Shown here: positions 1-64,000 of the stretch, piece after piece | Layout: each line of letters starts with the position of its first letter | Numbering within the stretch: position 1 is the stretch's first letter | From: Deltaproteobacteria bacterium | GTDB lineage: Bacteria > Myxococcota > Myxococcia > Myxococcales > SZAS-1 | Length of the DNA: 64,000 nucleotides | Direction: 5' to 3' | Assembly: GCA_018266075.1 (NCBI GenBank) | Contig: JAFEBB010000023.1 | Location: 18,407-82,406, forward strand | Notes under the pieces: generated by a model | Seen by the model: only the letters and a program-made list of their open reading frames with translations | The model's database searches: none | Told to the model about the DNA's origin: nothing | Made by a program: the position numbers and the translations under genes

Positions 1-1
1 G

Positions 2-433
2 CACGTGTGCCTGCACCACGCCAAGAGCCGCGCCGTGCTCTGCGGCGACATGGTGGCCAACGGCTCGACGATCATCGTCGACCCGCCCGAGGGCAACATG
101 CGCCAGTACCTGGCGAGCCTGGAGCGGCTGAAGGCGCTGCCCGCGGGCACGCTCTATCCGGCGCACGGCGCGGCCATGGCCGAGGGCCAGGCCAAGCTCG
201 ACGAGTACCTCGCGCACCGCAAGCTGCGCATCGACGCGCTCGAGGCCGCGCTGGAAGACGGGCCGCTCACGTCGGCCGAGCTGGTGGCGCGCGTGTACAC
301 CGACGTGCCCGAGGCCATCTGGCCCATCGCCGAGCGGAGTGCGTTGGCGTCGCTGGGCTACCTCGTCGAGGCGGGCCGGGTGGTGGAGCAGGGCGCGCGC
401 TTCGCCCGCCCCGCGGCGCGATCGGTGGAGTAG
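2..433 (+). CDS. MBL-fold metallo-hydrolase, C-terminal part (5' end lies outside the window)
   Basis: The frame is open from the window edge to TAG 431-433, with strong GC3 bias. It has a 'LYPAHG' His motif followed by a helical tail 'LDEYLAHRKLRIDALEAAL..PLTSAELV'. The same architecture is seen in the complete MBL gene at 39917 ('CPGHGEPF...YEKRQAKLLGAL..PHTALELV'). Confidence 0.6.
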   Translation, partial: HVCLHHAKSRAVLCGDMVANGSTIIVDPPEGNMRQYLASLERLKALPAGTLYPAHGAAMAEGQAKLDEYLAHRKLRIDALEAALEDGPLTSAELVARVYTDVPEAIWPIAERSALASLGYLVEAGRVVEQGARFARPAARSVE

Positions 434-442
434 AGTTTCGGC

Positions 443-1237
443 ATGAAGGCGTACCTGGAGCTGCTGGGCCGCGCGCTCAACGAAGGCGTGAGGAAGTCGG
501 ACCGCACCGGCACCGGCACCCTGAGCCTCTTCGGCCCGCAGCTGCGCTTCGACTTGAGCCAGGGTTTTCCGCTCCTGACCACGAAGAAGGTGCACACCAA
601 GTCGATCATCTACGAGCTGCTCTGGCTGCTGCGCGGCGACACCAACGTGCGCTGGCTCCAGGAGCACGGCGTCAGCATCTGGGACGAGTGGGCGAACGAG
701 ACGGGCGAGCTCGGGCCCGTCTACGGCAAGCAGTGGCGCAGCTGGGCCGGCGCGGACGGAAAAACGTACGACCAGATCGCGCAGGTCGTCGACGAGATCC
801 GCAAGAACCCCGACTCCCGCCGGCTGGTGGTGTCCGCGTGGAACGTGGCCGACCTGCCCAAGATGGCGCTCGCGCCCTGCCACGCAATGTTCCAGTTCTA
901 CGTGGCCAACGGGAAGCTGAGCTGTCAGCTCTACCAGCGCAGCGGCGACATCTTCCTGGGCGTGCCCTTCAACATCGCCTCGTATGCGCTGCTCACGATG
1001 ATGATCGCCCAGGTGACGAAGCTGCAGCCCGGCGAGTTCGTCCATACCCTGGGCGACGCGCACCTCTACTTGAACCACGTGGAGCAGGCGAAGCTGCAGC
1101 TCTCCCGCGAGCCCCGGCCGCTGCCGCGGATGGTGCTCAACCCGAACGTGAAGTCGATCTTCGAGTTCAAGTTCGAGGACTTCAGGCTCGAGGGTTACGA
1201 CCCGCATCCCGCGATCTCGGCGCCGGTGGCGGTATGA
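443..1237 (+). CDS. thyA: Thymidylate synthase
   Basis: 264-aa ORF that reads as ThyA along its whole length: '[12 protein letters not shown]', the catalytic '[13 protein letters not shown]', and '[20 protein letters not shown]'. ATG at 443, 9 nt after the upstream stop. Confidence 0.97.
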
Positions 1238-1722
1238 GCGCGCGGGTCACGCTGATCGCCGCGGTGGCGTCGAACCGGGTGATCGGCCGCGAGAACAAGC
1301 TGCCCTGGCGCGTCCCCGGCGATCTGCCGCGCTTCAAGGCCACCACGCTCGGCCAGACGCTGATCATGGGCCGCAAGACCTTCCAGTCCATCGGCAAGGC
1401 GCTGCCCGGCCGGACGACGATTGTGGTCACGCGCAGCCTGGTCTTCGATGCGCCCGGCGTGGAGGTCGCGCACACCCTCGACGACGCGCTCGCGCGGGTG
1501 CGTACGGCCGAGGCCTTCGTGGCCGGCGGCGGCGACGTGTACCGCCAGGCGTTGCCGCACGCGCAGCGCATGCTGCTCACGGAGATCGAGGCGCCGTTCG
1601 AGGGCGACGCGTACTTCCCCGAGTTCGACCGCGCCCAGTGGAGGTTGACCCACGAGGAGCGTCAGCCGCCGAGCCAGGACTTCCCGCACGCGGTGCACTA
1701 TCGCGTGTACGAGCGTCCCTGA
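1234..1722 (+). CDS. folA: Dihydrofolate reductase
   Basis: ATG 1234 overlaps the thyA stop (ATGA). DHFR motifs 'IGRENKLPW', '[12 protein letters not shown]' and 'VAGGGDVY' are present. 162 aa, and the classic thyA-folA pairing. Confidence 0.93.
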
Positions 1723-1745
1723 GCGGATTTGGAGAGGGCCCGAGC

Positions 1746-1913
1746 GCGTTGGGAGTGCGGGCGATCGCGTTTGGAGTGCGGGCGATCGGGTTTCGAATCA
1801 GGTCCATCCCAATGCGAGGAGGTCCGATCCCATTTCGAAGTGGGCCGATCGCATTGCGGATCGCCCCGATCGCATTGCGAACCGGGGCGATCCGGTTGCG
1901 AACCAGGGCGATC
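1746..1913. repeat. Tandem 21-bp repeat, 8 phased copies, 7 of them ending in GATC
   Basis: Units run 1746-1766, 1767-1787 and so on to 1893-1913. Examples: GCGTTGGGAGTGCGGGCGATC, GCGTTTGGAGTGCGGGCGATC, GCATTGCGAACCGGGGCGATC, CGGTTGCGAACCAGGGCGATC. The terminal (G/C)ATC falls at 1763, 1784, 1805, 1826, 1847, 1868, 1889 and 1910, exactly 21 nt apart. The array fills the gap between the convergent folA stop (1722) and the protease stop (1912-1914). Confidence 0.9.
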
Positions 1914-4900
1914 AGCTCCGGCGGCGCCGCGCCAGGCCCAGGAGGGACACGATCGCAAACGGCAGGAGCTCCGCGCCGCCTGCGCCGCAGCCGCAGCCCT
2001 TCTTCTTGGTGTCGCCGCCGCTGCCGGCGTCGGGGCTCTCGGTGGGGCCTTTGCGCTGCACCAGCGGCGTGGCGTAGTCGCCGGTGTTCTGCAGGTCGTG
2101 ATGGTAGCTCTCCCAGTTGATCTTGCCGTTGGCCGGGCCCTTCGTCTTCCACGCCCAGAGGTAGCCGTTGCGGCTGAAGGTGACGACGTCGAGGTATCCG
2201 TCGCCGTCGAGATCGCCCACCGCGGGCGTGGTCATGTTCCAGCCGCCGGTGAGCTTGGGCCAGCCGGCGGGCTGGTGGCCGTCCTTGTCGAAGGCGGTGA
2301 TGAGGTAGCCGCCGTTGCCGGAGATGATCTCCGGGAAGCCGTCGCCGGTGATGTCGGCGATCGCGTAGTTGGTGAGGAATTGGTAGTCGGTGGTGAGCTG
2401 CGGGAACGCGGGCAGCATCGCCGCGAGCGCCGTGGGCTGGCCGTGCGCCTTCGCCTTCTGGAGCGCCAGGCCCGCATTCCACGCGGTGACCTGGTGGTCG
2501 TAGTCGTGGCGCTTGTTGCCATGGCCGCCGTTGAGGGTGTCGAGGAGCGGCACGGTGCCGTCGACGTACTCCAGCAGCCCGTCGCCATCGAGATCGCCCA
2601 CCGCGCCCATGTTCACGATCACCGTCGACACCGGCTGCTTGCTGGTGGCGGTGCTGTTGCTCGCGGTGATGCTGGAGTTGGTGTTGAGGAGCTGGTTGCC
2701 GTTGGCGTCCCAGGCCATCGCCGCGGTGCCGACGGGGTGCGTGAAGAGCTCGGGCTTTCCGTCGCCGTCGATGTCGGCGATGAGCGGGCTGTCCGGGTTG
2801 CCGCGGCCCACGTAGGGCAAGAGGTCGCCGTAGAGCGCGGTGAGGTGCACGGGCCAGCCGGGCTTGTAGGCGGTGGTCCAGTCCGTCCCCGAGGCGCCGG
2901 TGTTCTTGATGAGGTAGGCGCGGGCGGAGGTGTTGTTGTCGTAGACCTCGTTGGAGCCCACGAGGATCTCCGGCTTGCCGTCGCCGTCCACGTCGCCGAC
3001 CGCGGGCGTGGTGATGATGCGGCCCCGCGTCGTCAGCGTCTGGCTGCCGTCGGCGCCGCCCTGCGGATCGCGCACCTGCACCGGGAAGCCGGGCAGCTCG
3101 TGGCCCTGGTAGTTCCACACGTGCACGTAGCCGTCGAGGCCGGCCTGGACGATGTCCAGCTTGCCGTCGCCGTCCAGGTCCGCGAGCACCGGCGCCGCGA
3201 AGAAGCCGCGCTCCACCTCGTCGAGCTGCGAGACCTGGTTGCCGCCGTCGGGGAGCGCGGAGAGCGTCCACTCGCCGGCGCGCTTCATCTTGCCCACCTG
3301 GTCGGGCACCTCGAGGGGCAGGGTGTCGTCGCCGAGCTTCACCGGGAAGCCCGCGAGCTCGGTGCCGTCGAGCTTCACCGCGTGCACCTCGCCTTCCATC
3401 GTGGCGACGACGATGTCGAGCTTGCCGTCGCCGTCCACGTCGCCCACTGCGGGCGGCGCGTCGATCTCCTGGTACGCGTCGTTGAAGCCCGCGTCGTCGA
3501 TGAGCGCGCCCGGGTGGTTGGTGAGGATGGGGTTCTTGCTCACGCGCACCGGGAAGCCGGGCAGCTCGGTGAAGTCCATGTGCATGGCGTGGATGAGGCC
3601 GTCGGCGCTGCCGAAGACGATCTCGTCCTTGCCGTCGCCGTCGAGGTCCACCAGCTTGGGCGAGCTCTCGCCGGAGGCCGTCGGCGCGGCCGGATTGCCG
3701 CTGTTGGCGACCTTGTGGGGGAAGCCGGGGAGCAGGTCGTCGTCCTGGTGCACCCAGATGGTCTTGCGTGACTCGCCCTTCACGTCGCCGATGCTGCCGC
3801 CGTAGTGCGCGGTGGCGCGGATGCGCAGCGTGACCGCGAACTGGAAGGGGCCGCCGTTGGGGTAGATGCGGCCGTCCACGCCGGGCGCCTGGTCCACGTT
3901 CGGCACGAGGCCCACCAGGTTCAGCGACGCCGTGGTGATGTCCAGGTGGCCGGTGCCCGAGCCGGTGCTGACGGTGTGGAACTGATCGTCGGTGGGCTCG
4001 AGGCCGTACGCCGCCTCGACCACGTAGTCGAAGCCGTTCGCGGCGCGGCTCGCGTCCACCAGGCCGGTGATGTTCAGCGTCGGCGTGCGCGAGGGATCGA
4101 AGAAGTCGAACCAGAGCGGCGAGGTGATGTCCACCTCGGGCGGGATCTTGCCGTCGTGGAGCGCGTCGAGCGCGGCGCGGACGTTGGGCCGGCCGTAGCC
4201 CGAGTGCGCGTCCCAGCCCGGGCCCATGTAGAAGTCGGTGTAGCCCGAGCCGCCGTCGGCGAACTGCTTGAGCTGGCCCGAGCCGGGCTTGTTCATGTCG
4301 AAGGTGGTCATGGTCATGACCTGGTAGGCCTCGGGCGCGGAGAGCGGCGGGTTGAGGCCGAGCTGCTTCGCGTACGAGAAGATGAGGCCCATGATTCCCG
4401 CGTTGCGGCCGGTGCTCTGGCTCGACGATCCCGCGACGGCGCTCACCGCGATGTGCGGACCCCAGTTCGTGCCGTTCGAGAAGTTGATGTACGTGGTGAT
4501 GGCCGGGTCGTCCCAGCCGTTGTCGCTGTCGTAGCCGTGGCCGTCGACGCAGAGCGTGTGCTCCAGGTTCGCGGGATACATCTGGTGCATCGAGGTCTCG
4601 TCGGCGCTGGAGGCCACGAGGATGGCGCCGTGACGCCAGGCGTAGTTGATGGCCTCCTGGCCGAAGGGGTTGTTGTTGAGCGTGATCTGCGCGCTCTGGA
4701 ACACCGACGCGCCTTGGCCCACGGCGTAGTACATGGCCATGCCCTGCGCCGCGGTCTGGCCCACGAACGAGTCGCCCGAGCGCACCGGGAGCACCGAGCA
4801 CTTGGGGCAGGTGCCGAGGTCGTCGGTGCCGTTGTTGCCCTCTTCGCTCGAGTCGGAGGTCGTCCCGTTGCCGTGGCTGTAGCCCTGGCCGCCGTTGCCG

Positions 4901-5592
4901 GTGTCGTCGAAGGCGTCGTTGTCGTCCCAGAAGAAGTCCCAGCCGCAGATGTCGTCGACGTAGCCGTTGCCGTCGACGACGCTGGTGCCGAAGCCGTCCT
5001 TGCCGTCGCTGAAGATGGCGATGAGGTCCTGCGGATCCAGCCAGCCGTTGTGGTTCACGTCGCCGTGATCCGCGCGCGCGAGCAGCGTCTGATCGGCCAC
5101 CAGCGCGATCGACGGGAGCTGGCCCGGCTGCGCGGTGGTGTAGTCGCTCAGGTTGAAGACGCCGTCGTTGTTGCAGTCGTACGGATCCGTGCCCACGCAG
5201 TCGGTGCGGTTGGGCGGCGGCAGCTCCTTGCGGTTCAGGTACCACTTGTTGAGCAGGTCGCTGTTGTCCCACTTAAAGCCGGAGTCGAGCACGGCGATGA
5301 TCACGTTGCCGTCGCCGGTGGAGCGCTGGAAGGCGGCGTCGAGGCCCATGCCGATGCCCGCGGCCTTCTCCACGTCGGACACGTTGGGGTTGTTCTGTAC
5401 CGCGGTCGGCGTCCAGGCCCAGAGATCCCAGCGGCCGGGGAACGAGGGATCGTCGGGCCAGTACATGGAGTTGGAGAGATCCTGCGTCTGCACGCCGATC
5501 GGCGCGGGGAAGTTCGGGTTCCTGGCCTCGGCCGGGGCGGCCAGGAGCGCCACGAGAACCAGCGCGGGGACCAGCAGCTTGCGCAAACGCAT
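1912..5592 (-). CDS. Secreted subtilisin-like (S8) protease fused to an FG-GAP/VCBS beta-propeller, with a MYXO-CTERM tail
   Basis: 1226 aa. RBS GGAAGAGG lies upstream of the ATG at 5592 and the signal peptide is 'MRLRKLLVPALVLVALLAAPAEA'. S8 Asp box 'VIIAVLDSGF' and His box 'HGNGTTS' are present, but the Ser region 'GSSSQSTGRNAG' is non-canonical. About 8 FG-GAP repeats are visible ('DLDGDGKDEIVFG', 'GDVDGDGKLDIVVA', 'ADLDGDGKLDIVQA' ...). Confidence 0.85.
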   Translation of the reverse strand: MRLRKLLVPALVLVALLAAPAEARNPNFPAPIGVQTQDLSNSMYWPDDPSFPGRWDLWAWTPTAVQNNPNVSDVEKAAGIGMGLDAAFQRSTGDGNVIIAVLDSGFKWDNSDLLNKWYLNRKELPPPNRTDCVGTDPYDCNNDGVFNLSDYTTAQPGQLPSIALVADQTLLARADHGDVNHNGWLDPQDLIAIFSDGKDGFGTSVVDGNGYVDDICGWDFFWDDNDAFDDTGNGGQGYSHGNGTTSDSSEEGNNGTDDLGTCPKCSVLPVRSGDSFVGQTAAQGMAMYYAVGQGASVFQSAQITLNNNPFGQEAINYAWRHGAILVASSADETSMHQMYPANLEHTLCVDGHGYDSDNGWDDPAITTYINFSNGTNWGPHIAVSAVAGSSSQSTGRNAGIMGLIFSYAKQLGLNPPLSAPEAYQVMTMTTFDMNKPGSGQLKQFADGGSGYTDFYMGPGWDAHSGYGRPNVRAALDALHDGKIPPEVDITSPLWFDFFDPSRTPTLNITGLVDASRAANGFDYVVEAAYGLEPTDDQFHTVSTGSGTGHLDITTASLNLVGLVPNVDQAPGVDGRIYPNGGPFQFAVTLRIRATAHYGGSIGDVKGESRKTIWVHQDDDLLPGFPHKVANSGNPAAPTASGESSPKLVDLDGDGKDEIVFGSADGLIHAMHMDFTELPGFPVRVSKNPILTNHPGALIDDAGFNDAYQEIDAPPAVGDVDGDGKLDIVVATMEGEVHAVKLDGTELAGFPVKLGDDTLPLEVPDQVGKMKRAGEWTLSALPDGGNQVSQLDEVERGFFAAPVLADLDGDGKLDIVQAGLDGYVHVWNYQGHELPGFPVQVRDPQGGADGSQTLTTRGRIITTPAVGDVDGDGKPEILVGSNEVYDNNTSARAYLIKNTGASGTDWTTAYKPGWPVHLTALYGDLLPYVGRGNPDSPLIADIDGDGKPELFTHPVGTAAMAWDANGNQLLNTNSSITASNSTATSKQPVSTVIVNMGAVGDLDGDGLLEYVDGTVPLLDTLNGGHGNKRHDYDHQVTAWNAGLALQKAKAHGQPTALAAMLPAFPQLTTDYQFLTNYAIADITGDGFPEIISGNGGYLITAFDKDGHQPAGWPKLTGGWNMTTPAVGDLDGDGYLDVVTFSRNGYLWAWKTKGPANGKINWESYHHDLQNTGDYATPLVQRKGPTESPDAGSGGDTKKKGCGCGAGGAELLPFAIVSLLGLARRRRS
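1915..1998 (-). other. MYXO-CTERM (GC_trans_RRR) C-terminal sorting domain of the protease
   Basis: The C-terminus reads 'GCGCGAGGAELLPFAIVSLLGLARRRRS': a Gly-Cys motif, a hydrophobic helix and an Arg cluster. Confidence 0.8.
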
Positions 5593-5752
5593 GCAGACCT
5601 CTTCCGGAAAAACGGAGCGCGCTTTCTAGCCGACCGCCCCACGCGTGGCGAGCCCACCGCCCACGATCGACAACCAGGGATCCGATTGCCGTTGGGCGAG
5701 ATCGAGCGCGCGCGGTTTGACGCCCTGCGCCGCCCGCGTTATCGCCTCGCCC

Positions 5753-6709
5753 GTGGACGTGTTCCGCCAGATCGCCGAGGTGCGTGGGGCGCTGCAGGGC
5801 GCGTCGCTCTGCCTGGGCAACTTCGACGGCGTGCACCTGGGACACCAGGCGCTCTTCGCCACCGCGCGCATCCACGCCGGCCGACGCGGCGCCAAGTCGG
5901 CGGCGCTGACGTTCGATCCGCACCCGGCGAAGGTGCTCGCGCCAGACGTCGCCCCTCGGCAGATCTCCACGCTCGAGCAGAAGCTGGCCTTGATGGAGCG
6001 CTGCGGTCTCTCGGCGGTGGTGGTGCAGCCCTTTGATCGCGCGTTCGCCGCGCACACGCCGGCCGATTTCGAGGCGCTGCTGCTGGAGACGCTGAAGGTG
6101 GGCGAGCTGGTGGTGGGCTTCGACTACACCTACGGCAAGGCGCGCGCGGGTACGGTGGACACGCTGCGCGCGGCCTGCGAGGCGCGGGGCGCGGGCTTCT
6201 CGGTGGTGCCCAAGGTCACGGTCGACGGGCTCCCGGCGTCGAGCACCAAGGTCCGCGAGCTGCTCCTCGACGGCAAGGTCGCGCCCGCCGCGCGCCTCCT
6301 GGACCGGCACTACGCGCTTGTGGGCGAGGTGGTGCGCGGGGCCGGGCGCGGGCGCGGCATCGGCTTTCCGACCGCGAACCTCAGCACCCCGGCCGAGCTC
6401 ATCCCCGGCTCGGGCGTGTACGCGGTGCTCGCGCGCGTGGACGGCAAGACCTGGCCCGCGGCGGTGAACATCGGCCGAAAGCCCACGGTGGCGGGCGAGA
6501 ACGAGCCCATCACCGTGGAGGTGCACCTCATCGGCTTCGAGGGCGACCTCTACGGCAAGCAGATGGAGGCGGTGTTCCTGGAGCGGCTCCGCGGCGAGCA
6601 GCGGTTCCCCGGCATCGACGCGCTCAAGGCACAGATCGGCCGCGACGTCGAGCGCGCCCGCGGGATCTGCCAAGCGCACACGCCGCTCCCGTTGGACGCG
6701 GACGTCTGA
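5753..6709 (+). CDS. ribF: Bifunctional riboflavin kinase / FMN adenylyltransferase
   Basis: 'LCLGNFDGVHLGHQALF' (FAD synthetase nucleotidyltransferase motif), 'GRGIGFPTANL' and 'EVHLIGFEGDLYG' (riboflavin kinase). The ORF is open from 5645, but GTG 5753 gives a typical length of about 318 aa. The start is uncertain. Confidence 0.88.
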   Translation: MDVFRQIAEVRGALQGASLCLGNFDGVHLGHQALFATARIHAGRRGAKSAALTFDPHPAKVLAPDVAPRQISTLEQKLALMERCGLSAVVVQPFDRAFAAHTPADFEALLLETLKVGELVVGFDYTYGKARAGTVDTLRAACEARGAGFSVVPKVTVDGLPASSTKVRELLLDGKVAPAARLLDRHYALVGEVVRGAGRGRGIGFPTANLSTPAELIPGSGVYAVLARVDGKTWPAAVNIGRKPTVAGENEPITVEVHLIGFEGDLYGKQMEAVFLERLRGEQRFPGIDALKAQIGRDVERARGICQAHTPLPLDADV

Positions 6710-6721
6710 CCGCGCTGATCG

Positions 6722-6751
6722 TTGACGCTTCCGTGAAGCGGCTGTTACCGT
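6722..6751 (+). promoter_or_regulatory. Candidate sigma-70-type promoter upstream of pilB
   Basis: TTGACG (6722-6727), an 18-nt spacer, then TACCGT (6746-6751, TAnnnT), about 60 nt upstream of the pilB ATG. Pattern match only. Confidence 0.25.
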
Positions 6752-6809
6752 TTTGCCTCCGCGCGCTGCCTCGCGCGCGCCCTCTTTCCGCCTCATCGGG
6801 AGAATCAGC

Positions 6810-8510
<1,701 letters not shown>

Positions 8511-8556
8511 TCATATCGAGATATAGCTCAATCCCGCAGTCCCGGAGCGCGTTTCC

Positions 8557-9663
8557 ATGGCAAATCTGCACCAGCTGTTGAAGGCGATGGTCGAGAAGGG
8601 CGCGAGCGATCTGCACATCACCACCGGCTCGCCACCGCAGCTGCGCATCGACGGCGACCTGGTGCCGCTCAAGACCGCCCCGCTCACGCCCGTGGAGACC
8701 AAGCAGCTCTGCTACTCGATCTTGACCGACGCGCAGAAGCACAAGTTCGAAGAGGACAACGAGCTCGACCTCTCCTTCGGCGTGAAGAGCCTCTCGCGCT
8801 TCCGCGCCAACATCTTTATGCAGCGCGGCGCGGTGGCGGGCGCGTTCCGAACCATTCCCTTCAAGATCTTGAGCTTCAACGAGCTCGGCCTGCCGCAGGT
8901 GGTGGCCGATCTCTCGAAGAAGCCGCGCGGCCTGATCCTGGTGACGGGACCGACCGGCTCGGGCAAGAGCACGACCCTGGCGTCGATCATCGACAAGATC
9001 AACACCGAGCGTCATGAGCACATCATGACCATCGAAGATCCCATCGAGTACCTGCACCCGCACAAGAACTGCCTGGTGAACCAGCGCGAGGTGGGCGCGG
9101 ATACCAAGAGCTTCAAGCTGGCGCTCAAGTACATCCTCCGGCAGGACCCCGACGTGGTGCTCATCGGCGAAATGCGAGACCTCGAGACCATCGAGGCGGC
9201 GCTCACCATCTCCGAGACCGGCCACCTGGCCTTCGGCACCCTGCACACCAACAGCTGCGTGCAGACCATCAACCGCATCCTCGACGTGTTCCCGCCCTAC
9301 CAACAGCCGCAGGTGCGCGCGCAGATGAGCTTCACGCTCGAGGGCGTGCTCAGCCAGGCGCTGATCCCGCGCGCTGGCCAGCCGGGCCGCATCCTGGGGC
9401 TGGAGGTCATGGTGCCCAACAGCGCCATCCGGAACCTCATCCGCGAGGACAAGGTCCACCAGATCTACTCGCAGATGCAGGTCGGCCAGGCCAAGTTCGG
9501 CATGCAGACCTTCAACCAGAGCCTCTTTGCGCTGCTCTCCAAGCGCATGATCACCCAGGACGAGGCCTTTGGCCGCTCGAGCGATCCCGAGGAGCTGCGC
9601 AACATGATCGCCAACGGCGGCAGCATGGCTCGGCCCGTCCAGACCCCGCAGGCGGCCCGGTAG
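8557..9663 (+). CDS. pilT: Type IV pilus retraction ATPase
   Basis: 368 aa. 'GASDLHITTGSPPQLRIDG', Walker A 'GPTGSGKSTT', 'LIGEMRDLETI', and the PilT signature 'AIRNLIREDKVHQIYS'. Confidence 0.95.
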   Translation: MANLHQLLKAMVEKGASDLHITTGSPPQLRIDGDLVPLKTAPLTPVETKQLCYSILTDAQKHKFEEDNELDLSFGVKSLSRFRANIFMQRGAVAGAFRTIPFKILSFNELGLPQVVADLSKKPRGLILVTGPTGSGKSTTLASIIDKINTERHEHIMTIEDPIEYLHPHKNCLVNQREVGADTKSFKLALKYILRQDPDVVLIGEMRDLETIEAALTISETGHLAFGTLHTNSCVQTINRILDVFPPYQQPQVRAQMSFTLEGVLSQALIPRAGQPGRILGLEVMVPNSAIRNLIREDKVHQIYSQMQVGQAKFGMQTFNQSLFALLSKRMITQDEAFGRSSDPEELRNMIANGGSMARPVQTPQAAR

Positions 9664-9703
9664 CCGGTCCTACCTGCACGCACCTCGGGGCAGGCCGGCT
9701 TTT
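9664..9703 (+). terminator. Possible intrinsic terminator or attenuator after pilT
   Basis: An interrupted stem CCGGtCCTaCC ... GGgGcAGGCCGG (9664-9698) is followed by CTTTT (9699-9703). The stem is imperfect. Confidence 0.35.
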
Positions 9704-9775
9704 GGGAGTTGAAGCGCGAATGGCGTAGCATGCGGACTGGGCAAAGTTCTGCCCACCGTTTTCGTGGAGGCAGCG

Positions 9776-11029
9776 ATGGCAGGCGCGCTGGCTGCAAAGC
9801 AGGCTGCGGGTACGGCCAAGAAGAACCCGGTCTACGTCTGGGAAGCCCGCACCAAGCAGGGCGAGACGAAGAAGGGCGAGATGGAGGCGGCCGACGCCGA
9901 GGCCGTGAACTCGCGCCTTCGCACCCTCGGCTACCAGCCGGTGAAGGTGAAGAAGAAGGCAACGGAAATCAACATCAAGCTGCCGGGCATGGGAGGCGTG
10001 TCCACCAAGGACATCGTCATCTTCACCCGTCAGTTCGCCACGATGATCGACGCAGGTCTGCCCCTGGTTCAGTGCCTCGACATCATCGCCGGGCAGACGG
10101 AGAACCTGTCCTTCAAAGAGGTGCTGTTCAAGGTGAAGGGCCGCGTCGAATCCGGCTCCACCTTCGCCGACGCGCTCAAGGACCACCCGAAGGTCTTCGA
10201 CGAACTCTATGCCCAGCTGGTGGCCGCGGGCGAGGTTGGCGGCATCCTCGACACCATCCTGAACCGCCTCGCGGCGTACATGGAGAAGAACGAGAAGCTC
10301 AAGCGCAAGGTGAAGGGCGCGATGGTCTACCCGACCATCGTGATCTGCGTAGCCATCGGCGTGACGGCCCTGCTCCTGCTCAAGGTCACCCCGACCTTCG
10401 AGAAGATGTTCAAGGACTTCCACAGCGAGATGCCGGCTCCCACGCAAATGGTCATCGACTTCTCGCACTGGGTGCAGGCCAACGTCCTCTACATGGCGGG
10501 AGGAATTGCTGTGTTGGTCGTCGCCTTCCAGCAGTTCTATCGGAACCCCAAGGGCCGGCGAATATGCGACAAGGTCTTCTTGATGGCGCCCATCATCGGG
10601 CCGGTGATCCGCAAGGTGGCGGTGGCGCGCTTCACCCGCACGCTGGGCACGATGATCAGCTCGGGCGTGCCCATCCTCGACGCGCTCGAGGTGACCGCGA
10701 AGACCGCCGGCAACCGCACCGTCGAAGACGCGATCTATTACACGCGCACCAAGATCTCCGAGGGCAAGACCATCACCCAGCCGCTCGAGGAGACCAACGT
10801 CTTCCCCAACATGGTGGTGCAGATGATCGGCGTCGGTGAGGCCACCGGCGCGATGGATCAGATGCTCAACAAGATCGCCGACTTCTACGACGACGAAGTC
10901 GACGTCGCCGTGGCCGGCCTCACCGCCATGATCGAGCCCTTGCTCATGGTGTTCCTGGGCGGCGTGGTCGGCGGCTTCCTCATCGCCATGTATCTGCCCA
11001 TCTTCTCGATCGCCGGCGCGATCAAGTAG
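9776..11029 (+). CDS. pilC: Type IV pilus platform (inner-membrane) protein
   Basis: ATG 9776 lies 5 nt after GGAGG (9766-9770). 417 aa. Duplicated GspF-type domains ('IFTRQFATMIDAGLPL', 'RFTRTLGTMISSGVPIL') and the C-terminal 'PLLMVFLGGVVGGFLIAMYLPIF'. Confidence 0.93.
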   Translation: MAGALAAKQAAGTAKKNPVYVWEARTKQGETKKGEMEAADAEAVNSRLRTLGYQPVKVKKKATEINIKLPGMGGVSTKDIVIFTRQFATMIDAGLPLVQCLDIIAGQTENLSFKEVLFKVKGRVESGSTFADALKDHPKVFDELYAQLVAAGEVGGILDTILNRLAAYMEKNEKLKRKVKGAMVYPTIVICVAIGVTALLLLKVTPTFEKMFKDFHSEMPAPTQMVIDFSHWVQANVLYMAGGIAVLVVAFQQFYRNPKGRRICDKVFLMAPIIGPVIRKVAVARFTRTLGTMISSGVPILDALEVTAKTAGNRTVEDAIYYTRTKISEGKTITQPLEETNVFPNMVVQMIGVGEATGAMDQMLNKIADFYDDEVDVAVAGLTAMIEPLLMVFLGGVVGGFLIAMYLPIFSIAGAIK

Positions 11030-11047
11030 GAGACGCGCGCGGCCAAC

Positions 11048-12741
11048 GTGCGCGGTTGCGACGTGGAAGAGCGCAGCGACCAGCGGGGCGAGCTCCACCG
11101 GCGGCTCGTCTGGCTGACGTTCTTCCGCCTCGCGGTGGTGCTGGTGCTCTTTGCGGCCAGCGTGATCTGGGGCTCCTCCAAGGAGCTTACGGATCCGGTG
11201 AGCTACCAGCTCATCGGCGTGTGCACGGCGGGCTTTCTGGCCACGCTCTTCTTTGCCGTGCTCTTGCGCTGGGGGCGCTGGCTCACCGGCATCGCCTACG
11301 CGGAGATCACCTTCGACGCGCTGCTGGCGATGGCGCTGGTGTACCTCACCGGCGGCTCCAACGCGTTCTCGTTCGTGTTCATCCTGGCGGTGGTGAACGC
11401 CGCCCTGGTGCTCTCGCAGCGCGGAGCGATCCTGGCGGCCTCGCTCTCGAGCTTGCTCTTCGCGGCGCTGCGCGTGGGGCTCAACGAGCGCTGGCTCATG
11501 CCGCCGGCGCCGTACCTGGAGGAGCCGCCCACGCCCACGGCGGCGCTCATCTTCACCATCTTCGTGAACCTGGGCGCGTTCTTCCTCATGGCCGCGCTGG
11601 CCAGCTACCTCGCTGACCAGATCCGCAAGAAGAGCGAGCAGCTCACCGCGCGCGAGCTCGACTTCGAGGCGCTGGCGGAGTTGCACTCGGCGATGCTCGC
11701 GTCGATCTCCAGTGGCATCGCCACCGCGGATCCCTCCGGGCGGCTGCTGTTCGTGAACCGCGCGGGCTGGGAGATCTGCGGCCCTTGGCAGAACCGGCAG
11801 GCGAGCACGGTGGTGGAGCTCTTGCCTGGGCTGGCGCTGCCTGCGGCCGGGAGCCCGGCGGTGCGGCAGGAGCTGGAGATCGCCGGCCGCGACGGCGAGC
11901 GGCGCTTCCTGGGGCTCACGGTGAGCCCGCTTCACGGCGGCGGCGCGTTCGCGGGCGGGCACGTGATCGTCTTCCAGGATCTCACCGAGCTGCGCCGGCT
12001 GGAGCTCGACGCCCGCCGCAACGAGCGCCTGGCCTCCATCGGCAAGCTCGCGGCGGGCCTGGCCCACGAGCTGCGCAACCCGCTGGCGAGCATGAGCGGC
12101 GCGGTGCAGATGCTCACCTCCAACAAGGCGGACGACCCGGACGAGCAGCGGCTCGGCGACATCGTGGTGAGCGAGACCGAGCGCCTCAACCGGCTGGTCA
12201 CCGACTTCCTCGGCTTCGCGCGCCCGAGCCCCAGCCGGCCGCTGCGGCTCGAGCTCGCCGAGGCCGTGGGCCAGACCCTCGACATCGTGGCCCACGGGCC
12301 GAAGTTCGAGGGCGTGAAGCTGGAGCGCGCGCTGGAGCCGGTGGAGGTGGTGGCCGACGCCGCGCAGCTGCGACAGGTGGTGTGGAACGTGGCGGTGAAC
12401 GCCGCCGAGGCCATGGGCGGCAAGGGCACCCTCAAGGTCTCGCTCCACCGCGAGGGTGAGGAGGCGCTGCTCACCATGGAGGACAGCGGGCCGGGCCTGC
12501 CCCGCGAGGTGATGGCCCAGCTCTTCGATCCCTTCTTCACCACCAAGGCGCAGGGTACCGGTCTCGGGCTGGCCACGGTGCACGCGCTGGTGGAGGCGCA
12601 CCGGGGCATGGTGCAGGCCGAGAACCGCGAGCAGGGTGGGGCGCGGTTCACGGTGCGGCTGCCGGTGGCGCCGCCGGCGCCGGCCGCGGACGACGCGCGC
12701 GACTCTCCGGGCGTTCCGGTGGCTCGGGAGGTGGCGGGCTG

Positions 12742-12742
<1 letters not shown>
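11048..12742 (+). CDS. pilS: Membrane sensor histidine kinase of the pilus two-component pair
   Basis: Multi-TM N-terminus, a PAS-like middle region, H-box 'LAHELRNPLASMSG', and HATPase N/G boxes ('NVAVNAAEAM', 'DSGPGL', 'GTGLGLA'). It sits between pilC and pilR. The GTG start at 11048 is uncertain (alternative GTG at 11063). Confidence 0.85.
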
Positions 12743-14115
<1,373 letters not shown>

Positions 14116-14178
14116 CAAAGTTTGTCAGCGCGATTCTTTCGGGACCGAAGTTTGGCACCTTGACCGGTCGCTAAGTCA

Positions 14179-14194
14179 TGGCAAACTCTCGGCT
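14179..14194 (+). promoter_or_regulatory. Candidate sigma-54 (-24/-12) promoter for pilA
   Basis: TGGCAAACTCTCGGCT has GG (14180-81), N10, then GC (14192-93), about 60 nt upstream of the pilA ATG and just downstream of the sigma-54 activator gene pilR. It is an imperfect match to TGGCACG-N4-TTGCW. Confidence 0.4.
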
Positions 14195-14255
14195 CGTCGG
14201 CGGCGCGAGCCGTGCATAGGCACGCTCTGCCGTCGTCAACCCCCACGGAGACCCA

Positions 14256-14963
14256 ATGACTCTCATGAAGAAGATGAAGAAGGGCTTTACCCTCATCGAG
14301 CTGATGATCGTCGTCGCGATCATCGGAATTCTGGCTGCCATCGCCATCCCGAACTTCATCAAGTTCCAGGCGCGCTCCAAGACGGGCGAGGCCAAGAGCA
14401 ACCTGAAGGGCTATTTCACCGCTGAGAAGGCGTACTACCAAGACCACGACGTCTTCTGCTCCGACATGACGAAGGTCGGCTTCAACCCGGAGCGCGGCAA
14501 CCGCTACGCCTACGACTTCAGCATCGCGGCGTTCAACAGCGGCCCGACCCTGCAGCAGGACCGCTCCGCGTCCACCCTCGACAGCACCACCGCCTTCTCG
14601 GGCATCCAGGTCGACACCTATAAGTACCCTCAGCTGAAGACCACCTACGTGGCCAACTCCGCGGGCACGGTGACCCTGGGCGCCCAGGACTCGGGGCACA
14701 CCGGCATCGGCGCGGTGAGCGCGGGCGGTCTGGTTGTCGCCAACTCCAACTCCACGGCCTTCGCCTCGTGCACCGCCAACAACGGTGACTTCGTCGGCTT
14801 CGCCTTCAGCGACATCGACAACGAGACCAAGGGCATCGACGGTTGGTTCGTGTCTTCGCAGAGCGGCAAGATCTCGAACGGCGGCTGCAAGAGCGTCGAC
14901 CTCGACCAGGTCGCCGAGGGCACCCCGGGCAACGTCTACAACGACGTGGACTGCGACAACTAA
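14256..14963 (+). CDS. pilA: Type IVa major pilin
   Basis: RBS GGAG lies 5 nt upstream. The prepilin leader is 'MTLMKKMKKG|FTLIELMIVVAIIGILAAIAIPNFIKFQARSK'. There is a large Ser/Thr/Gly-rich globular part and a C-terminal Cys pair ('GGCKSV...DVDCDN'). Confidence 0.95.
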   Translation: MTLMKKMKKGFTLIELMIVVAIIGILAAIAIPNFIKFQARSKTGEAKSNLKGYFTAEKAYYQDHDVFCSDMTKVGFNPERGNRYAYDFSIAAFNSGPTLQQDRSASTLDSTTAFSGIQVDTYKYPQLKTTYVANSAGTVTLGAQDSGHTGIGAVSAGGLVVANSNSTAFASCTANNGDFVGFAFSDIDNETKGIDGWFVSSQSGKISNGGCKSVDLDQVAEGTPGNVYNDVDCDN

Positions 14964-14990
14964 GCAGCAGCTCGGTCGTTTGTTCAAACT

Positions 14991-15030
14991 GCGGAGGGGG
15001 AGCGATAAGCTCCCCTTCCGCGCTTTTTTC
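14991..15030 (+). terminator. Rho-independent terminator after pilA
   Basis: 13-bp stem GCGGAGGGGGAGC / GCTCCCCTTCCGC with one G-U pair, loop GATAA, followed by a T6 run (15024-15029). Confidence 0.75.
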
Positions 15031-15046
15031 CGGAGGAGCGGCGTAC

Positions 15047-15970
15047 GTGAACAAGGCTGTCGCCCAGCCGCTCGTGCTCGCACTCGCACTGCTCGCGGGT
15101 GGTACCGGCTGGAACTACAAGTCCTTTGATCGACAGGCTCGCATCAAGGCGCGGTACACGGCCTCGCTGGTGGCGCTTCCCCGGCCCGAGGTGGTGCGCC
15201 TGCTCTCGCTCGGGTTCCGCCACGTCTTGGCCGACTGGTACTGGATCAAGGGCGTGAACTACTTCGGCGACGGCCGCAATACCGCTGTGGCCTACGCCGA
15301 GTTCTATAATTACCTCAAGCTCGTCACCGACCTCGACCCGCAGTACTACCCGGCCTACCTCTTCGGCGGCTACGCCCTGCCCTGGAACCGCGGCGACAAG
15401 TGGGTGAACACCCAGGAGACGGCCTGGCTGCTGGAGGACGGGATCAAGAATTTCCCGGCGGCCTGGCAGCTGCGCTTCCAGCTGGCGTACGTGTACTCGG
15501 CGTACCTGCACCGCTACAAGGAGGCGGGGGACCAGCTCGCCGCGGCCGCCCGGCTGCCGGGCTCGCCGCCGTTCCTGGGCACGCTCGCCACCCGGATGTA
15601 CGCCACCACCGGCGACCTCGAGGGCGCCGAGTTGCTTGCCGAGCACCTCATGCGCGATGCCGAAGACCCGCGCGTCGCCGCGCTCATGCGGCGGCGGCTG
15701 ATGGAGCTGCGCGCAGCCAACCAGGGGCAGGCGCTCACCCAGGCGGCTGCGAAGTTCGCGGCGGCCCACGGGGGACACTTCCCCGCCTCGCTCGCCGAGC
15801 TCGAGCAGGCGGGCGTGGCCATCCCTGTGGAGCCCCTGGGCGGGTCGTGGAACTATGACCCCGCCACAGGAACCGTGAAGTCCTCGGTGCTCAAGGAGCG
15901 CCTCGACATCTACATCCATCCCCGCGAGGCCGCGCAGGCCTCCGCCACGAACTCCGATGCCCGCCACTAG
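15047..15970 (+). CDS. pilG: PilG-like accessory protein of the PilGHI ABC system
   Basis: GTG 15047 lies after GGAGGAG (15032-15038). One N-terminal TM helix, then a helical repeat-like domain. It sits between pilA and the ABC ATPase, the position of pilG in M. xanthus as I recall. The name is assigned by synteny only. Confidence 0.6.
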   Translation: MNKAVAQPLVLALALLAGGTGWNYKSFDRQARIKARYTASLVALPRPEVVRLLSLGFRHVLADWYWIKGVNYFGDGRNTAVAYAEFYNYLKLVTDLDPQYYPAYLFGGYALPWNRGDKWVNTQETAWLLEDGIKNFPAAWQLRFQLAYVYSAYLHRYKEAGDQLAAAARLPGSPPFLGTLATRMYATTGDLEGAELLAEHLMRDAEDPRVAALMRRRLMELRAANQGQALTQAAAKFAAAHGGHFPASLAELEQAGVAIPVEPLGGSWNYDPATGTVKSSVLKERLDIYIHPREAAQASATNSDARH

Positions 15971-16898
15971 CGTCATCGTCGTCGACAACCTGGAGAAGAA
16001 GTTCGACCTGGGCCCGCGCAAGGACCGCGCCTTCAGCGCGGTGGCCGCGGTGTCGTTCCAGGTCGAGCCCAACACCGCCTTCGGCTTCCTGGGGCCCAAC
16101 GGCGCGGGAAAGACCACCACCATCAAGATGCTCACCGGGCTCATCTTTCCCACGGCGGGAAGGGTGACCGTGCTGGGCGGCGCCCCGAGCGACGCAGCGG
16201 TGCGCGCGCGGTTTGGCTACCTCCCGGAGAACCCGAGCTTCCCGGATCACCTCACCGGCGCGGAGATCCTGCGCTTCGCGTGTGAGCTACTGGGGCTGCC
16301 GCGCGCCCGGATCGCCGCCGAGGTGGAGCGCTGCCTGGCGCTGGTGGATCTCAAGCGCGCCGCGAATCTCCAGGTGCGCAAGTACTCCAAGGGCATGGTG
16401 CAGCGCGTGGGCATTGCCCAGGCGCTCCTGGGCAGCCCCGAGTTGGTGATCCTCGACGAACCGATGTCGGGTCTCGACCCCATTGGACGCCGCGACATCA
16501 AGGACCTCATCCTGTCGCTGCGTCGCGAGGGCAAGACCGTCTTCTTCTCCACGCACATCATCTCGGACGTGGAGGAGATCTGCGACGACGTGGCCATCAT
16601 CGTGAACGGCAAGATCGCGCGGAAGGGCCGGGTGAGCGACCTCCTCGGGGGCACACGCCGGGAGACGGAGATCACCGCGCGCGACCTGCCTGGCGACTTC
16701 CCGGGACGGAAGGGTGAGGGGGCCACTGCCACGCTGGTCGTGGATGGTGAGACGGAACTGCGCGCCACCATGGAGCGCATCTTCGCCGCGGGGGGCCAGG
16801 TGTTGGCGGTGCGGCCGCGGCGATATGGCCTCGAGGACGTGTTCCTGGAGGAGGTTCGCAAGGAGCCCAACCGCCCCATGCCGGTGGGTGAGTCATGA
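15957..16898 (+). CDS. pilH: ABC transporter ATP-binding protein
   Basis: Walker A 'GPNGAGKTTT', signature 'YSKGMVQRVGIAQAL', Walker B 'LVILDEP'. It overlaps pilG by 14 nt. Confidence 0.85.
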   Translation: MPATSVIVVDNLEKKFDLGPRKDRAFSAVAAVSFQVEPNTAFGFLGPNGAGKTTTIKMLTGLIFPTAGRVTVLGGAPSDAAVRARFGYLPENPSFPDHLTGAEILRFACELLGLPRARIAAEVERCLALVDLKRAANLQVRKYSKGMVQRVGIAQALLGSPELVILDEPMSGLDPIGRRDIKDLILSLRREGKTVFFSTHIISDVEEICDDVAIIVNGKIARKGRVSDLLGGTRRETEITARDLPGDFPGRKGEGATATLVVDGETELRATMERIFAAGGQVLAVRPRRYGLEDVFLEEVRKEPNRPMPVGES

Positions 16899-17662
16899 AC
16901 GGCATCTTCGTGATCGCGCGCATGAGCTTCATCGAGGCGCGGCGCAACCGCATCACCTGGTCGCTCGTCTTCTTCTGTCTGGTGCTGGTGCTCACCAGCT
17001 TCCTCTTCCAGGAGGTGACGATCGCGTCGTTCGACCGCATCGTCCGCGACGTGGGCATGGCGGGCATCAACATCTTCGGGGTGATGCTCTCGGTATTTCT
17101 GGGGGTGAGCGTGGTCACGCGCGAGATCGAGCGGCGGTCGGTCTACGTGCTCCTGGCCAAGCCCCTCACCCGGGTGCAGTACCTCTTGGGCAAGCTCCTG
17201 GGGGTGTGGCTCACCGTGGGCGCGTGCCTGGTGTTGATGATGGTGGCCTTCATCTTCGAGACCACGGTGTATCGCGGGCCCATCGCGCCGGTGATGTTCC
17301 AGGCGTTCTGGCTGCTGCTGGTGGAGCTCCTGGTGCTGGCGAGCTTTGCCATCCTGGCGAGCACCTTCACCTCGTCGGTGATGTCCGCGTTCGTGACCCT
17401 CTCGCTCTACGTGATCGGGCACCTCTCGGAGGATCTGTACTTCTTTGGCCGCAAGTCGGCCTCGCCGGTGATGAGGGTGCTGGGCGAGGTGCTCTTCTTC
17501 GTGCTTCCGAACCTCGAGAGGCTCAATCTCAAGGGCCAGGTCTCGCTCCTCGAGCCTGTGGGCAGCGGCCAGGTGGTGGGGGCCACGCTCTACGGGCTGG
17601 TCTATGTGGCGTGCTTCATGGGGTTGGCCATCGCCGTGTTCATCCGGCGCGACCTCAAGTAG
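16895..17662 (+). CDS. pilI: ABC-2 type transporter permease
   Basis: ATGA overlap with pilH. 255 aa with about 6 hydrophobic helices ('ITWSLVFFCLVLVLTSFLF' and others). Confidence 0.8.
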   Translation: MNGIFVIARMSFIEARRNRITWSLVFFCLVLVLTSFLFQEVTIASFDRIVRDVGMAGINIFGVMLSVFLGVSVVTREIERRSVYVLLAKPLTRVQYLLGKLLGVWLTVGACLVLMMVAFIFETTVYRGPIAPVMFQAFWLLLVELLVLASFAILASTFTSSVMSAFVTLSLYVIGHLSEDLYFFGRKSASPVMRVLGEVLFFVLPNLERLNLKGQVSLLEPVGSGQVVGATLYGLVYVACFMGLAIAVFIRRDLK

Positions 17663-17692
17663 CCGCGGGGCCGTCGCTCCAGGTGAGGCGCC

Positions 17693-19372
17693 ATGCTGCT
17701 GGTCGTGCTGGGCTGGCTGGCTGCGGCGGCGACGCTCCTTGGGGTGGGGCTCGCGCTCGCGCGCTGGGCCCGCGCCGAGCCGCTGGACCCGGGGCAAGCC
17801 TTCTGGGTGGGCTGGGCCGGGGCGCTCTGTGCGCTGCAGGTGGTGCAGCTGGCGGTCCCGGTGGGCTGGCCGGTGGCGGTGGCGCTCGCGCTGGTGGGCG
17901 CGGCGGGCTGGGCGAGCGCGTGGAGGTGGCTGCGGCTCCCCACGCGGCCGCCCTGGCTGGAGGCGCTCCTGGGCGGCGCTCTGGCGGTGGCGCTGGCCGT
18001 CCGCGCGCAGGCCCCGTCGCTCAATGGAGACAGCGGGGTGTATCACCGGCCTGCGGTGCGCTGGATGGCCGACGCCGCGCTGCCCGCCGGGCTGGCCAAC
18101 CTGAACCCGCTGCTGGGGCTCAACAGCGCGCACGCGCTCTTTCAGGCCGCGCTCGACGTGGGCCCCTGGGCGCACCTGAGCCAGCACGTGGGGCCGTCGC
18201 TGCTGGTGCTGGTGCTCGGGCTGCAGTCGCTGCACGGCGCTGCGCTCATTCTGCGGGCACCGGCGAGCGCGGGCGCCCGGGCGTGGCTCGCGCTGCTCTT
18301 CGCTCCGCTGGTGGTTGATCTGGCCCTCGGGCGAGACCTGAGCAGCGATGCGCCAGACCTCGCGGTGGCGGTGGTGGGCGCGGCACTGTGGATCGAGCTG
18401 GTGACGTGGGTTGAGGTGCAAGGACGGGCGGCGCTGCCCACCGGGCTCCTCCTGCTGGCGGTGGGCATGGGCATTGCCTGCAAGCTCTCCTACGCCGCGT
18501 GGGGACTGGCGGTGGGGCTGGCCGTCCTGATCTTCGGCCTGGCCCGACATCCCGAGCGCCGCGCGCGCACCGCGGTCCTGGCGGTGGCCGTCTTCTTGGG
18601 GACCGTGGGGGTATGGAGCGTGCGCAGCCTGGTGATGACCGGCTACCCGCTCTATCCGAGCCCGTGGCTCTCGTTGCCCGTGAGCTGGCGGTTGCCGCAA
18701 GAGGTGGTGGATCGCGTGCAGCGCTACGTGCTGGTGTGGGGGCGCTGGAGCGGCGGCCCGCGCGTGCCGGTGCTGGGCACTTGGAGCTGGGTGCGGCCAT
18801 GGCTGGTGAGCGCGATGAGCATGAACCGGGCCCTGGTGGTGCCGGTGGCGCTGGCGGTGCTTTGCCTGGCGCTGGGGGTGTGGCGCCGTCGCAGCCCGCT
18901 GAGGAGCTGGTGGCTCCTGTTGCCCGTCGTCGCTGCGCTGGCATTCTGGTTTGCGACCTCACCCGACGTACGCTTCGCAGGTGCGCTCATCTGGGCGCTG
19001 CCCGCCACGGCCGCGTGGCTGGCACTGAGGCCGGCGACGGCCTCGCCCGGCTTTCAGCGCGGGCTGGTGGTGGTGGTGCTGGCGCTGGCGCTCGAGCCCC
19101 TCTCGGATCCGCTGCGCCCGGTGGCCTGGGCCTGGCTGCGGCCCCCACGGAGCGCGGAGGTGCCCGCGGTGATGTTTCGCACCGACTCTGGGCTCGAGGT
19201 CCGGGTGCCGGTGGGGGGCGCGTGCTGGGACCTCCCGGTCCCGTGCACCTCGTTCCCGCGGAGCGGGCTCGCGCTGCGCGGTCAGGCCTTGAGCCAGGGG
19301 TTCGTCTGGGGGGGCCCGGATCGCCCACTGCCCCCCGGCGTGCCTTCGGCCACCATCCCCGACGTGCACTGA
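17693..19372 (+). CDS. Polytopic membrane protein, putative GT-C-like glycosyltransferase (family unknown)
   Basis: 559 aa, more than 10 hydrophobic segments, strong GC3. The loop motif 'NGDSGVYH' (18029-18046) resembles the acidic first-loop motif of GT-C enzymes. It starts 30 nt after pilI. Confidence 0.7.
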   Translation: MLLVVLGWLAAAATLLGVGLALARWARAEPLDPGQAFWVGWAGALCALQVVQLAVPVGWPVAVALALVGAAGWASAWRWLRLPTRPPWLEALLGGALAVALAVRAQAPSLNGDSGVYHRPAVRWMADAALPAGLANLNPLLGLNSAHALFQAALDVGPWAHLSQHVGPSLLVLVLGLQSLHGAALILRAPASAGARAWLALLFAPLVVDLALGRDLSSDAPDLAVAVVGAALWIELVTWVEVQGRAALPTGLLLLAVGMGIACKLSYAAWGLAVGLAVLIFGLARHPERRARTAVLAVAVFLGTVGVWSVRSLVMTGYPLYPSPWLSLPVSWRLPQEVVDRVQRYVLVWGRWSGGPRVPVLGTWSWVRPWLVSAMSMNRALVVPVALAVLCLALGVWRRRSPLRSWWLLLPVVAALAFWFATSPDVRFAGALIWALPATAAWLALRPATASPGFQRGLVVVVLALALEPLSDPLRPVAWAWLRPPRSAEVPAVMFRTDSGLEVRVPVGGACWDLPVPCTSFPRSGLALRGQALSQGFVWGGPDRPLPPGVPSATIPDVH

Positions 19373-19425
19373 AGTGGCCAGCAGCGTGGCGGGCGAATGT
19401 GGAATGGCGCTTCGGACCGCGTGGT

Positions 19426-21819
19426 ATGAGCAAGCGCGCGGCCGGGCTGGGTGGGCCGCGGCAGGGAGCCGCCTTCGTGTCTTTCGGAGCTGCATGGCGA
19501 GCCGCCCTGGAGCGCTCTGCCTGGCGGCGAGGCATGGTACGGGGCGCGGCCGGCGCCGCACTCTTCGCGCTCTTCCTGGGCGACTTGCTCAGCCCCTCGA
19601 CGTTCCTGGCCCGCCGCGATGCCTTCCGGCTCTACCTGCCGCTGGAGGGATTCCTCGCAGACGCGCTGCGCCGGGGCGCGCTCCCCACCTGGTTTCCCTT
19701 CGACGGCGCGGGCGTCTCGTTCCTGGGCACGGCGGTGGGCGCGCCGTTGGACCCGCTCAAGGTGCTCGCCCTCTTGATGCCGCCGGACCAGTCGCTCAAG
19801 TGGGAGGCGCTGGTGCTGCTGGCGGTGGCCGGCGTGGGCGCCTGGTGCTTCGCCCGGAGGCTGGGGGCCAGCGAGCCGCTGCGCTGGCTGGCGACGGTGG
19901 CATATGCGGGCTCGGGCTACCTCCTGAGCACCACCGAGACGCCCATCTACCTGCATGCCGCGGCCCTGCTGCCGTGGCTGGCGTTGGCGGCGATGGCGCT
20001 CGCAGAGCGACCGGCCGGGCGCCCGGCCGCCGGCCTGGCGGCCATGCTGGCGCTCACCGCGCTCGGAGGCGATCTGCAGGGCGCCATGTTGCAGGCGCTC
20101 CTGGCCGGGGCGTACGTCCTCGCCTCGCCTGGCGCGCCGTGGCGGCGGCTGGCGTGGCTGGCCTTGGCGGGGGCGCTCGCGGCGGCGCTCGTGGCGCCGG
20201 CCGCGGGGGCGATCCTGGTCACGGCCGCCGAGTCGGGTCGCGCGGCGGGGCTCGGCCTTGCGGAGGCCACGAGCTGGTCGCTGCACCCGGTGCGGCTGCT
20301 GGAGCTCCTGGTCGGGCCCATGAGCCCACCGGGCCTGCTGGAGAAGCAGGGCGGAGAGCTGGCGCGCTTCCTCGGCGGCGGGGGCCAGGGATATCTCTGG
20401 GCCTCGTCGGAGCTGGTGGGGCTGGCGGTGGTGTGGCTCGCGCTCTGCGGCCTGTTCGCGCGCAAGCGGAGCCGCGCGCTCACCTTTCACCTCGCGCTGG
20501 CGGGCGTCGCCTTGCTTCTGGCGCTGGGTTCGTTCGGAAAGCTGTACGTGCTCGCCTACGAGGCGCTGCCGTTCTGGCGCAGCTTCCGCTACCCGGAGAA
20601 GCTCATGCCCTTCGCGCTGCTCGGACTGGTGGGCGCGGCGGCGGCCAGCGAAAAGGTGGTGGGGGAACGGCGCGGGCTGGCCGGAGGCATCCTGCTCGGC
20701 CTCACGGCGACGCTGCTCGCCGCATGGGCCGCGGCCTCGTCAGAGGGCGTCGGGAGGCTCCTGGCTTGGCTCGCTCCGGGCCCGCCGGCGAGCCCGGAGC
20801 TTGTGGACGCGCTCGCGCTCGCCATCCAGACGCGCGCCCTGGCCGCGCTGCTGGTGGCGGTGGTGATGGGAGCGGTGCTCCGGTTCTGGCCGCAGCGCTG
20901 GGCGTGGGCGGCGCTCGCGCTGTCGGTGGGCTACGCGTGGTGGGCCGACGAGGGCCTGGTGCCCGGCCGCGACCGCGAGCTGGTGGAGCTGCAGCCCACC
21001 CTCCTCGGGCCGTTGCGCGAGCACCTCGGCGCGGCGCCGGGCCGCCTGCGCTCGATGCCGGAGTCCTTCTCCTTTCCGCATGGCGGCGAGCTCGGCGCGG
21101 TGAACGCTGCCCTGCTCGGCGACCTGCAGAGCCTGGATCCCGACCAAGCCGCGCGGTTCGGACTGGGAAACATCAGCAGCTACCTGCCGGGGATGAAGCG
21201 CGAGCTGGTGGAGGCGTGCGGCGATGCGCCGCCGTGTGCCTCGCCGTGCGCACGGCGGCTCGGGGCGCGCTTCTGCGTGGCCGCGCCCGAGGAGCAGCCC
21301 AACCTCCGGGCGCACCCCGAGCTCAAGCTCCTGGCCGAGGCCACGTCGCCGCGGCTGGCGTTGCTCGAGGATCCTCGCGCTCGGCCGTTGGTGAGCCTGC
21401 CCCGGCTCCGCGGCGCGCGCGACGGGCATGAGGCCCAGCTGCGCTTCGCCAACGACGACCCCTGGCCCGAGGACGTCGCCTGGCAGGTGGGCCTCGGCAC
21501 GGAGCGCGAGCCGGCCGTCGGCCAGGTGCGGAGCTCCCGGTCGCGCCCGGACGAGATCGAGGTGGAGCTGCAGCTCGACCGCGGGGGCCCGGTGCTGGTG
21601 GCCGAGCAGTGCTCACCGGGTTGGCGTGCCACGCTGGACGGGCAGCCGGTGCCGCTGGCCATCGCGGACCTGGCCTTCTGCACTTTGAACGCGCCGGCCG
21701 GGGGGCACAGGGTGGTGCTGCGCTACGTCCCGCCCGGGTGGCCATGGGTCTGGGCCATCTTTTCGCTGGGGCTCGGCGCGACGGTGCTGCTCGCGCTCCG
21801 GCGACCGAAGGCCGTTTAG
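19426..21819 (+). CDS. YfhO-like polytopic membrane protein (putative GT-C glycosyltransferase)
   Basis: About 797 aa. The N-terminal pattern 'RRDAFRLYLPLEGFLADALRRGALPTWFPFDGAGVSFLG..PLDPLKVL' parallels what I recall of the YfhO N-terminus (D-x-n-Y ... WS..LGG ... SPFNLL). Many TM helices and a C-terminal soluble domain. The start is uncertain (19399, 19426 or 19534). Confidence 0.65.
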   Translation: MSKRAAGLGGPRQGAAFVSFGAAWRAALERSAWRRGMVRGAAGAALFALFLGDLLSPSTFLARRDAFRLYLPLEGFLADALRRGALPTWFPFDGAGVSFLGTAVGAPLDPLKVLALLMPPDQSLKWEALVLLAVAGVGAWCFARRLGASEPLRWLATVAYAGSGYLLSTTETPIYLHAAALLPWLALAAMALAERPAGRPAAGLAAMLALTALGGDLQGAMLQALLAGAYVLASPGAPWRRLAWLALAGALAAALVAPAAGAILVTAAESGRAAGLGLAEATSWSLHPVRLLELLVGPMSPPGLLEKQGGELARFLGGGGQGYLWASSELVGLAVVWLALCGLFARKRSRALTFHLALAGVALLLALGSFGKLYVLAYEALPFWRSFRYPEKLMPFALLGLVGAAAASEKVVGERRGLAGGILLGLTATLLAAWAAASSEGVGRLLAWLAPGPPASPELVDALALAIQTRALAALLVAVVMGAVLRFWPQRWAWAALALSVGYAWWADEGLVPGRDRELVELQPTLLGPLREHLGAAPGRLRSMPESFSFPHGGELGAVNAALLGDLQSLDPDQAARFGLGNISSYLPGMKRELVEACGDAPPCASPCARRLGARFCVAAPEEQPNLRAHPELKLLAEATSPRLALLEDPRARPLVSLPRLRGARDGHEAQLRFANDDPWPEDVAWQVGLGTEREPAVGQVRSSRSRPDEIEVELQLDRGGPVLVAEQCSPGWRATLDGQPVPLAIADLAFCTLNAPAGGHRVVLRYVPPGWPWVWAIFSLGLGATVLLALRRPKAV

Positions 21820-21976
21820 CGTCGCGGCCGGCCGGCGCTCGCTGCGCCGCTCGGACGGCAAACTCTTCACCGGCGTTCGGCGTTCCCGGGCAAGCCGGGT
21901 TGGCCTATTGTCGCCGTGAGATCGAACGCGTCGGGCTCGCGAGGAATGGCCCGCCCGCGGTCGAGACCGACTCCCC

Positions 21977-23662
21977 GTGACCGTACCGGCTCAAAAATCT
22001 CCAGCGCTCGTCTGGGTGGCGATCCTCGCGGCGCTCACGTTCGAGCTGCAGGGGCTGGTTCGGCGCGATCCTGTTCTCAGCCGGGACGACGAGGCCCTCA
22101 TCCGGCCGCTCCAGCGTGCCCACGGCCTGGCCGACTACGTGGCCGGGGTGCGCGGGGGCCAGGTGCTCGACCTCCAGCCGGTGCGCGACGCGTCGCTCTG
22201 GGGGGACCTGGCGCTCCACCGGCTCACGGGCGTGAGCACGTTCCACCTCACCAACCTGGCGCTGCTGCTGGTGCTCCTCGTGCTCCTGCAGCGCCTGCTC
22301 GCCGCGCGGTGGGGGCCCACCTGGGCCGTGGCGGCTGTGGTCGCGCTCTATGCCTTCCACCCGGTGGTGGCCAACACCGTGAGCTGGATCGCCGCGCGCA
22401 AGCACCTGCTCTCCGCCGTCTTCATCCTCGCGGCGACGGTGGTGGCCACGCGAAAGGACAAGCCCCTGGGCCCCGGTCGCCAGCTGGCGGCGGTGGCGCT
22501 GTACACGCTCTCGGTGCTCTCGCAGCCCATCACCCTGCTCTGGCCCGCGTGGCTGGCGCTTGAGCTCTGGCTGCAGACGCGAAACCTCAAGAGCCTGGCG
22601 CCGCTCCTGGTTCCGCTCGCAGGGGTGGCGCTCGTCGTGGGTGGCGTGAACGTTTGGTACTATAGAACGATATTCGTAAGTCTCGCCCACGGCTCCAAGT
22701 TCGTGGAGGCGCCCGAAGGGACCATTGCGGTCTCGTTGCTCGCGATCGGCAGATACTTGTTCAATTGTATTTTACCGGTGGCCGTCGCCACGACGTATGA
22801 CCCGGGCCGCTGGTTCAACCTCGTGGGGCTCTGCCTGCTGCCGCTCCTGGCGTTCGTGAGCCTCAAGCTGGGCCGCACCGCGGACGTGGTCTCGGGCTGG
22901 GGAATGTTCCTGTTTCCACTGATCCCGGTCACCGCGCGGATGACCAACATCTTCGTCTCCGACACCTACCTCCTCGTCCCGCTCGCGGGCCTGGGGATGG
23001 TGGGGCTCGCGGTTTGGGACGCGGTGGGCAACAGCCGCGGGCGGGCGGCCGTTGCTGGCGTGGCCGCGGCGCTCGCCGCGGTCGCCTTCATCATGCAATC
23101 TCACGTCGTCGCCGCCAGCTGGAGCTCGGAGGCCGCGCTCTGGGATCACGCGTACCACACCGAGCCCACGCCGAACGCACTCGCCAAGCAGTCGTTCTAT
23201 CTCCTCGGTGCGGGGCGGCTCGACGAGTCGCTCCAGGTCGCGGAGCAGCTCCTGGAGTGGGAGCCGCACCACCCGGAGGCGGCCTACGTCTTCGCGCACG
23301 CCGTTGCCGAGAGCCGGTCACTCACGCCTCGGGAGAAGCTCGCGCGCCTCGATGCCAGCCCTGCGCACGATGCGTGGACCGACTATTTTGGCGCCGTCGT
23401 CGCTGCCAAGGCGGGCGACTACGGAGCAGCTCTCGCGCGGGTGGCTCAGGCCGCGGACGGGGCGTCGCGCTTTGGCGGGCAGGCGGCCGTGGTGGCCGCC
23501 GAGGCCGAGTTCTTCTGTAGAAAGGCGGGTCGTTCAGATTGTGAAGCGTTGGTTGCAAAGTATGAGCAGTCTGCCGGTGCCGCCTGGGAGCCCATGAAGT
23601 ACGCCGGTCGCCGCCGCTCGCTCGGCCTCGCGGAAACCCAGAACCCGATCGGCTCGCCGTGA
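21977..23662 (+). CDS. TMTC/PMT_2-like membrane protein with C-terminal TPR domain (putative protein O-glycosyltransferase)
   Basis: GTG start. TM1 is followed by 'SRDDEALIRP' (22085-22093), like the DD/DE motif of PMT/TMTC GT-C enzymes. About 10 TM helices, then a soluble helical TPR-like C-terminus ('ALAKQSFYLLGAGRLDESLQVAEQLLEWEPHHPEAAYVFAHA'). Confidence 0.7.
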   Translation: MTVPAQKSPALVWVAILAALTFELQGLVRRDPVLSRDDEALIRPLQRAHGLADYVAGVRGGQVLDLQPVRDASLWGDLALHRLTGVSTFHLTNLALLLVLLVLLQRLLAARWGPTWAVAAVVALYAFHPVVANTVSWIAARKHLLSAVFILAATVVATRKDKPLGPGRQLAAVALYTLSVLSQPITLLWPAWLALELWLQTRNLKSLAPLLVPLAGVALVVGGVNVWYYRTIFVSLAHGSKFVEAPEGTIAVSLLAIGRYLFNCILPVAVATTYDPGRWFNLVGLCLLPLLAFVSLKLGRTADVVSGWGMFLFPLIPVTARMTNIFVSDTYLLVPLAGLGMVGLAVWDAVGNSRGRAAVAGVAAALAAVAFIMQSHVVAASWSSEAALWDHAYHTEPTPNALAKQSFYLLGAGRLDESLQVAEQLLEWEPHHPEAAYVFAHAVAESRSLTPREKLARLDASPAHDAWTDYFGAVVAAKAGDYGAALARVAQAADGASRFGGQAAVVAAEAEFFCRKAGRSDCEALVAKYEQSAGAAWEPMKYAGRRRSLGLAETQNPIGSP

Positions 23663-25440
23663 AGCGCCGCTTCCGCATTCTGTGGCGCGGCGCGCACGTG
23701 CTGAACGTGCTCGCGTTCCTCGCGTTCTTCGCGTTCGTGGTGGCGAGCAACGACTTCGACTGGGACCACTTCTTGACCGGTGCCGAGGTCGATCGGCGCG
23801 CCTGGGTCATCGATCACGAGCCCCCTGTGTGGTCGTACCAGCTCTGCGGCGGCGTGACGCGCGCCGGTGATCCTCAAGCGTTCGGTCTCTCGCCGCTCTT
23901 CCTCTGGGTCGTGCCCCAGGGCTCGTTCTGGGGACTCAAGACAGCCTGGCTCGCGCTGGCGGTGCTGGGCTTCGTGTCGCTTCGGAGGATTCTGAGCATC
24001 TTCTTGCTGGGGGGGGTCGCGAGGGAGCTCCGCAAGAGCGAGCGCCTCGCGCTGGATTGGGTGAGCCTCGCGTTCGTGCTCGGCAACTACTTTCTCTGGC
24101 ATGCGCATGAGGGCCACCTCACAATCGCGCTCGGGTTCCTCGGGTTGGCGATTATCGAGAAGCTCTTCAGCGCCTTCGCTCACGGATTTCGTTGGCGCTC
24201 CGCCGTCGCGGCGACCTTGATGACCTGGGCGTATGTCTCCGGCGGGTTCTACCACTCGCTGGTGTTCTTCATTGCGCCGCTCTCCTTGGCGCTGATTCTG
24301 GGCGTGGGTTGGAGTCTCGTGGCGCAAAGGGCGCGCCGCCTCCCGCCGGTGGGGAACTGGTCGGCGCTGGCAAAACTAGCGACCGCGTGCGTTCTGGGTA
24401 TCGGGATCGGTTTCTATAAAGTGTATGCGGTTGCCAGCTATCAGGCCCTGCTGCCACGTACCACCACGCACGCGGTCAATGGAGTTGACGGGGCGGGCCC
24501 GTTGCAGACGCTGGTGTATCAGTTGGTGCCGTCGCTGGACGGGGCCTTTCTCGGCGGATTTCGTGGCTGGCCGCCATGGGGAATCTGGGAGACGAGCGCG
24601 TTCAACCTGAACGCCTGGGGCCTGCTCATCGCGGCGGGCCTTACGCTGATCTGGCGCGCGCGTGGTCAGAGCCTCGCAGCGGAGCGCCGCTCGAGCAACG
24701 GCGGCCCGCTCAGGCACTCGCTCGTGGTGGTAACTGCGATCGTCGGGGCGGTGGGGCTCTGGTTCTCCCTGGGTGAGCTCGCCCCGATCTCCGGTTTTGA
24801 GGTGCTGAACCGGCTCACCCACAACTCCGTCCGCGTGGCTGGGCGCTTCCAGATCCTGTTTGGGCTCGCGGCGGCCATGGGGCTCGCGCTGCTGCTGGGG
24901 CGTAGCAGGCGCCTCGCGCACCAGTTTGCGAAGTATGGAGCCTGGACGGCTCCTGTGTTGCTGGTGCTGAATCTCACTTCGTTCCTATCGACGCTCCGGC
25001 CCGAGTCGGCGCGCTCTATCCTCTCGGCACCGAAGGATCCGATCGCGCATATGAATACGCTTCGGGTGGGCCGTGAGCGCAGCGAGGATCACTCGTACAT
25101 GTACCGCTCGATCCTGCGTGGGATCGCGATGCTCAACTGCTACGACCCGATCGCCCGCGAGACGCGGCTGGTCCGCGAGTTCGTGGGCCGGCCCGAGTTC
25201 ATGAATGGCTCGGGCCACCTGCAGGACGGCACCGTGCTCCCGCTGATCGACCCCCAGGTGGGCTCGCCGCCGGAGAGCTGCCGGGCAGGGAGCTACTTCA
25301 CCCAGAACCGGATCGTGATGGACGCGAGCTGCCCCGTGGGCACCTGCGTGAACGCCAACGGCCTCAACCTCTGGGGTGACTCGCGGCTGGTGCTGAACAC
25401 CGAGTTGAACAAGTATTGCCTCGGTTCTTCCTCGAGGTGA
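23659..25440 (+). CDS. Polytopic membrane protein, distantly YfhO-like
   Basis: GTGA overlap with the upstream gene. 593 aa. 'VWSYQLCGGVTRAGDPQAFGLSPLFLWV' resembles the YfhO 'WS..LGG...SPFNLL' region. Many TM helices and a C-terminal soluble part containing Cys. Confidence 0.65.
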   Translation: MKRRFRILWRGAHVLNVLAFLAFFAFVVASNDFDWDHFLTGAEVDRRAWVIDHEPPVWSYQLCGGVTRAGDPQAFGLSPLFLWVVPQGSFWGLKTAWLALAVLGFVSLRRILSIFLLGGVARELRKSERLALDWVSLAFVLGNYFLWHAHEGHLTIALGFLGLAIIEKLFSAFAHGFRWRSAVAATLMTWAYVSGGFYHSLVFFIAPLSLALILGVGWSLVAQRARRLPPVGNWSALAKLATACVLGIGIGFYKVYAVASYQALLPRTTTHAVNGVDGAGPLQTLVYQLVPSLDGAFLGGFRGWPPWGIWETSAFNLNAWGLLIAAGLTLIWRARGQSLAAERRSSNGGPLRHSLVVVTAIVGAVGLWFSLGELAPISGFEVLNRLTHNSVRVAGRFQILFGLAAAMGLALLLGRSRRLAHQFAKYGAWTAPVLLVLNLTSFLSTLRPESARSILSAPKDPIAHMNTLRVGRERSEDHSYMYRSILRGIAMLNCYDPIARETRLVREFVGRPEFMNGSGHLQDGTVLPLIDPQVGSPPESCRAGSYFTQNRIVMDASCPVGTCVNANGLNLWGDSRLVLNTELNKYCLGSSSR

Positions 25441-25449
25441 GGCGCGCAA

Positions 25450-26430
25450 ATGTCGACGGCCTCGAGACCTTCATCTGCGTTGGGCCGACTGTGGATTTTC
25501 TCCCCCGTCTACTTCGACGTGGAGAGCTACCTCAGGCTCCGCGACGAGCTTACGAGTGCGCTCGACGCCGCCGGGCTCGGCGGGCTGGAGCGCAGGTTTC
25601 TCATCATCGACGACAGCGCCGGGCTCGACCCGGACATGGCCCGGCTCACGAGAGCCACCGACTCGCAGGTCATCGTGGCGCCGTTCTCGCTGGGGCACCA
25701 GCGTGCTCTGGTGTACGGCCTGCGGACGGCTTCGGCCCAGATGAAGGATGACGATCTGGTGGTCACCCTCGACGCCGATGGCGAGGACCAGCCTGCGGAT
25801 CTGCCGCGCCTGCTCGCGCCGCTGCTCGCGGATCCCGCGTCGTCGCGGCGGGTGGTGCTCGCCGCGCGCACCCGGAGGCGGGAGTCGTTCACGTTCCGGA
25901 TGATGTACCTGTGCTTCAAGATGCTCTTCGTGACCGCGACGGGCACCATCATCCGCTCGGGAAACTATGCGGCGTTCCGGGGCTGGTTCGCGCGGAACAT
26001 GCTCTTTCATCCGTATTTTGATCTTTGTTACTCGTCGTCGCTCGTGGCCTTCAACATGAACCTCGAGCGCGTGCCTTGCGAGCGCGGGACGCGCTACGCG
26101 GGGCAGTCGCGCATGACGTTCTTGAAGTTGATCATGCACGGCCTGCGCATGTTGATGCCCTTCGCCGACCGGATCGCCATCCGCGGGCTGGTGTTCTTCT
26201 CTTCGGTGATCGCACTCACGCTGGCTTTTGGCGCCTGGGTGGTGGGCATCCGGCTCTTCACCGATCGCGCCATCCCGGGCTGGGCCACGTACTCGTGCCT
26301 GTTGGCGCTGGTGCTCTCGGGCGTGGCGCTGGCGTGCATCCTCTTGCTCTTCACGCTCTTCGTGCAGAGCCAGAGCCTCTCCATGAGCCGGCTCGACGTG
26401 CACCTGAGGGGCTCCGTAGATGGCTCATGA
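25450..26430 (+). CDS. GT2 family polyprenyl-phosphate sugar synthase-like glycosyltransferase (GtrB/CsbB/DPM1 architecture)
   Basis: 'LWIFSPVYFDVES' (compare PxYNEE), 'LIIDDSAG', 'VTLDADGEDQPADLPRLL' (compare DADLQHPPE), and two C-terminal TM helices ('LVFFSSVIALTLAFGAWVVGI', 'YSCLLALVLSGVALACILLLF'). Confidence 0.8.
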   Translation: MSTASRPSSALGRLWIFSPVYFDVESYLRLRDELTSALDAAGLGGLERRFLIIDDSAGLDPDMARLTRATDSQVIVAPFSLGHQRALVYGLRTASAQMKDDDLVVTLDADGEDQPADLPRLLAPLLADPASSRRVVLAARTRRRESFTFRMMYLCFKMLFVTATGTIIRSGNYAAFRGWFARNMLFHPYFDLCYSSSLVAFNMNLERVPCERGTRYAGQSRMTFLKLIMHGLRMLMPFADRIAIRGLVFFSSVIALTLAFGAWVVGIRLFTDRAIPGWATYSCLLALVLSGVALACILLLFTLFVQSQSLSMSRLDVHLRGSVDGS

Positions 26431-27136
26431 TCTGGAGAGCCACCTCCTCGATCAGCTCTCGCTCGAGCGCGACTACTTCTGGCACCGGCTGCGCTGGCAG
26501 GCGGTGCAGGCCTACCTGCCGCGGGAGCGGGCGTTCGGGCTGGTGGACGTGGGCGCGGGCGCGGGTCTGCTCGGCGAGTCCGTGGCGGAGGCGTTTCCCA
26601 GTGCGCGCTACCCCTTCGTGGAGCCCATCCCGGCGCTGCACGACGAGCTGGTGGGCCGCCACGGTGCCCGGGCGGACCTGGGTAGGGACCGGCCCTTCGA
26701 GGGCTGCGGGGTGGTGACGCTTCTCGACGTCCACGAGCACCAGGCCGACGACGTGGGCCTCCTGACCGCGCTCGCCGCGCGGATGACTGCGGGCACCGCG
26801 CTGATCCTCACGGTGCCGGCGTTCCCCTGGCTCTGGAGCGGATGGGACGTGGCGCTCGGCCACTTCCGCCGCTACACCCGGAGCCCGTTGCGCCGCGTGC
26901 TGGACGCCGCGCGCCTGGAGACGCTCGAGGTGAGCTACCTGTTTCCCGAGATGGTGCCGGCCGGGTTGGCGCGCCGGGTGCGGCTGGGGGCGCGCGCGGA
27001 CAGTGACGCGGTGGCCCTGCCGCGGCTCTCGCCGTGGGTGAACCAGGCTGCCTACTGGGCGGGGCGGGTGAGCCTCTCGCTGCGGCGGTTCCACCGCGTG
27101 GGCACCTCGCTGCTCGCCGTCGCGCGGAAGAGGTAG
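26420..27136 (+). CDS. Class I SAM-dependent methyltransferase
   Basis: 11-nt overlap with the GT2 gene. SAM motif I 'LVDVGAGAGLLG' and post-I 'VVTLLDVHEHQADD'. 238 aa. Confidence 0.8.
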   Translation: MAHDLESHLLDQLSLERDYFWHRLRWQAVQAYLPRERAFGLVDVGAGAGLLGESVAEAFPSARYPFVEPIPALHDELVGRHGARADLGRDRPFEGCGVVTLLDVHEHQADDVGLLTALAARMTAGTALILTVPAFPWLWSGWDVALGHFRRYTRSPLRRVLDAARLETLEVSYLFPEMVPAGLARRVRLGARADSDAVALPRLSPWVNQAAYWAGRVSLSLRRFHRVGTSLLAVARKR

Positions 27137-27148
27137 GCGGGTCGTCCG

Positions 27149-28270
27149 GTGCGATTGCTCATGTTCCAGCTGGCGCTGTTCACCGGTCTCGTGTGGTGGC
27201 GAGCGCGCCGTCGAGGCTGGCAGCGCGTCGCGCGGGGCGTGGCCGTGCTCGGTGGCGCCATCGCTCTCGCCACCCTGCCACACACCCTCTACGGCTGGCG
27301 GGTGCAGGAGCACGTTCCCGCTGCGTATCTCGGCCCGCAGATGGTCATCGCTGGCGGCTGGTACTTCTTCGCGCTGCTCGTGGGATTCGGGCTCTGGATC
27401 TGGGACGGCCTCGCGTCGCGGCTGCCCGGCCCCACGACGCCGGTGGATCCGAGTCGCCGCCGGCTCCTGACGCACGCGCCGGTCCTGCTGGGCGTCGCGG
27501 CGCCTGTGGGCATGGTGGAGGGCGCACACGAACCGGAGCCCACGCCGGTGCGCATCGCATCGCCGAAGTTGCCCGCCGCGTTCCACGGGCTGCGCGTGCT
27601 GCAGATCAGCGACCTCCACCTCGGGCCATGCCTGGGGCTGGACTGGCTGGAGCGCGCGCTGGCTCGTGCCGCGAGCACGCCCGTGGACCTCGTGGCCGTC
27701 ACCGGCGATCTCTCGGACGACGTGGAGCTCATGCGGCCCGCGCTCGCGCGCATCGCGGCCGTGCCCGCACGGTTCGGGCACGTGGCCATTCCAGGGAACC
27801 ACGAGCACTACGTGGGCATCGACCGCTTCGTGCAGGAGGTGAAGGCTTCGCCGGTGCGGCTGCTCACGGGCGAAGTGCTCACCCTCACCCAGGGCACCGA
27901 CGCGCTGCAGGTGGTGGGCATCGACTACCCGCACCTCCGCGGCATCAAGGACGAGGTGCAGTTCGCGTCGTTCCTCGACGGCGCGCTCTCGAAAGCGGGG
28001 CCGGGCTTCAAGCTCCTGCTCAGCCACCACCCGGACGCGCTCGATCAAGCGGCGGCGCGCGCCATCGACGTGGTGCTCGCGGGCCACACCCACGGCGGGC
28101 AGATCAACATCCTCGGGCGTTCGCTGCTCGCGGGCTGGCTCAAGTATCCGCGCGGGCGGTACACGGTCGGCGCGACGCAGATGTTCGTGACCACCGGGCT
28201 CGGCCACTGGATGCCGTTCCGGGTGAGCTGCCCCACCGAGCTACCCGTCATCGAGCTGGCGCGCGGTTGA
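27149..28270 (+). CDS. Membrane-anchored metallophosphoesterase (calcineurin-like, YkuE/YaeI type)
   Basis: N-terminal TM helices, then 'LRVLQISDLHLG', 'VAVTGDLSDD', 'IPGNHEHY', 'LSHHPD' and 'LAGHTHGGQI'. Confidence 0.85.
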   Translation: MRLLMFQLALFTGLVWWRARRRGWQRVARGVAVLGGAIALATLPHTLYGWRVQEHVPAAYLGPQMVIAGGWYFFALLVGFGLWIWDGLASRLPGPTTPVDPSRRRLLTHAPVLLGVAAPVGMVEGAHEPEPTPVRIASPKLPAAFHGLRVLQISDLHLGPCLGLDWLERALARAASTPVDLVAVTGDLSDDVELMRPALARIAAVPARFGHVAIPGNHEHYVGIDRFVQEVKASPVRLLTGEVLTLTQGTDALQVVGIDYPHLRGIKDEVQFASFLDGALSKAGPGFKLLLSHHPDALDQAAARAIDVVLAGHTHGGQINILGRSLLAGWLKYPRGRYTVGATQMFVTTGLGHWMPFRVSCPTELPVIELARG

Positions 28271-28313
28271 CGCGCTTGTCCCGGCAGACGAAGGGTGTGA
28301 CGCTTTGCCCGTG

Positions 28314-29909
28314 ATGACGGTCGCTCCTCCTGTCGAGCTTGCACCGCCGGAGCCGCAGGTGCAGAGGCGCCGCCAGGTGGCGCTGGGGGCCCTGACCTTC
28401 GGGGCCGCGGCGCTGATCGTCCAGTCGGGCATGCCGGGCCTGCCAGACTCCGACCCCTACCGGCACATGGCCTATGCGACGGAGCTCTTGCGCTCGGGCT
28501 TTGCGCTGCGCGGGCACCCTTTCTTGCCTCTCACCCTCCTCGGTGACTCGGGGGTGGACCTCTGGTGGGGCTACCACCTGCTGCTCGTGCCCTTCACGCC
28601 GCTGGGCGTGATCTGGGGGGCGCGCGCCGCAGGTGTGGTGGGGGCCGCAGCGGTGGGCGGGTTCGTGTCGTGGTTTCTGGCGCGCTGGGGCCAGCGGAGG
28701 GCTGCCTTCTTCGCGATGCTTGCGCTGGCCATGTCGCCCACGTTCGTCCTGCGCGACGCCTGCGCCCGGCCCACGCACCTCACCGTGCCCCTCCTGCTGG
28801 TGAGCCTGGCCGCGGGGACGGGAGAGCTCGCCTGGGGCTGGGCGGCGCTGTCCGCGGCGCTGCACCTGTGGCTGCACCTCTCGGCCCCGCTGGCGCCGGT
28901 CTTCGCCGGGCTGGGCTGGCTGGCCTCGCTCTCCGCGGGTCGCAGGGACTGGCCCAAGGCCGTGGCTGCGTCGGTCGCGGGCCTGCTGGTGGCGCTGCTC
29001 GTCCGCCCCGACCGGGCCCACTTCCTGCGCGTCGCCGCGCTCCACAACCTGGGCGCGATGGGCTTTCTCTCGGGCGGACTCTTGCCGCACGCCGGGGCCG
29101 AGCTGGAGCCCATCCGTGTGGACCAGCTCGTCGGCGAGATCGGGCTGGGGGTGGCGGTGCTCGTGCTGGCGCTGGTGTTGGCGCGCGGCCGGGCCGCGAC
29201 GGGCCCTGTGGTCGTCCGCCGGGCGATCCTCGGGGCGGTGCTGCTCACGCTGGGCATGACGCTGCGGAGCGGCAGGTTCCTCGACTACCTGGCCCCGCTC
29301 CTGGCGGTGGCGGCGGGGTTGAGCTGGCCTTCGAAGCTCGAGTCGGCGGTCCGCACCCGGGTCCGGGCGATCTCGGTGGTGGTGGCGGTCGCCGGGCTCC
29401 TCGGGTTCTCGCGAGGCGTCGATCGGGCCTGGGAGGTTGGCCGACGCTACCTCCCGGCTCCAGCGTCCGTGGCCGAATTCGCGGAGCGGGTACGGGTCAA
29501 CGTGCCCGCCGGCACCCTTCTTTTCACCGACGATATCTTCCTCACGGCGGTGCTCTACGCCTCGCTGCCGGAGTACCGCTACCTGAACGCCTACGACCCG
29601 GCTCTGCTCTACGTGCCCCACCCGGACCTCTTCTGGGTCTGGCACCACGCGGTGGTCGACGCGGCGTACTGCGACCAGCGGACGTGCGCCGGACAGGAGC
29701 CCAGCGCAGCGGCGCTCCGCCAAGCGCTGGCGCGGCTGGGGACGACCTGGGTGGTGACCTCCTACCCGCCTGGCGTGTTCTCCATGCAGTCTGTGCTGCT
29801 GCAGCACCCGCCCGGCTTCGAGTTGGTGGCCTACGTACCCGCCGACGAGGCCGGGCTCTTCCTGTGGCGCGTGGTCGACGCAGCGCCCGGGCCGCCGCCA
29901 GGCCCTTAG
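28314..29909 (+). CDS. Polytopic membrane protein, putative GT-C-like glycosyltransferase
   Basis: About 531 aa. The first loop 'PGLPDSDPYRHMAYATELLRSG' (28446-28466) resembles the D-x-D-x-Y-x-H first-loop motif of STT3/AglB-type and other GT-C enzymes. Many TM helices. The start is uncertain (TTG 28305, GTG 28311 or ATG 28314). Confidence 0.65.
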   Translation: MTVAPPVELAPPEPQVQRRRQVALGALTFGAAALIVQSGMPGLPDSDPYRHMAYATELLRSGFALRGHPFLPLTLLGDSGVDLWWGYHLLLVPFTPLGVIWGARAAGVVGAAAVGGFVSWFLARWGQRRAAFFAMLALAMSPTFVLRDACARPTHLTVPLLLVSLAAGTGELAWGWAALSAALHLWLHLSAPLAPVFAGLGWLASLSAGRRDWPKAVAASVAGLLVALLVRPDRAHFLRVAALHNLGAMGFLSGGLLPHAGAELEPIRVDQLVGEIGLGVAVLVLALVLARGRAATGPVVVRRAILGAVLLTLGMTLRSGRFLDYLAPLLAVAAGLSWPSKLESAVRTRVRAISVVVAVAGLLGFSRGVDRAWEVGRRYLPAPASVAEFAERVRVNVPAGTLLFTDDIFLTAVLYASLPEYRYLNAYDPALLYVPHPDLFWVWHHAVVDAAYCDQRTCAGQEPSAAALRQALARLGTTWVVTSYPPGVFSMQSVLLQHPPGFELVAYVPADEAGLFLWRVVDAAPGPPPGP

Positions 29910-31813
29910 GGTCGAGCGGGGAGCGGCGTGTCAGGCCGCACCCAGACGCCGCAGCCTTCGGAGCCGCAGGGCCAGAGCGGTCGCCAGCCGGCGTCGCGCA
30001 GCGTGCGCTCGGCGCGCGAGCCGCGGGCGAAGCTGGCCCAGCGGACCTTCTCCTCGTCGAGCTTCTGGAGCCAGGCCTGCGCGTCCACGCCGTCCTCGAG
30101 GGGCAGGTAGAGCACGCGGTTCTGCCAGTCGCTGCGCCAGAGCTGGTACACGAACGAGGTGGAGATGTCGTAGGCGCTGGCCTCGCCGGGCTGGACGATT
30201 TGATCGCGCAAGGCGATGCCGGGTTGCTGCCAGTTGTCGAGCTTGAGGGTGGCGCGCTGCTCGGGCGTCATCTTCGCGGCGGCCTCGAGCACGTCGAAGA
30301 CGCGGCCGGCGGGCTCGCGCGGGGCGAGCAGGCCCTGTCGCGCGGGCCAGGCCTGCCACGCCGCCCAGCCGGTGAGCCCCACGAGCACGATTTGCTGCAA
30401 CCACGCGCGCGGCAGGAGCTGCACCAGAACGGCGCAGGCCAGGAGCCCCGCGGCGGGGAAGCCGAGCGTGTAGCGCGGCCACCAGCGGGCCGGCGTGGCC
30501 ACGGCGGTGAGCAGGAAGAGCGCGACGGTGATGGCGCCCGGCGTGGGCTGCTTTCGCGCGAGCTGGACGCCCGCGTAAACGATCGCCACGGCCGCCGCGG
30601 GGAGCAGCGCGCACAGCCAGAGCGAGCCGAAGCCGCCGAGCCGCACGTCGGCGAGCCAGACGGGGTGCGGCTCGGTGAAGCTGCGCCACATGGCGTTCAG
30701 GTCGTCGGGGCCGCCGAAGGGCGGGGTGGTGAAGTCGGTGATGCGCCAGTGTGGATCGAAGTTGAAGACCTTGTTGCCGAGCAGCGGCACGTTCACTTCC
30801 GCGGGCCAGAACGGGTTGCCGAAGCGGACGAGGTCGCGCACGTAGGTGGCGCCGCCGAGGAGGAAGATGGCGGCCATGGCCGCGCCGGTCTGGGCGAGCA
30901 GCGACTTCGTGGCCCGCGTCTTCCGCCACTCGAGTCCCACGGCCAGCAGCACCAGCGGGGCGATCATCACCGTGTGCAGCAGCCCCGAGACCTTCGAGCC
31001 TGCATAGGCGCCGAGCGCGAGCGCGCCGAAGAGCCGGTGCGCGGGCTTGGCGTCGAGCCGGCCCAGGAAGAGCACCGCCGCGAGCCAGAGCCCGGCCGAG
31101 CCGGCGTCGTTGTAGTTGGTGGGCGTGTTCAGCCACACCGCGGGCAGCAGAAGCCAGAGCAGGCCCAGGCCCCAGGCGAGCGCGGGCTTGGCGCCGGCGT
31201 TGCGACACATGCTCGCCAGCGCGGCGGAGCCCATGAGCACCAGCGGGAGCTGGGCGCCGTCCAACAAGCGGTCGTCGGGGGCGAAGAGCACGTTCCAGAG
31301 CGAGAGCAGCTCCAGGCCCTTCGGGTAGCTGTTCACGAAGGGGATCCACGTGGCCACCCAGCCGAGCGAGTGCTCCTGGTACGCGTACGCGGAGATCGCG
31401 TCGTGGTACCACATCGCGTCCCAGCCCCAGCTCGGGAGCAGGTACACGTAGGTCGCGAGCAACAGCGTGAGCCCGATCGCCAGGGCGGTGGCCAGGGCGC
31501 TTCCGCCGCCCCAGAGCGCCACGCGCGCGCCGGTGCGAAACCGCGCAAGCGTCGACGCCAACCGCGCTCGGTCCGGCCGCGTCCAGGCGATGAGGCCACC
31601 CGAGAGCGCGATCACCGCGAGGGCCACGGTCCACGGGTAGAGCGCGCCCGCGTAGCCCAGGCCTTCCGACGACGCGAGGACGATGGCCACCGCCGTCACG
31701 CAGCTGCCCACCAGCAGCTCGCCGATGCGGAGCTGTTCGGCGAAGCGCATCGCCAGCGCCCAGCCGGCGGCCCATGCCAATGCGGTGAGCGCAGCCCAGA
31801 GCAGGAAGCCCAT
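29906..31813 (-). CDS. Polytopic membrane protein, putative GT-C-like glycosyltransferase
   Basis: 635 aa, convergent with the previous gene (the stops overlap by 4 nt). The loop motif 'SWGWDAMWYHDAISAY' (31403-31420) is the same D-x3-Y-H pattern as the 17693 gene. More than 10 TM helices and a C-terminal soluble domain. Confidence 0.7.
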   Translation of the reverse strand: MGFLLWAALTALAWAAGWALAMRFAEQLRIGELLVGSCVTAVAIVLASSEGLGYAGALYPWTVALAVIALSGGLIAWTRPDRARLASTLARFRTGARVALWGGGSALATALAIGLTLLLATYVYLLPSWGWDAMWYHDAISAYAYQEHSLGWVATWIPFVNSYPKGLELLSLWNVLFAPDDRLLDGAQLPLVLMGSAALASMCRNAGAKPALAWGLGLLWLLLPAVWLNTPTNYNDAGSAGLWLAAVLFLGRLDAKPAHRLFGALALGAYAGSKVSGLLHTVMIAPLVLLAVGLEWRKTRATKSLLAQTGAAMAAIFLLGGATYVRDLVRFGNPFWPAEVNVPLLGNKVFNFDPHWRITDFTTPPFGGPDDLNAMWRSFTEPHPVWLADVRLGGFGSLWLCALLPAAAVAIVYAGVQLARKQPTPGAITVALFLLTAVATPARWWPRYTLGFPAAGLLACAVLVQLLPRAWLQQIVLVGLTGWAAWQAWPARQGLLAPREPAGRVFDVLEAAAKMTPEQRATLKLDNWQQPGIALRDQIVQPGEASAYDISTSFVYQLWRSDWQNRVLYLPLEDGVDAQAWLQKLDEEKVRWASFARGSRAERTLRDAGWRPLWPCGSEGCGVWVRPDTPLPARP

Positions 31814-31892
31814 TGGGCGCGCACGGTGCCACAGGACGCCTGAGGCGAGAAGCTCCGTTCAACCAGCTCGCCTCCGCCTCCAGCCCCGGCAG

Positions 31893-33659
31893 TCAGCCTC
31901 GGCCGAGGTACACCCGCGCGCTCCAGGGCTGCAGCATCCCCAGCTCTCCCGGTCCGCCGTAGCGAAGCTCCTGCGTATCCATCACCAGGGTGAAGCCCGC
32001 GCCGGGATCGCACGCGCGCGGCGGAGCGTCGAAGGAGAGGAGCACCAGGCTCTTCTCGCCGTTGGCGGTGCGCAGCACGCGGACCACCTCACCGTCCACG
32101 CTCACCCGCGGCGTCACGCAGCTCAGGCTGGGGTGGGTGGCGCGGAGCTCGAGCAGCGAGCGGTAGAGCAAGTAGAGCTGCGCGTGCCCCTCCTCGCGGC
32201 GCAGGGAAGGGTGCACCCGCGAGCGCGCGAAGGTGGTCTCGTGCTGCGGATCCGGCACCGCCTGAGATTCCAGCTCGGGGAACTCGCGCGCGCGTCCCTC
32301 GGTGACGGCGCGGCCGAGGGCGGGATCCTGGTGGCTGGTGAAGTAGAGGAACGGCGCGTCCTCGCCCCACTCTTCGCCCATGAAGATGAGCGGCACGTGC
32401 GGCGCGAGCAGGGTGGTCACCGCCGCCAGACGCGTGCGCGCTGCGTTCACCAGGTGGTGGAGCCGCTCGCCCCGCGCGCGGTTGCCGACCTGATCGTGGT
32501 TTTGATCGCAGACCACGAAGCGCTCCGGCGCGAGGCCGGCGCTCGAGTCGCCGAAGGGCCGCCCGCGAAACCTCGACAGCTGGCCCTCGAACACGTACCC
32601 GCGCTCCAGCGCCGCCGCCACCTGCTCGGTGCGACCGAAGTCCACGTAGTAGCTGTGCCGCTCGTCGGTGAGCCGCGCGTGCAGCGCGTGGTGGAAGTCG
32701 TCGCTCCACTGCGCGTCGAGGCCCCAGCCCTCCGGCCGCGGCCGCAGGACCTTGCTCTCGTTCAGGTCGCTCTCGCCGATGAGCAGCGCCGGCCGGCCGG
32801 TGCGCGCCTCGAGCGCGTCCACCTCCGCCGCGAGCTGGGCCAGCACGTGCGGCTTGGTGTCGTCCACGATGCCGTGCACGGCGTCGAGCCGGAGCGCGTC
32901 GATGTGGAAGTCCTCCAGCCAGCGCAGCGCGGAGTCGATGACGAAGCGCCGCACGCCTGCGCTCTCCGGGCCGTCGTAGTTGATGGCCGCGCCCCAGGGC
33001 GTCTGGTGGCGGTCGGTCCAGAAGGGCATGAACTCGCCGTACCAGCAGCCCTCCGGCCCGAGGTGGTTGAAGACCACGTCGAGCACCACCGCCATCTCCA
33101 GCCGGTGCGCGGCGTCGACCAATCGTTTGAGCTCAAACGGTCCGCCGTACGGCTGGTGCACGGCGTAGAGGTTCACGCCGTCGTAGCCCCAGTTGCGCGT
33201 GCCCGAGAACGGCGCCACGGGCATGAGCTCGATGGCGCGCACGCCCAGCTCGTGCAGCATGGGGAGCTGGCGCACCACGCCGGCGAAGTCGCCGGTGGCC
33301 GAGAAGCTGCCCACGTGGAGCTCGTAGATGGTCCAGTCGCGCAGCGGCGGCGGGCGGAAGGTGGCGTCCGTCCACGGAAACGCGGGATCGAGCAGCATCG
33401 CCGGGCCGTGCACGCCATCTGGCAGCAGCGCCGCGGCCGGATCCGGCCGGATCCGCTCACCGTCGATGCGATAGGCGTAGCGCATGCCCGGGCGCACACC
33501 CTCCACGCGGAAGTCGGCGCGCCCTTCGCTGTCGCGGTGAATCGGCAGCGCGCGGCCAGTCTCCGGGAAGACGAGCTCGAGCTTCTTCGGCTTCGGCGCC
33601 CAGATGTGAAACCGCGCTTGCGACGGGCCGGTGGGATGGCTGCCTGCTCGGACGCTCAT
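31893..33659 (-). CDS. treZ: Malto-oligosyltrehalose trehalohydrolase (GH13)
   Basis: 'FHIWAPKPKKLELVF', 'PDPAAALLPDGVHGP', 'IYELHVGSFS', 'RNWGYDGV', 'VVLDVVFNHLGPEG' and 'HIDALRLDAVHGI' follow the TreZ pattern along the whole length. Confidence 0.88.
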   Translation of the reverse strand: MSVRAGSHPTGPSQARFHIWAPKPKKLELVFPETGRALPIHRDSEGRADFRVEGVRPGMRYAYRIDGERIRPDPAAALLPDGVHGPAMLLDPAFPWTDATFRPPPLRDWTIYELHVGSFSATGDFAGVVRQLPMLHELGVRAIELMPVAPFSGTRNWGYDGVNLYAVHQPYGGPFELKRLVDAAHRLEMAVVLDVVFNHLGPEGCWYGEFMPFWTDRHQTPWGAAINYDGPESAGVRRFVIDSALRWLEDFHIDALRLDAVHGIVDDTKPHVLAQLAAEVDALEARTGRPALLIGESDLNESKVLRPRPEGWGLDAQWSDDFHHALHARLTDERHSYYVDFGRTEQVAAALERGYVFEGQLSRFRGRPFGDSSAGLAPERFVVCDQNHDQVGNRARGERLHHLVNAARTRLAAVTTLLAPHVPLIFMGEEWGEDAPFLYFTSHQDPALGRAVTEGRAREFPELESQAVPDPQHETTFARSRVHPSLRREEGHAQLYLLYRSLLELRATHPSLSCVTPRVSVDGEVVRVLRTANGEKSLVLLSFDAPPRACDPGAGFTLVMDTQELRYGGPGELGMLQPWSARVYLGRG

Positions 33660-33813
33660 CTCGCGAAGGTAAGCCCGGGTGTCGAAAGGGCAATCCCGGC
33701 GAGCGGCCGAGCCTCGGAGAGATTATGGATCTGCCCGAAGGCCAACGGTCCCTGTCACCTCGGGCAGGGCTTGCGGCTCCAACATCGGCCGGCCGTGGCA
33801 AGGACGACGTCCC

Positions 33814-34494
33814 ATGACCCAGCTCCCCGTGACCGAAGGCAAGCTCACGCTGCACGCCGAGACGAACCTGCCCACCCGGCAAGGCCGCTTCCGCATGGTG
33901 GTGTTCAAGTACGAGGGCGAGCCGGGCGAGCACATCGCCATGATCAAGGGCGACGTGCGCGGCGCGGAGGACCTGCCGGTGCGCGTGCACTCCGAGTGTC
34001 TGACCAGCGAAGTCTTCGGCTCGCTGAAGTGCGATTGCCGCGACCAACTCCAGGGCGCGCTCGCCACCATCGAGCGGGCAGGGCGCGGGATGGTCGTGTA
34101 CCTGCGCCAGGAAGGCCGCGGCATCGGGCTCATCAACAAGGTGCGCGCCTATCAGCTCCAGGAGCAGGGCGCGGACACCGTGGAGGCCAACGAGCTGCTC
34201 GGGCTTCCGGTCGAAGGTCGCCAGTACGACGCGGCCGCGGCGCTCTTGAAGCACCTGGGCGTGCAGAGCGTTCGGCTGCTCACCAACAACCCCGACAAGC
34301 TCCACAAGCTGAGCGAGCTGGGCATCGCCGTCTCCGGGCGGCTGCCGGTGGTGGTGGCGGCGAACCCGTTCTCGGCGAGCTACTTGCGGGTGAAGCGCGA
34401 GCGTATGGCGCACCTGCTCGCGGGCGAGGACGCCGACAACGAAGAGCTCGACGCCGCCGAAGCCCTGGCGTTCGGGCGAATCGCGGGCCTCTGA
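33814..34494 (+). CDS. ribA: GTP cyclohydrolase II
   Basis: 'VRVHSECLTSEVFGSLKCDCRDQL' (zinc Cys motif), 'YLRQEGRGIGLINK', 'LLTNNPDK'. ATG 33814 is preferred over the ORF-track start at 33679. Confidence 0.9.
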   Translation: MTQLPVTEGKLTLHAETNLPTRQGRFRMVVFKYEGEPGEHIAMIKGDVRGAEDLPVRVHSECLTSEVFGSLKCDCRDQLQGALATIERAGRGMVVYLRQEGRGIGLINKVRAYQLQEQGADTVEANELLGLPVEGRQYDAAAALLKHLGVQSVRLLTNNPDKLHKLSELGIAVSGRLPVVVAANPFSASYLRVKRERMAHLLAGEDADNEELDAAEALAFGRIAGL

Positions 34495-34498
34495 AGTC

Positions 34499-34513
34499 GT
34501 CAGGTGACCTGAC
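34499..34513. terminator. 15-bp near-perfect palindrome between the convergent ribA and gshA stops
   Basis: GTCAGGT-G-ACCTGAC lies exactly between TGA 34492-94 and the gshA stop at 34513-15. It could form a short hairpin on either strand. There is no T-run. Confidence 0.3.
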
Positions 34514-35835
34514 TAAATCGCGGCCTGGGCGATCACCGCGTTCGGCCCGCCGCGCTCGAAGGCGCGCAGGATCCGCTCGGCGCGGGTCATGTCGGTGTGG
34601 GCGATCTCGGCGAGCGGCTCGAGGAAGTCGGTCTCGTCCTGGCAGTGCTGGCGGACCAAGCCACGACGGGCGATGGCCACGAGCTCCACGGCCAGGTCGC
34701 GCGCGCGATGGCGTCCGCAGGGCGCATCGAGCGCGCGGCGGGCGACGTCGTGGCGCAGTTGCTGGCGACCCTTGGCGTCGAGCATCTCGGTGAGCTCGAT
34801 GGCGTCGCCGCGCGCGGTCTCGTCGTAGAGCACGCCCTTCCACAGCGCGACGATGGCCACCGCGAGATCCGGCCCGGCGGCATCCGCGGTGCGCAGCTCG
34901 ATGACCTGCTTCACGCGCACGTCGGGGAAGAGCGTGGTGAGGTGATCGGCCCAATCGCCCACGGTGGCGCGCTCGTTCTCGAAGCCCTTCTGCATGAAGT
35001 CGCGGAAGCGAAGGTTCGGCGGCGCGAGGTAGCGGCCGTCGCGGCGAAGGAAGATGACGGGCGCGTCGAGGCCCCAGTCGACGTACTTGTCGAGCGTGAA
35101 GCCGCCGTCGAAGTGCAAGAGGCCCGTGCGCGCGGGATCGACGTCTTCCCACACGCGCATGCGGTAGCTCAGGCACCCGCTCGGCTGGCTGTTCGCGAGC
35201 GGCGAGCAGGCGCAGAGCGCGGTCACGAGCGGCGAGATGCTCGTGGCCGCGGCGAACTTCTCCGCGAGATCGTTTTCGTCGGCGTAGTCGACGGACGCTT
35301 GAGCCGTGCCCGTCATGAGCATCATGTCCAGGCCGAGCTTGCCGTGCGCCTCGAGGTAGCGGCGCATCACCGCGTAGCGCTCCTTCGGCATCCAGAGGCC
35401 ATCCGCCGTCGTGCCGAAGGGCCGGTAGCCCATCGACGTGAACCGCAGCCCGAGCTCGCTCGCGATCGCGCGCAGCCGCGCGAAGTGCTCCGCCTGCTCG
35501 GTCGCCACGGCCTTGACGGACGTCGTCGGCGAGCCGGCGAGCTCCACCTGTCCACCGGGCTCGAGCGAGAGCTGCGCGCCGTCGTGAAGCATGGCGATGG
35601 CGCGGTCGTGCTCGAGGAACGGCTGAAAGCCCCAGCGCTCGAAGCGTCGGAGCAGGGTCTCGATGCCGCGCGGGCCGTCGAAGGGGATCGGCGAGGTGCC
35701 GAGGAAGCCCACGCTCTCGTGCTCGAGGCCGATGCGGTGCTTCTCGACGGGCTTCATGCCCGCGCGGAACGGCGCGAGGAGCTGGTCGCGCGTTTCGAGC
35801 GGGGTGGCGGTTTCGGGGCGGTTGTCGAGTGACAT
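34513..35835 (-). CDS. gshA: Glutamate-cysteine ligase, plant/proteobacterial (GCS2) type
   Basis: 440 aa from ATG 35835. 'IGLEHESVGF', 'LSLEPGGQVELAGSP', 'MPKERYAVMRRYL', 'GLDMMLMTGTAQASVDY', 'DWADHLTTLFPDVRVKQVIELRTADA'. The ORF-track extension to 36438 is antisense to the response-regulator gene and is rejected. Confidence 0.85.
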   Translation of the reverse strand: MSLDNRPETATPLETRDQLLAPFRAGMKPVEKHRIGLEHESVGFLGTSPIPFDGPRGIETLLRRFERWGFQPFLEHDRAIAMLHDGAQLSLEPGGQVELAGSPTTSVKAVATEQAEHFARLRAIASELGLRFTSMGYRPFGTTADGLWMPKERYAVMRRYLEAHGKLGLDMMLMTGTAQASVDYADENDLAEKFAAATSISPLVTALCACSPLANSQPSGCLSYRMRVWEDVDPARTGLLHFDGGFTLDKYVDWGLDAPVIFLRRDGRYLAPPNLRFRDFMQKGFENERATVGDWADHLTTLFPDVRVKQVIELRTADAAGPDLAVAIVALWKGVLYDETARGDAIELTEMLDAKGRQQLRHDVARRALDAPCGRHRARDLAVELVAIARRGLVRQHCQDETDFLEPLAEIAHTDMTRAERILRAFERGGPNAVIAQAAI

Positions 35836-35874
35836 GGCTGGACGAGCGAGCGCGGAACATAGCTTCCCGGTAGG

Positions 35875-36270
35875 ATGCGCGCCATGAAGCCGCTGTTGCT
35901 CCTGGTCGACGACGAGCCGCACATCCGCGCCTTCCTGCGCAAGAGCGTGGGCGACAGGCTGCGCGTGGTGGAGGCGAACAACGGCGAGGAGGCGCTGCTC
36001 CAGATCCAGCGCGACCCGCCGGACATCGTGGTGATGGACCTCGAGATGCCGGTGATGGACGGGCTCGTGGCCGCCACGGAGATGCGCAAGCTGCCGGTGA
36101 TGAAGGACAAGCCCATCATGGCGCTCACCGGCTACGACGACGACCAGATCGTGGCCAAGCTGCGCAAGGCGGGCTTCACCTTCTACGTGCGCAAAGAGGG
36201 CGACGCGCGAGAGTTCGTGAAGAAGGTGCTCGAGTTCGCAGGCGTGCTCGACGGCGGGACCGACGAGTGA
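35875..36270 (+). CDS. Single-domain response regulator (CheY-like receiver)
   Basis: 'LLLLVDDEPHIRAFL', phospho-acceptor region 'DIVVMDLEMPVMDG', 'IMALTGY', 'KAGFTFYVRK'. An alternative ATG at 35884 has better RBS spacing. Confidence 0.85.
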   Translation: MRAMKPLLLLVDDEPHIRAFLRKSVGDRLRVVEANNGEEALLQIQRDPPDIVVMDLEMPVMDGLVAATEMRKLPVMKDKPIMALTGYDDDQIVAKLRKAGFTFYVRKEGDAREFVKKVLEFAGVLDGGTDE

Positions 36271-37952
36271 TCGCGATTGCGTTGGCGTTGGCGCTCGCGG
36301 GTTCGACGTCGGGCCAAGTTCCAGCTGATAAGGGCTCGCTTGGCACCGCCGAGTTCGAGGACTGCATCGGACGGGACGGGCACCTTCATGACTGCAATGA
36401 CGGTGTTGGGCCGAAACCGTACCGGAAGCCGGTAGCATTCGAGCGACTGCTTGCCGATGGCGGCGTCGACCGAACGATCCTCAAGGAGGACGAAGCAAGA
36501 CGGGTGGCGCCCCCGCTTCCCTCGGATGCGGAGTTGTTGGGCGCGGCCCCCAAGCGCATGACGTGCGCTTGGGTCGATACCCTCGGAGGCCAACCGCCGA
36601 AGCCTAAAGCCCGGCTGCCTGGGCAGACCGCTGATTGCTATCCACCTGATCGCGAGAAGTACTACTTGGGATCAGGCGTGGATGCCTTGGGCGACCGACT
36701 CATTGATTGTGCAGCACTCGTACCCTGCAAGCCTTCCGAGTTTCCAGACGGCCCAAAGGTGATGGTCGCGCTCGCGGCGACGGATGGCGGGCAACCATTC
36801 CACTACGACATCAGCGATCGGCTGGTGGATGGCGTGATGCCCGACGCCGGCCCGCTGGGCGCCGTTGATGCGGGCTTCAAGGAAATTGAGACTGGCACTC
36901 ACTTCAAACACGCGCCCGAATCGAAGAACGAGCCGCTCACGCTCGCCGCCACCGGTGACGTCACGCTCGGCTACCACTTCGAGGAGTACTTCAACCTTCG
37001 CCTCGATGGCGGCGCATGGGCCGACGCCGGTCCCTCGCCCGCGCAGACGAAGGAAGCGCTCTTCAAATACCCGTTCGAAAAAGTCGAGCCGGTGCTCAGC
37101 GCGGCCGACATCGCCGTCGTGAACCTCGAGTGCCCGTTCACCTCGCGCGGCGAGAAGATCGCCAAGAATTTCAACTTCCGCGCCAGCCCGGAGCTCGGCG
37201 GCGCGCTCAAGCCCGGCGGCGTGCAGGTCGTGACCATCGCCAACAACCACTTGATGGACTACGGCCCCGACGGCGTCCGCGACACCATCGACACCCTCGA
37301 CAAGCTCGGCATCGCCCACTTCGGCGCGGGCATGAACCTCGCCGAGGCGCGCAAGCCCGCCATCATCGAGCGCAAGGGCCAGAAGATCGCCTTCCTCGGC
37401 TACCTCTACATCGGCAACCCGCCCATCGAGCCCGTCGTCGTCTGGGCCACCAAGGACAAGCCCGGCGTTTCCGGCGCGGCGGGCGACCTCGACGCGCTCA
37501 TCAAGATGATTAACGAAGATGTTAAGGCCGCGAAGAAGAAGGCCGACATCGTCGTGGTGTTCTTCCATTTCGGCAAAGAGGGACTGCACGAGATCCAGCC
37601 GTATCAGGCCACGCTCGCGCACGCGGCCGTCGACGCCGGCGCGAACCTCGTGCTGGGCTCGCACCCGCACGTGCTCCAGGGCGCCGAGCGCTACAACGGC
37701 GTGCCCATCGTCTACTCGCTGGGCAACTTCGTCTTCGGCGGCAACGCGAACCCGGGCAACAAGGAGAGCGCCATCTTCACCGCGACGCTCGTGGGCAAGA
37801 AGGTCACCAAGACCGGCTTCGTGCCCGTGCAGATCACGCGCTTCCCGGACGCGCCGTTCCAGCCGTTCCCGCTCGAGGACGACGCGAAGAAGCTCATCCT
37901 TCAGCACCTCGCTGACTACTCGAAGGCGTTCCCCGAGCCGCTGGTGAAGTAG
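36267..37952 (+). CDS. CapA/PGA_cap family metallophosphatase-like protein with a roughly 230-aa N-terminal extension
   Basis: GTGA overlap with the response-regulator gene. Signal-like 'MIAIALALALAGSTSG'. The C-terminal two thirds read as CapA ('VVNLECPFTS', 'VVTIANNHLMDYG', 'VVFFHFGKEG', 'LVLGSHPHVLQG', 'YSLGNFVFGG'). Confidence 0.8.
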   Translation: MIAIALALALAGSTSGQVPADKGSLGTAEFEDCIGRDGHLHDCNDGVGPKPYRKPVAFERLLADGGVDRTILKEDEARRVAPPLPSDAELLGAAPKRMTCAWVDTLGGQPPKPKARLPGQTADCYPPDREKYYLGSGVDALGDRLIDCAALVPCKPSEFPDGPKVMVALAATDGGQPFHYDISDRLVDGVMPDAGPLGAVDAGFKEIETGTHFKHAPESKNEPLTLAATGDVTLGYHFEEYFNLRLDGGAWADAGPSPAQTKEALFKYPFEKVEPVLSAADIAVVNLECPFTSRGEKIAKNFNFRASPELGGALKPGGVQVVTIANNHLMDYGPDGVRDTIDTLDKLGIAHFGAGMNLAEARKPAIIERKGQKIAFLGYLYIGNPPIEPVVVWATKDKPGVSGAAGDLDALIKMINEDVKAAKKKADIVVVFFHFGKEGLHEIQPYQATLAHAAVDAGANLVLGSHPHVLQGAERYNGVPIVYSLGNFVFGGNANPGNKESAIFTATLVGKKVTKTGFVPVQITRFPDAPFQPFPLEDDAKKLILQHLADYSKAFPEPLVK

Positions 37953-37995
37953 CCGCGGATCCGGATCAAGCGGCCAACACACGCCGGCTTTTCGA

Positions 37996-38013
37996 GTTGA
38001 CTTCCCAGTCAAC
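37996..38013. promoter_or_regulatory. Perfect 7-bp inverted repeat in an AT-rich island upstream of etfB
   Basis: GTTGACT-tccc-AGTCAAC is followed by AATTCTTAATTGACG. It contains three TTGAC-like hexamers, lies 60-75 nt upstream of the etfB ATG and 45 nt after the capA-like stop. It is either an operator/promoter or a terminator hairpin. Confidence 0.3.
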
Positions 38014-38072
38014 AATTCTTAATTGACGTGCGCCCGACGCGCGGCGTCACGCGTCGCATCTCAGGAGCACGC

Positions 38073-38864
38073 ATGAAGATCCTGGTCACGGTGAAGCGGG
38101 TCGAAGACCCGGAGTCGAAGATCAAGGTCAAGCCCGACGGCTCGGGCATCGTGACCGAGGGCGTGAACTACAAGATGAACCCCTTCGACGAGATCGCCGT
38201 CGAAGAGGCGCTCCGCCTGCAGGCCACCCACAAGGGCGAGGTGGTCATCGTCAGCATGGGCAAGCAGGACGTGCAGACCGAGATCCGCCAGGCCCTCGCG
38301 ATGGGCGCCGACCGCGGCATCTGGGTGAAGCACGAGGGCGCCATGGATCCCGACGGCGCGTCGCGGCTGCTCCAGAAGATCGTGGAGAAGGAGAAGCCCG
38401 ACCTCGTCATCCTCGGCAAGCAGGCCATCGACGACGACCAGAACCAGACCGGCCAGCTCCTCGCGGAGCGCCTCGGCTGGGGCCAGGCGACGTTCGCGTC
38501 GAAGGAAGAGAGCCTGGAGTCCGACGCCGAGAAGAACAAGGTGCCGGGCATCAAGATCACCGGCACGAGCGCGCAGGTCGTTCGCGAGGTGGACGGCGGC
38601 CTCGAGGTGCTGGAGCTCGCGCTCCCCGCCATCGTCACCACCGACCTCCGCCTCAACAAGCCGCGCTACGCCACGCTGCCCGGCATCATGAAGGCCAAGA
38701 AGAAGCCGCTGGAGGAGCTGAACCCGGCCGGCCTGGGCGTGGACGTGACCCCGAAGGTGGCGGTGGCGAAGCTGTCGCCGCCGCCGGCGCGCAAGGCGGG
38801 CATCAAGGTGCCCGACGTGGCCGCGCTCTTCGACAAGCTCAAGAACGAAGCCAAGGTGATCTGA
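38073..38864 (+). CDS. etfB: Electron transfer flavoprotein beta subunit
   Basis: AGGAG RBS. 'MKILVTVKRVEDPESKIKV', 'MNPFDEIAVEEALRL', 'DLVILGKQAIDDDQNQTGQ'. Confidence 0.93.
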   Translation: MKILVTVKRVEDPESKIKVKPDGSGIVTEGVNYKMNPFDEIAVEEALRLQATHKGEVVIVSMGKQDVQTEIRQALAMGADRGIWVKHEGAMDPDGASRLLQKIVEKEKPDLVILGKQAIDDDQNQTGQLLAERLGWGQATFASKEESLESDAEKNKVPGIKITGTSAQVVREVDGGLEVLELALPAIVTTDLRLNKPRYATLPGIMKAKKKPLEELNPAGLGVDVTPKVAVAKLSPPPARKAGIKVPDVAALFDKLKNEAKVI

Positions 38865-38901
38865 AGCTTCTAGACCTATCGCGATATATCGAGATCAAGC
38901 C

Positions 38902-39861
38902 ATGGCAAACGTCCTCATCTATGCGGAGCAGGCGGGCGGGACTCTGAAGAAGGCAGCGCTGCCGGCCATCACGGCTGGGCAGGCGCTCGCGAAGGCCGCG
39001 GGCGGCGAGTTCGACCTCGTCGTCATCGGCGACGGCGCCGCGAAGGCGGCCGAGCAGGCCAAGACCTTCGGCGCCAAGACGGTGCACGTCGTGGAAGGGC
39101 CGGCGTTCCAGCACTACCTGGCCGAGCCGTACGCGAAGGCGATCGCCGCGGCCGCGAAGGCCAGCGGTGCCACCTGGGTCGGCAGCGCCTCGACCGCGCA
39201 GGGCAAGGATGTGATGCCCCGCGTGGCCGCGCGCCTCGACGCCGGCATGGCCTCGGACGTCCTCAGCTTCGAGGGCTCCGGCGCCGACGTGACCGTGACC
39301 CGGCCGATGTGGGCCGGCAACGTGACCGCCAGCGTGAAGATCACCTCGGCGACGAAGGTCTTCACCGCGCGCACCACCGAGTTCGGCCAGCCCGCCACGG
39401 GCGGCGCCGGCGCGGTGAACACGCTCGCGGTGGACGCCGGTGCGAGCAAGACCAAGTTCGTCTCCTTCAAGGCCGTGCAGAGCGCGCGCCCCGAGCTCAC
39501 CGAGGCGCGCATCGTCGTGTCCGGCGGCCGCGGCACCAAGGGCGACTTCAAGCCCATCGAGGGCCTCGCCGACGAGCTCCGCGCGGCGGTCGGTGCGAGC
39601 CGCGCGGTCGTCGACGCCGGCTGGCAGCCGAACGATCTGCAGGTCGGTCAGACCGGCAAGGTCGTGGCGCCCGAGCTCTACATCGCTGCGGGCATCAGCG
39701 GCGCCATCCAGCACCTCGCGGGCATGAAGGGCTCCAAGGTCATCGTCGCCATCAACAAGGACGGCGAGGCGCCCATCTTCCAGGTCGCCGACTACGGGCT
39801 CGTGGCCGATCTGTTCAAGGCGCTCCCGGAGCTGCAGGAGAAGATCAAGGCGGCGAAGTAG
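38902..39861 (+). CDS. etfA: Electron transfer flavoprotein alpha subunit
   Basis: 'RIVVSGGRG', '[13 protein letters not shown]', '[29 protein letters not shown]', 'IVAINKD'. Confidence 0.93.
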
Positions 39862-39916
39862 AGCCTGCCTCTTTCCAGCCCCTTCCTCGCCTCGCGGGGA
39901 AGGGGCTTCGTGTTTC

Positions 39917-40909
39917 ATGAGCGAAGCACTCCTCGACGAGCTCGGTTGTTTTCGCATCGCCGTGCCCGTGCCGTTTCCGGCCGCGGGCGGTCCGGTCAAC
40001 GTCTACGCGTTTCGAGACGAGGGTGGCGGCCTCGCGCTGTTCGACGCCGGCATCAAGAGTGAAGACGGTGAGAAGGCCGTGCGTGATGGCCTCGCCGCCC
40101 ACGGCTTCTCCACGCGCGATGTGAAGCGGATCTTCGTCTCGCACGGACACATCGATCACTTCGGGTTTGCCTCGACGATCCAGCGCGAGAGCAATTGTCA
40201 CATTTTTGTTCATAAGCTCGACGCCGCGAAGGTCCTCGAGGCCACGCGCCACATGCGCGACTCCGAGCCGTATGCGCGCTACCTCGCGAAGCTGGGGCTC
40301 GACGAGAAGCAGATCCATTCCGTGAAGAAGGGCAGCGACTACGCCCAGGGCTTCGCCGACGGCCTCCACGACATCCGCGAGCTTCAGGGCGGCGAGACGC
40401 TGCAGTTCGAGAAGTGCCGCCTCGAGGTGATGCACCTGCCGGGACACACGCCAGGCCTGATTTGCCTCTGGGACGCCGAGCATCAGGTGCTCTTCGCCGA
40501 CGATCACCTGCTTCAGCGCATCTCGCCCAATCCGCTCATCGAGCTCGGGCCGAATGGTGAAGACGACAAGTTCCGTGCGCTGGTGACCTATCTGGAGTCG
40601 GCGCGGCGCGCGCAGCGCTTGCCCGCCAAGCTGGTGTGCCCCGGCCACGGCGAGCCGTTCGTGGGACATGATCAGCTCGTGGAGAAGCTGCTCGGCTTCT
40701 ACGAGAAGCGTCAAGCGAAGCTCCTCGGTGCGCTCGGCGAGAAGCCGCACACAGCGCTCGAGCTCGTGGGCGCGCTCTTCGGCCGCATCTATCCGAACGA
40801 GCTCTTCCTGCAGCTCTCCGAGGTGGTGGGAAACCTCGAGGTGCTCGAGGAGCAGAAGCGCATTGCGCGCAGCTTCGACGGCACCGTGTACCGCTACGCG
40901 CTAACCTGA
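39917..40909 (+). CDS. MBL-fold metallo-hydrolase
   Basis: 'IFVSHGHIDHFG' (HxHxDH), 'HLPGHTPG', 'CPGHGEPF', and a C-terminal helical tail. Confidence 0.85.
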   Translation: MSEALLDELGCFRIAVPVPFPAAGGPVNVYAFRDEGGGLALFDAGIKSEDGEKAVRDGLAAHGFSTRDVKRIFVSHGHIDHFGFASTIQRESNCHIFVHKLDAAKVLEATRHMRDSEPYARYLAKLGLDEKQIHSVKKGSDYAQGFADGLHDIRELQGGETLQFEKCRLEVMHLPGHTPGLICLWDAEHQVLFADDHLLQRISPNPLIELGPNGEDDKFRALVTYLESARRAQRLPAKLVCPGHGEPFVGHDQLVEKLLGFYEKRQAKLLGALGEKPHTALELVGALFGRIYPNELFLQLSEVVGNLEVLEEQKRIARSFDGTVYRYALT

Positions 40910-40914
40910 GCCGC

Positions 40915-41991
40915 ATGCTCGGCCCGGTGACAGCACTCGTGCTCGCCGCTGCGCCGGCGGACTTCGACGCGCGCGTGATGCGCTTCGTGCACGAGGACAA
41001 GCTGCCGCCGGGGATCGCGCTCTACGTCGCCGATGGGAAGATCGCCGCGGTGAAGGCCTGGGGCGCGCGCGCCGACGACGAGAAGCTCACGCCCGAAGCC
41101 GACGCGCTCTTCCGCATCGGTTCGAACACGAAGACCTTCACGGCCCTCGCCATCCTCGCGCTGCGCGACGCCGGCAAGCTCTCGCTCGACGACCCGCTCA
41201 CGAAGTGGATCCCCGAAGCGAAGCCGCGCCCCGCGCACGAGGGCGATCGCGCGCCGAACGTTCGCGATCTCTTGCAGCACCGCTCGGGTTTGCCGCGCGC
41301 GGGCTCGCTGCTGTGGCGGCAAATCACCAACAAGTCGATCAGCGACGAGGACGTGGTGTCAGCGCTGAGCGTGAAGCTCGAGGACGCACCGGGCGCGATG
41401 AAGACGTACTCGAACCTCGGCTACGCGGCGCTGGGGATGATCGTCGCGCGAGCGAGCGGCATGCCGTACGCCGAGTACGTGAAGCAGCACGTGCTCGCGC
41501 CGCTGGGCATCACTGACGCGGTCTGGCGCGCGGAGGACGTGCCCCCTGCGAAGCGAATCCATGGCCACGAGTCGCGCTTCTTCGGCGGGTGGAAGGTCGA
41601 CGACGACGAGTGGCACCTCGGCACCATGGACGCCGCGGGCGGGCTCTACGCGAGCGCCAACGACATGGCCCAGCTCGCGCTCTTCGAGCTCGGCCAGCGC
41701 GACGGGCCGGTGAAGCCGGAGACCGTTCGCGAGAGCCAGCAGGCCGCGGACCCGACGCTCGGCAAGTCGGGCGGGATGGGCTGGGATCTCGTCGTCGCCG
41801 GAAAGAGCCACATCATCTACAAGAATGGCGGCATGAACGCGTGGAACTCGGGGCTGGTGATTCACCCCGAGAAGCGCGTGGCGCTGGTGCTCTTGCTCGC
41901 GGGCAAGTCCGAGCACGTCGACGAGGCCGCGCTGGGGATACTTAAAGATTTGGTTACATCGCCGGGCGCGCCCGATGCCGGCGCGAAGTGA
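40915..41991 (+). CDS. Serine hydrolase (class C beta-lactamase / PBP4-like family)
   Basis: S-x-x-K 'FRIGSNTKTFTALAIL', 'YSNLGYAALG' (Y-x-N), 'KNGGMNAWNS' (KTG-like). Confidence 0.8.
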   Translation: MLGPVTALVLAAAPADFDARVMRFVHEDKLPPGIALYVADGKIAAVKAWGARADDEKLTPEADALFRIGSNTKTFTALAILALRDAGKLSLDDPLTKWIPEAKPRPAHEGDRAPNVRDLLQHRSGLPRAGSLLWRQITNKSISDEDVVSALSVKLEDAPGAMKTYSNLGYAALGMIVARASGMPYAEYVKQHVLAPLGITDAVWRAEDVPPAKRIHGHESRFFGGWKVDDDEWHLGTMDAAGGLYASANDMAQLALFELGQRDGPVKPETVRESQQAADPTLGKSGGMGWDLVVAGKSHIIYKNGGMNAWNSGLVIHPEKRVALVLLLAGKSEHVDEAALGILKDLVTSPGAPDAGAK

Positions 41992-43329
41992 TCACCTCTT
42001 CGCGTCGAGCGCGGCCAGATCCTTCTTCAGCCGCTCGACCGTGTGCGGATTGCGCTGACCCGCGGGCAGCTTCTCGGCAAACGTGATGGCGTCTTGCAGC
42101 GTCTTGCGCGCCTCGGCCGGCTTGTTCATGCGCTGGTAGATCTCGGCGCGATTGGAGAGCACGCGCAGCGTCCGCGGGCCGTAGACCTTCTGCAGCGCGC
42201 GGTTGTTGGCCGCGAGCGCGTCGTCGAGCTTGCCGAGCTCCAGATAGATGAGCGCCTCGCGCGCGGGCGGGTTGTAGTCGTCGGGCAGGTCCTTCTCCGA
42301 CTGCTGCAGCGCCGGCAGCGCACGCGCCGGATCGCCCACGGCGATCGACGCCACCACGCGATGCGGATCGAACGCGGCGCGCTCTTGTGGCGTCTTGGCC
42401 TTGGCCGCTTCCGACTCGAGGAACGCCAGCCACTCGCCCGCGAGCTTCTTCTTGCCCGCGAGATCGCCCACGTGCTCGCGCAGGTCGACGAGCGTCTCGT
42501 AGATGCCCGAGCGATCGTCACCGAGCAGCCCGGGGATCTTCAGCGCACCTTCCGCGAGCGGAACCAGCGCCTGCAACGCCTCGGTGCGCGCGGGCGAAGC
42601 GGGCGAGTCGCTCGCGCACTGCAGGCCCGTGGCGACCAGATTCGCGTACGCCGAGCCCTGCTGCATCGTGGGCGCGCGCTCGCGCGCGAGGTGCGCGCAG
42701 CCCGCGAGGTCGTTCGTCTCTTGCAGCGCGAAGTCGAGCGACTGGAGCACGCGCGGCGCGTCGGCCCAATTCGCGCCGCCTTGAGTGAGCGCGTCCCTAT
42801 AGAGCTTGGCGGCGGCCGCGTGATCGTCCTTTGCCTCGGCGGCGTCGGCAGCCGCGAGCGTCTTCTGCGCTTGATCCGCGTGCGATGGATCCAGCGCGCG
42901 CGCGCCGTCATCCAGCAGCCCGCCCAGATCGCTGGCGTTGGCGCTGCCCAGCCACTTCAGCACCACGGCCTCATGCTGCGGATCAATGACCAGCAGCGTG
43001 GGCCACGCAGAGATCGGAAACTTCTCCTGGAACGCGGCGTTCTTTTCCTTCTCGGTGTCGACGCTGAGCCAGACGAACCGTCCGGCGTGCTTCGTGAGCG
43101 CCGCGTCGGTGAAGACGTAGGCGCGCATGAAGCGGCAGGTGTGTCACCAGGGCGCCCAGACATCGACGAAGAGCGGCAGCTTCTTCGCCTTCGCCTCGGC
43201 CAGCGCGCGGCCGTAGTCGTCCTCGATGAACGGCAGCGCCTCGGTCGAGGCGGCCGCGGGCGAGTGGCTGGGGGCTGGGGGCTGGGGGCTGGCAGCAGCG
43301 ACAGCCAACGCGAGGATGGCAGCGTGCAT
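41992..43329 (-). CDS. Periplasmic thioredoxin-fold (Thioredoxin_7-like) + TPR protein with a single in-frame TGA at the first Cys of the W-C-x-x-C motif (candidate selenoprotein; alternative is a pseudogene)
   Basis: Two same-frame ORFs (43144-43329 region and 41992-43128) are separated only by TGA 43144-43146. The joined reading is '...KKLPLFVDVWAPW[TGA]HTCRFMRAYVFTDAAL...'. RBS GGAAGG lies upstream of ATG 43329 and the signal-like N-terminus is 'MHAAILALAVAAA'. TPR-like repeats occupy the C-terminal two thirds. Confidence 0.6.
43090..43132 (-). other. Extended mRNA hairpin starting 11 nt downstream of the in-frame UGA (SECIS-like candidate)
   Basis: mRNA CUUC-A-UG-C-GCGCC-UA-CGUC-[UUCACC]-GACG-C-GGCGC-U-CA-C-GAAG: about 15 bp in four helical segments with a 6-nt apical loop. 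The position fits bacterial SECIS spacing, but the loop has no G, unlike the fdhF-type consensus. Confidence 0.4.
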
Positions 43330-43343
43330 CGTTAACCTTCCTG

Positions 43344-45431
43344 TTATGGACCAGGCGTGACCACGAGCTGGTCGGACGCGGTGTTGGTGCGGCCGGTGGT
43401 GTCGGTGACCTGGAGCTTGATCGTCGCGGGCTCGGCGCTCGGGTCGTTGCCGTCGACCACCACGTTCACCAGCGCGCTGTTGCCGTAGGGCGGGAAGTTC
43501 GACGAGCCCAGGCTCACCGAGAGATCCACGCAGCCGCCGTCGTTGCTCGAGGCGCAGGTGCCCAGGCCCGCGGTCACGGTCTCGAGGTGCGTGCCGTAGC
43601 GCGTAGTGCCCGGCGGCACGGTGAGCGTCCAGCGGAAGGTCTGCAGGCCGTCGCTCTGGCCATTGGGGCATGCGGGCGTAGAGTTGGCGTCGGTGTCGAG
43701 CGAGTTGGAGCCGTCGAGGGTGATCACGCCGCCGTCGGTCGAGGCGCTGCCCGGCAGGTTGCCGGTCGGCGTGAAGGTCGCGAAGGGATCGCAGTTCACG
43801 TACGTCGCTGCGCTGACGGTCACGAGCGCGTCGGGCGTGGCCGGATCGTTCGAGGGGATGTGCAGCGTGCACTCCACCTGGCCGCCGATGTGCGGATCGC
43901 GCGTGTGCGTGAGCGTCCAATCCGTGGTGCCGCTCGGGTTGATGGTGAGCGGGAACGTCGGCGCCGAGCTGAGCGCGAAGCGCGGCAGCGTGCCCGAGCC
44001 CGACGGGTTCGGATACGCGCACGCCTCCTGGCCGCCGTCGGCGGACTCCTGGGTGAAGCTCGGCGTCTGCACGATGAGCGGCGTCCCGCCGGTGTCGCGG
44101 ACGGTGAGCGTTTGCGGGCTCGAATACTGATTTGGGTCGAAGGTGCCGTTGTTGAAGTCGAGGTTGGTCGGCACGTTGATAATCGCCGGGCTGCCCGCGA
44201 CGAGGTGCGACGTCAGGCTCCCCGCACTGGTGGCGATCACCAGATCCTCGGCCGCCGTGCCGTTGAACGGGTGGTAGGCGACCGTAAAGTTCACGGTGGC
44301 GTTGGCGCCGCCCTCGGCGTCGAGCTGGAACGGCGCGGGCTGCGGCAGGTTGATGGTGAAGACGCCGCCGTCATCTGCCGGCACCGCCACGCTCGTCACC
44401 TGCACCGCGGCGTTGCCCACGTTCTGCAGCACGAAGTGGCCGACCACATCGCTGCCGCTGAGCGTGGCCTGGCAGAGGCCGCCGCCGTCGGTCTGGTTGA
44501 AGTCGCACTGGGGCGGGGTGAGCGTCACCTGCGCCTGCGTGCCCGTGCCCTGCAGGCCGACATAGATGATGCCGTCGGGCAGCAGGCCCGAGTCGGGCAA
44601 GAAGCCCTGGTGACCGTTCGGGTCGCCGGGCACGCCGTTGGTGGTGATGTAGAGGTCCGCGAGCGAGGTCGACGAGTCCACCGGCGCGAAGTCGAGCTGC
44701 ACGTCGACCGTCGTTCCCGAAGGGATCGCGAGCGGGCTCGCAGCCGAAGGCGGCGCGCCGTGCAGGCGGAAGACCGCGCCGCCGTCGGGCAGACCGGCGT
44801 TGAGGATGCTGATGTCCGTGACGTTGAGCGTGGCGCAGCCGCTGTTCTGGAGATGAACCGGCTTGGTGGTCACGAGCCCCGAAGCCGTGTCCGCGAAGGT
44901 GAGGAACTCGCAGCTGCCGTCCTGCGGCGCGCCCGTCTGGTCCTCGCAGGTGCTGGTCCACGTGGGCTGCGGCGCCAGCGACTCGCCCTGGCCGGTGAGC
45001 CGCACGTTCACCTCGCCCTTGTTCGGGTCGTCGGTGTCGACGGTGATGGTGGCGCTCTGGTTGCCCTGCACCAGCGGCGCGAACTGCACGTCGATCTCGA
45101 TCGACGTGGCTGCGGAGATCGAGGCGGGCAGGGTGGGCGGGTTGGTGATCTTGAAGCTGCCCGCGTTGGCGCCGCCGAGCGCGACCTTGGTGATGCTCAG
45201 GTTGTTGGTGCCCGAGTTCTTGATGAGGAAGCTCTTGCCCACCGCCGCGTTGCCCGAGCTCGCCAGGCAGGCCGGATCGAAGGAGAGCGCGGTGTCGTCC
45301 TCGGTGACGTCGTGCCCGTTCACGGAGAGCACCACGATGCCGCTGGTGGTGTTGGTGTGCGGCTTGGTGCCGCAGTTGCACGCCGGGATGAGCGCGAGCG
45401 TGACGAGAAGCGAGGGCCAGGTGCGACGCAT
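43344..45431 (-). CDS. Large lipoprotein with repeated Ig-like (choice-of-anchor D / HYDIN-type) domains
   Basis: ATG 45431. 'MRRTWPSLLVTLALIPAC' is a lipoprotein signal. Repeats read like 'FLIKNSGTNNLSITKV..GANAGSFKI...ATITVDTDDPNKGEVNVRLTGQG'. Many paired Cys. The gene ends 14 nt before the Trx-like gene start. Confidence 0.75.
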   Translation of the reverse strand: MRRTWPSLLVTLALIPACNCGTKPHTNTTSGIVVLSVNGHDVTEDDTALSFDPACLASSGNAAVGKSFLIKNSGTNNLSITKVALGGANAGSFKITNPPTLPASISAATSIEIDVQFAPLVQGNQSATITVDTDDPNKGEVNVRLTGQGESLAPQPTWTSTCEDQTGAPQDGSCEFLTFADTASGLVTTKPVHLQNSGCATLNVTDISILNAGLPDGGAVFRLHGAPPSAASPLAIPSGTTVDVQLDFAPVDSSTSLADLYITTNGVPGDPNGHQGFLPDSGLLPDGIIYVGLQGTGTQAQVTLTPPQCDFNQTDGGGLCQATLSGSDVVGHFVLQNVGNAAVQVTSVAVPADDGGVFTINLPQPAPFQLDAEGGANATVNFTVAYHPFNGTAAEDLVIATSAGSLTSHLVAGSPAIINVPTNLDFNNGTFDPNQYSSPQTLTVRDTGGTPLIVQTPSFTQESADGGQEACAYPNPSGSGTLPRFALSSAPTFPLTINPSGTTDWTLTHTRDPHIGGQVECTLHIPSNDPATPDALVTVSAATYVNCDPFATFTPTGNLPGSASTDGGVITLDGSNSLDTDANSTPACPNGQSDGLQTFRWTLTVPPGTTRYGTHLETVTAGLGTCASSNDGGCVDLSVSLGSSNFPPYGNSALVNVVVDGNDPSAEPATIKLQVTDTTGRTNTASDQLVVTPGP

Positions 45432-45675
45432 GCGAGCTCCGCGTGGGCCGGCTCGGCCGCCAGCCAGGAGCGAGCACCTTACCTTCGAGAGCCGCACTGC
45501 GAAAGCACACGCATGTGGCGCGTGCGTGACGCCGCGCGAACGCGCGCGAAGATTTGCTGGGCCGGAGCCTTGACTTGCTGCGTTGTGGATCGTACGGATG
45601 CGATCGATCGTCGAATTCGGATCCGGATCCGGCGAGCGGTTTCACGGAGGAGCGCATGCCGCTCCGGGGAGTGCG

Positions 45676-47592
<1,917 letters not shown>

Positions 47593-47601
47593 TATCGCGG
47601 G

Positions 47602-48393
47602 ATGCCCCCGCTCGTCGCGCTGCTGCTCATGGCCCACGCACCGTCACCGGATGCGAAGGGCCTCGCCATTGCGCAGATCGTCTACGAGGCCGAGCGCAAG
47701 CCCGACGGCGCGTGCTACCCGCTGCCCGTGAAGGAGACGTACGTGCTGACGCCCGCGGGGCTTCAGTACGGCGCCTACTTCGGCAACATGCCCACGAATA
47801 TGAATCATAACGATTCTGTTACGTGGCCCGCGGGCGAGAAGGGCAACGCGGTGCTCGAGACCGCTCGGAGGCTCGCGAATGATCCCGCGTTGGGCATGAA
47901 GGCGCTGGGCGAGCATGAGTCGACGCCGAACATGGGACTCGACGTGTACCGGGTGACCGTGCGGCTCCACTCCGCAGACTCGTCGCGCGTGGTGAGCGAT
48001 CACTCGACGCAAGCCTGGCGGGAGCTCGACGCCGCGTTCCAGGCGCTCATCGCCGACTTCGAGCGCGACACCGGCCGGCCCATGAAGCCCGAGCAGCTCT
48101 CGCAGAGCGCAGCCGTGCCGCTCGAACCGGCGGCACGCGCGACGCCGGTCGCCGAGCAGGCGCTGAAGCGCGCGTATGCGGCGTTCCGCGCCAAGAACAA
48201 GGGCGCGCCCGCGCACGATGGGCCGTGGCTGCGCGGCCTGCAGCCGAAGATCGAGAAGGACGTGCGCGGCACCACCACGGTCACGTGGACGCAGTTTGCT
48301 CCGGCAGGGTTCGAGTTCGAGGCGGTCGTCGCGCTGCCGCCGGATGGCGAGCCGAAGGTGCTCAAGGTCTCCGCGAGCTACGCGGCGGACTGA
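47602..48393 (+). CDS. Hypothetical protein (possibly exported)
   Basis: 263-aa ORF 9 nt after speA with good GC3 bias. No motif recognised. Confidence 0.6.
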   Translation: MPPLVALLLMAHAPSPDAKGLAIAQIVYEAERKPDGACYPLPVKETYVLTPAGLQYGAYFGNMPTNMNHNDSVTWPAGEKGNAVLETARRLANDPALGMKALGEHESTPNMGLDVYRVTVRLHSADSSRVVSDHSTQAWRELDAAFQALIADFERDTGRPMKPEQLSQSAAVPLEPAARATPVAEQALKRAYAAFRAKNKGAPAHDGPWLRGLQPKIEKDVRGTTTVTWTQFAPAGFEFEAVVALPPDGEPKVLKVSASYAAD

Positions 48394-48475
48394 GCGCCCG
48401 TTCGTCACCAGGTGGTCACCCTGCGCACACGGCGGCTCTGCTATGACCGCGCGCCCGCGGGGGCGCGGAGGCTTC

Positions 48476-50173
48476 ATGGCTCGCTCACTGTGCATCTCGC
48501 TGCTGATCTCGTGCGGCTGCGGCGCGATGCTTCCCGACTCGAGCCGCGTGCAGCGCAGCGCGCTCGCCGGCGACGCTGGCGCGCTCGGCACGTACAACGT
48601 CGCGCCGGGTGACGTGGCGGTGGCCGGCATCTCGTCCGGCGGCTTCATGGCCGTGCAGTTGCACGTCGCCTACTCGGCCACGTTCCAGCGCGGCGCGGCC
48701 ATCTTCGCCGGCGGACCGTTCTACTGCGCGCAGGACAGCATCGTGAACGCGATCACCACGTGCGAGACGGGCTCGCCCACGGCGTCCACGTACGAGTCAA
48801 CGACCGACAGCTACGCGAATTCGGGTGACATCGATCCCACCAGCAACCTGAGCGGCGCGCAGGTGTGGATGTGGTCGGGGACCGGGGACACCACGGTGAA
48901 GCAGTCGGTGATGGATTCGCTGCAGGGCTACTACCAGCACTACCGCGCCAACGTGACCTACGACAACACGTCGAGCTCCGGCCACGCGTGGATCTCCCCC
49001 GACGCGACGAACAGCTGCACCGTCTCGCAGACGCCTTACATCAACAACTGCAACGTGGACGCGGAGCAGCAGTTCCTCAGCCAGTTCTGGGGCTCGCTGC
49101 AGCCGAAGAGCACCGGCTCGCTCCAGGGCAGCTTCATTCCCTTCGATCAGGACGAGTTCCTCGACGACGGCAACGCGCCGGCGCACAGCATGGACGAAAC
49201 CGGATGGTTATATGTGCCGCCGAGCTGCGCCTCGGGCAGCGTGTGCCACCTCGTCGTCGCGTTGCACGGCTGCGAGCAGAACTACGGCAACGCCAATATC
49301 GGCGACACCTTCATCAAGAAGACGGGCCTCGACGAGTGGGCCGACACCAACGGCATCCTCGTGCTCTACCCGCAGACCACCACGAGCTCGTCGAACAGCA
49401 ACGCGTGCTGGGACTGGTGGGGCTACGACGACGCCAACTACGCGAAGAAGAGCGGCCACCAGATGCTGGCCATCAAGCGCATGGTCGATCGCATCACCGG
49501 CGTCGCGAGCACGAGCACCTCGACCAGCACGGGCACCACCACGACCACGGCGACCGCGACTGCGACGAGCACCAGCGGATCCGGATCCTCGACTGGCTCG
49601 ACCACGGGCGGGTTCTGCCAGATCTTCACGGACAACAACTACAACCACGTCCAGGCGGGCCGCGCGTACATCGGCAGCCCGTGCGCGGGCGGTCACGCCT
49701 GCGCGGTGGGCTCCAACGACGACATGGGGCTCTACAACACGTTCCAGACCACCACGCTCGTGGAGGCGCCGCAGGGTTACTACGCCATCGGCACGAGCTG
49801 CCCGACGTCGAGCACGAGCGCAACGGGCACCAGCGGCACGAGCACGAGCGCGACGAGCACGAGCGCAACGGGCACCAGCGTGGGCGCGTCCACGGGATCC
49901 GCCACCGGCGCGTCGACCACGAGCGATTCCTCGACGAGCACCAGCGGCGCCACCGGCGGCACGTCCACGTCGTCGAGCGGCACGGGGAGCACGACCGCAG
50001 GCTCCACGTCTGCCGGTGCAACCAGCGGCGCGAGCGCGAGCGCCACGGGCGGATCCAGCGGCAGCACCGGTGGCAGCTCCAGCGGCGGCTGCGGTTCGGC
50101 AGGCGCAGACGTCTCGATTCTGAGCCTGCTCACGCTCGTTGTGCTCCGCCGCCAGCGCACGCGGCGCGTGTAG
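48476..50173 (+). CDS. Extracellular PHB-depolymerase-family esterase (type-2 domain order), Ser/Thr-rich linkers, substrate-binding-like domain, MYXO-CTERM tail
   Basis: GGAGG lies 5 nt upstream of ATG 48476. Lipoprotein signal 'MARSLCISLLISC'. The lipase box 'GISSGGFMAV' comes first and the oxyanion region 'CHLVVALHGCEQN ... NACWDWWGY' later. 'CQIFTDNNYNHVQAGRAY' domain. Poly-S/T/G linkers. Confidence 0.75.
   Translation: MARSLCISLLISCGCGAMLPDSSRVQRSALAGDAGALGTYNVAPGDVAVAGISSGGFMAVQLHVAYSATFQRGAAIFAGGPFYCAQDSIVNAITTCETGSPTASTYESTTDSYANSGDIDPTSNLSGAQVWMWSGTGDTTVKQSVMDSLQGYYQHYRANVTYDNTSSSGHAWISPDATNSCTVSQTPYINNCNVDAEQQFLSQFWGSLQPKSTGSLQGSFIPFDQDEFLDDGNAPAHSMDETGWLYVPPSCASGSVCHLVVALHGCEQNYGNANIGDTFIKKTGLDEWADTNGILVLYPQTTTSSSNSNACWDWWGYDDANYAKKSGHQMLAIKRMVDRITGVASTSTSTSTGTTTTTATATATSTSGSGSSTGSTTGGFCQIFTDNNYNHVQAGRAYIGSPCAGGHACAVGSNDDMGLYNTFQTTTLVEAPQGYYAIGTSCPTSSTSATGTSGTSTSATSTSATGTSVGASTGSATGASTTSDSSTSTSGATGGTSTSSSGTGSTTAGSTSAGATSGASASATGGSSGSTGGSSSGGCGSAGADVSILSLLTLVVLRRQRTRRV
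50084..50170 (+). other. MYXO-CTERM (GC_trans_RRR) sorting domain of the esterase
   Basis: The C-terminus reads 'GGCGSAGADVSILSLLTLVVLRRQRTRRV'. Confidence 0.75.
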
Positions 50174-50350
50174 CCAAAGCGGTAAGAAAGCTGTCGGAGG
50201 TCCTGGCAGCTGTCCTTGTGAACGACCTGGCCCGGGGTGGGTCTGGCTAGGTTGGGTATGTGTGCGCGCGGGCGGGTGCCGGCACCGCGAGGCGCGTCGC
50301 TCTTCCCAGCAATACGGCCGAGTGCGGACCCGCGTCCGCGTGAGGAAACC

Positions 50351-52261
50351 ATGAACCTCCAACGCACGTTGATGGCGCTCTTGCCGCTGGCCGTCGCGAT
50401 CCAGCTCGGCTGTGGAAAGAGCAATCCTGCCGCGGCCAGCGGATCTTCGGGAACCACGGCGGCCACCGCGGCGGGTGCGGCCGGTGCCACCGGCGCCAGC
50501 GGCGGCTCGACCGGTGGCGCCACCACGGGCGCGACCGGCACGACCGGCGCGACCGGCACCTCGGCGACCACCGGGACCACCGCGAGCACCACGGGCAGCA
50601 CCGGCGCGGCATGTGGCAGCCAGACCTGCGGCGCCAACCAGATCTGTCAGGGTGGCACCTGCGTGAATTGCGGCGGCGCGGGCGAGGCTTGTTGCGCGGC
50701 TGGCGCGTGCGACAGCGGCAACCGCTGCGCGAACAACGTGTGCACCGCATGCGGCGCGGCGGGCGAGGCCTGCTGCACCGGCCGCACCTGCACCGCCACG
50801 GGCACCGTTTGCCAGGGCGGCAACGCCGGCACCTGCGCGCTCTGCGGCGGGCCCGGCGAGCCCTGCTGCGGCACCAACAGCTGCGACTCGGGCGGCTGCT
50901 GCGTGAACAACACCTGCGTGGGCTCGGGCTCCACCTGTCCCAACCTGGGCGGCACCTGCGCCGCCGGCGCCTGCGGCAGCTGCGGCGCGGCCGGTGACGC
51001 GTGCTGCGCCAACCAGACCTGCACCGCGTCGGCCACCGCGTGCTCCAACAACAGCTGCGTGGCCTGCGGCGGCGCGAGCCAGCCCTGCTGCGCGGGCCAG
51101 ACCTGCAGCGCGTCCGGGACTGCGTGCGGCACCAACAACACCTGCGTGGCCTGCGGCGGTGCGGGCGAGCCCTGCTGCGCCGGCAACAGCTGCACCGCGG
51201 CGGGCACGTCCTGCGACGGCAACACCAACCAGTGCGTGGCCTGCGGCGGTGCGGGCGAGGCCTGCTGCCCGGGCGACACCTGCACCGCGGCCGGCACGGC
51301 CTGCAACGGCAACGGGACCTGCGTGGCCTGCGGCGGCGCGGGCGAGGCCTGCTGCGCGGGCAACACCTGCTCCAGCGGCTGCTGTGATGCCCAGGGCAGC
51401 CGCACCTGCATCGCCGCGGGCCAGACCTGTGGCAACGGCGGCACCTGCGGGGCCTCGGGCCAGTGCACCTCCTGCGGCGGACCCTCCCAGGCGCCGTGTC
51501 CGGGCGGGACTTGCTCGGGCGGCGGGTGCGTGGACCCCTCGACGCAGACCTGCCTGCCCTCAGGCACCGGCCCTGTGTCCGGCAGCACCGTCTGCGTGGC
51601 AGGGAGCCTCCAGGCCTGCGGCGGCGCGGGCCAGCCCTGCTGCGCCGGCGATGCCTGCGGGACCAGCGGCTGCTGCGTGGCGGGCACCTGCGTGGCCTCG
51701 GGTGGCTCCTGCGGCGCGAACCTGGGCACCTGCGGCGCCAGCGGCTGCAGCCAGGGCGGGAACAACGCCTGCGGGGCCCTCGGTCAGAACTGCTGCGGCG
51801 GCGGCAACCTCGGCGGCTTCTGCGTGGTGAGCGGCTCGGTCTGCACCGGAGGCGGCGACACCTGCGCGGCCTGCGGCGGCGCCGGCCAGGCCTGCTGCGC
51901 GAACAACGCCTGCGGCTCCGGCGGCTGCTGCGCGCAAGGGACCTGCGTGAGCGCTGGCAACGCCTGCACCAACGGCGGCACCTGCCAGGCCAACAGCTGC
52001 GGCACCTGCGGCGGCCTCGGCCAGCCCTCCTGCGGCGGCGGCGGCGGCGGCGGCTGCACCGCGCCGTACACCGTCTCCCGCAACGGCACCTGCGTGGCCT
52101 GCGGCGGCGCGGACCAGCCCTGCTGCGGCGGCGACAGCTGCGGCCAGGGCTACGAGTGCGGCGGCAACGGCACCTGCCAGACCTGCGGCGGCTCCGGAGA
52201 GCGCTGCTGTGGCGGGGTGCTCTGCGCCAACGGGACCTGCAACCAGGGCCGCTGTCTATGA
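50351..52261 (+). CDS. Hyper-cysteine/glycine-rich modular lipoprotein (about 16 C-G-G-x-G-x-x-C-C modules)
   Basis: GAGGA RBS. 'MNLQRTLMALLPLAVAIQLGC' signal/lipobox. A G/T/A-rich linker of about 65 aa is followed by about 550 aa with about 108 Cys (hand count). GC3 is consistent with coding. Confidence 0.8.
   Translation: MNLQRTLMALLPLAVAIQLGCGKSNPAAASGSSGTTAATAAGAAGATGASGGSTGGATTGATGTTGATGTSATTGTTASTTGSTGAACGSQTCGANQICQGGTCVNCGGAGEACCAAGACDSGNRCANNVCTACGAAGEACCTGRTCTATGTVCQGGNAGTCALCGGPGEPCCGTNSCDSGGCCVNNTCVGSGSTCPNLGGTCAAGACGSCGAAGDACCANQTCTASATACSNNSCVACGGASQPCCAGQTCSASGTACGTNNTCVACGGAGEPCCAGNSCTAAGTSCDGNTNQCVACGGAGEACCPGDTCTAAGTACNGNGTCVACGGAGEACCAGNTCSSGCCDAQGSRTCIAAGQTCGNGGTCGASGQCTSCGGPSQAPCPGGTCSGGGCVDPSTQTCLPSGTGPVSGSTVCVAGSLQACGGAGQPCCAGDACGTSGCCVAGTCVASGGSCGANLGTCGASGCSQGGNNACGALGQNCCGGGNLGGFCVVSGSVCTGGGDTCAACGGAGQACCANNACGSGGCCAQGTCVSAGNACTNGGTCQANSCGTCGGLGQPSCGGGGGGGCTAPYTVSRNGTCVACGGADQPCCGGDSCGQGYECGGNGTCQTCGGSGERCCGGVLCANGTCNQGRCL
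50612..52258 (+). repeat. Tandem coding repeats (modules of about 28-50 codons) of the Cys-rich lipoprotein
   Basis: DNA blocks recur nearly identically, for example 'tgcgtggcctgcggcggtgcgggcgagccctgctgcgc' near 51140, 51230 and 51318. Protein modules read 'CVACGGAGEPCCAGNSCTAAGTSC...'. Confidence 0.85.
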
Positions 52262-52307
52262 GCGGCCGGCCGATCGGGGGCGCACTTCGGCGTAGAGTGC
52301 GCCACCG

Positions 52308-54851
52308 ATGCGGCCCCTGGCGATCCCCCTCGCGCTGACGCTCGCGCTCTGCGCGTGTCACCACAGCTCGCAGAATCCGCCGCCGCCCGAGCCCGTGGTC
52401 CTCGAGGCCGGCCCCGGGACGCTCACGTTCGGCGATGGCGGGACGATCGTCCTCGCACGAGGCGAGCAGACCGCGCTCACCCTCGACGCCAGCAGCTTTC
52501 AGCTCGGGCTGGTGAACGCGCCGCTCAATCTGCGCAACGACAGCTACGACCCGTACTGGCTCGAACCCGCGAACCTCGACGGCGGGTCGGTGGTGCCTGC
52601 GGGCACGCGCTTCGAGTCGGCGCAGTCGGTGAGCGTGAGCAGCGCCACCAGCGACACGGTCGTGCTCAGCCTCGCCTACCCAAGCGGCACGGCGACGCTG
52701 ACCATCAAGGCCGAGGCGCCCGGTCGCTTCTCGGCGTCGTGGGTGCCGAAAGTGACCGACGCACAGTCGGCGCTCGCGTGGCTTCGCCTCCGGCCGCACG
52801 TGGATCCGAACGAGCAGTTCTACGGGCTGGGCGAGTGGGGCGACACGGTCGCGCATCGCGGGACGCAGCGGCCGATGCAGATCGAGGTCGACGCGCTCGA
52901 GAGCGGCTACAACGAAGCGCACGCGCCCATCCCGCTGCTCATCGGCACGCGCGGCTGGGGGCTCTTCGTGGCCAGCCGTCGCGCCGGGCTCTTCGACGTC
53001 GCGCGCAAGGATCCGGCGGCCGTCGAAGCGACCTTCGCGGCGTCGCCCGCTGCCGGCGACGGGCTCGAGTTCCACCTCCTCTCCGCAGAGCCGATCGATG
53101 TAACCAAATTGTATTACGACGTGGCCGGCTATCCGAAGCTGCCCGCGCCCTGGGCGCTCGGGCCGATGATGTGGCGCAACGAGAACACCAACCAGGCCCA
53201 GATCGAGGACGACGCCGCGCAGCTCCGCAGCCGCCACCTCGCCGCCAGCGGCTACTGGTTCGACCGGCCCTACGCCACCGGCGTGAACACCTTCGACTTC
53301 GATCCGGCGAAGTTCACCGACGCCGGCGCCGCCATCGAGACGCTCCAGGCCGCGGGACTTCGCGTGGCGGTGTGGCACACGCCGTACGTGGCTGCGTCGG
53401 GCAGGGAGGCCTCGCCCACGCTCAACGCCGAAGCGGAGTCGCACGGCTACTTCCCGCCGCAGGTCGGGCTGCTCCTGAACTCATGGGGCTCGCCGATCGA
53501 CTTCACGAACGCCGACGCGACCGCGTGGTGGCAATCGCTCATCGGCGGCTACACCGCGCTGGGCATCGAGGGCTTCAAGCTCGACTTCGCCGAGGACGTT
53601 CAGGTCGGCATCAGCGGGATCCGAGATCCGTGGAAGTTCAGCGACGGCAGCGACGAGCGCACCGGGCAATCGTCCTATCCATTGCTCTACCATTCGACGT
53701 ATTCGCAGATGCTGCCGAGCGCGGGCGGCTTCTTGCTCTGCCGCACGGGTCGCTGGGGAGATCAGGTCAACGGGTGCATCATCTGGCCGGGCGACCTCGA
53801 GTCGGACTTCTCGCACGAGCGCGACGCGAAGGCCGATGGATCGCTGAGCGTGGGCGGGTTGCCGGCGGCGTTCGTGAAGGGCCTCGGCTTGGGCGCGTCG
53901 GGGCTGCCGTTCTACGCCTCGGACACTGGCGGCTTCCGCAACAGTCCGGGCAACGCCGCGCTGTGCCCTGGGCAGAGCGGCCCCTGCACGGCGGCCGCCG
54001 AGCTGTTCGTGCGCTGGGCGGAGATGTCGTCGGTGGGCACGGCGATGGAGGTGGGCAACGGCGCGAGCTTCATGCCCTGGGAGTTCTCCAACGCGAACGG
54101 CCTCGACGACGCCGCGCTCGCCACCTACCAGCGCTACGCCAGCCTCGCGATGCGGCTGTTCCCGTACAAGTGGACCTTCGCGCAGCACCTCGCCCACGAC
54201 GGCCGCGCCATTCAGCGACCGATCGGGCTCGCGTATCCGCATATGACGAACGCGCCGACCGACGAGGCGCTCCTGGGCGACGTGATCCTCGCTGCGCCGG
54301 TGCTCGCGCGGGGCCAGACCACGCGCGCGGTTCAGCTTCCCGACGGCGATTGGATCGGCTGGTGGGACGGCCAGCGCTACTCCGGCGCCATCACGGTCGA
54401 CGCGCCGCTCGACACCCTGCCGCTCTTCCTTCAGGCCGGCGGCATCGTGCCCATGTTGCGCCCGGAGATCGACACGCTCGCGCCTGCGACACAGGCCGGC
54501 GTCGAGTCCTACGCGAACGATTCAGGAATCCTCTTCGTGCGCGTGGCGCCCTCGCCGACCGCGAGCACGTTCACGGTCTTCGACGGCACCCAGCTCAGCC
54601 AGCAGCTCGCCGGTGATGGCCAGCACCTGGGGTTCACTCCCAGTGTGAGTGGCGTCTTTGCGGAGGGCGTCATCTTCGAGGTCATCGCCACCGCACAGCC
54701 GACGTCGGTGGTGAATGGCGGGGCGTCGCTCACGCGGCTCGCGAGCGTCGATGCGCTCCGAGCTCGAGACGGCTGGTTCTGGGAGTCGGCGACGGGCGGA
54801 ACGCTCTGGGTCCGCGCGAGCCACGGTCCGGTGACGCTCGTCGCCAGGTGA
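52308..54851 (+). CDS. Glycoside hydrolase family 31 (alpha-glucosidase/xylosidase-like) lipoprotein
   Basis: 'MRPLAIPLALTLALCAC' lipoprotein signal. 'GIEGFKLDFAED' (nucleophile region), 'IWPGDLESDF', 'YASDTGGF' (acid/base region). 847 aa. Confidence 0.8.
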   Translation: MRPLAIPLALTLALCACHHSSQNPPPPEPVVLEAGPGTLTFGDGGTIVLARGEQTALTLDASSFQLGLVNAPLNLRNDSYDPYWLEPANLDGGSVVPAGTRFESAQSVSVSSATSDTVVLSLAYPSGTATLTIKAEAPGRFSASWVPKVTDAQSALAWLRLRPHVDPNEQFYGLGEWGDTVAHRGTQRPMQIEVDALESGYNEAHAPIPLLIGTRGWGLFVASRRAGLFDVARKDPAAVEATFAASPAAGDGLEFHLLSAEPIDVTKLYYDVAGYPKLPAPWALGPMMWRNENTNQAQIEDDAAQLRSRHLAASGYWFDRPYATGVNTFDFDPAKFTDAGAAIETLQAAGLRVAVWHTPYVAASGREASPTLNAEAESHGYFPPQVGLLLNSWGSPIDFTNADATAWWQSLIGGYTALGIEGFKLDFAEDVQVGISGIRDPWKFSDGSDERTGQSSYPLLYHSTYSQMLPSAGGFLLCRTGRWGDQVNGCIIWPGDLESDFSHERDAKADGSLSVGGLPAAFVKGLGLGASGLPFYASDTGGFRNSPGNAALCPGQSGPCTAAAELFVRWAEMSSVGTAMEVGNGASFMPWEFSNANGLDDAALATYQRYASLAMRLFPYKWTFAQHLAHDGRAIQRPIGLAYPHMTNAPTDEALLGDVILAAPVLARGQTTRAVQLPDGDWIGWWDGQRYSGAITVDAPLDTLPLFLQAGGIVPMLRPEIDTLAPATQAGVESYANDSGILFVRVAPSPTASTFTVFDGTQLSQQLAGDGQHLGFTPSVSGVFAEGVIFEVIATAQPTSVVNGGASLTRLASVDALRARDGWFWESATGGTLWVRASHGPVTLVAR

Positions 54852-55991
54852 TCAGTGCATCGACGCGTCCGGGCTCATCGCCGGCGCGCTCACGGCCAGC
54901 GCGAGCTCCGGCAACGTCACCGTGAACGTGGCGCCTCGGCCCGAGCCTTCGCTCTCCGCCTTCACCGTGCCGCCGTGCAGATCCACCAGCCCGCGCACGA
55001 TGGAGAGCCCAAGCCCCAGGCCGCGCGCGTGGTGGTTGCCGTTCGGCGCCTGGAACGCGCGGAAGAGCACGCTGGCGTGCGCGCGCTCGAAGCCGCCGCC
55101 GTTGTCGGTCACCTGGAGACGAACCTGGCCCATGGCGCTGGCCAGCGTCACCTGCACCCGGCCGCCCTCCGGCGTGAACTTGAGCGAGTTGTGCAGCAGG
55201 TGGAAGACCACCTTCTCGAGCTGCTGCGGATCGCCGCGGATCCACGCGGGCTGTGCCGCGAGCAGGAGCTCCAGGTCGAGGTGCTGCTGGTCGAAGGCGG
55301 GTTGGAGCCGGCTCGCGACCTGGCCCACCAGCCGCGCGAGATCCGTCGGCTCGGGCCTGTAGGTGGCGCGGTGCTGGGCCACATCGGCGGCGTCGATCAC
55401 GCTGTCGACGAGGTGCGCTTGCAGCCACGCCTTGCCCTCGATCACCGAGAGCCCGCGCTCCAGGAGGCGCGGCGTGCGCTCCACCCGCCGCAAGAGCCGC
55501 GACCAGGTGATGATCGACGTCAGCGGCGTGCGCAGCTCGTGCGAGACCGCGCTCAGGATCTGGTCCTTCAGTCGGTCGGCGGCCATCGCGGCGTCGGCGC
55601 GCGCGATGGCCTGGTTGCGCAGCGCGCGCAGCCGGTTCGACTGCCGGCAGAGCGCGTCCACCACGGCTGTGAAGGCGACGATGAGCAGGCTCGCCAGCAT
55701 GTGGTTGATCATCACCACGGCGTGGCTGCCGCCGATGGGGGCCGCACCGTAGACGCTGTCGAGCTGGTTGATCACGACCAACACCAGACCGACCAGCCAG
55801 ATGAACCCCACCCGGCGTGTCCAGTGTGCCGCCAGGAGCGGAGCCACATAGAGAATGCCCACCGAGATGTCCTCGGGGGTCATCAGATCGACGATGCCCA
55901 CCCCAGCGGTGAGGCCGGCCGCGGCGAGCGCCGGCCCCGCCCGGAGGGCGTCGTTCTCGTTTCTGAATTGCCGATACTCAAGGGAGCCCAT
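54852..55991 (-). CDS. Membrane sensor histidine kinase (orphan)
   Basis: GGAGG lies 6 nt upstream of ATG 55991. N-terminal TM helices, H-box 'SAVSHELRTPLTSI', HATPase 'HNSLKFTPEGG', 'DNGGGF', 'GLGLGLSIV'. Its stop directly abuts the GH31 stop. Confidence 0.85.
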   Translation of the reverse strand: MGSLEYRQFRNENDALRAGPALAAAGLTAGVGIVDLMTPEDISVGILYVAPLLAAHWTRRVGFIWLVGLVLVVINQLDSVYGAAPIGGSHAVVMINHMLASLLIVAFTAVVDALCRQSNRLRALRNQAIARADAAMAADRLKDQILSAVSHELRTPLTSIITWSRLLRRVERTPRLLERGLSVIEGKAWLQAHLVDSVIDAADVAQHRATYRPEPTDLARLVGQVASRLQPAFDQQHLDLELLLAAQPAWIRGDPQQLEKVVFHLLHNSLKFTPEGGRVQVTLASAMGQVRLQVTDNGGGFERAHASVLFRAFQAPNGNHHARGLGLGLSIVRGLVDLHGGTVKAESEGSGRGATFTVTLPELALAVSAPAMSPDASMH

Positions 55992-56197
55992 GGCGCACCT
56001 CCGTGCAGGCGCGGCGCCGGCGGCAGGCTGGTCGGAGTCGGCTACGCCCACAGGGCGCTCTGCCAAATCATTTGTGCACGGTCGCGTCGTCGGGTGAGCC
56101 CCAGGCCCACGTGGAGGGGCGCCCGAACGGGCGAATCGCCGGTTGCCAGGCGTGCGCGGTTGTTTTAGTTCGCTCGCTCTCCCGGAGAAACCTCATC

Positions 56198-57358
56198 ATG
56201 GCCCAGAACAAGAACGCCCTCCGCAAGCCCTTCCAGAAGGCGCGCAACGTCTCGCCCGTTCCGCTCACCGGCAAGGAGCAGGCGCGCGAGCTCATCCACA
56301 CCGCGTTCCCCGCGTACGTGGGCCGCCAGGAGCGCACCGCCTACGAGCTGATGTGCCGGAGCATCACCGAGGACTGCTCGATCTTCATGACGCTGTCCGG
56401 AGCGATGACGCCCGCGGGCCTGCACCAGAGCTGCCTCATCCCGCTCATCGAGCGCGGCATCATCAGCTCGCTCACCACCACGGGCGCGAACCTGTACCAC
56501 GACGCCCACCGCATCATCGGCCACGCCATCCGCGAGGTGAACCCGAACGCGGGCGACCTGCAGCTGCGGCTCGCGCGCGTGATCCGCATCTACGACCTGG
56601 GCTTCTGGGAGGAGGCGCTGCTCGACACCGACCGGCTCTTCTCCGCGCTCATCCAGAAGCCGGCCTTCCAGCGCAAGATGACCACGCCGGAGTTCCACTA
56701 CCTGCTGGGCAAGGAGATCGCCGCCATCGAGAAGGCGCTGGGCGTGAAGCAGCCCAGCCTGCTCTCCACTTGCTACAAGTACGCGGTGCCCATCTTCGTG
56801 GGCGCGGTGCAGGACGGCTCGATCTTCCTGAACGTGGTGAAGCTGAAGCGGCTGCTCGGGCCGGCCTTCAAGTTCGAGCTCGACATCAACGACGACGTCT
56901 ACGCCATGGCGGCGCTGCAGCACTGGGCGCGGCACCACGGCGGCAAGCAGCTCGCCATCTGGATCCTCGGCGGCGGCGTTCCCAAGAACTACACGCTGCA
57001 GGGCGAGCCGCTGCTCGATCAAATCCTCAACGTGCCCACCACGGGCTTCGACATCGACGTGCAGTTCTGCGTGGACCCGGTGGACAACGGCGCGCTCAGC
57101 TCCTGCCCGGCCGGCGAGGGCCACACCTGGGGCAAAGTGAGCGTCGAGGCGGTGGAGAGCGGCTCGGTCTACGTGCACACCGACGTGACCGCCGTCTTCC
57201 CCTGGCTGACCCACGCGCTGTTCCAGGAGAAGTTCAGCACCCGCAAGCCCAAGCGGCTCATGGACAAGCTCGAGGAGGCGGTGAAGTTCCTCGACGCCGA
57301 CGTGCAGAAGCAGCGGAGCTCGCTCATGAAGACGCTCACCTACGAGCTGCCGAAGTAG
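56198..57358 (+). CDS. Deoxyhypusine synthase-like protein (possible homospermidine-synthase-type polyamine enzyme)
   Basis: 386 aa. 'FMTLSGAMTPAGL', 'ISSLTTTGANLYHD', 'PIFVGAVQDGSI', 'LGGGVPKNY', 'EGHTWGKV' follow the DHS family pattern. Confidence 0.8.
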   Translation: MAQNKNALRKPFQKARNVSPVPLTGKEQARELIHTAFPAYVGRQERTAYELMCRSITEDCSIFMTLSGAMTPAGLHQSCLIPLIERGIISSLTTTGANLYHDAHRIIGHAIREVNPNAGDLQLRLARVIRIYDLGFWEEALLDTDRLFSALIQKPAFQRKMTTPEFHYLLGKEIAAIEKALGVKQPSLLSTCYKYAVPIFVGAVQDGSIFLNVVKLKRLLGPAFKFELDINDDVYAMAALQHWARHHGGKQLAIWILGGGVPKNYTLQGEPLLDQILNVPTTGFDIDVQFCVDPVDNGALSSCPAGEGHTWGKVSVEAVESGSVYVHTDVTAVFPWLTHALFQEKFSTRKPKRLMDKLEEAVKFLDADVQKQRSSLMKTLTYELPK

Positions 57359-57600
57359 CCCACGCAACCCGCGCGGGGTGGCCGCGAGAATGGGCTTGAG
57401 CGGCCGCTCGTCGGGTCGTTGTCGGCTGCGTAAACGCGGTTTGCACGCTCCAGAAGCGACGTTGGAGCGTCCGTGTCCCGGGCAAAGTGGAGCGCGCGTG
57501 CGCCAGATCGGCCAGATCCAGCCGCTGATCCGGGCGGATCCGGCGATGTGACGGGCGGCACACCAAGTGCAAGAGGGCCACACAACCCGTGAGGCCGACC

Positions 57601-57918
57601 ATGCGCACCTGGACTGCAGCCCTCGTCAGCACCCTGATCCTCTCCTCGGCGACCAGCGCCTTCGCGGCCAAGAAGGCCGGCAAGGGCGACTTCGGCGACC
57701 TCTTCGCCGCCGTGGACAAGGCCGGCAACAAGCCCTCCAGGGCCCAGCACGCCGCGCGCACCCCGGCGCCCAAGGCCAAGCTCGCGCCCAAGGCCGCCGC
57801 CGCGCACCCCGCTGCCAAGCCGAGCGCCCCGATGGTCGCGCAGAACACGCCGAACCCCGAGAACGTGCTCGTGCTGATGGACTACGCGCCCGACCGCCAC
57901 GCCTGGGCCGGCCCCTGA
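57601..57918 (+). CDS. Small secreted Lys/Ala/Pro-rich protein (hypothetical)
   Basis: Signal peptide 'MRTWTAALVSTLILSSATSAFA|AKK'. Very strong GC3 bias. 105 aa. Confidence 0.6.
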   Translation: MRTWTAALVSTLILSSATSAFAAKKAGKGDFGDLFAAVDKAGNKPSRAQHAARTPAPKAKLAPKAAAAHPAAKPSAPMVAQNTPNPENVLVLMDYAPDRHAWAGP

Positions 57919-58033
57919 TCCACGCGGATCCATGAACGACGCGCGCGCGGCCTGACCGGGTGACCGGCCGGGCCGCTGCTCTCTTTGCCGCTGCGTTGGC
58001 GGACCGTATCGCGGTCCCTACCGTTTGCGCGCG

Positions 58034-59065
<1,032 letters not shown>

Positions 59066-59073
59066 CCGATTGG

Positions 59074-59682
59074 TTACAGCGAGAGCTGCTCGCCGCGGGC
59101 CATCACGAAGTACTGGTTCTTGAACTTGCCCGTCTCGGCCTCGTACGCCGCGCCGATGGTGACGTTCTTGCCCACCGGCCGCAGGAAGTCGTGCATCTTG
59201 TGGAACACGAAGAAGCTGAAGCCCGAGCCGTTGGCGCTCACCCGCGGCCAGCCCTCCGCGGGCTCCTTGGGCGGCAGGCGGGTGTAGTCGATGAGGAACT
59301 CGCCGGGCATGTCGGCCTTCACCGACGCTGCGAAGTAGCCCGGGCCGATGAGCCACTCCATCGAGCCCGCGTTGCGGCCCCAGAGCAACCCCGGCTCTTC
59401 CGAAGGTGTGAAGATCTTCGCGAAGTGGCTGAACGCCACCAGCGAGTTCTTGCCGTTCCAGATGCTGCCGGTGGCCGGCGTGCCTTCGGGGACCAGGTAC
59501 GCCAGGGTCACGGGCGGCTGCTCGGCGGCGCGCTCGTAGAGCTTGGCCATGAGCGGCTTGGAGAGGCTGCGAATGGCCGCGAGGCGCTCCTCGGGGCCGA
59601 ACTCGTCGCAGAGCGCAGCCAGCGCGCCGAAGCGCGGATCTTCCGACGAGAGCATCTGCGCGAGCTGCTGCGGATCCGCCAT
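59074..59682 (-). CDS. Hypothetical protein
   Basis: 202 aa from ATG 59682 ('MADPQQLAQML...') with GC3 bias. No motif recognised. A longer version (to 59784) would overlap cvpA. Confidence 0.55.
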   Translation of the reverse strand: MADPQQLAQMLSSEDPRFGALAALCDEFGPEERLAAIRSLSKPLMAKLYERAAEQPPVTLAYLVPEGTPATGSIWNGKNSLVAFSHFAKIFTPSEEPGLLWGRNAGSMEWLIGPGYFAASVKADMPGEFLIDYTRLPPKEPAEGWPRVSANGSGFSFFVFHKMHDFLRPVGKNVTIGAAYEAETGKFKNQYFVMARGEQLSL

Positions 59683-59725
59683 GGGGGAAAGAGACTCGCG
59701 GGCCGCGCTGCTGTCAAGCCGAAGT

Positions 59726-60496
59726 TCAGCGCCGCTTGCCGCGACTGACCTGCTCCAGACTGTCCGGCATGTGCTCGCCCGCATGCACGAGTGCGTCCTG
59801 GAGCTTGCTGTCGCTGAGCACGGCCATCACCCGGTTGTTGCGCAGCATGCCCATGGAGTCGCCGCTTTGGATGGCCCGCTGCAGCTCGCCGTCCTGCAGG
59901 AGCTGCTGCACGCGCGGATCCTTGGTGAGCGCCTGGATCTCCGGGTCGTTGCCCAGCTCGGCCGCGGCCGCGGGGTCCTTGGCGGCGCGGGCGATCGCGG
60001 TCAGCCCCCTGGTGCCCGGGAAGCTGAAGGTGGTGAACAAATTGTGCGCGCGGATGAAGTCCGCGATCTTCGAGCCGCGGGTATCGAACTGGTAGTGCGT
60101 CACCGCGGTGAACGGCTTCTCGAAGAAGATCATCGCCGACACGAGCACGTACAAGAACACGCCCGCCTTGCCGCCACCGAGGCCGAAGCCGAGCAGCCGG
60201 TCCGCGCTGCCGAGCACCCGGTTCTGGGTGACGCGCTTGATCACCGCGCGCAGGATGATCTGGGCGATGAGGTAGATGGCGAAGAAGGCCACCACGGTCA
60301 CGCCGAGCACGCCGATGATGTCCGGCGCGCCGAAGCGCTGCGCGGCCAGGGGCCCGAGGTGCACGCCCAGCGGCTTGGCCAGAAAGCCGCCGAGGATGAG
60401 CCCCGCCCAGTGCGAGAGCTGCATCAGCCCGCCGGCGAGCGCGCCGAGCACGGCAAAGAAGAGCACCAGCCCGACGACGAGGATATCGAGGTTCAA
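59726..60496 (-). CDS. cvpA: CvpA family membrane protein
   Basis: TTG start. 'MNLDILVVGLVLFFAVLGALAGGL', four TM helices and a C-terminal soluble tail, which is the CvpA layout. Confidence 0.75.
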   Translation of the reverse strand: MNLDILVVGLVLFFAVLGALAGGLMQLSHWAGLILGGFLAKPLGVHLGPLAAQRFGAPDIIGVLGVTVVAFFAIYLIAQIILRAVIKRVTQNRVLGSADRLLGFGLGGGKAGVFLYVLVSAMIFFEKPFTAVTHYQFDTRGSKIADFIRAHNLFTTFSFPGTRGLTAIARAAKDPAAAAELGNDPEIQALTKDPRVQQLLQDGELQRAIQSGDSMGMLRNNRVMAVLSDSKLQDALVHAGEHMPDSLEQVSRGKRR

Positions 60497-60508
60497 GGTG
60501 AGTCCCGT

Positions 60509-62098
60509 CTACTTGATCCGGAAGTCGCCCTTGGGGAGCTGCTTCTCGGCCTCGAGCATCTTCTCTTTGTACTTGGCGTTCCCGGGCTCGTACATCACGG
60601 CCATCTTGAAGTTGCGGTGCGCGTCGACGAACTTGTTCGCGGCGAGATCCTTCATGCCCTGCTCGAAGACCTTGCGGCCCTGCGGCGTCTTGCCGACCTC
60701 TTCTTCCTTCTCCTTCTGCGCCGCGCGCTTGGCCTCGACCTCGCTCTCCTCGGTGAAGCGCAGCTTCTCGGCGCGCTTGTCCCCGGAGATGTCCTTCACG
60801 TACTTGGCGCGCTTCTGATCGTCGCGCAGCACGACGTAGGCCTCGTTGATGCGCTTGTAGATCTTGTCGACGTTCTCGCGGAAGCCGGCGTCCTCGAGCC
60901 GGAAGAAGCGGTCGGGGTGGTAGGCGCGCGAGCGCTGGTGGTACGCGCGCTTGATCTCCGCGGTGGACGCCGTGGCCTGGAGCAAGAGCACCTGGAAGTA
61001 GTCGAGCTCCGGGAGTTGGGCTGCGGTGGTCTCCACCTCGGCGGCGAAGGTGGGCTCCACGCCGGGAGGCACCGGGCCCGTGGGCGTCGGCGGCGGTGCG
61101 GGCGGCCGGGCCCGCAGGGCGACTTCGGTCTTGAGGTTCTCGCCGTCGTCGTCCCCCTGCGCGGGAGCGGGCCGCACCATCGTCGGTCCCGTGGGCGGGC
61201 GCGCAGGCGAGGCGACGATGCTGGTGGCCTCCTCGCGCTCCGGCGGTGGCGGCGGTCCGGGCCTACCCGAGGCCGGACGCTGCGGTGCACCACCTGGCGG
61301 CGGCGGCGGACCCGGTCGCGCAGCAGCAGGTGGTGGCGGCGGCGGACGGGCAGCGGGGGCAGGTCCAGGTCGCGGCGTGCCTCCCGGTGCAGGCGGCGCA
61401 GGGCGGGGCGAGGCGAGTGGCGTCTTCGTCGAGGGTGGTGCGGGCGGAGGCCCCGGTCGCGGCGTGCCTCCCGGCGCGGGCGGCGGCGGGGCCGGTCGGG
61501 GCGTCGCACCAGCGGGAGGCGCCGGCCGCGGCTGCGCCAGCGGCGTCTTCAGCTGCGGTGCCGCGGGCGCAGGACCTGGCCGCGGTGTGCCTCCCGGCGC
61601 AGGCGGCGGCGGTGCGGGCCGCGGCGTTCCACTTTGGGACGCAGGTCCAGGTCGCGGCGTTCCAGCCTGCGGCGCGGGTCCGGGGCGCGGCGTTCCAGCC
61701 TGGGGAGCCGGTCCGGGTCGCGGCGTTCCTTGCGGCGCGGGCCCAGGTCGCGGCGTTCCACCCGGCGCGGCGGGCGATATCGGTCGTGTGGGCGGGGCTG
61801 CCGGCCGCGGCGTGGCACCGGTGGGCGGCAGGCCCGGCGTGTTCTGCCGCGCTGGCGGAGGCGGCGGAGGCGGCGCCGGTCGCGGCGTGCCTCCTGGCGC
61901 GGGCGCGGCCACGGGCATCTTCGGCGGGGTGACCCGCAACGCGGGCGTGCCAGCGCCGGTCATCGCCGAGGGCGGTCGGTTGGTCGGCTTGGGAGGCGGA
62001 GGCGGCGGAGGTGGCGGACGCGGGGGCGGCGCCGCCGGCTTCGCGGCAGCGGGCGCGGGCGGCTGCGGTGGCCGCGGAGGCTTGGGGGCGTCGGCCAT
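60509..62098 (-). CDS. J-domain co-chaperone with a roughly 280-aa proline-rich N-terminal region
   Basis: J-domain 'DYFQVLLLQATASTAEIKRAYHQRSRAYHPDRF' (HPD motif) near residue 360. A C-terminal Lys-rich / TPR-like tail. It starts 15 nt downstream of the Hsp70 gene. Confidence 0.85.
   Translation of the reverse strand: MADAPKPPRPPQPPAPAAAKPAAPPPRPPPPPPPPPKPTNRPPSAMTGAGTPALRVTPPKMPVAAPAPGGTPRPAPPPPPPPARQNTPGLPPTGATPRPAAPPTRPISPAAPGGTPRPGPAPQGTPRPGPAPQAGTPRPGPAPQAGTPRPGPASQSGTPRPAPPPPAPGGTPRPGPAPAAPQLKTPLAQPRPAPPAGATPRPAPPPPAPGGTPRPGPPPAPPSTKTPLASPRPAPPAPGGTPRPGPAPAARPPPPPPAAARPGPPPPPGGAPQRPASGRPGPPPPPEREEATSIVASPARPPTGPTMVRPAPAQGDDDGENLKTEVALRARPPAPPPTPTGPVPPGVEPTFAAEVETTAAQLPELDYFQVLLLQATASTAEIKRAYHQRSRAYHPDRFFRLEDAGFRENVDKIYKRINEAYVVLRDDQKRAKYVKDISGDKRAEKLRFTEESEVEAKRAAQKEKEEEVGKTPQGRKVFEQGMKDLAANKFVDAHRNFKMAVMYEPGNAKYKEKMLEAEKQLPKGDFRIK
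61355..61894 (-). repeat. Degenerate tandem coding repeats '(G)GTPRPGPAPQ(A)' (at least 10 TPRP units)
   Basis: Protein residues about 69-248 read 'GGTPRPAPPPP...GTPRPGPAPQGTPRPGPAPQAGTPRPGPAPQAGTPRPGPASQSGTPRP...'. The corresponding DNA repeats are 'ggtccaggtcgcggcgt(g/t)cc'. Confidence 0.85.
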
Positions 62099-62113
62099 GG
62101 GCTTCTGCGAGAG

Positions 62114-63763
62114 CTAGCGGCGCGCGGCCGCCGGCATGTCCTCGTCGTCGCCGTGGCCCGCGAGGCGCGTGGCCTCGTTGGCCTTGCGGCTGGCCTCGAT
62201 GTCCTCCTCGGACAAGCCCGAGGAGAGGGTGATCTGCGTGCTCGTGCGCTGTCCGGTCTCCACGTCGGTGGCCGAGACCTGCACGATGCCCGATGCGTCG
62301 ATGGCGAAGCTGACCTCGACCTTCACCTCGCCGCGGTAGCCGATGCGGAAGCCGGTGAACTCGAACTCGCCGAGGAGCTCGCACTCGTCGCTCTTGTTGG
62401 CCTCGCCCTGGAAGACTTTTATTTTGACCCGGTCCTGGCCGTCGCGGCTGGTGGTGAAGGTCTTGGACTTCTCGATGGGGATGGGCGTGTTCTTGTCGAT
62501 GATGCGCTCGGTGAAGCCGCCCACGGTGCCGATGCGGAGGGTGAGCGGGGTGACGTCGAGCAGGTAGGCCGCGTCGCCGCCGCCACCGCCGCTCCCCGCC
62601 GAAGCGCTGGAGCTGGCCACCAGCGTATGCGCCTGGATGGCGGCGCCCATGGCCACCACCTCGTCCGGGTCCACGCCGGCCATCACCTCGCGCTGGAAGT
62701 AGTGCTTCACCGAGGTGCGGATGATGGGCAAGCGCGTGGGGCCGCCCACGAGGATGACCGCGTCGATGTCGCTGGCGGTGAGCTTGGCGCTCTGCAGCGC
62801 TTCGTCGCAGACCTTGAAGGTGCGCTGCACCAGGTCCATCACCATGCGGTTGAAGTTGGCCTGGTCGAGCTGCTGGGTGAGGTCGAGCACCTGTCCGTTC
62901 TGGTCCTGGCAGATGCCCGGGCAGTTGATGTGCGCGATGCCGTTCTGGCCCACTTCGATCTTGGCGCGCTCGGCGGCCTCCTTGAGCATCTGCAGGCAGT
63001 AGCGGTTCTGCCGCAGGTCGAGGCCGCTCTTTCCGAGGAAGTCCTCGGCGAGCCAGGTCATGATCCGGTCGTCGAAGTCGTCGCCGCCGAGGTAGGTGTC
63101 GCCCGCGGTGGAGAGCACTTCGAAGACGTCTTTTCCGATCTCCAGGATCGACACGTCGAACGTGCCGCCGCCGAGGTCGTAGACCACCGCGCGCTGGTTG
63201 AGGTCCTTGCCCATGCCGTAGCTGAGCGCGGCGGCGGTGGGCTCGTTGAGGATGCGCAGCACCTCGAGGCCGGCGATCTTGCCGGCGTCTTTGGTGGCCT
63301 GGCGCTGGTTGTCGTTGAAGTAGGCGGGCACGGTGACCACCGCCTTGTTCACCTCGCGCCCCAGCGCGTTCTCGGCGATGGCCTTCATCTCCTTCAACAC
63401 CAGCGCGGAGATCTCCGGCAGCGAGAACGTCCGCCCGGCGGCCTCGATGCGCACGCTGTTGTTGGCGCCCTCGACGATCTTGTAGGGCATCACCGCCTGG
63501 GCCTTCTTCACCTCATCGGAGAAGAAGAAGCGCCCGATCAGGCGCTTGGCCGAGTAGATGGTGTTCTCGGCGTTGGTGATGATGTTCTTCTTGGCGGCGT
63601 TGCCGACGAGCACCGTGCCGTCGTCGAGGAAGCTCACGACGGACGCGTGGGTGCGCTCTCCCCATTCATTGGGAAGGACTTGAGGCACGCCGTTTTCGTC
63701 GCACACCGACACGCACGAGTAGCTGGTGCCCAGGTCGATGCCAATCGCGATGTCGTCGCTCAT
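62114..63763 (-). CDS. Hsp70 family chaperone, short-lid (HscC/StkA-like) type
   Basis: ATG 63763. '[14 protein letters not shown]', '[20 protein letters not shown]', '[11 protein letters not shown]', '[14 protein letters not shown]', '[11 protein letters not shown]'. 549 aa, shorter than DnaK, with no EEVD tail. Confidence 0.9.
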
Positions 63764-64000
63764 CCCGGCTCCGGTCGGAGGCCCCCTCACATCCCATTCG
63801 GCCGTGTAACTGTACGGCCGCATTCAACCCAAGTCAAAGCTCCGACTGGCAGTTTTGGCCAGTGGGCTCGGACACTTAGGTGCACGTGTGGCAGGCGCGG
63901 TGCCTTGCCGCTCCACAACGCGCGTTATACATCCGTACTGCTGGCGAGCTGGCGGCGCAGCAGCGGGAGCGTGGCATGGGGTGGACCTTTGCGCTGGTGA

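Follow-up and report, generated by a model that had tools for sequence, protein, structure and literature searches.

A candidate selenoprotein family combining a thioredoxin fold and tetratricopeptide repeats in Myxococcota and Acidobacteriota, with a conserved two-hairpin RNA element downstream of its in-frame UGA codon

A minus-strand stretch at positions 43329 to 41992 of the window (the whole 64-kb stretch of DNA analyzed here) is very probably, judging from its sequence and those of its relatives, one gene encoding a selenoprotein of 445 residues, in which an in-frame UGA codon (43146 to 43144) would be decoded as selenocysteine (Sec). An earlier sequence-only reading had put forward a candidate selenoprotein at this site, and the proposal is now supported by conservation of the TGA codon, purifying selection on both sides of it, a covarying RNA structure downstream, and Cys forms interspersed among the relatives. 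Judging by domain homology, the product most likely serves as a thiol-disulfide oxidoreductase outside the cytoplasm and binds clients through a second domain. It would add an exported, Sec-dependent, and probably client-binding oxidoreductase to the redox systems known from the envelope of Myxococcota and Acidobacteriota.

Structure of the interrupted gene

The minus-strand frame runs from an ATG at 43329 to a stop codon ending at 41992, and the only interruption read in the sequence is the TGA codon at 43146 to 43144. Upstream of the TGA lie 61 codons (MHAAILALAVAAAS...KKLPLFVDVWAPW, minus strand), and downstream the frame continues with CAC ACC TGC CGC TTC ATG (H-T-C-R-F-M) for 383 codons up to the stop codon TGA at 41994 to 41992. 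The complete predicted selenoprotein gene (41992 to 43329, minus strand) thus comprises 445 codons and a stop codon, and codon 62 is the one predicted to specify Sec. The claim that the in-frame TGA falls on the first Cys of a W-C-x-x-C motif was borne out: in the alignment with full-length homologues, the codon occupies exactly the position of the first Cys of WAPW-C-HTC. The candidate Sec codon (43144 to 43146, minus strand) accordingly specifies residue 62, the first position of a U-H-T-C redox motif. The resolving residue of this U-x-x-C motif, Cys65 (TGC; 43135 to 43137, minus strand), is conserved as Cys throughout the 95 Sec forms described below and is invariant in the Cys-form alignment.

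A ribosome-binding site had also been proposed, and indeed a Shine-Dalgarno-like AGGAAGG motif (43342 to 43336, minus strand), which may serve this role, lies 6 nt 5' of the ATG at 43329, with the TAA stop codon of the upstream gene (43346 to 43344, minus strand) just 5' of the motif. At the other end, the true gene terminator (41992 to 41994, minus strand) adjoins the stop codon of a convergent beta-lactamase-family gene (40915 to 41991, plus strand). TGA serves as an ordinary stop codon in the window, including as the terminator of the thioredoxin-TPR (tetratricopeptide repeat) gene itself. A conserved operon partner was considered and rejected, because the upstream neighbor in the window, which encodes a 717-amino-acid (aa) Ig-like protein, is unrelated to the DUF8173/STN gene found upstream in the relatives L002 and L004. 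The 64-kb window otherwise contains a Myxococcus-like pil cluster and housekeeping genes.

Gene callers split the window gene into a 61-aa open reading frame (ORF) and a 378-aa ORF, and the same split, into ORFs of 49 to 64 aa and 376 to 389 aa, was seen in relatives and in every database copy examined. Since the gene is annotated as a stub of 49 to 64 aa followed by a "TPR protein" of about 380 aa, a common redox enzyme of soil bacteria is invisible as such.

Conservation of the TGA codon and of both halves of the gene

Orthologues uniformly carrying TGC, and decay of the part downstream of the TGA, had been named beforehand as signs against a selenoprotein. The orthologues are not uniformly TGC; 95 distinct Myxococcota and Acidobacteriota sequences keep a TGA at the identical codon, and frameshifts or decay were found in no relative. 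Protein searches returned truncated matches with 52 to 91% identity, all seven of which carry the same in-frame TGA with both halves conserved. Besides, the exact 24-nt pattern around the TGA was found in 24 species genomes belonging to Anaeromyxobacteraceae, Myxococcaceae, Polyangia, and Acidobacteriota, with the same architecture in all of them. These genome loci were selected by a pattern that includes the 21 nt immediately 3' of the UGA, and the sets of sequences overlap by design; the invariance of those 21 nt in the 24 genome loci is therefore a matter of ascertainment, which is not so for the 7 protein-derived or the 71 metagenome loci. The latter come from a scan of metagenomes whose peptide seed patterns left the Cys codon out, and in it 71 of 80 loci have TGA and 8 have TGC or TGT. 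The Sec form is hence the commoner of the two in this sample.

The Cys forms, with either TGC or TGT, are interspersed among the Sec forms. As far as the aligned sequences can tell, this is the classic pattern of Cys/Sec exchange, and since such exchanges appear to have occurred repeatedly among close relatives, the family would provide a natural system for examining the benefit of Sec over Cys outside the cytoplasm.

Purifying selection on the downstream codons, a further expectation of the sequence-only reading, was confirmed by comparison with the relative of 91% identity: the dN/dS ratio is approximately 0.16 downstream of the TGA and approximately 0.12 upstream. In the same comparison, dS drops to between 0 and 0.1 over the 26 codons that follow the UGA, compared with 0.6 to 1.0 in the remainder of the gene.

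Two conserved hairpins follow the UGA codon

The 83 nt from the UGA fold as two adjacent hairpins, H1 and H2, with a minimum free energy (MFE) of -37.6 kcal/mol (z = -4.37), and none of 200 shuffled sequences folds as well. An RNA element had been suspected at 43080 to 43146; the region is indeed structured, conserved, and covarying, but the suspected limit was too short, as the structure reaches 43068. Both hairpins fold in all 95 Sec-form sequences. Across the alignment, 88% of cells are paired, versus 34 to 49% in slid controls, and the covariation score was reached by none of 500 shuffles.

H1 (43089 to 43133, minus strand) is a 45-nt imperfect stem-loop present in both the MFE and centroid structures; in the window, 10 nt lie between the UGA and its start, and its apical loop, UUCACC, is about 30 nt 3' of that codon. 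The MFE folds of the 95 Sec forms all contain H1, whose register shifts somewhat among them; its 5' end lies 5 to 12 nt after the UGA and its 3' end 0 to 2 nt before H2, and double compensatory changes were observed at nine of its pairs. In most Cys forms without H2, H1 is weak.

H2 (GCCGGAC-GGUUC-GUCUGGC; 43068 to 43086, minus strand) is more strictly conserved, being the only consensus element returned by RNAalifold over the 95 sequences. Its loop (43079 to 43075) fits the loop consensus of the bacterial selenocysteine insertion sequence (bSECIS), and the loop nucleotides G43078 and U43077 are invariant. In this hairpin, 97% of cells are paired, and the pair 66-74 occurs as AU (45), GU (30), or GC (17), with no A-C. 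Codon usage within H2 is limited to GCC, GGR, CGG or CAG, and GTC, and the common codons GCG, GGC, CGC, and GTG are never used. The Cys forms L113 and L114 encode the identical peptide AGRFVWL via GGC and CGC, and H2 is lost in them.

Several other candidates were set aside. A first RNAalifold run with 30 sequences also gave a small hairpin that includes the UGA; it was dismissed because the search pattern had kept its columns constant and because most MFE folds do not have it. The H2-like hairpins found outside the family in 540 kb of DNA were rejected as selenoprotein markers and regarded as chance matches; they comprise one hairpin in L017, L034, and L035 that lies inside an ordinary ORF without a TGA and a few GGUCC-loop hairpins that have no plausible UGA context. 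Rfam returned nothing meaningful for the region at E values of up to 10, nothing at gathering scores for the whole window, and no SECIS match.

Fit to the bacterial SECIS model

The published bSECIS model holds a loop rule and a spacing of 16 to 37 nt between the UGA and the apical loop (PMC13188914), and the stem-loop criteria applied here were a loop of 3 to 9 nt, an upper stem of 4 to 16 bp, and an MFE of -7.5 kcal/mol or lower. Like the canonical element of the Escherichia coli fdhF type and the bSECISearch consensus, the structure found here is a stem-loop inside the ORF, 3' of the UGA. H2 shares with the canonical element a 5-nt loop of the form N1-G-U-U-N2, pairing between N1 and N2, and a stem of 7 to 8 bp; with loops of 3 to 5 nt and a mean MFE of -11.4, it lies within the stem-loop criteria, and its loop (RGUUY) obeys the loop rule in every one of the 95 sequences. 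It differs from the canonical element, however, in that the consensus-type loop lies 64 to 65 nt from the UGA instead of 16 to 37 nt, and in that an extra conserved hairpin of 45 to 50 nt stands between the two. This extra hairpin, H1, is likewise stable and begins 10 nt 3' of the UGA, much as the E. coli minimal SECIS element does at 11 nt (PMC8659212). The H1 loop, 28 to 31 nt from the UGA, is within the 16- to 37-nt range, but only 21 of the 95 sequences have in it the G that the loop rule requires within the first two positions. No single hairpin conforms to the bSECIS model in all four respects.

We suggest that the two-hairpin RNA (H1, 43133 to 43089; H2, 43086 to 43068) may act as a bacterial SECIS that recruits SelB-GTP-Sec-tRNA(Sec) while the UGA is in the ribosomal A site. 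H2, with its N1-G-U-U-N2 loop, N1/N2 pairing, and invariant G and U, would be the SelB site. H1 is closed, lies near the UGA, and abuts H2, and it therefore probably brings H2, which in linear sequence is 57 nt away, to the opening of the mRNA channel. Such a bipartite SECIS, in which a SelB-binding H2 located 57 nt (19 codons) after the UGA is returned to the mRNA entrance of the ribosome by H1, is put forward tentatively, with our confidence somewhat short of even. If this is true, the strict UGA-SECIS spacing rule derived from E. coli would have an exception in nature, bSECISearch-type tools would be blind to a class of elements, and counts of exported selenoproteins in aerobic Myxococcota and Acidobacteriota from soil would be systematically too low.

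Another explanation, which we regard as rather unlikely, is that H1 alone is the functional SECIS, with a lineage-specific loop recognized by a divergent SelB, and that H2 blocks the ribosomal helicase, stabilizes the mRNA, or binds another factor. It would accord with the spacing of the H1 loop, which obeys the 16- to 37-nt rule, with the covariation of H1, and with its weakening in most Cys forms; furthermore, many bSECIS elements are unlike one another and a subset falls outside the model (PMC13188914). On the other hand, the H1 loop is highly variable and has the required G in just the 21 sequences mentioned above, whereas a strict register, together with invariant G and U loop nucleotides, is a property of H2 alone. 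Whichever hairpin is bound, the conserved two-hairpin element offers a testable case of how far a SECIS loop may lie from the UGA and which RNA architecture allows it.

Alternatives to selenocysteine at the UGA codon

The UGA might be recoded without Sec, by a near-cognate Trp or Cys tRNA, or the two ORFs might yield separate polypeptides, with the hairpins serving as a pause or regulatory element. Pfam annotation of the approximately 40 ORFs in the 64-kb window revealed no selA, selB, or selD, and ARAGORN detected no tRNA in the window, hence no tRNA-Sec there; this lack of Sec machinery in the window, as well as the misfit of the hairpin spacing to the bSECIS model, would agree with such a reading. 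Nevertheless, we consider it improbable. The UGA stands where a CxxC motif has its catalytic Cys, and exchange of Cys and Sec at this site is textbook knowledge; the SelB-type consensus is matched by the H2 loop without exception; and two separate polypeptides would divide the thioredoxin fold after strand beta1 and before helix alpha1. In addition, use of Sec is documented in the host lineages: 11 selenoproteins, including thioredoxins, have been reported for Anaeromyxobacter dehalogenans, and Acidobacteria also have selenoproteins (PMC1794560).

It is very improbable that a TGC-to-TGA nonsense mutation inactivated a Cys-type thioredoxin-TPR gene in this strain. Although Cys forms with TGC or TGT do exist and a single base change interconverts them with TGA, a pseudogene is at odds with the recurrence of the same TGA in the 95 sequences of two phyla, with dN/dS ratios of 0.2 or less and no frameshifts in both halves relative to the closest relative, and with the conservation downstream of a structured RNA specific to TGA forms. 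That an error of sequencing or assembly changed a single base here is scarcely credible, for although one base is all that separates the codon from TGC, the codon is identical in independent ENA, JGI, NCBI, and Logan assemblies produced with different technologies.

Domain architecture, export, and predicted function

When the TGA was translated as Cys, Pfam placed a Thioredoxin_7 domain (PF13899) at residues 36 to 117 (42979 to 43224, minus strand) with 39.2 bits against a cutoff of 27, and further matches were obtained with Thioredoxin, Thioredoxin_2, TPR_12, and other TPR families. This agrees with the fold order given by the sequence-only reading, a Thioredoxin_7-like fold followed by TPRs, and the motifs FVWLSVDTEKEKNAAFQEKF and WPTLLVIDP cited for it are present. 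Besides the profile score, the U62-H-T-C65 motif and the cis-Pro of a W-P110-T motif (Pro110; 43002 to 43000, minus strand), which lies within the fold, identify the domain as of the Thioredoxin_7 type. The best sequence matches among solved structures are 2KUC (1.1e-11) and the DsbD gamma domain (approximately 5e-6). The AlphaFold model of the Cys orthologue P0008 (pLDDT 91.7) has a beta-alpha-beta thioredoxin fold and 16 or more helices at pLDDT above 90, and its Foldseek matches are TPR superhelices. The corresponding all-alpha, TPR-like superhelical domain of the window protein extends over approximately residues 140 to 445 (41995 to 42912, minus strand) and matches TPR_12 and other TPR families.

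The N-terminal region (MHAAILALAVAAASPQ...; 43246 to 43329, minus strand) is a predicted export signal, based on its sequence and on the N termini of the family. Signal peptides were recognized in 75 of 78 distinct Sec-form N termini, 22 of these 75 with a lipobox, as scored by regular expressions instead of a trained predictor. The periplasmic location suggested earlier is supported by this at the family level. The n-region of the window protein's own signal peptide is weakly basic at best.

We infer that the product is exported via its signal peptide, many relatives probably being lipoproteins, and that it may work as an extracytoplasmic thiol-disulfide oxidoreductase. The nucleophile would be the selenolate of U-H-T-C on a Thioredoxin_7 fold with a cis-Pro, and the TPR superhelix of about 300 residues would hold client proteins. 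The combination of a thioredoxin fold and TPRs outside the cytoplasm might represent an architecture like that of the "chaperedoxin" CnoX/YbbN.

Comparison with known systems

Thioredoxin-fold selenoproteins of the UxxC type are already known. The predicted selenoprotein of the window resembles them in having Sec in place of the N-terminal Cys of CxxC, in the coexistence of Cys-form orthologues, in its hosts (former Deltaproteobacteria and Acidobacteria), and in a SECIS within the coding region just after the UGA, but differs from them by a TPR superhelix of about 300 residues and an export signal. The thioredoxin-TPR family itself appears to be uncatalogued; the two "thioredoxin" selenoproteins of A. 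dehalogenans (2006) are known here by count alone. No description of a thioredoxin-TPR family was found in the literature on TPR or Myxococc* selenoproteins, no entry of a 2026 selenoprotein inventory matches TPR, repeat, or PF13899, and no NCBIfam model reaches its cutoff on the window protein. Systematic reannotation could be based on the present alignment, from which a family-specific protein model and a covariance model can be built.

The Trx7/PDZ (seleno)protein NF041199 is similar in joining a Thioredoxin_7-type domain with a protein interaction domain and in having Sec in the redox motif. However, it has a PDZ domain and CxxU, with Sec second, whereas the window protein has TPRs and UxxC and no PDZ; with a score of 11.7 bits, far below the cutoff of 300, it was rejected as a member of NF041199. 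The DsbD gamma domain and the 2KUC-type Thioredoxin_7 reductases or isomerases are comparable in their periplasmic location and W-C-x-x-C context. In contrast to the window protein, they are single-domain proteins or part of membrane-bound DsbD, contain only Cys, and have no TPRs.

With E. coli CnoX/YbbN (PDB 3QOU), the window protein shares the order of an N-terminal thioredoxin fold followed by C-terminal TPRs, and several homologues are named after CnoX/YbbN by JGI. 3QOU is the best Foldseek match by E value (9e-6), at a TM-score of 0.20 to 0.29 and an rmsd of 24.8; in view of these values and the export signals of the family, membership among the CnoX/YbbN chaperedoxins was rejected. E. 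coli CnoX is not known to have a canonical CxxC, whereas the window protein has U/C-H-T-C and a cis-Pro. Furthermore, CnoX is cytoplasmic, whereas members of the thioredoxin-TPR family are predicted to be exported, and their TPR domain is approximately twice as long as that of CnoX.

Gene Structure and Genomic Context

On the minus strand, a Shine-Dalgarno-like AGGAAGG read from the sequence (43342-43336) lies upstream of an ATG at 43329, from which 61 codons ending in ...LPLFVDVWAPW lead to an in-frame TGA (43146-43144) at the first position of a W-x-H-T-C motif. The frame resumes as HTCRFMRAYVF... and contains no other stop before the terminal TGA at 41994-41992. With the internal TGA read as Cys, Pfam assigned Thioredoxin_7 to residues 36-117 (39.2 bits; cutoff, 27), as well as Thioredoxin and Thioredoxin_2, and several TPR families to the C-terminal portion. 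Since the Thioredoxin_7 match runs across residues 36-117, the TGA falls within one single thioredoxin fold. The sequence-only reading, which had described a TGA at the first Cys of a thioredoxin W-C-x-x-C motif, behind a ribosome-binding site and LPLFVDVWAPW and ahead of a same-frame Thioredoxin_7 and TPR continuation, is confirmed by the frame, these Pfam matches, and the WAPW-C-HTC homologues described below. The gene appears as two pieces in a mechanical ORF list (downstream piece, 378 aa from the first ATG past the TGA), and it is split at the TGA in every database copy examined.

The window has a GC content of ~69% and stems from a myxobacterium-like genome. The 5' neighbor on the same strand encodes a 717-aa Ig-like secreted protein, and a β-lactamase-family gene is convergent with the selenoprotein gene. 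In L002 (6627-11146) and L004 (354-3679), loci of 63-73% relatives, genes for an ECF sigma factor, a ~169-aa protein, and an STN/DUF8173 protein lie upstream on the same strand, and an Mpo1-like gene lies downstream; the upstream partner is not conserved, the 717-aa protein being unrelated to the upstream gene of these two loci. Besides, a Myxococcus xanthus-like type IV pilus cluster (pilB-pilT-pilC-pilS-pilR-pilA-ABC) was found at 6.7-17.7 kb (6726-17662, plus strand), comprising a T2SSE ATPase with MshEN (pilB-like), a second T2SSE (pilT-like), T2SSF (pilC-like), a PilS-like histidine kinase, a sigma-54 response regulator (pilR-like), a PilA pilin, an ABC ATPase, and an ABC-2 permease; such a cluster suggests that the window derives from Myxococcota.

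A second in-frame TGA (51784-51786, minus strand) separates ORFs 51784-52149 and 50647-51783. Both sides are coding-like with high GC3 and form Pro/Gln-rich low-complexity sequence (...PPRLPPPQQF*PRAPQALFPP...), the flanks having neither Pfam matches nor a Cys context; the TGA may lie between two neighboring genes, within a pseudogene, or in a frame that is an artefact. Another in-frame TGA, at 25438-25440 (plus strand) and flanked by two ORFs of one frame, was rejected as a recoding site, being an ordinary stop followed by ATG 25450 of a family-2 glycosyltransferase.

Conservation of the TGA Codon and Selection on Both Halves

With the joined sequence as the query, a protein search retrieved >1,600 relatives, the majority of which were myxococcotal proteins of 430-460 aa annotated as "thioredoxin family protein" and carrying WAPW-C-HTC. 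Seven matches (52-91% identity) were just 376-389 aa long, without the thioredoxin domain. In the contigs of all seven, a small upstream ORF ends 15 nt ahead of the downstream ORF, and its stop is TGA at the same codon, preceded by WAPW and followed by HTCRF. An exact 24-nt pattern across the TGA matched 24 species-representative genomes, all with the signal-thioredoxin-TPR architecture, from Anaeromyxobacteraceae, Myxococcaceae, Polyangia, other Myxococcales MAGs, and eight Acidobacteriota/Bryobacterales MAGs (L012, L013, L014, L018, L021, L029, L030, and L032; owing to the pattern selection, these MAGs do not differ in the 24 nt at the UGA). A metagenome scan was seeded with two peptide patterns distant from the redox motif, which makes this sample independent; its 80 loci comprised 71 with TGA, 8 with TGC/TGT, and 1 unclassifiable. 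Altogether, orthologues carry TGA at this codon in 95 distinct sequences, and Cys forms also exist.

Against a 91%-identical relative, dN/dS was 0.025/0.216 upstream of the TGA (36 codons) and 0.058/0.354 downstream; judged by these rates, both halves of the gene are under selection, including the downstream codons for which purifying selection had been in question. In the 26 codons following the UGA, dS was 0 versus 0.97 over the remaining gene (compared with L005) and 0.06 versus 0.61 (compared with L002). This collapse is unaffected by pattern ascertainment, because both loci derive from the protein search.

The TGC-to-TGA nonsense mutation that had been considered as an alternative is excluded by the same TGA in 95 distinct sequences and by selection on both halves, and a sequencing error by the recurrence of the identical codon across those sequences. 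Reassignment of the genetic code does not account for the internal TGA, because TGA elsewhere in the window is an ordinary stop, the gene's own terminator included.

A Two-Hairpin RNA Tied to the TGA

The 83 nt from the UGA fold as two neighboring hairpins (minimum free energy [MFE], -37.6 kcal/mol; z = -4.37); no fold as good arose among 200 shuffles. H1 (43133-43089, minus strand) is an imperfect 45-nt hairpin whose first nucleotide lies 10 nt past the UGA, and H2 (43086-43068, minus strand) reads GCCGGAC-GGUUC-GUCUGGC. The MFE fold of each of the 95 TGA-containing (Sec-form) sequences adopts the same arrangement, with H1 starting 5-12 nt past the UGA and ending 0-2 nt short of H2. In their alignment, 88.2% of cells were paired with the window's structure versus 34-49% with the partners slid, and the covariation score was reached by none of 500 shuffles. 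Double changes occurred at nine H1 pairs (e.g., 24-48, CG52/GC22) and two H2 pairs (e.g., 66-74, AU45/GU30/GC17, with A-C absent).

H2 is the strictest element of the RNA and the sole RNAalifold consensus over all 95 sequences. Its codons are Ala GCC (91) or GCT (4), never GCG; Gly GGA (46) or GGG (44), never GGC; Arg CGG (63), or Gln CAG (32), never CGC; and Val GTC (76), never GTG. The avoided codons are frequent for the same amino acids outside H2 within the segment. An H2-like hairpin, GUCCAGGC-GGUUC-GCCUGGGC, was also seen in the closely related loci L017 (~2793-2822), L034, and L035 (both ~765-795), inside an ordinary ORF that lies ~900 nt ahead of the thioredoxin-TPR gene; with no in-frame TGA nearby, it is probably due to chance and was rejected as a further SECIS.

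Seven Cys forms (L043, L048, L074, L075, L113, L114, and L115) are without H2; L113 and L114 encode the identical peptide AGRFVWL via GGC and CGC, which destroys the hairpin. Their H1 region is weak in five of the seven (MFE, -7 to -15), against a Sec-form mean of -26.8 (range, -36.3 to -19.7), and lies inside that range in L114 (-24.2) and L115 (-20.5). Four metagenome loci with TGC/TGT (L045, L064, L093, and L107) have both hairpins intact. Such hairpins resemble "fossil" SECIS elements, an indication of Sec-to-Cys conversions of recent date; L064, 83% identical to Sec form L053, is consistent with such a change. The loss or weakening of hairpins in Cys forms, and their retention in a form close to a Sec form, thus tie the RNA structure to the TGA state. 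Besides, L048 and L115 are 81% and 79% identical, respectively, to Sec form L065, and the scatter of Cys forms among Sec forms implies several independent Sec/Cys exchanges within the family.

With a conserved TGA, selection on both halves, and an RNA tied to the TGA, the comparative support is strong, and the window gene very probably encodes a selenoprotein with UGA read as Sec, as the sequence-only reading had proposed.

Predicted Structure, Export, and Function

An AlphaFold model of the Cys orthologue P0008, built on a 13-sequence alignment (pLDDT, 91.7), has a disordered N terminus, a thioredoxin fold spanning residues 30-125, and, over residues 127-432, an uninterrupted all-alpha TPR superhelix. 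The closest solved structures to the thioredoxin domain by sequence are 2KUC (1.1e-11), a "putative disulphide-isomerase," and the periplasmic DsbD gamma domain. The top fold match was Escherichia coli YbbN/CnoX (3QOU; E, 9e-6), with a TM-score of only 0.20-0.29, followed by generic TPR superhelices. A signal-peptide-like hydrophobic segment is present in 75 of 78 distinct Sec-form N termini, many of textbook type such as MKKLLAVLLLTAAPALA, and 22 carry a lipobox; the family is therefore predicted to be exported, which upholds the suggested periplasmic location at family level. The U/C-H-T-C motif and the cis-Pro in W-P-T are conserved. By domain homology, the protein most likely acts outside the cytoplasm as a thiol-disulfide oxidoreductase, with a TPR domain that would bind clients.

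Comparison with Known SECIS Elements and Selenoproteins

The bacterial SECIS consensus comprises an apical loop of 3-9 nt on a 4-16-bp stem, a G in the first two loop positions (N1-G-[G/U]-N-N2, N1 pairing with N2), a UGA-to-loop spacing of 16-37 nt, and an MFE of ≤-7.5 kcal/mol (PMC13188914). The H2 loop, R-G-U-U-Y, matches the loop pattern in all 95 sequences; neither the G nor the first U varies, and R and Y pair (G-C or A-U) in 74. A CGG-to-CAG change in H2 is accompanied by a synonymous TTC-to-TTT change restoring the flanking R/Y pair, a compensatory variant of the closing pair found in L013, L029, L030, and L032 of the Acidobacteriota/Bryobacterales MAGs. The comparison with a SECIS model that had been proposed thus succeeds for the H2 loop and not for its spacing, 64-65 nt. 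H1 itself might be the SECIS, with H2 doing some other job, and its loop lies 28-31 nt from the UGA; we consider this less likely, the loop being variable in sequence with the required G in only 21 of 95. With the H2 loop too distant and the H1 loop mostly without G, no single hairpin satisfies the model. We prefer H2 as the putative SelB-binding element, with H1 as a closed spacer hairpin that would leave, in space, roughly 5-12 plus 0-2 nt between the UGA and the H2 base, a distance similar to the 11 nt seen for the minimal SECIS element of E. coli (PMC8659212). The two hairpins are possibly a new variant of bacterial SECIS.

Within the 64-kb window, selA, selB, selD, and tRNA-Sec were not found. 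Among bacterial selenoproteins, the thioredoxin-fold UxxC kind is the most common and therefore already known, and another one is by itself unsurprising. For Anaeromyxobacter dehalogenans, 11 selenoproteins have been reported, two thioredoxins and one DsbA-like protein among them, and Sec is also used in Acidobacteria (PMC1794560). No NCBIfam model claims the protein: the best matches scored 30-37 bits versus cutoffs of 96.8-805 (DsbD, 330; TrxC, 125; thioredoxin, 96.8; TsoB, 805), and the Trx7/PDZ selenoprotein model scored 11.7 versus 300. Nothing in a 2026 inventory of prokaryotic selenoprotein families matches TPR, "repeat," or PF13899, and full-text literature searches found no description of an exported thioredoxin-TPR selenoprotein family. 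What is noteworthy beside the known thioredoxin-fold selenoproteins is the abundance of the Sec form in soil bacteria, the systematic misannotation of the gene, and the conserved two-hairpin element, in which 64-65 nt separate the consensus loop from the UGA.
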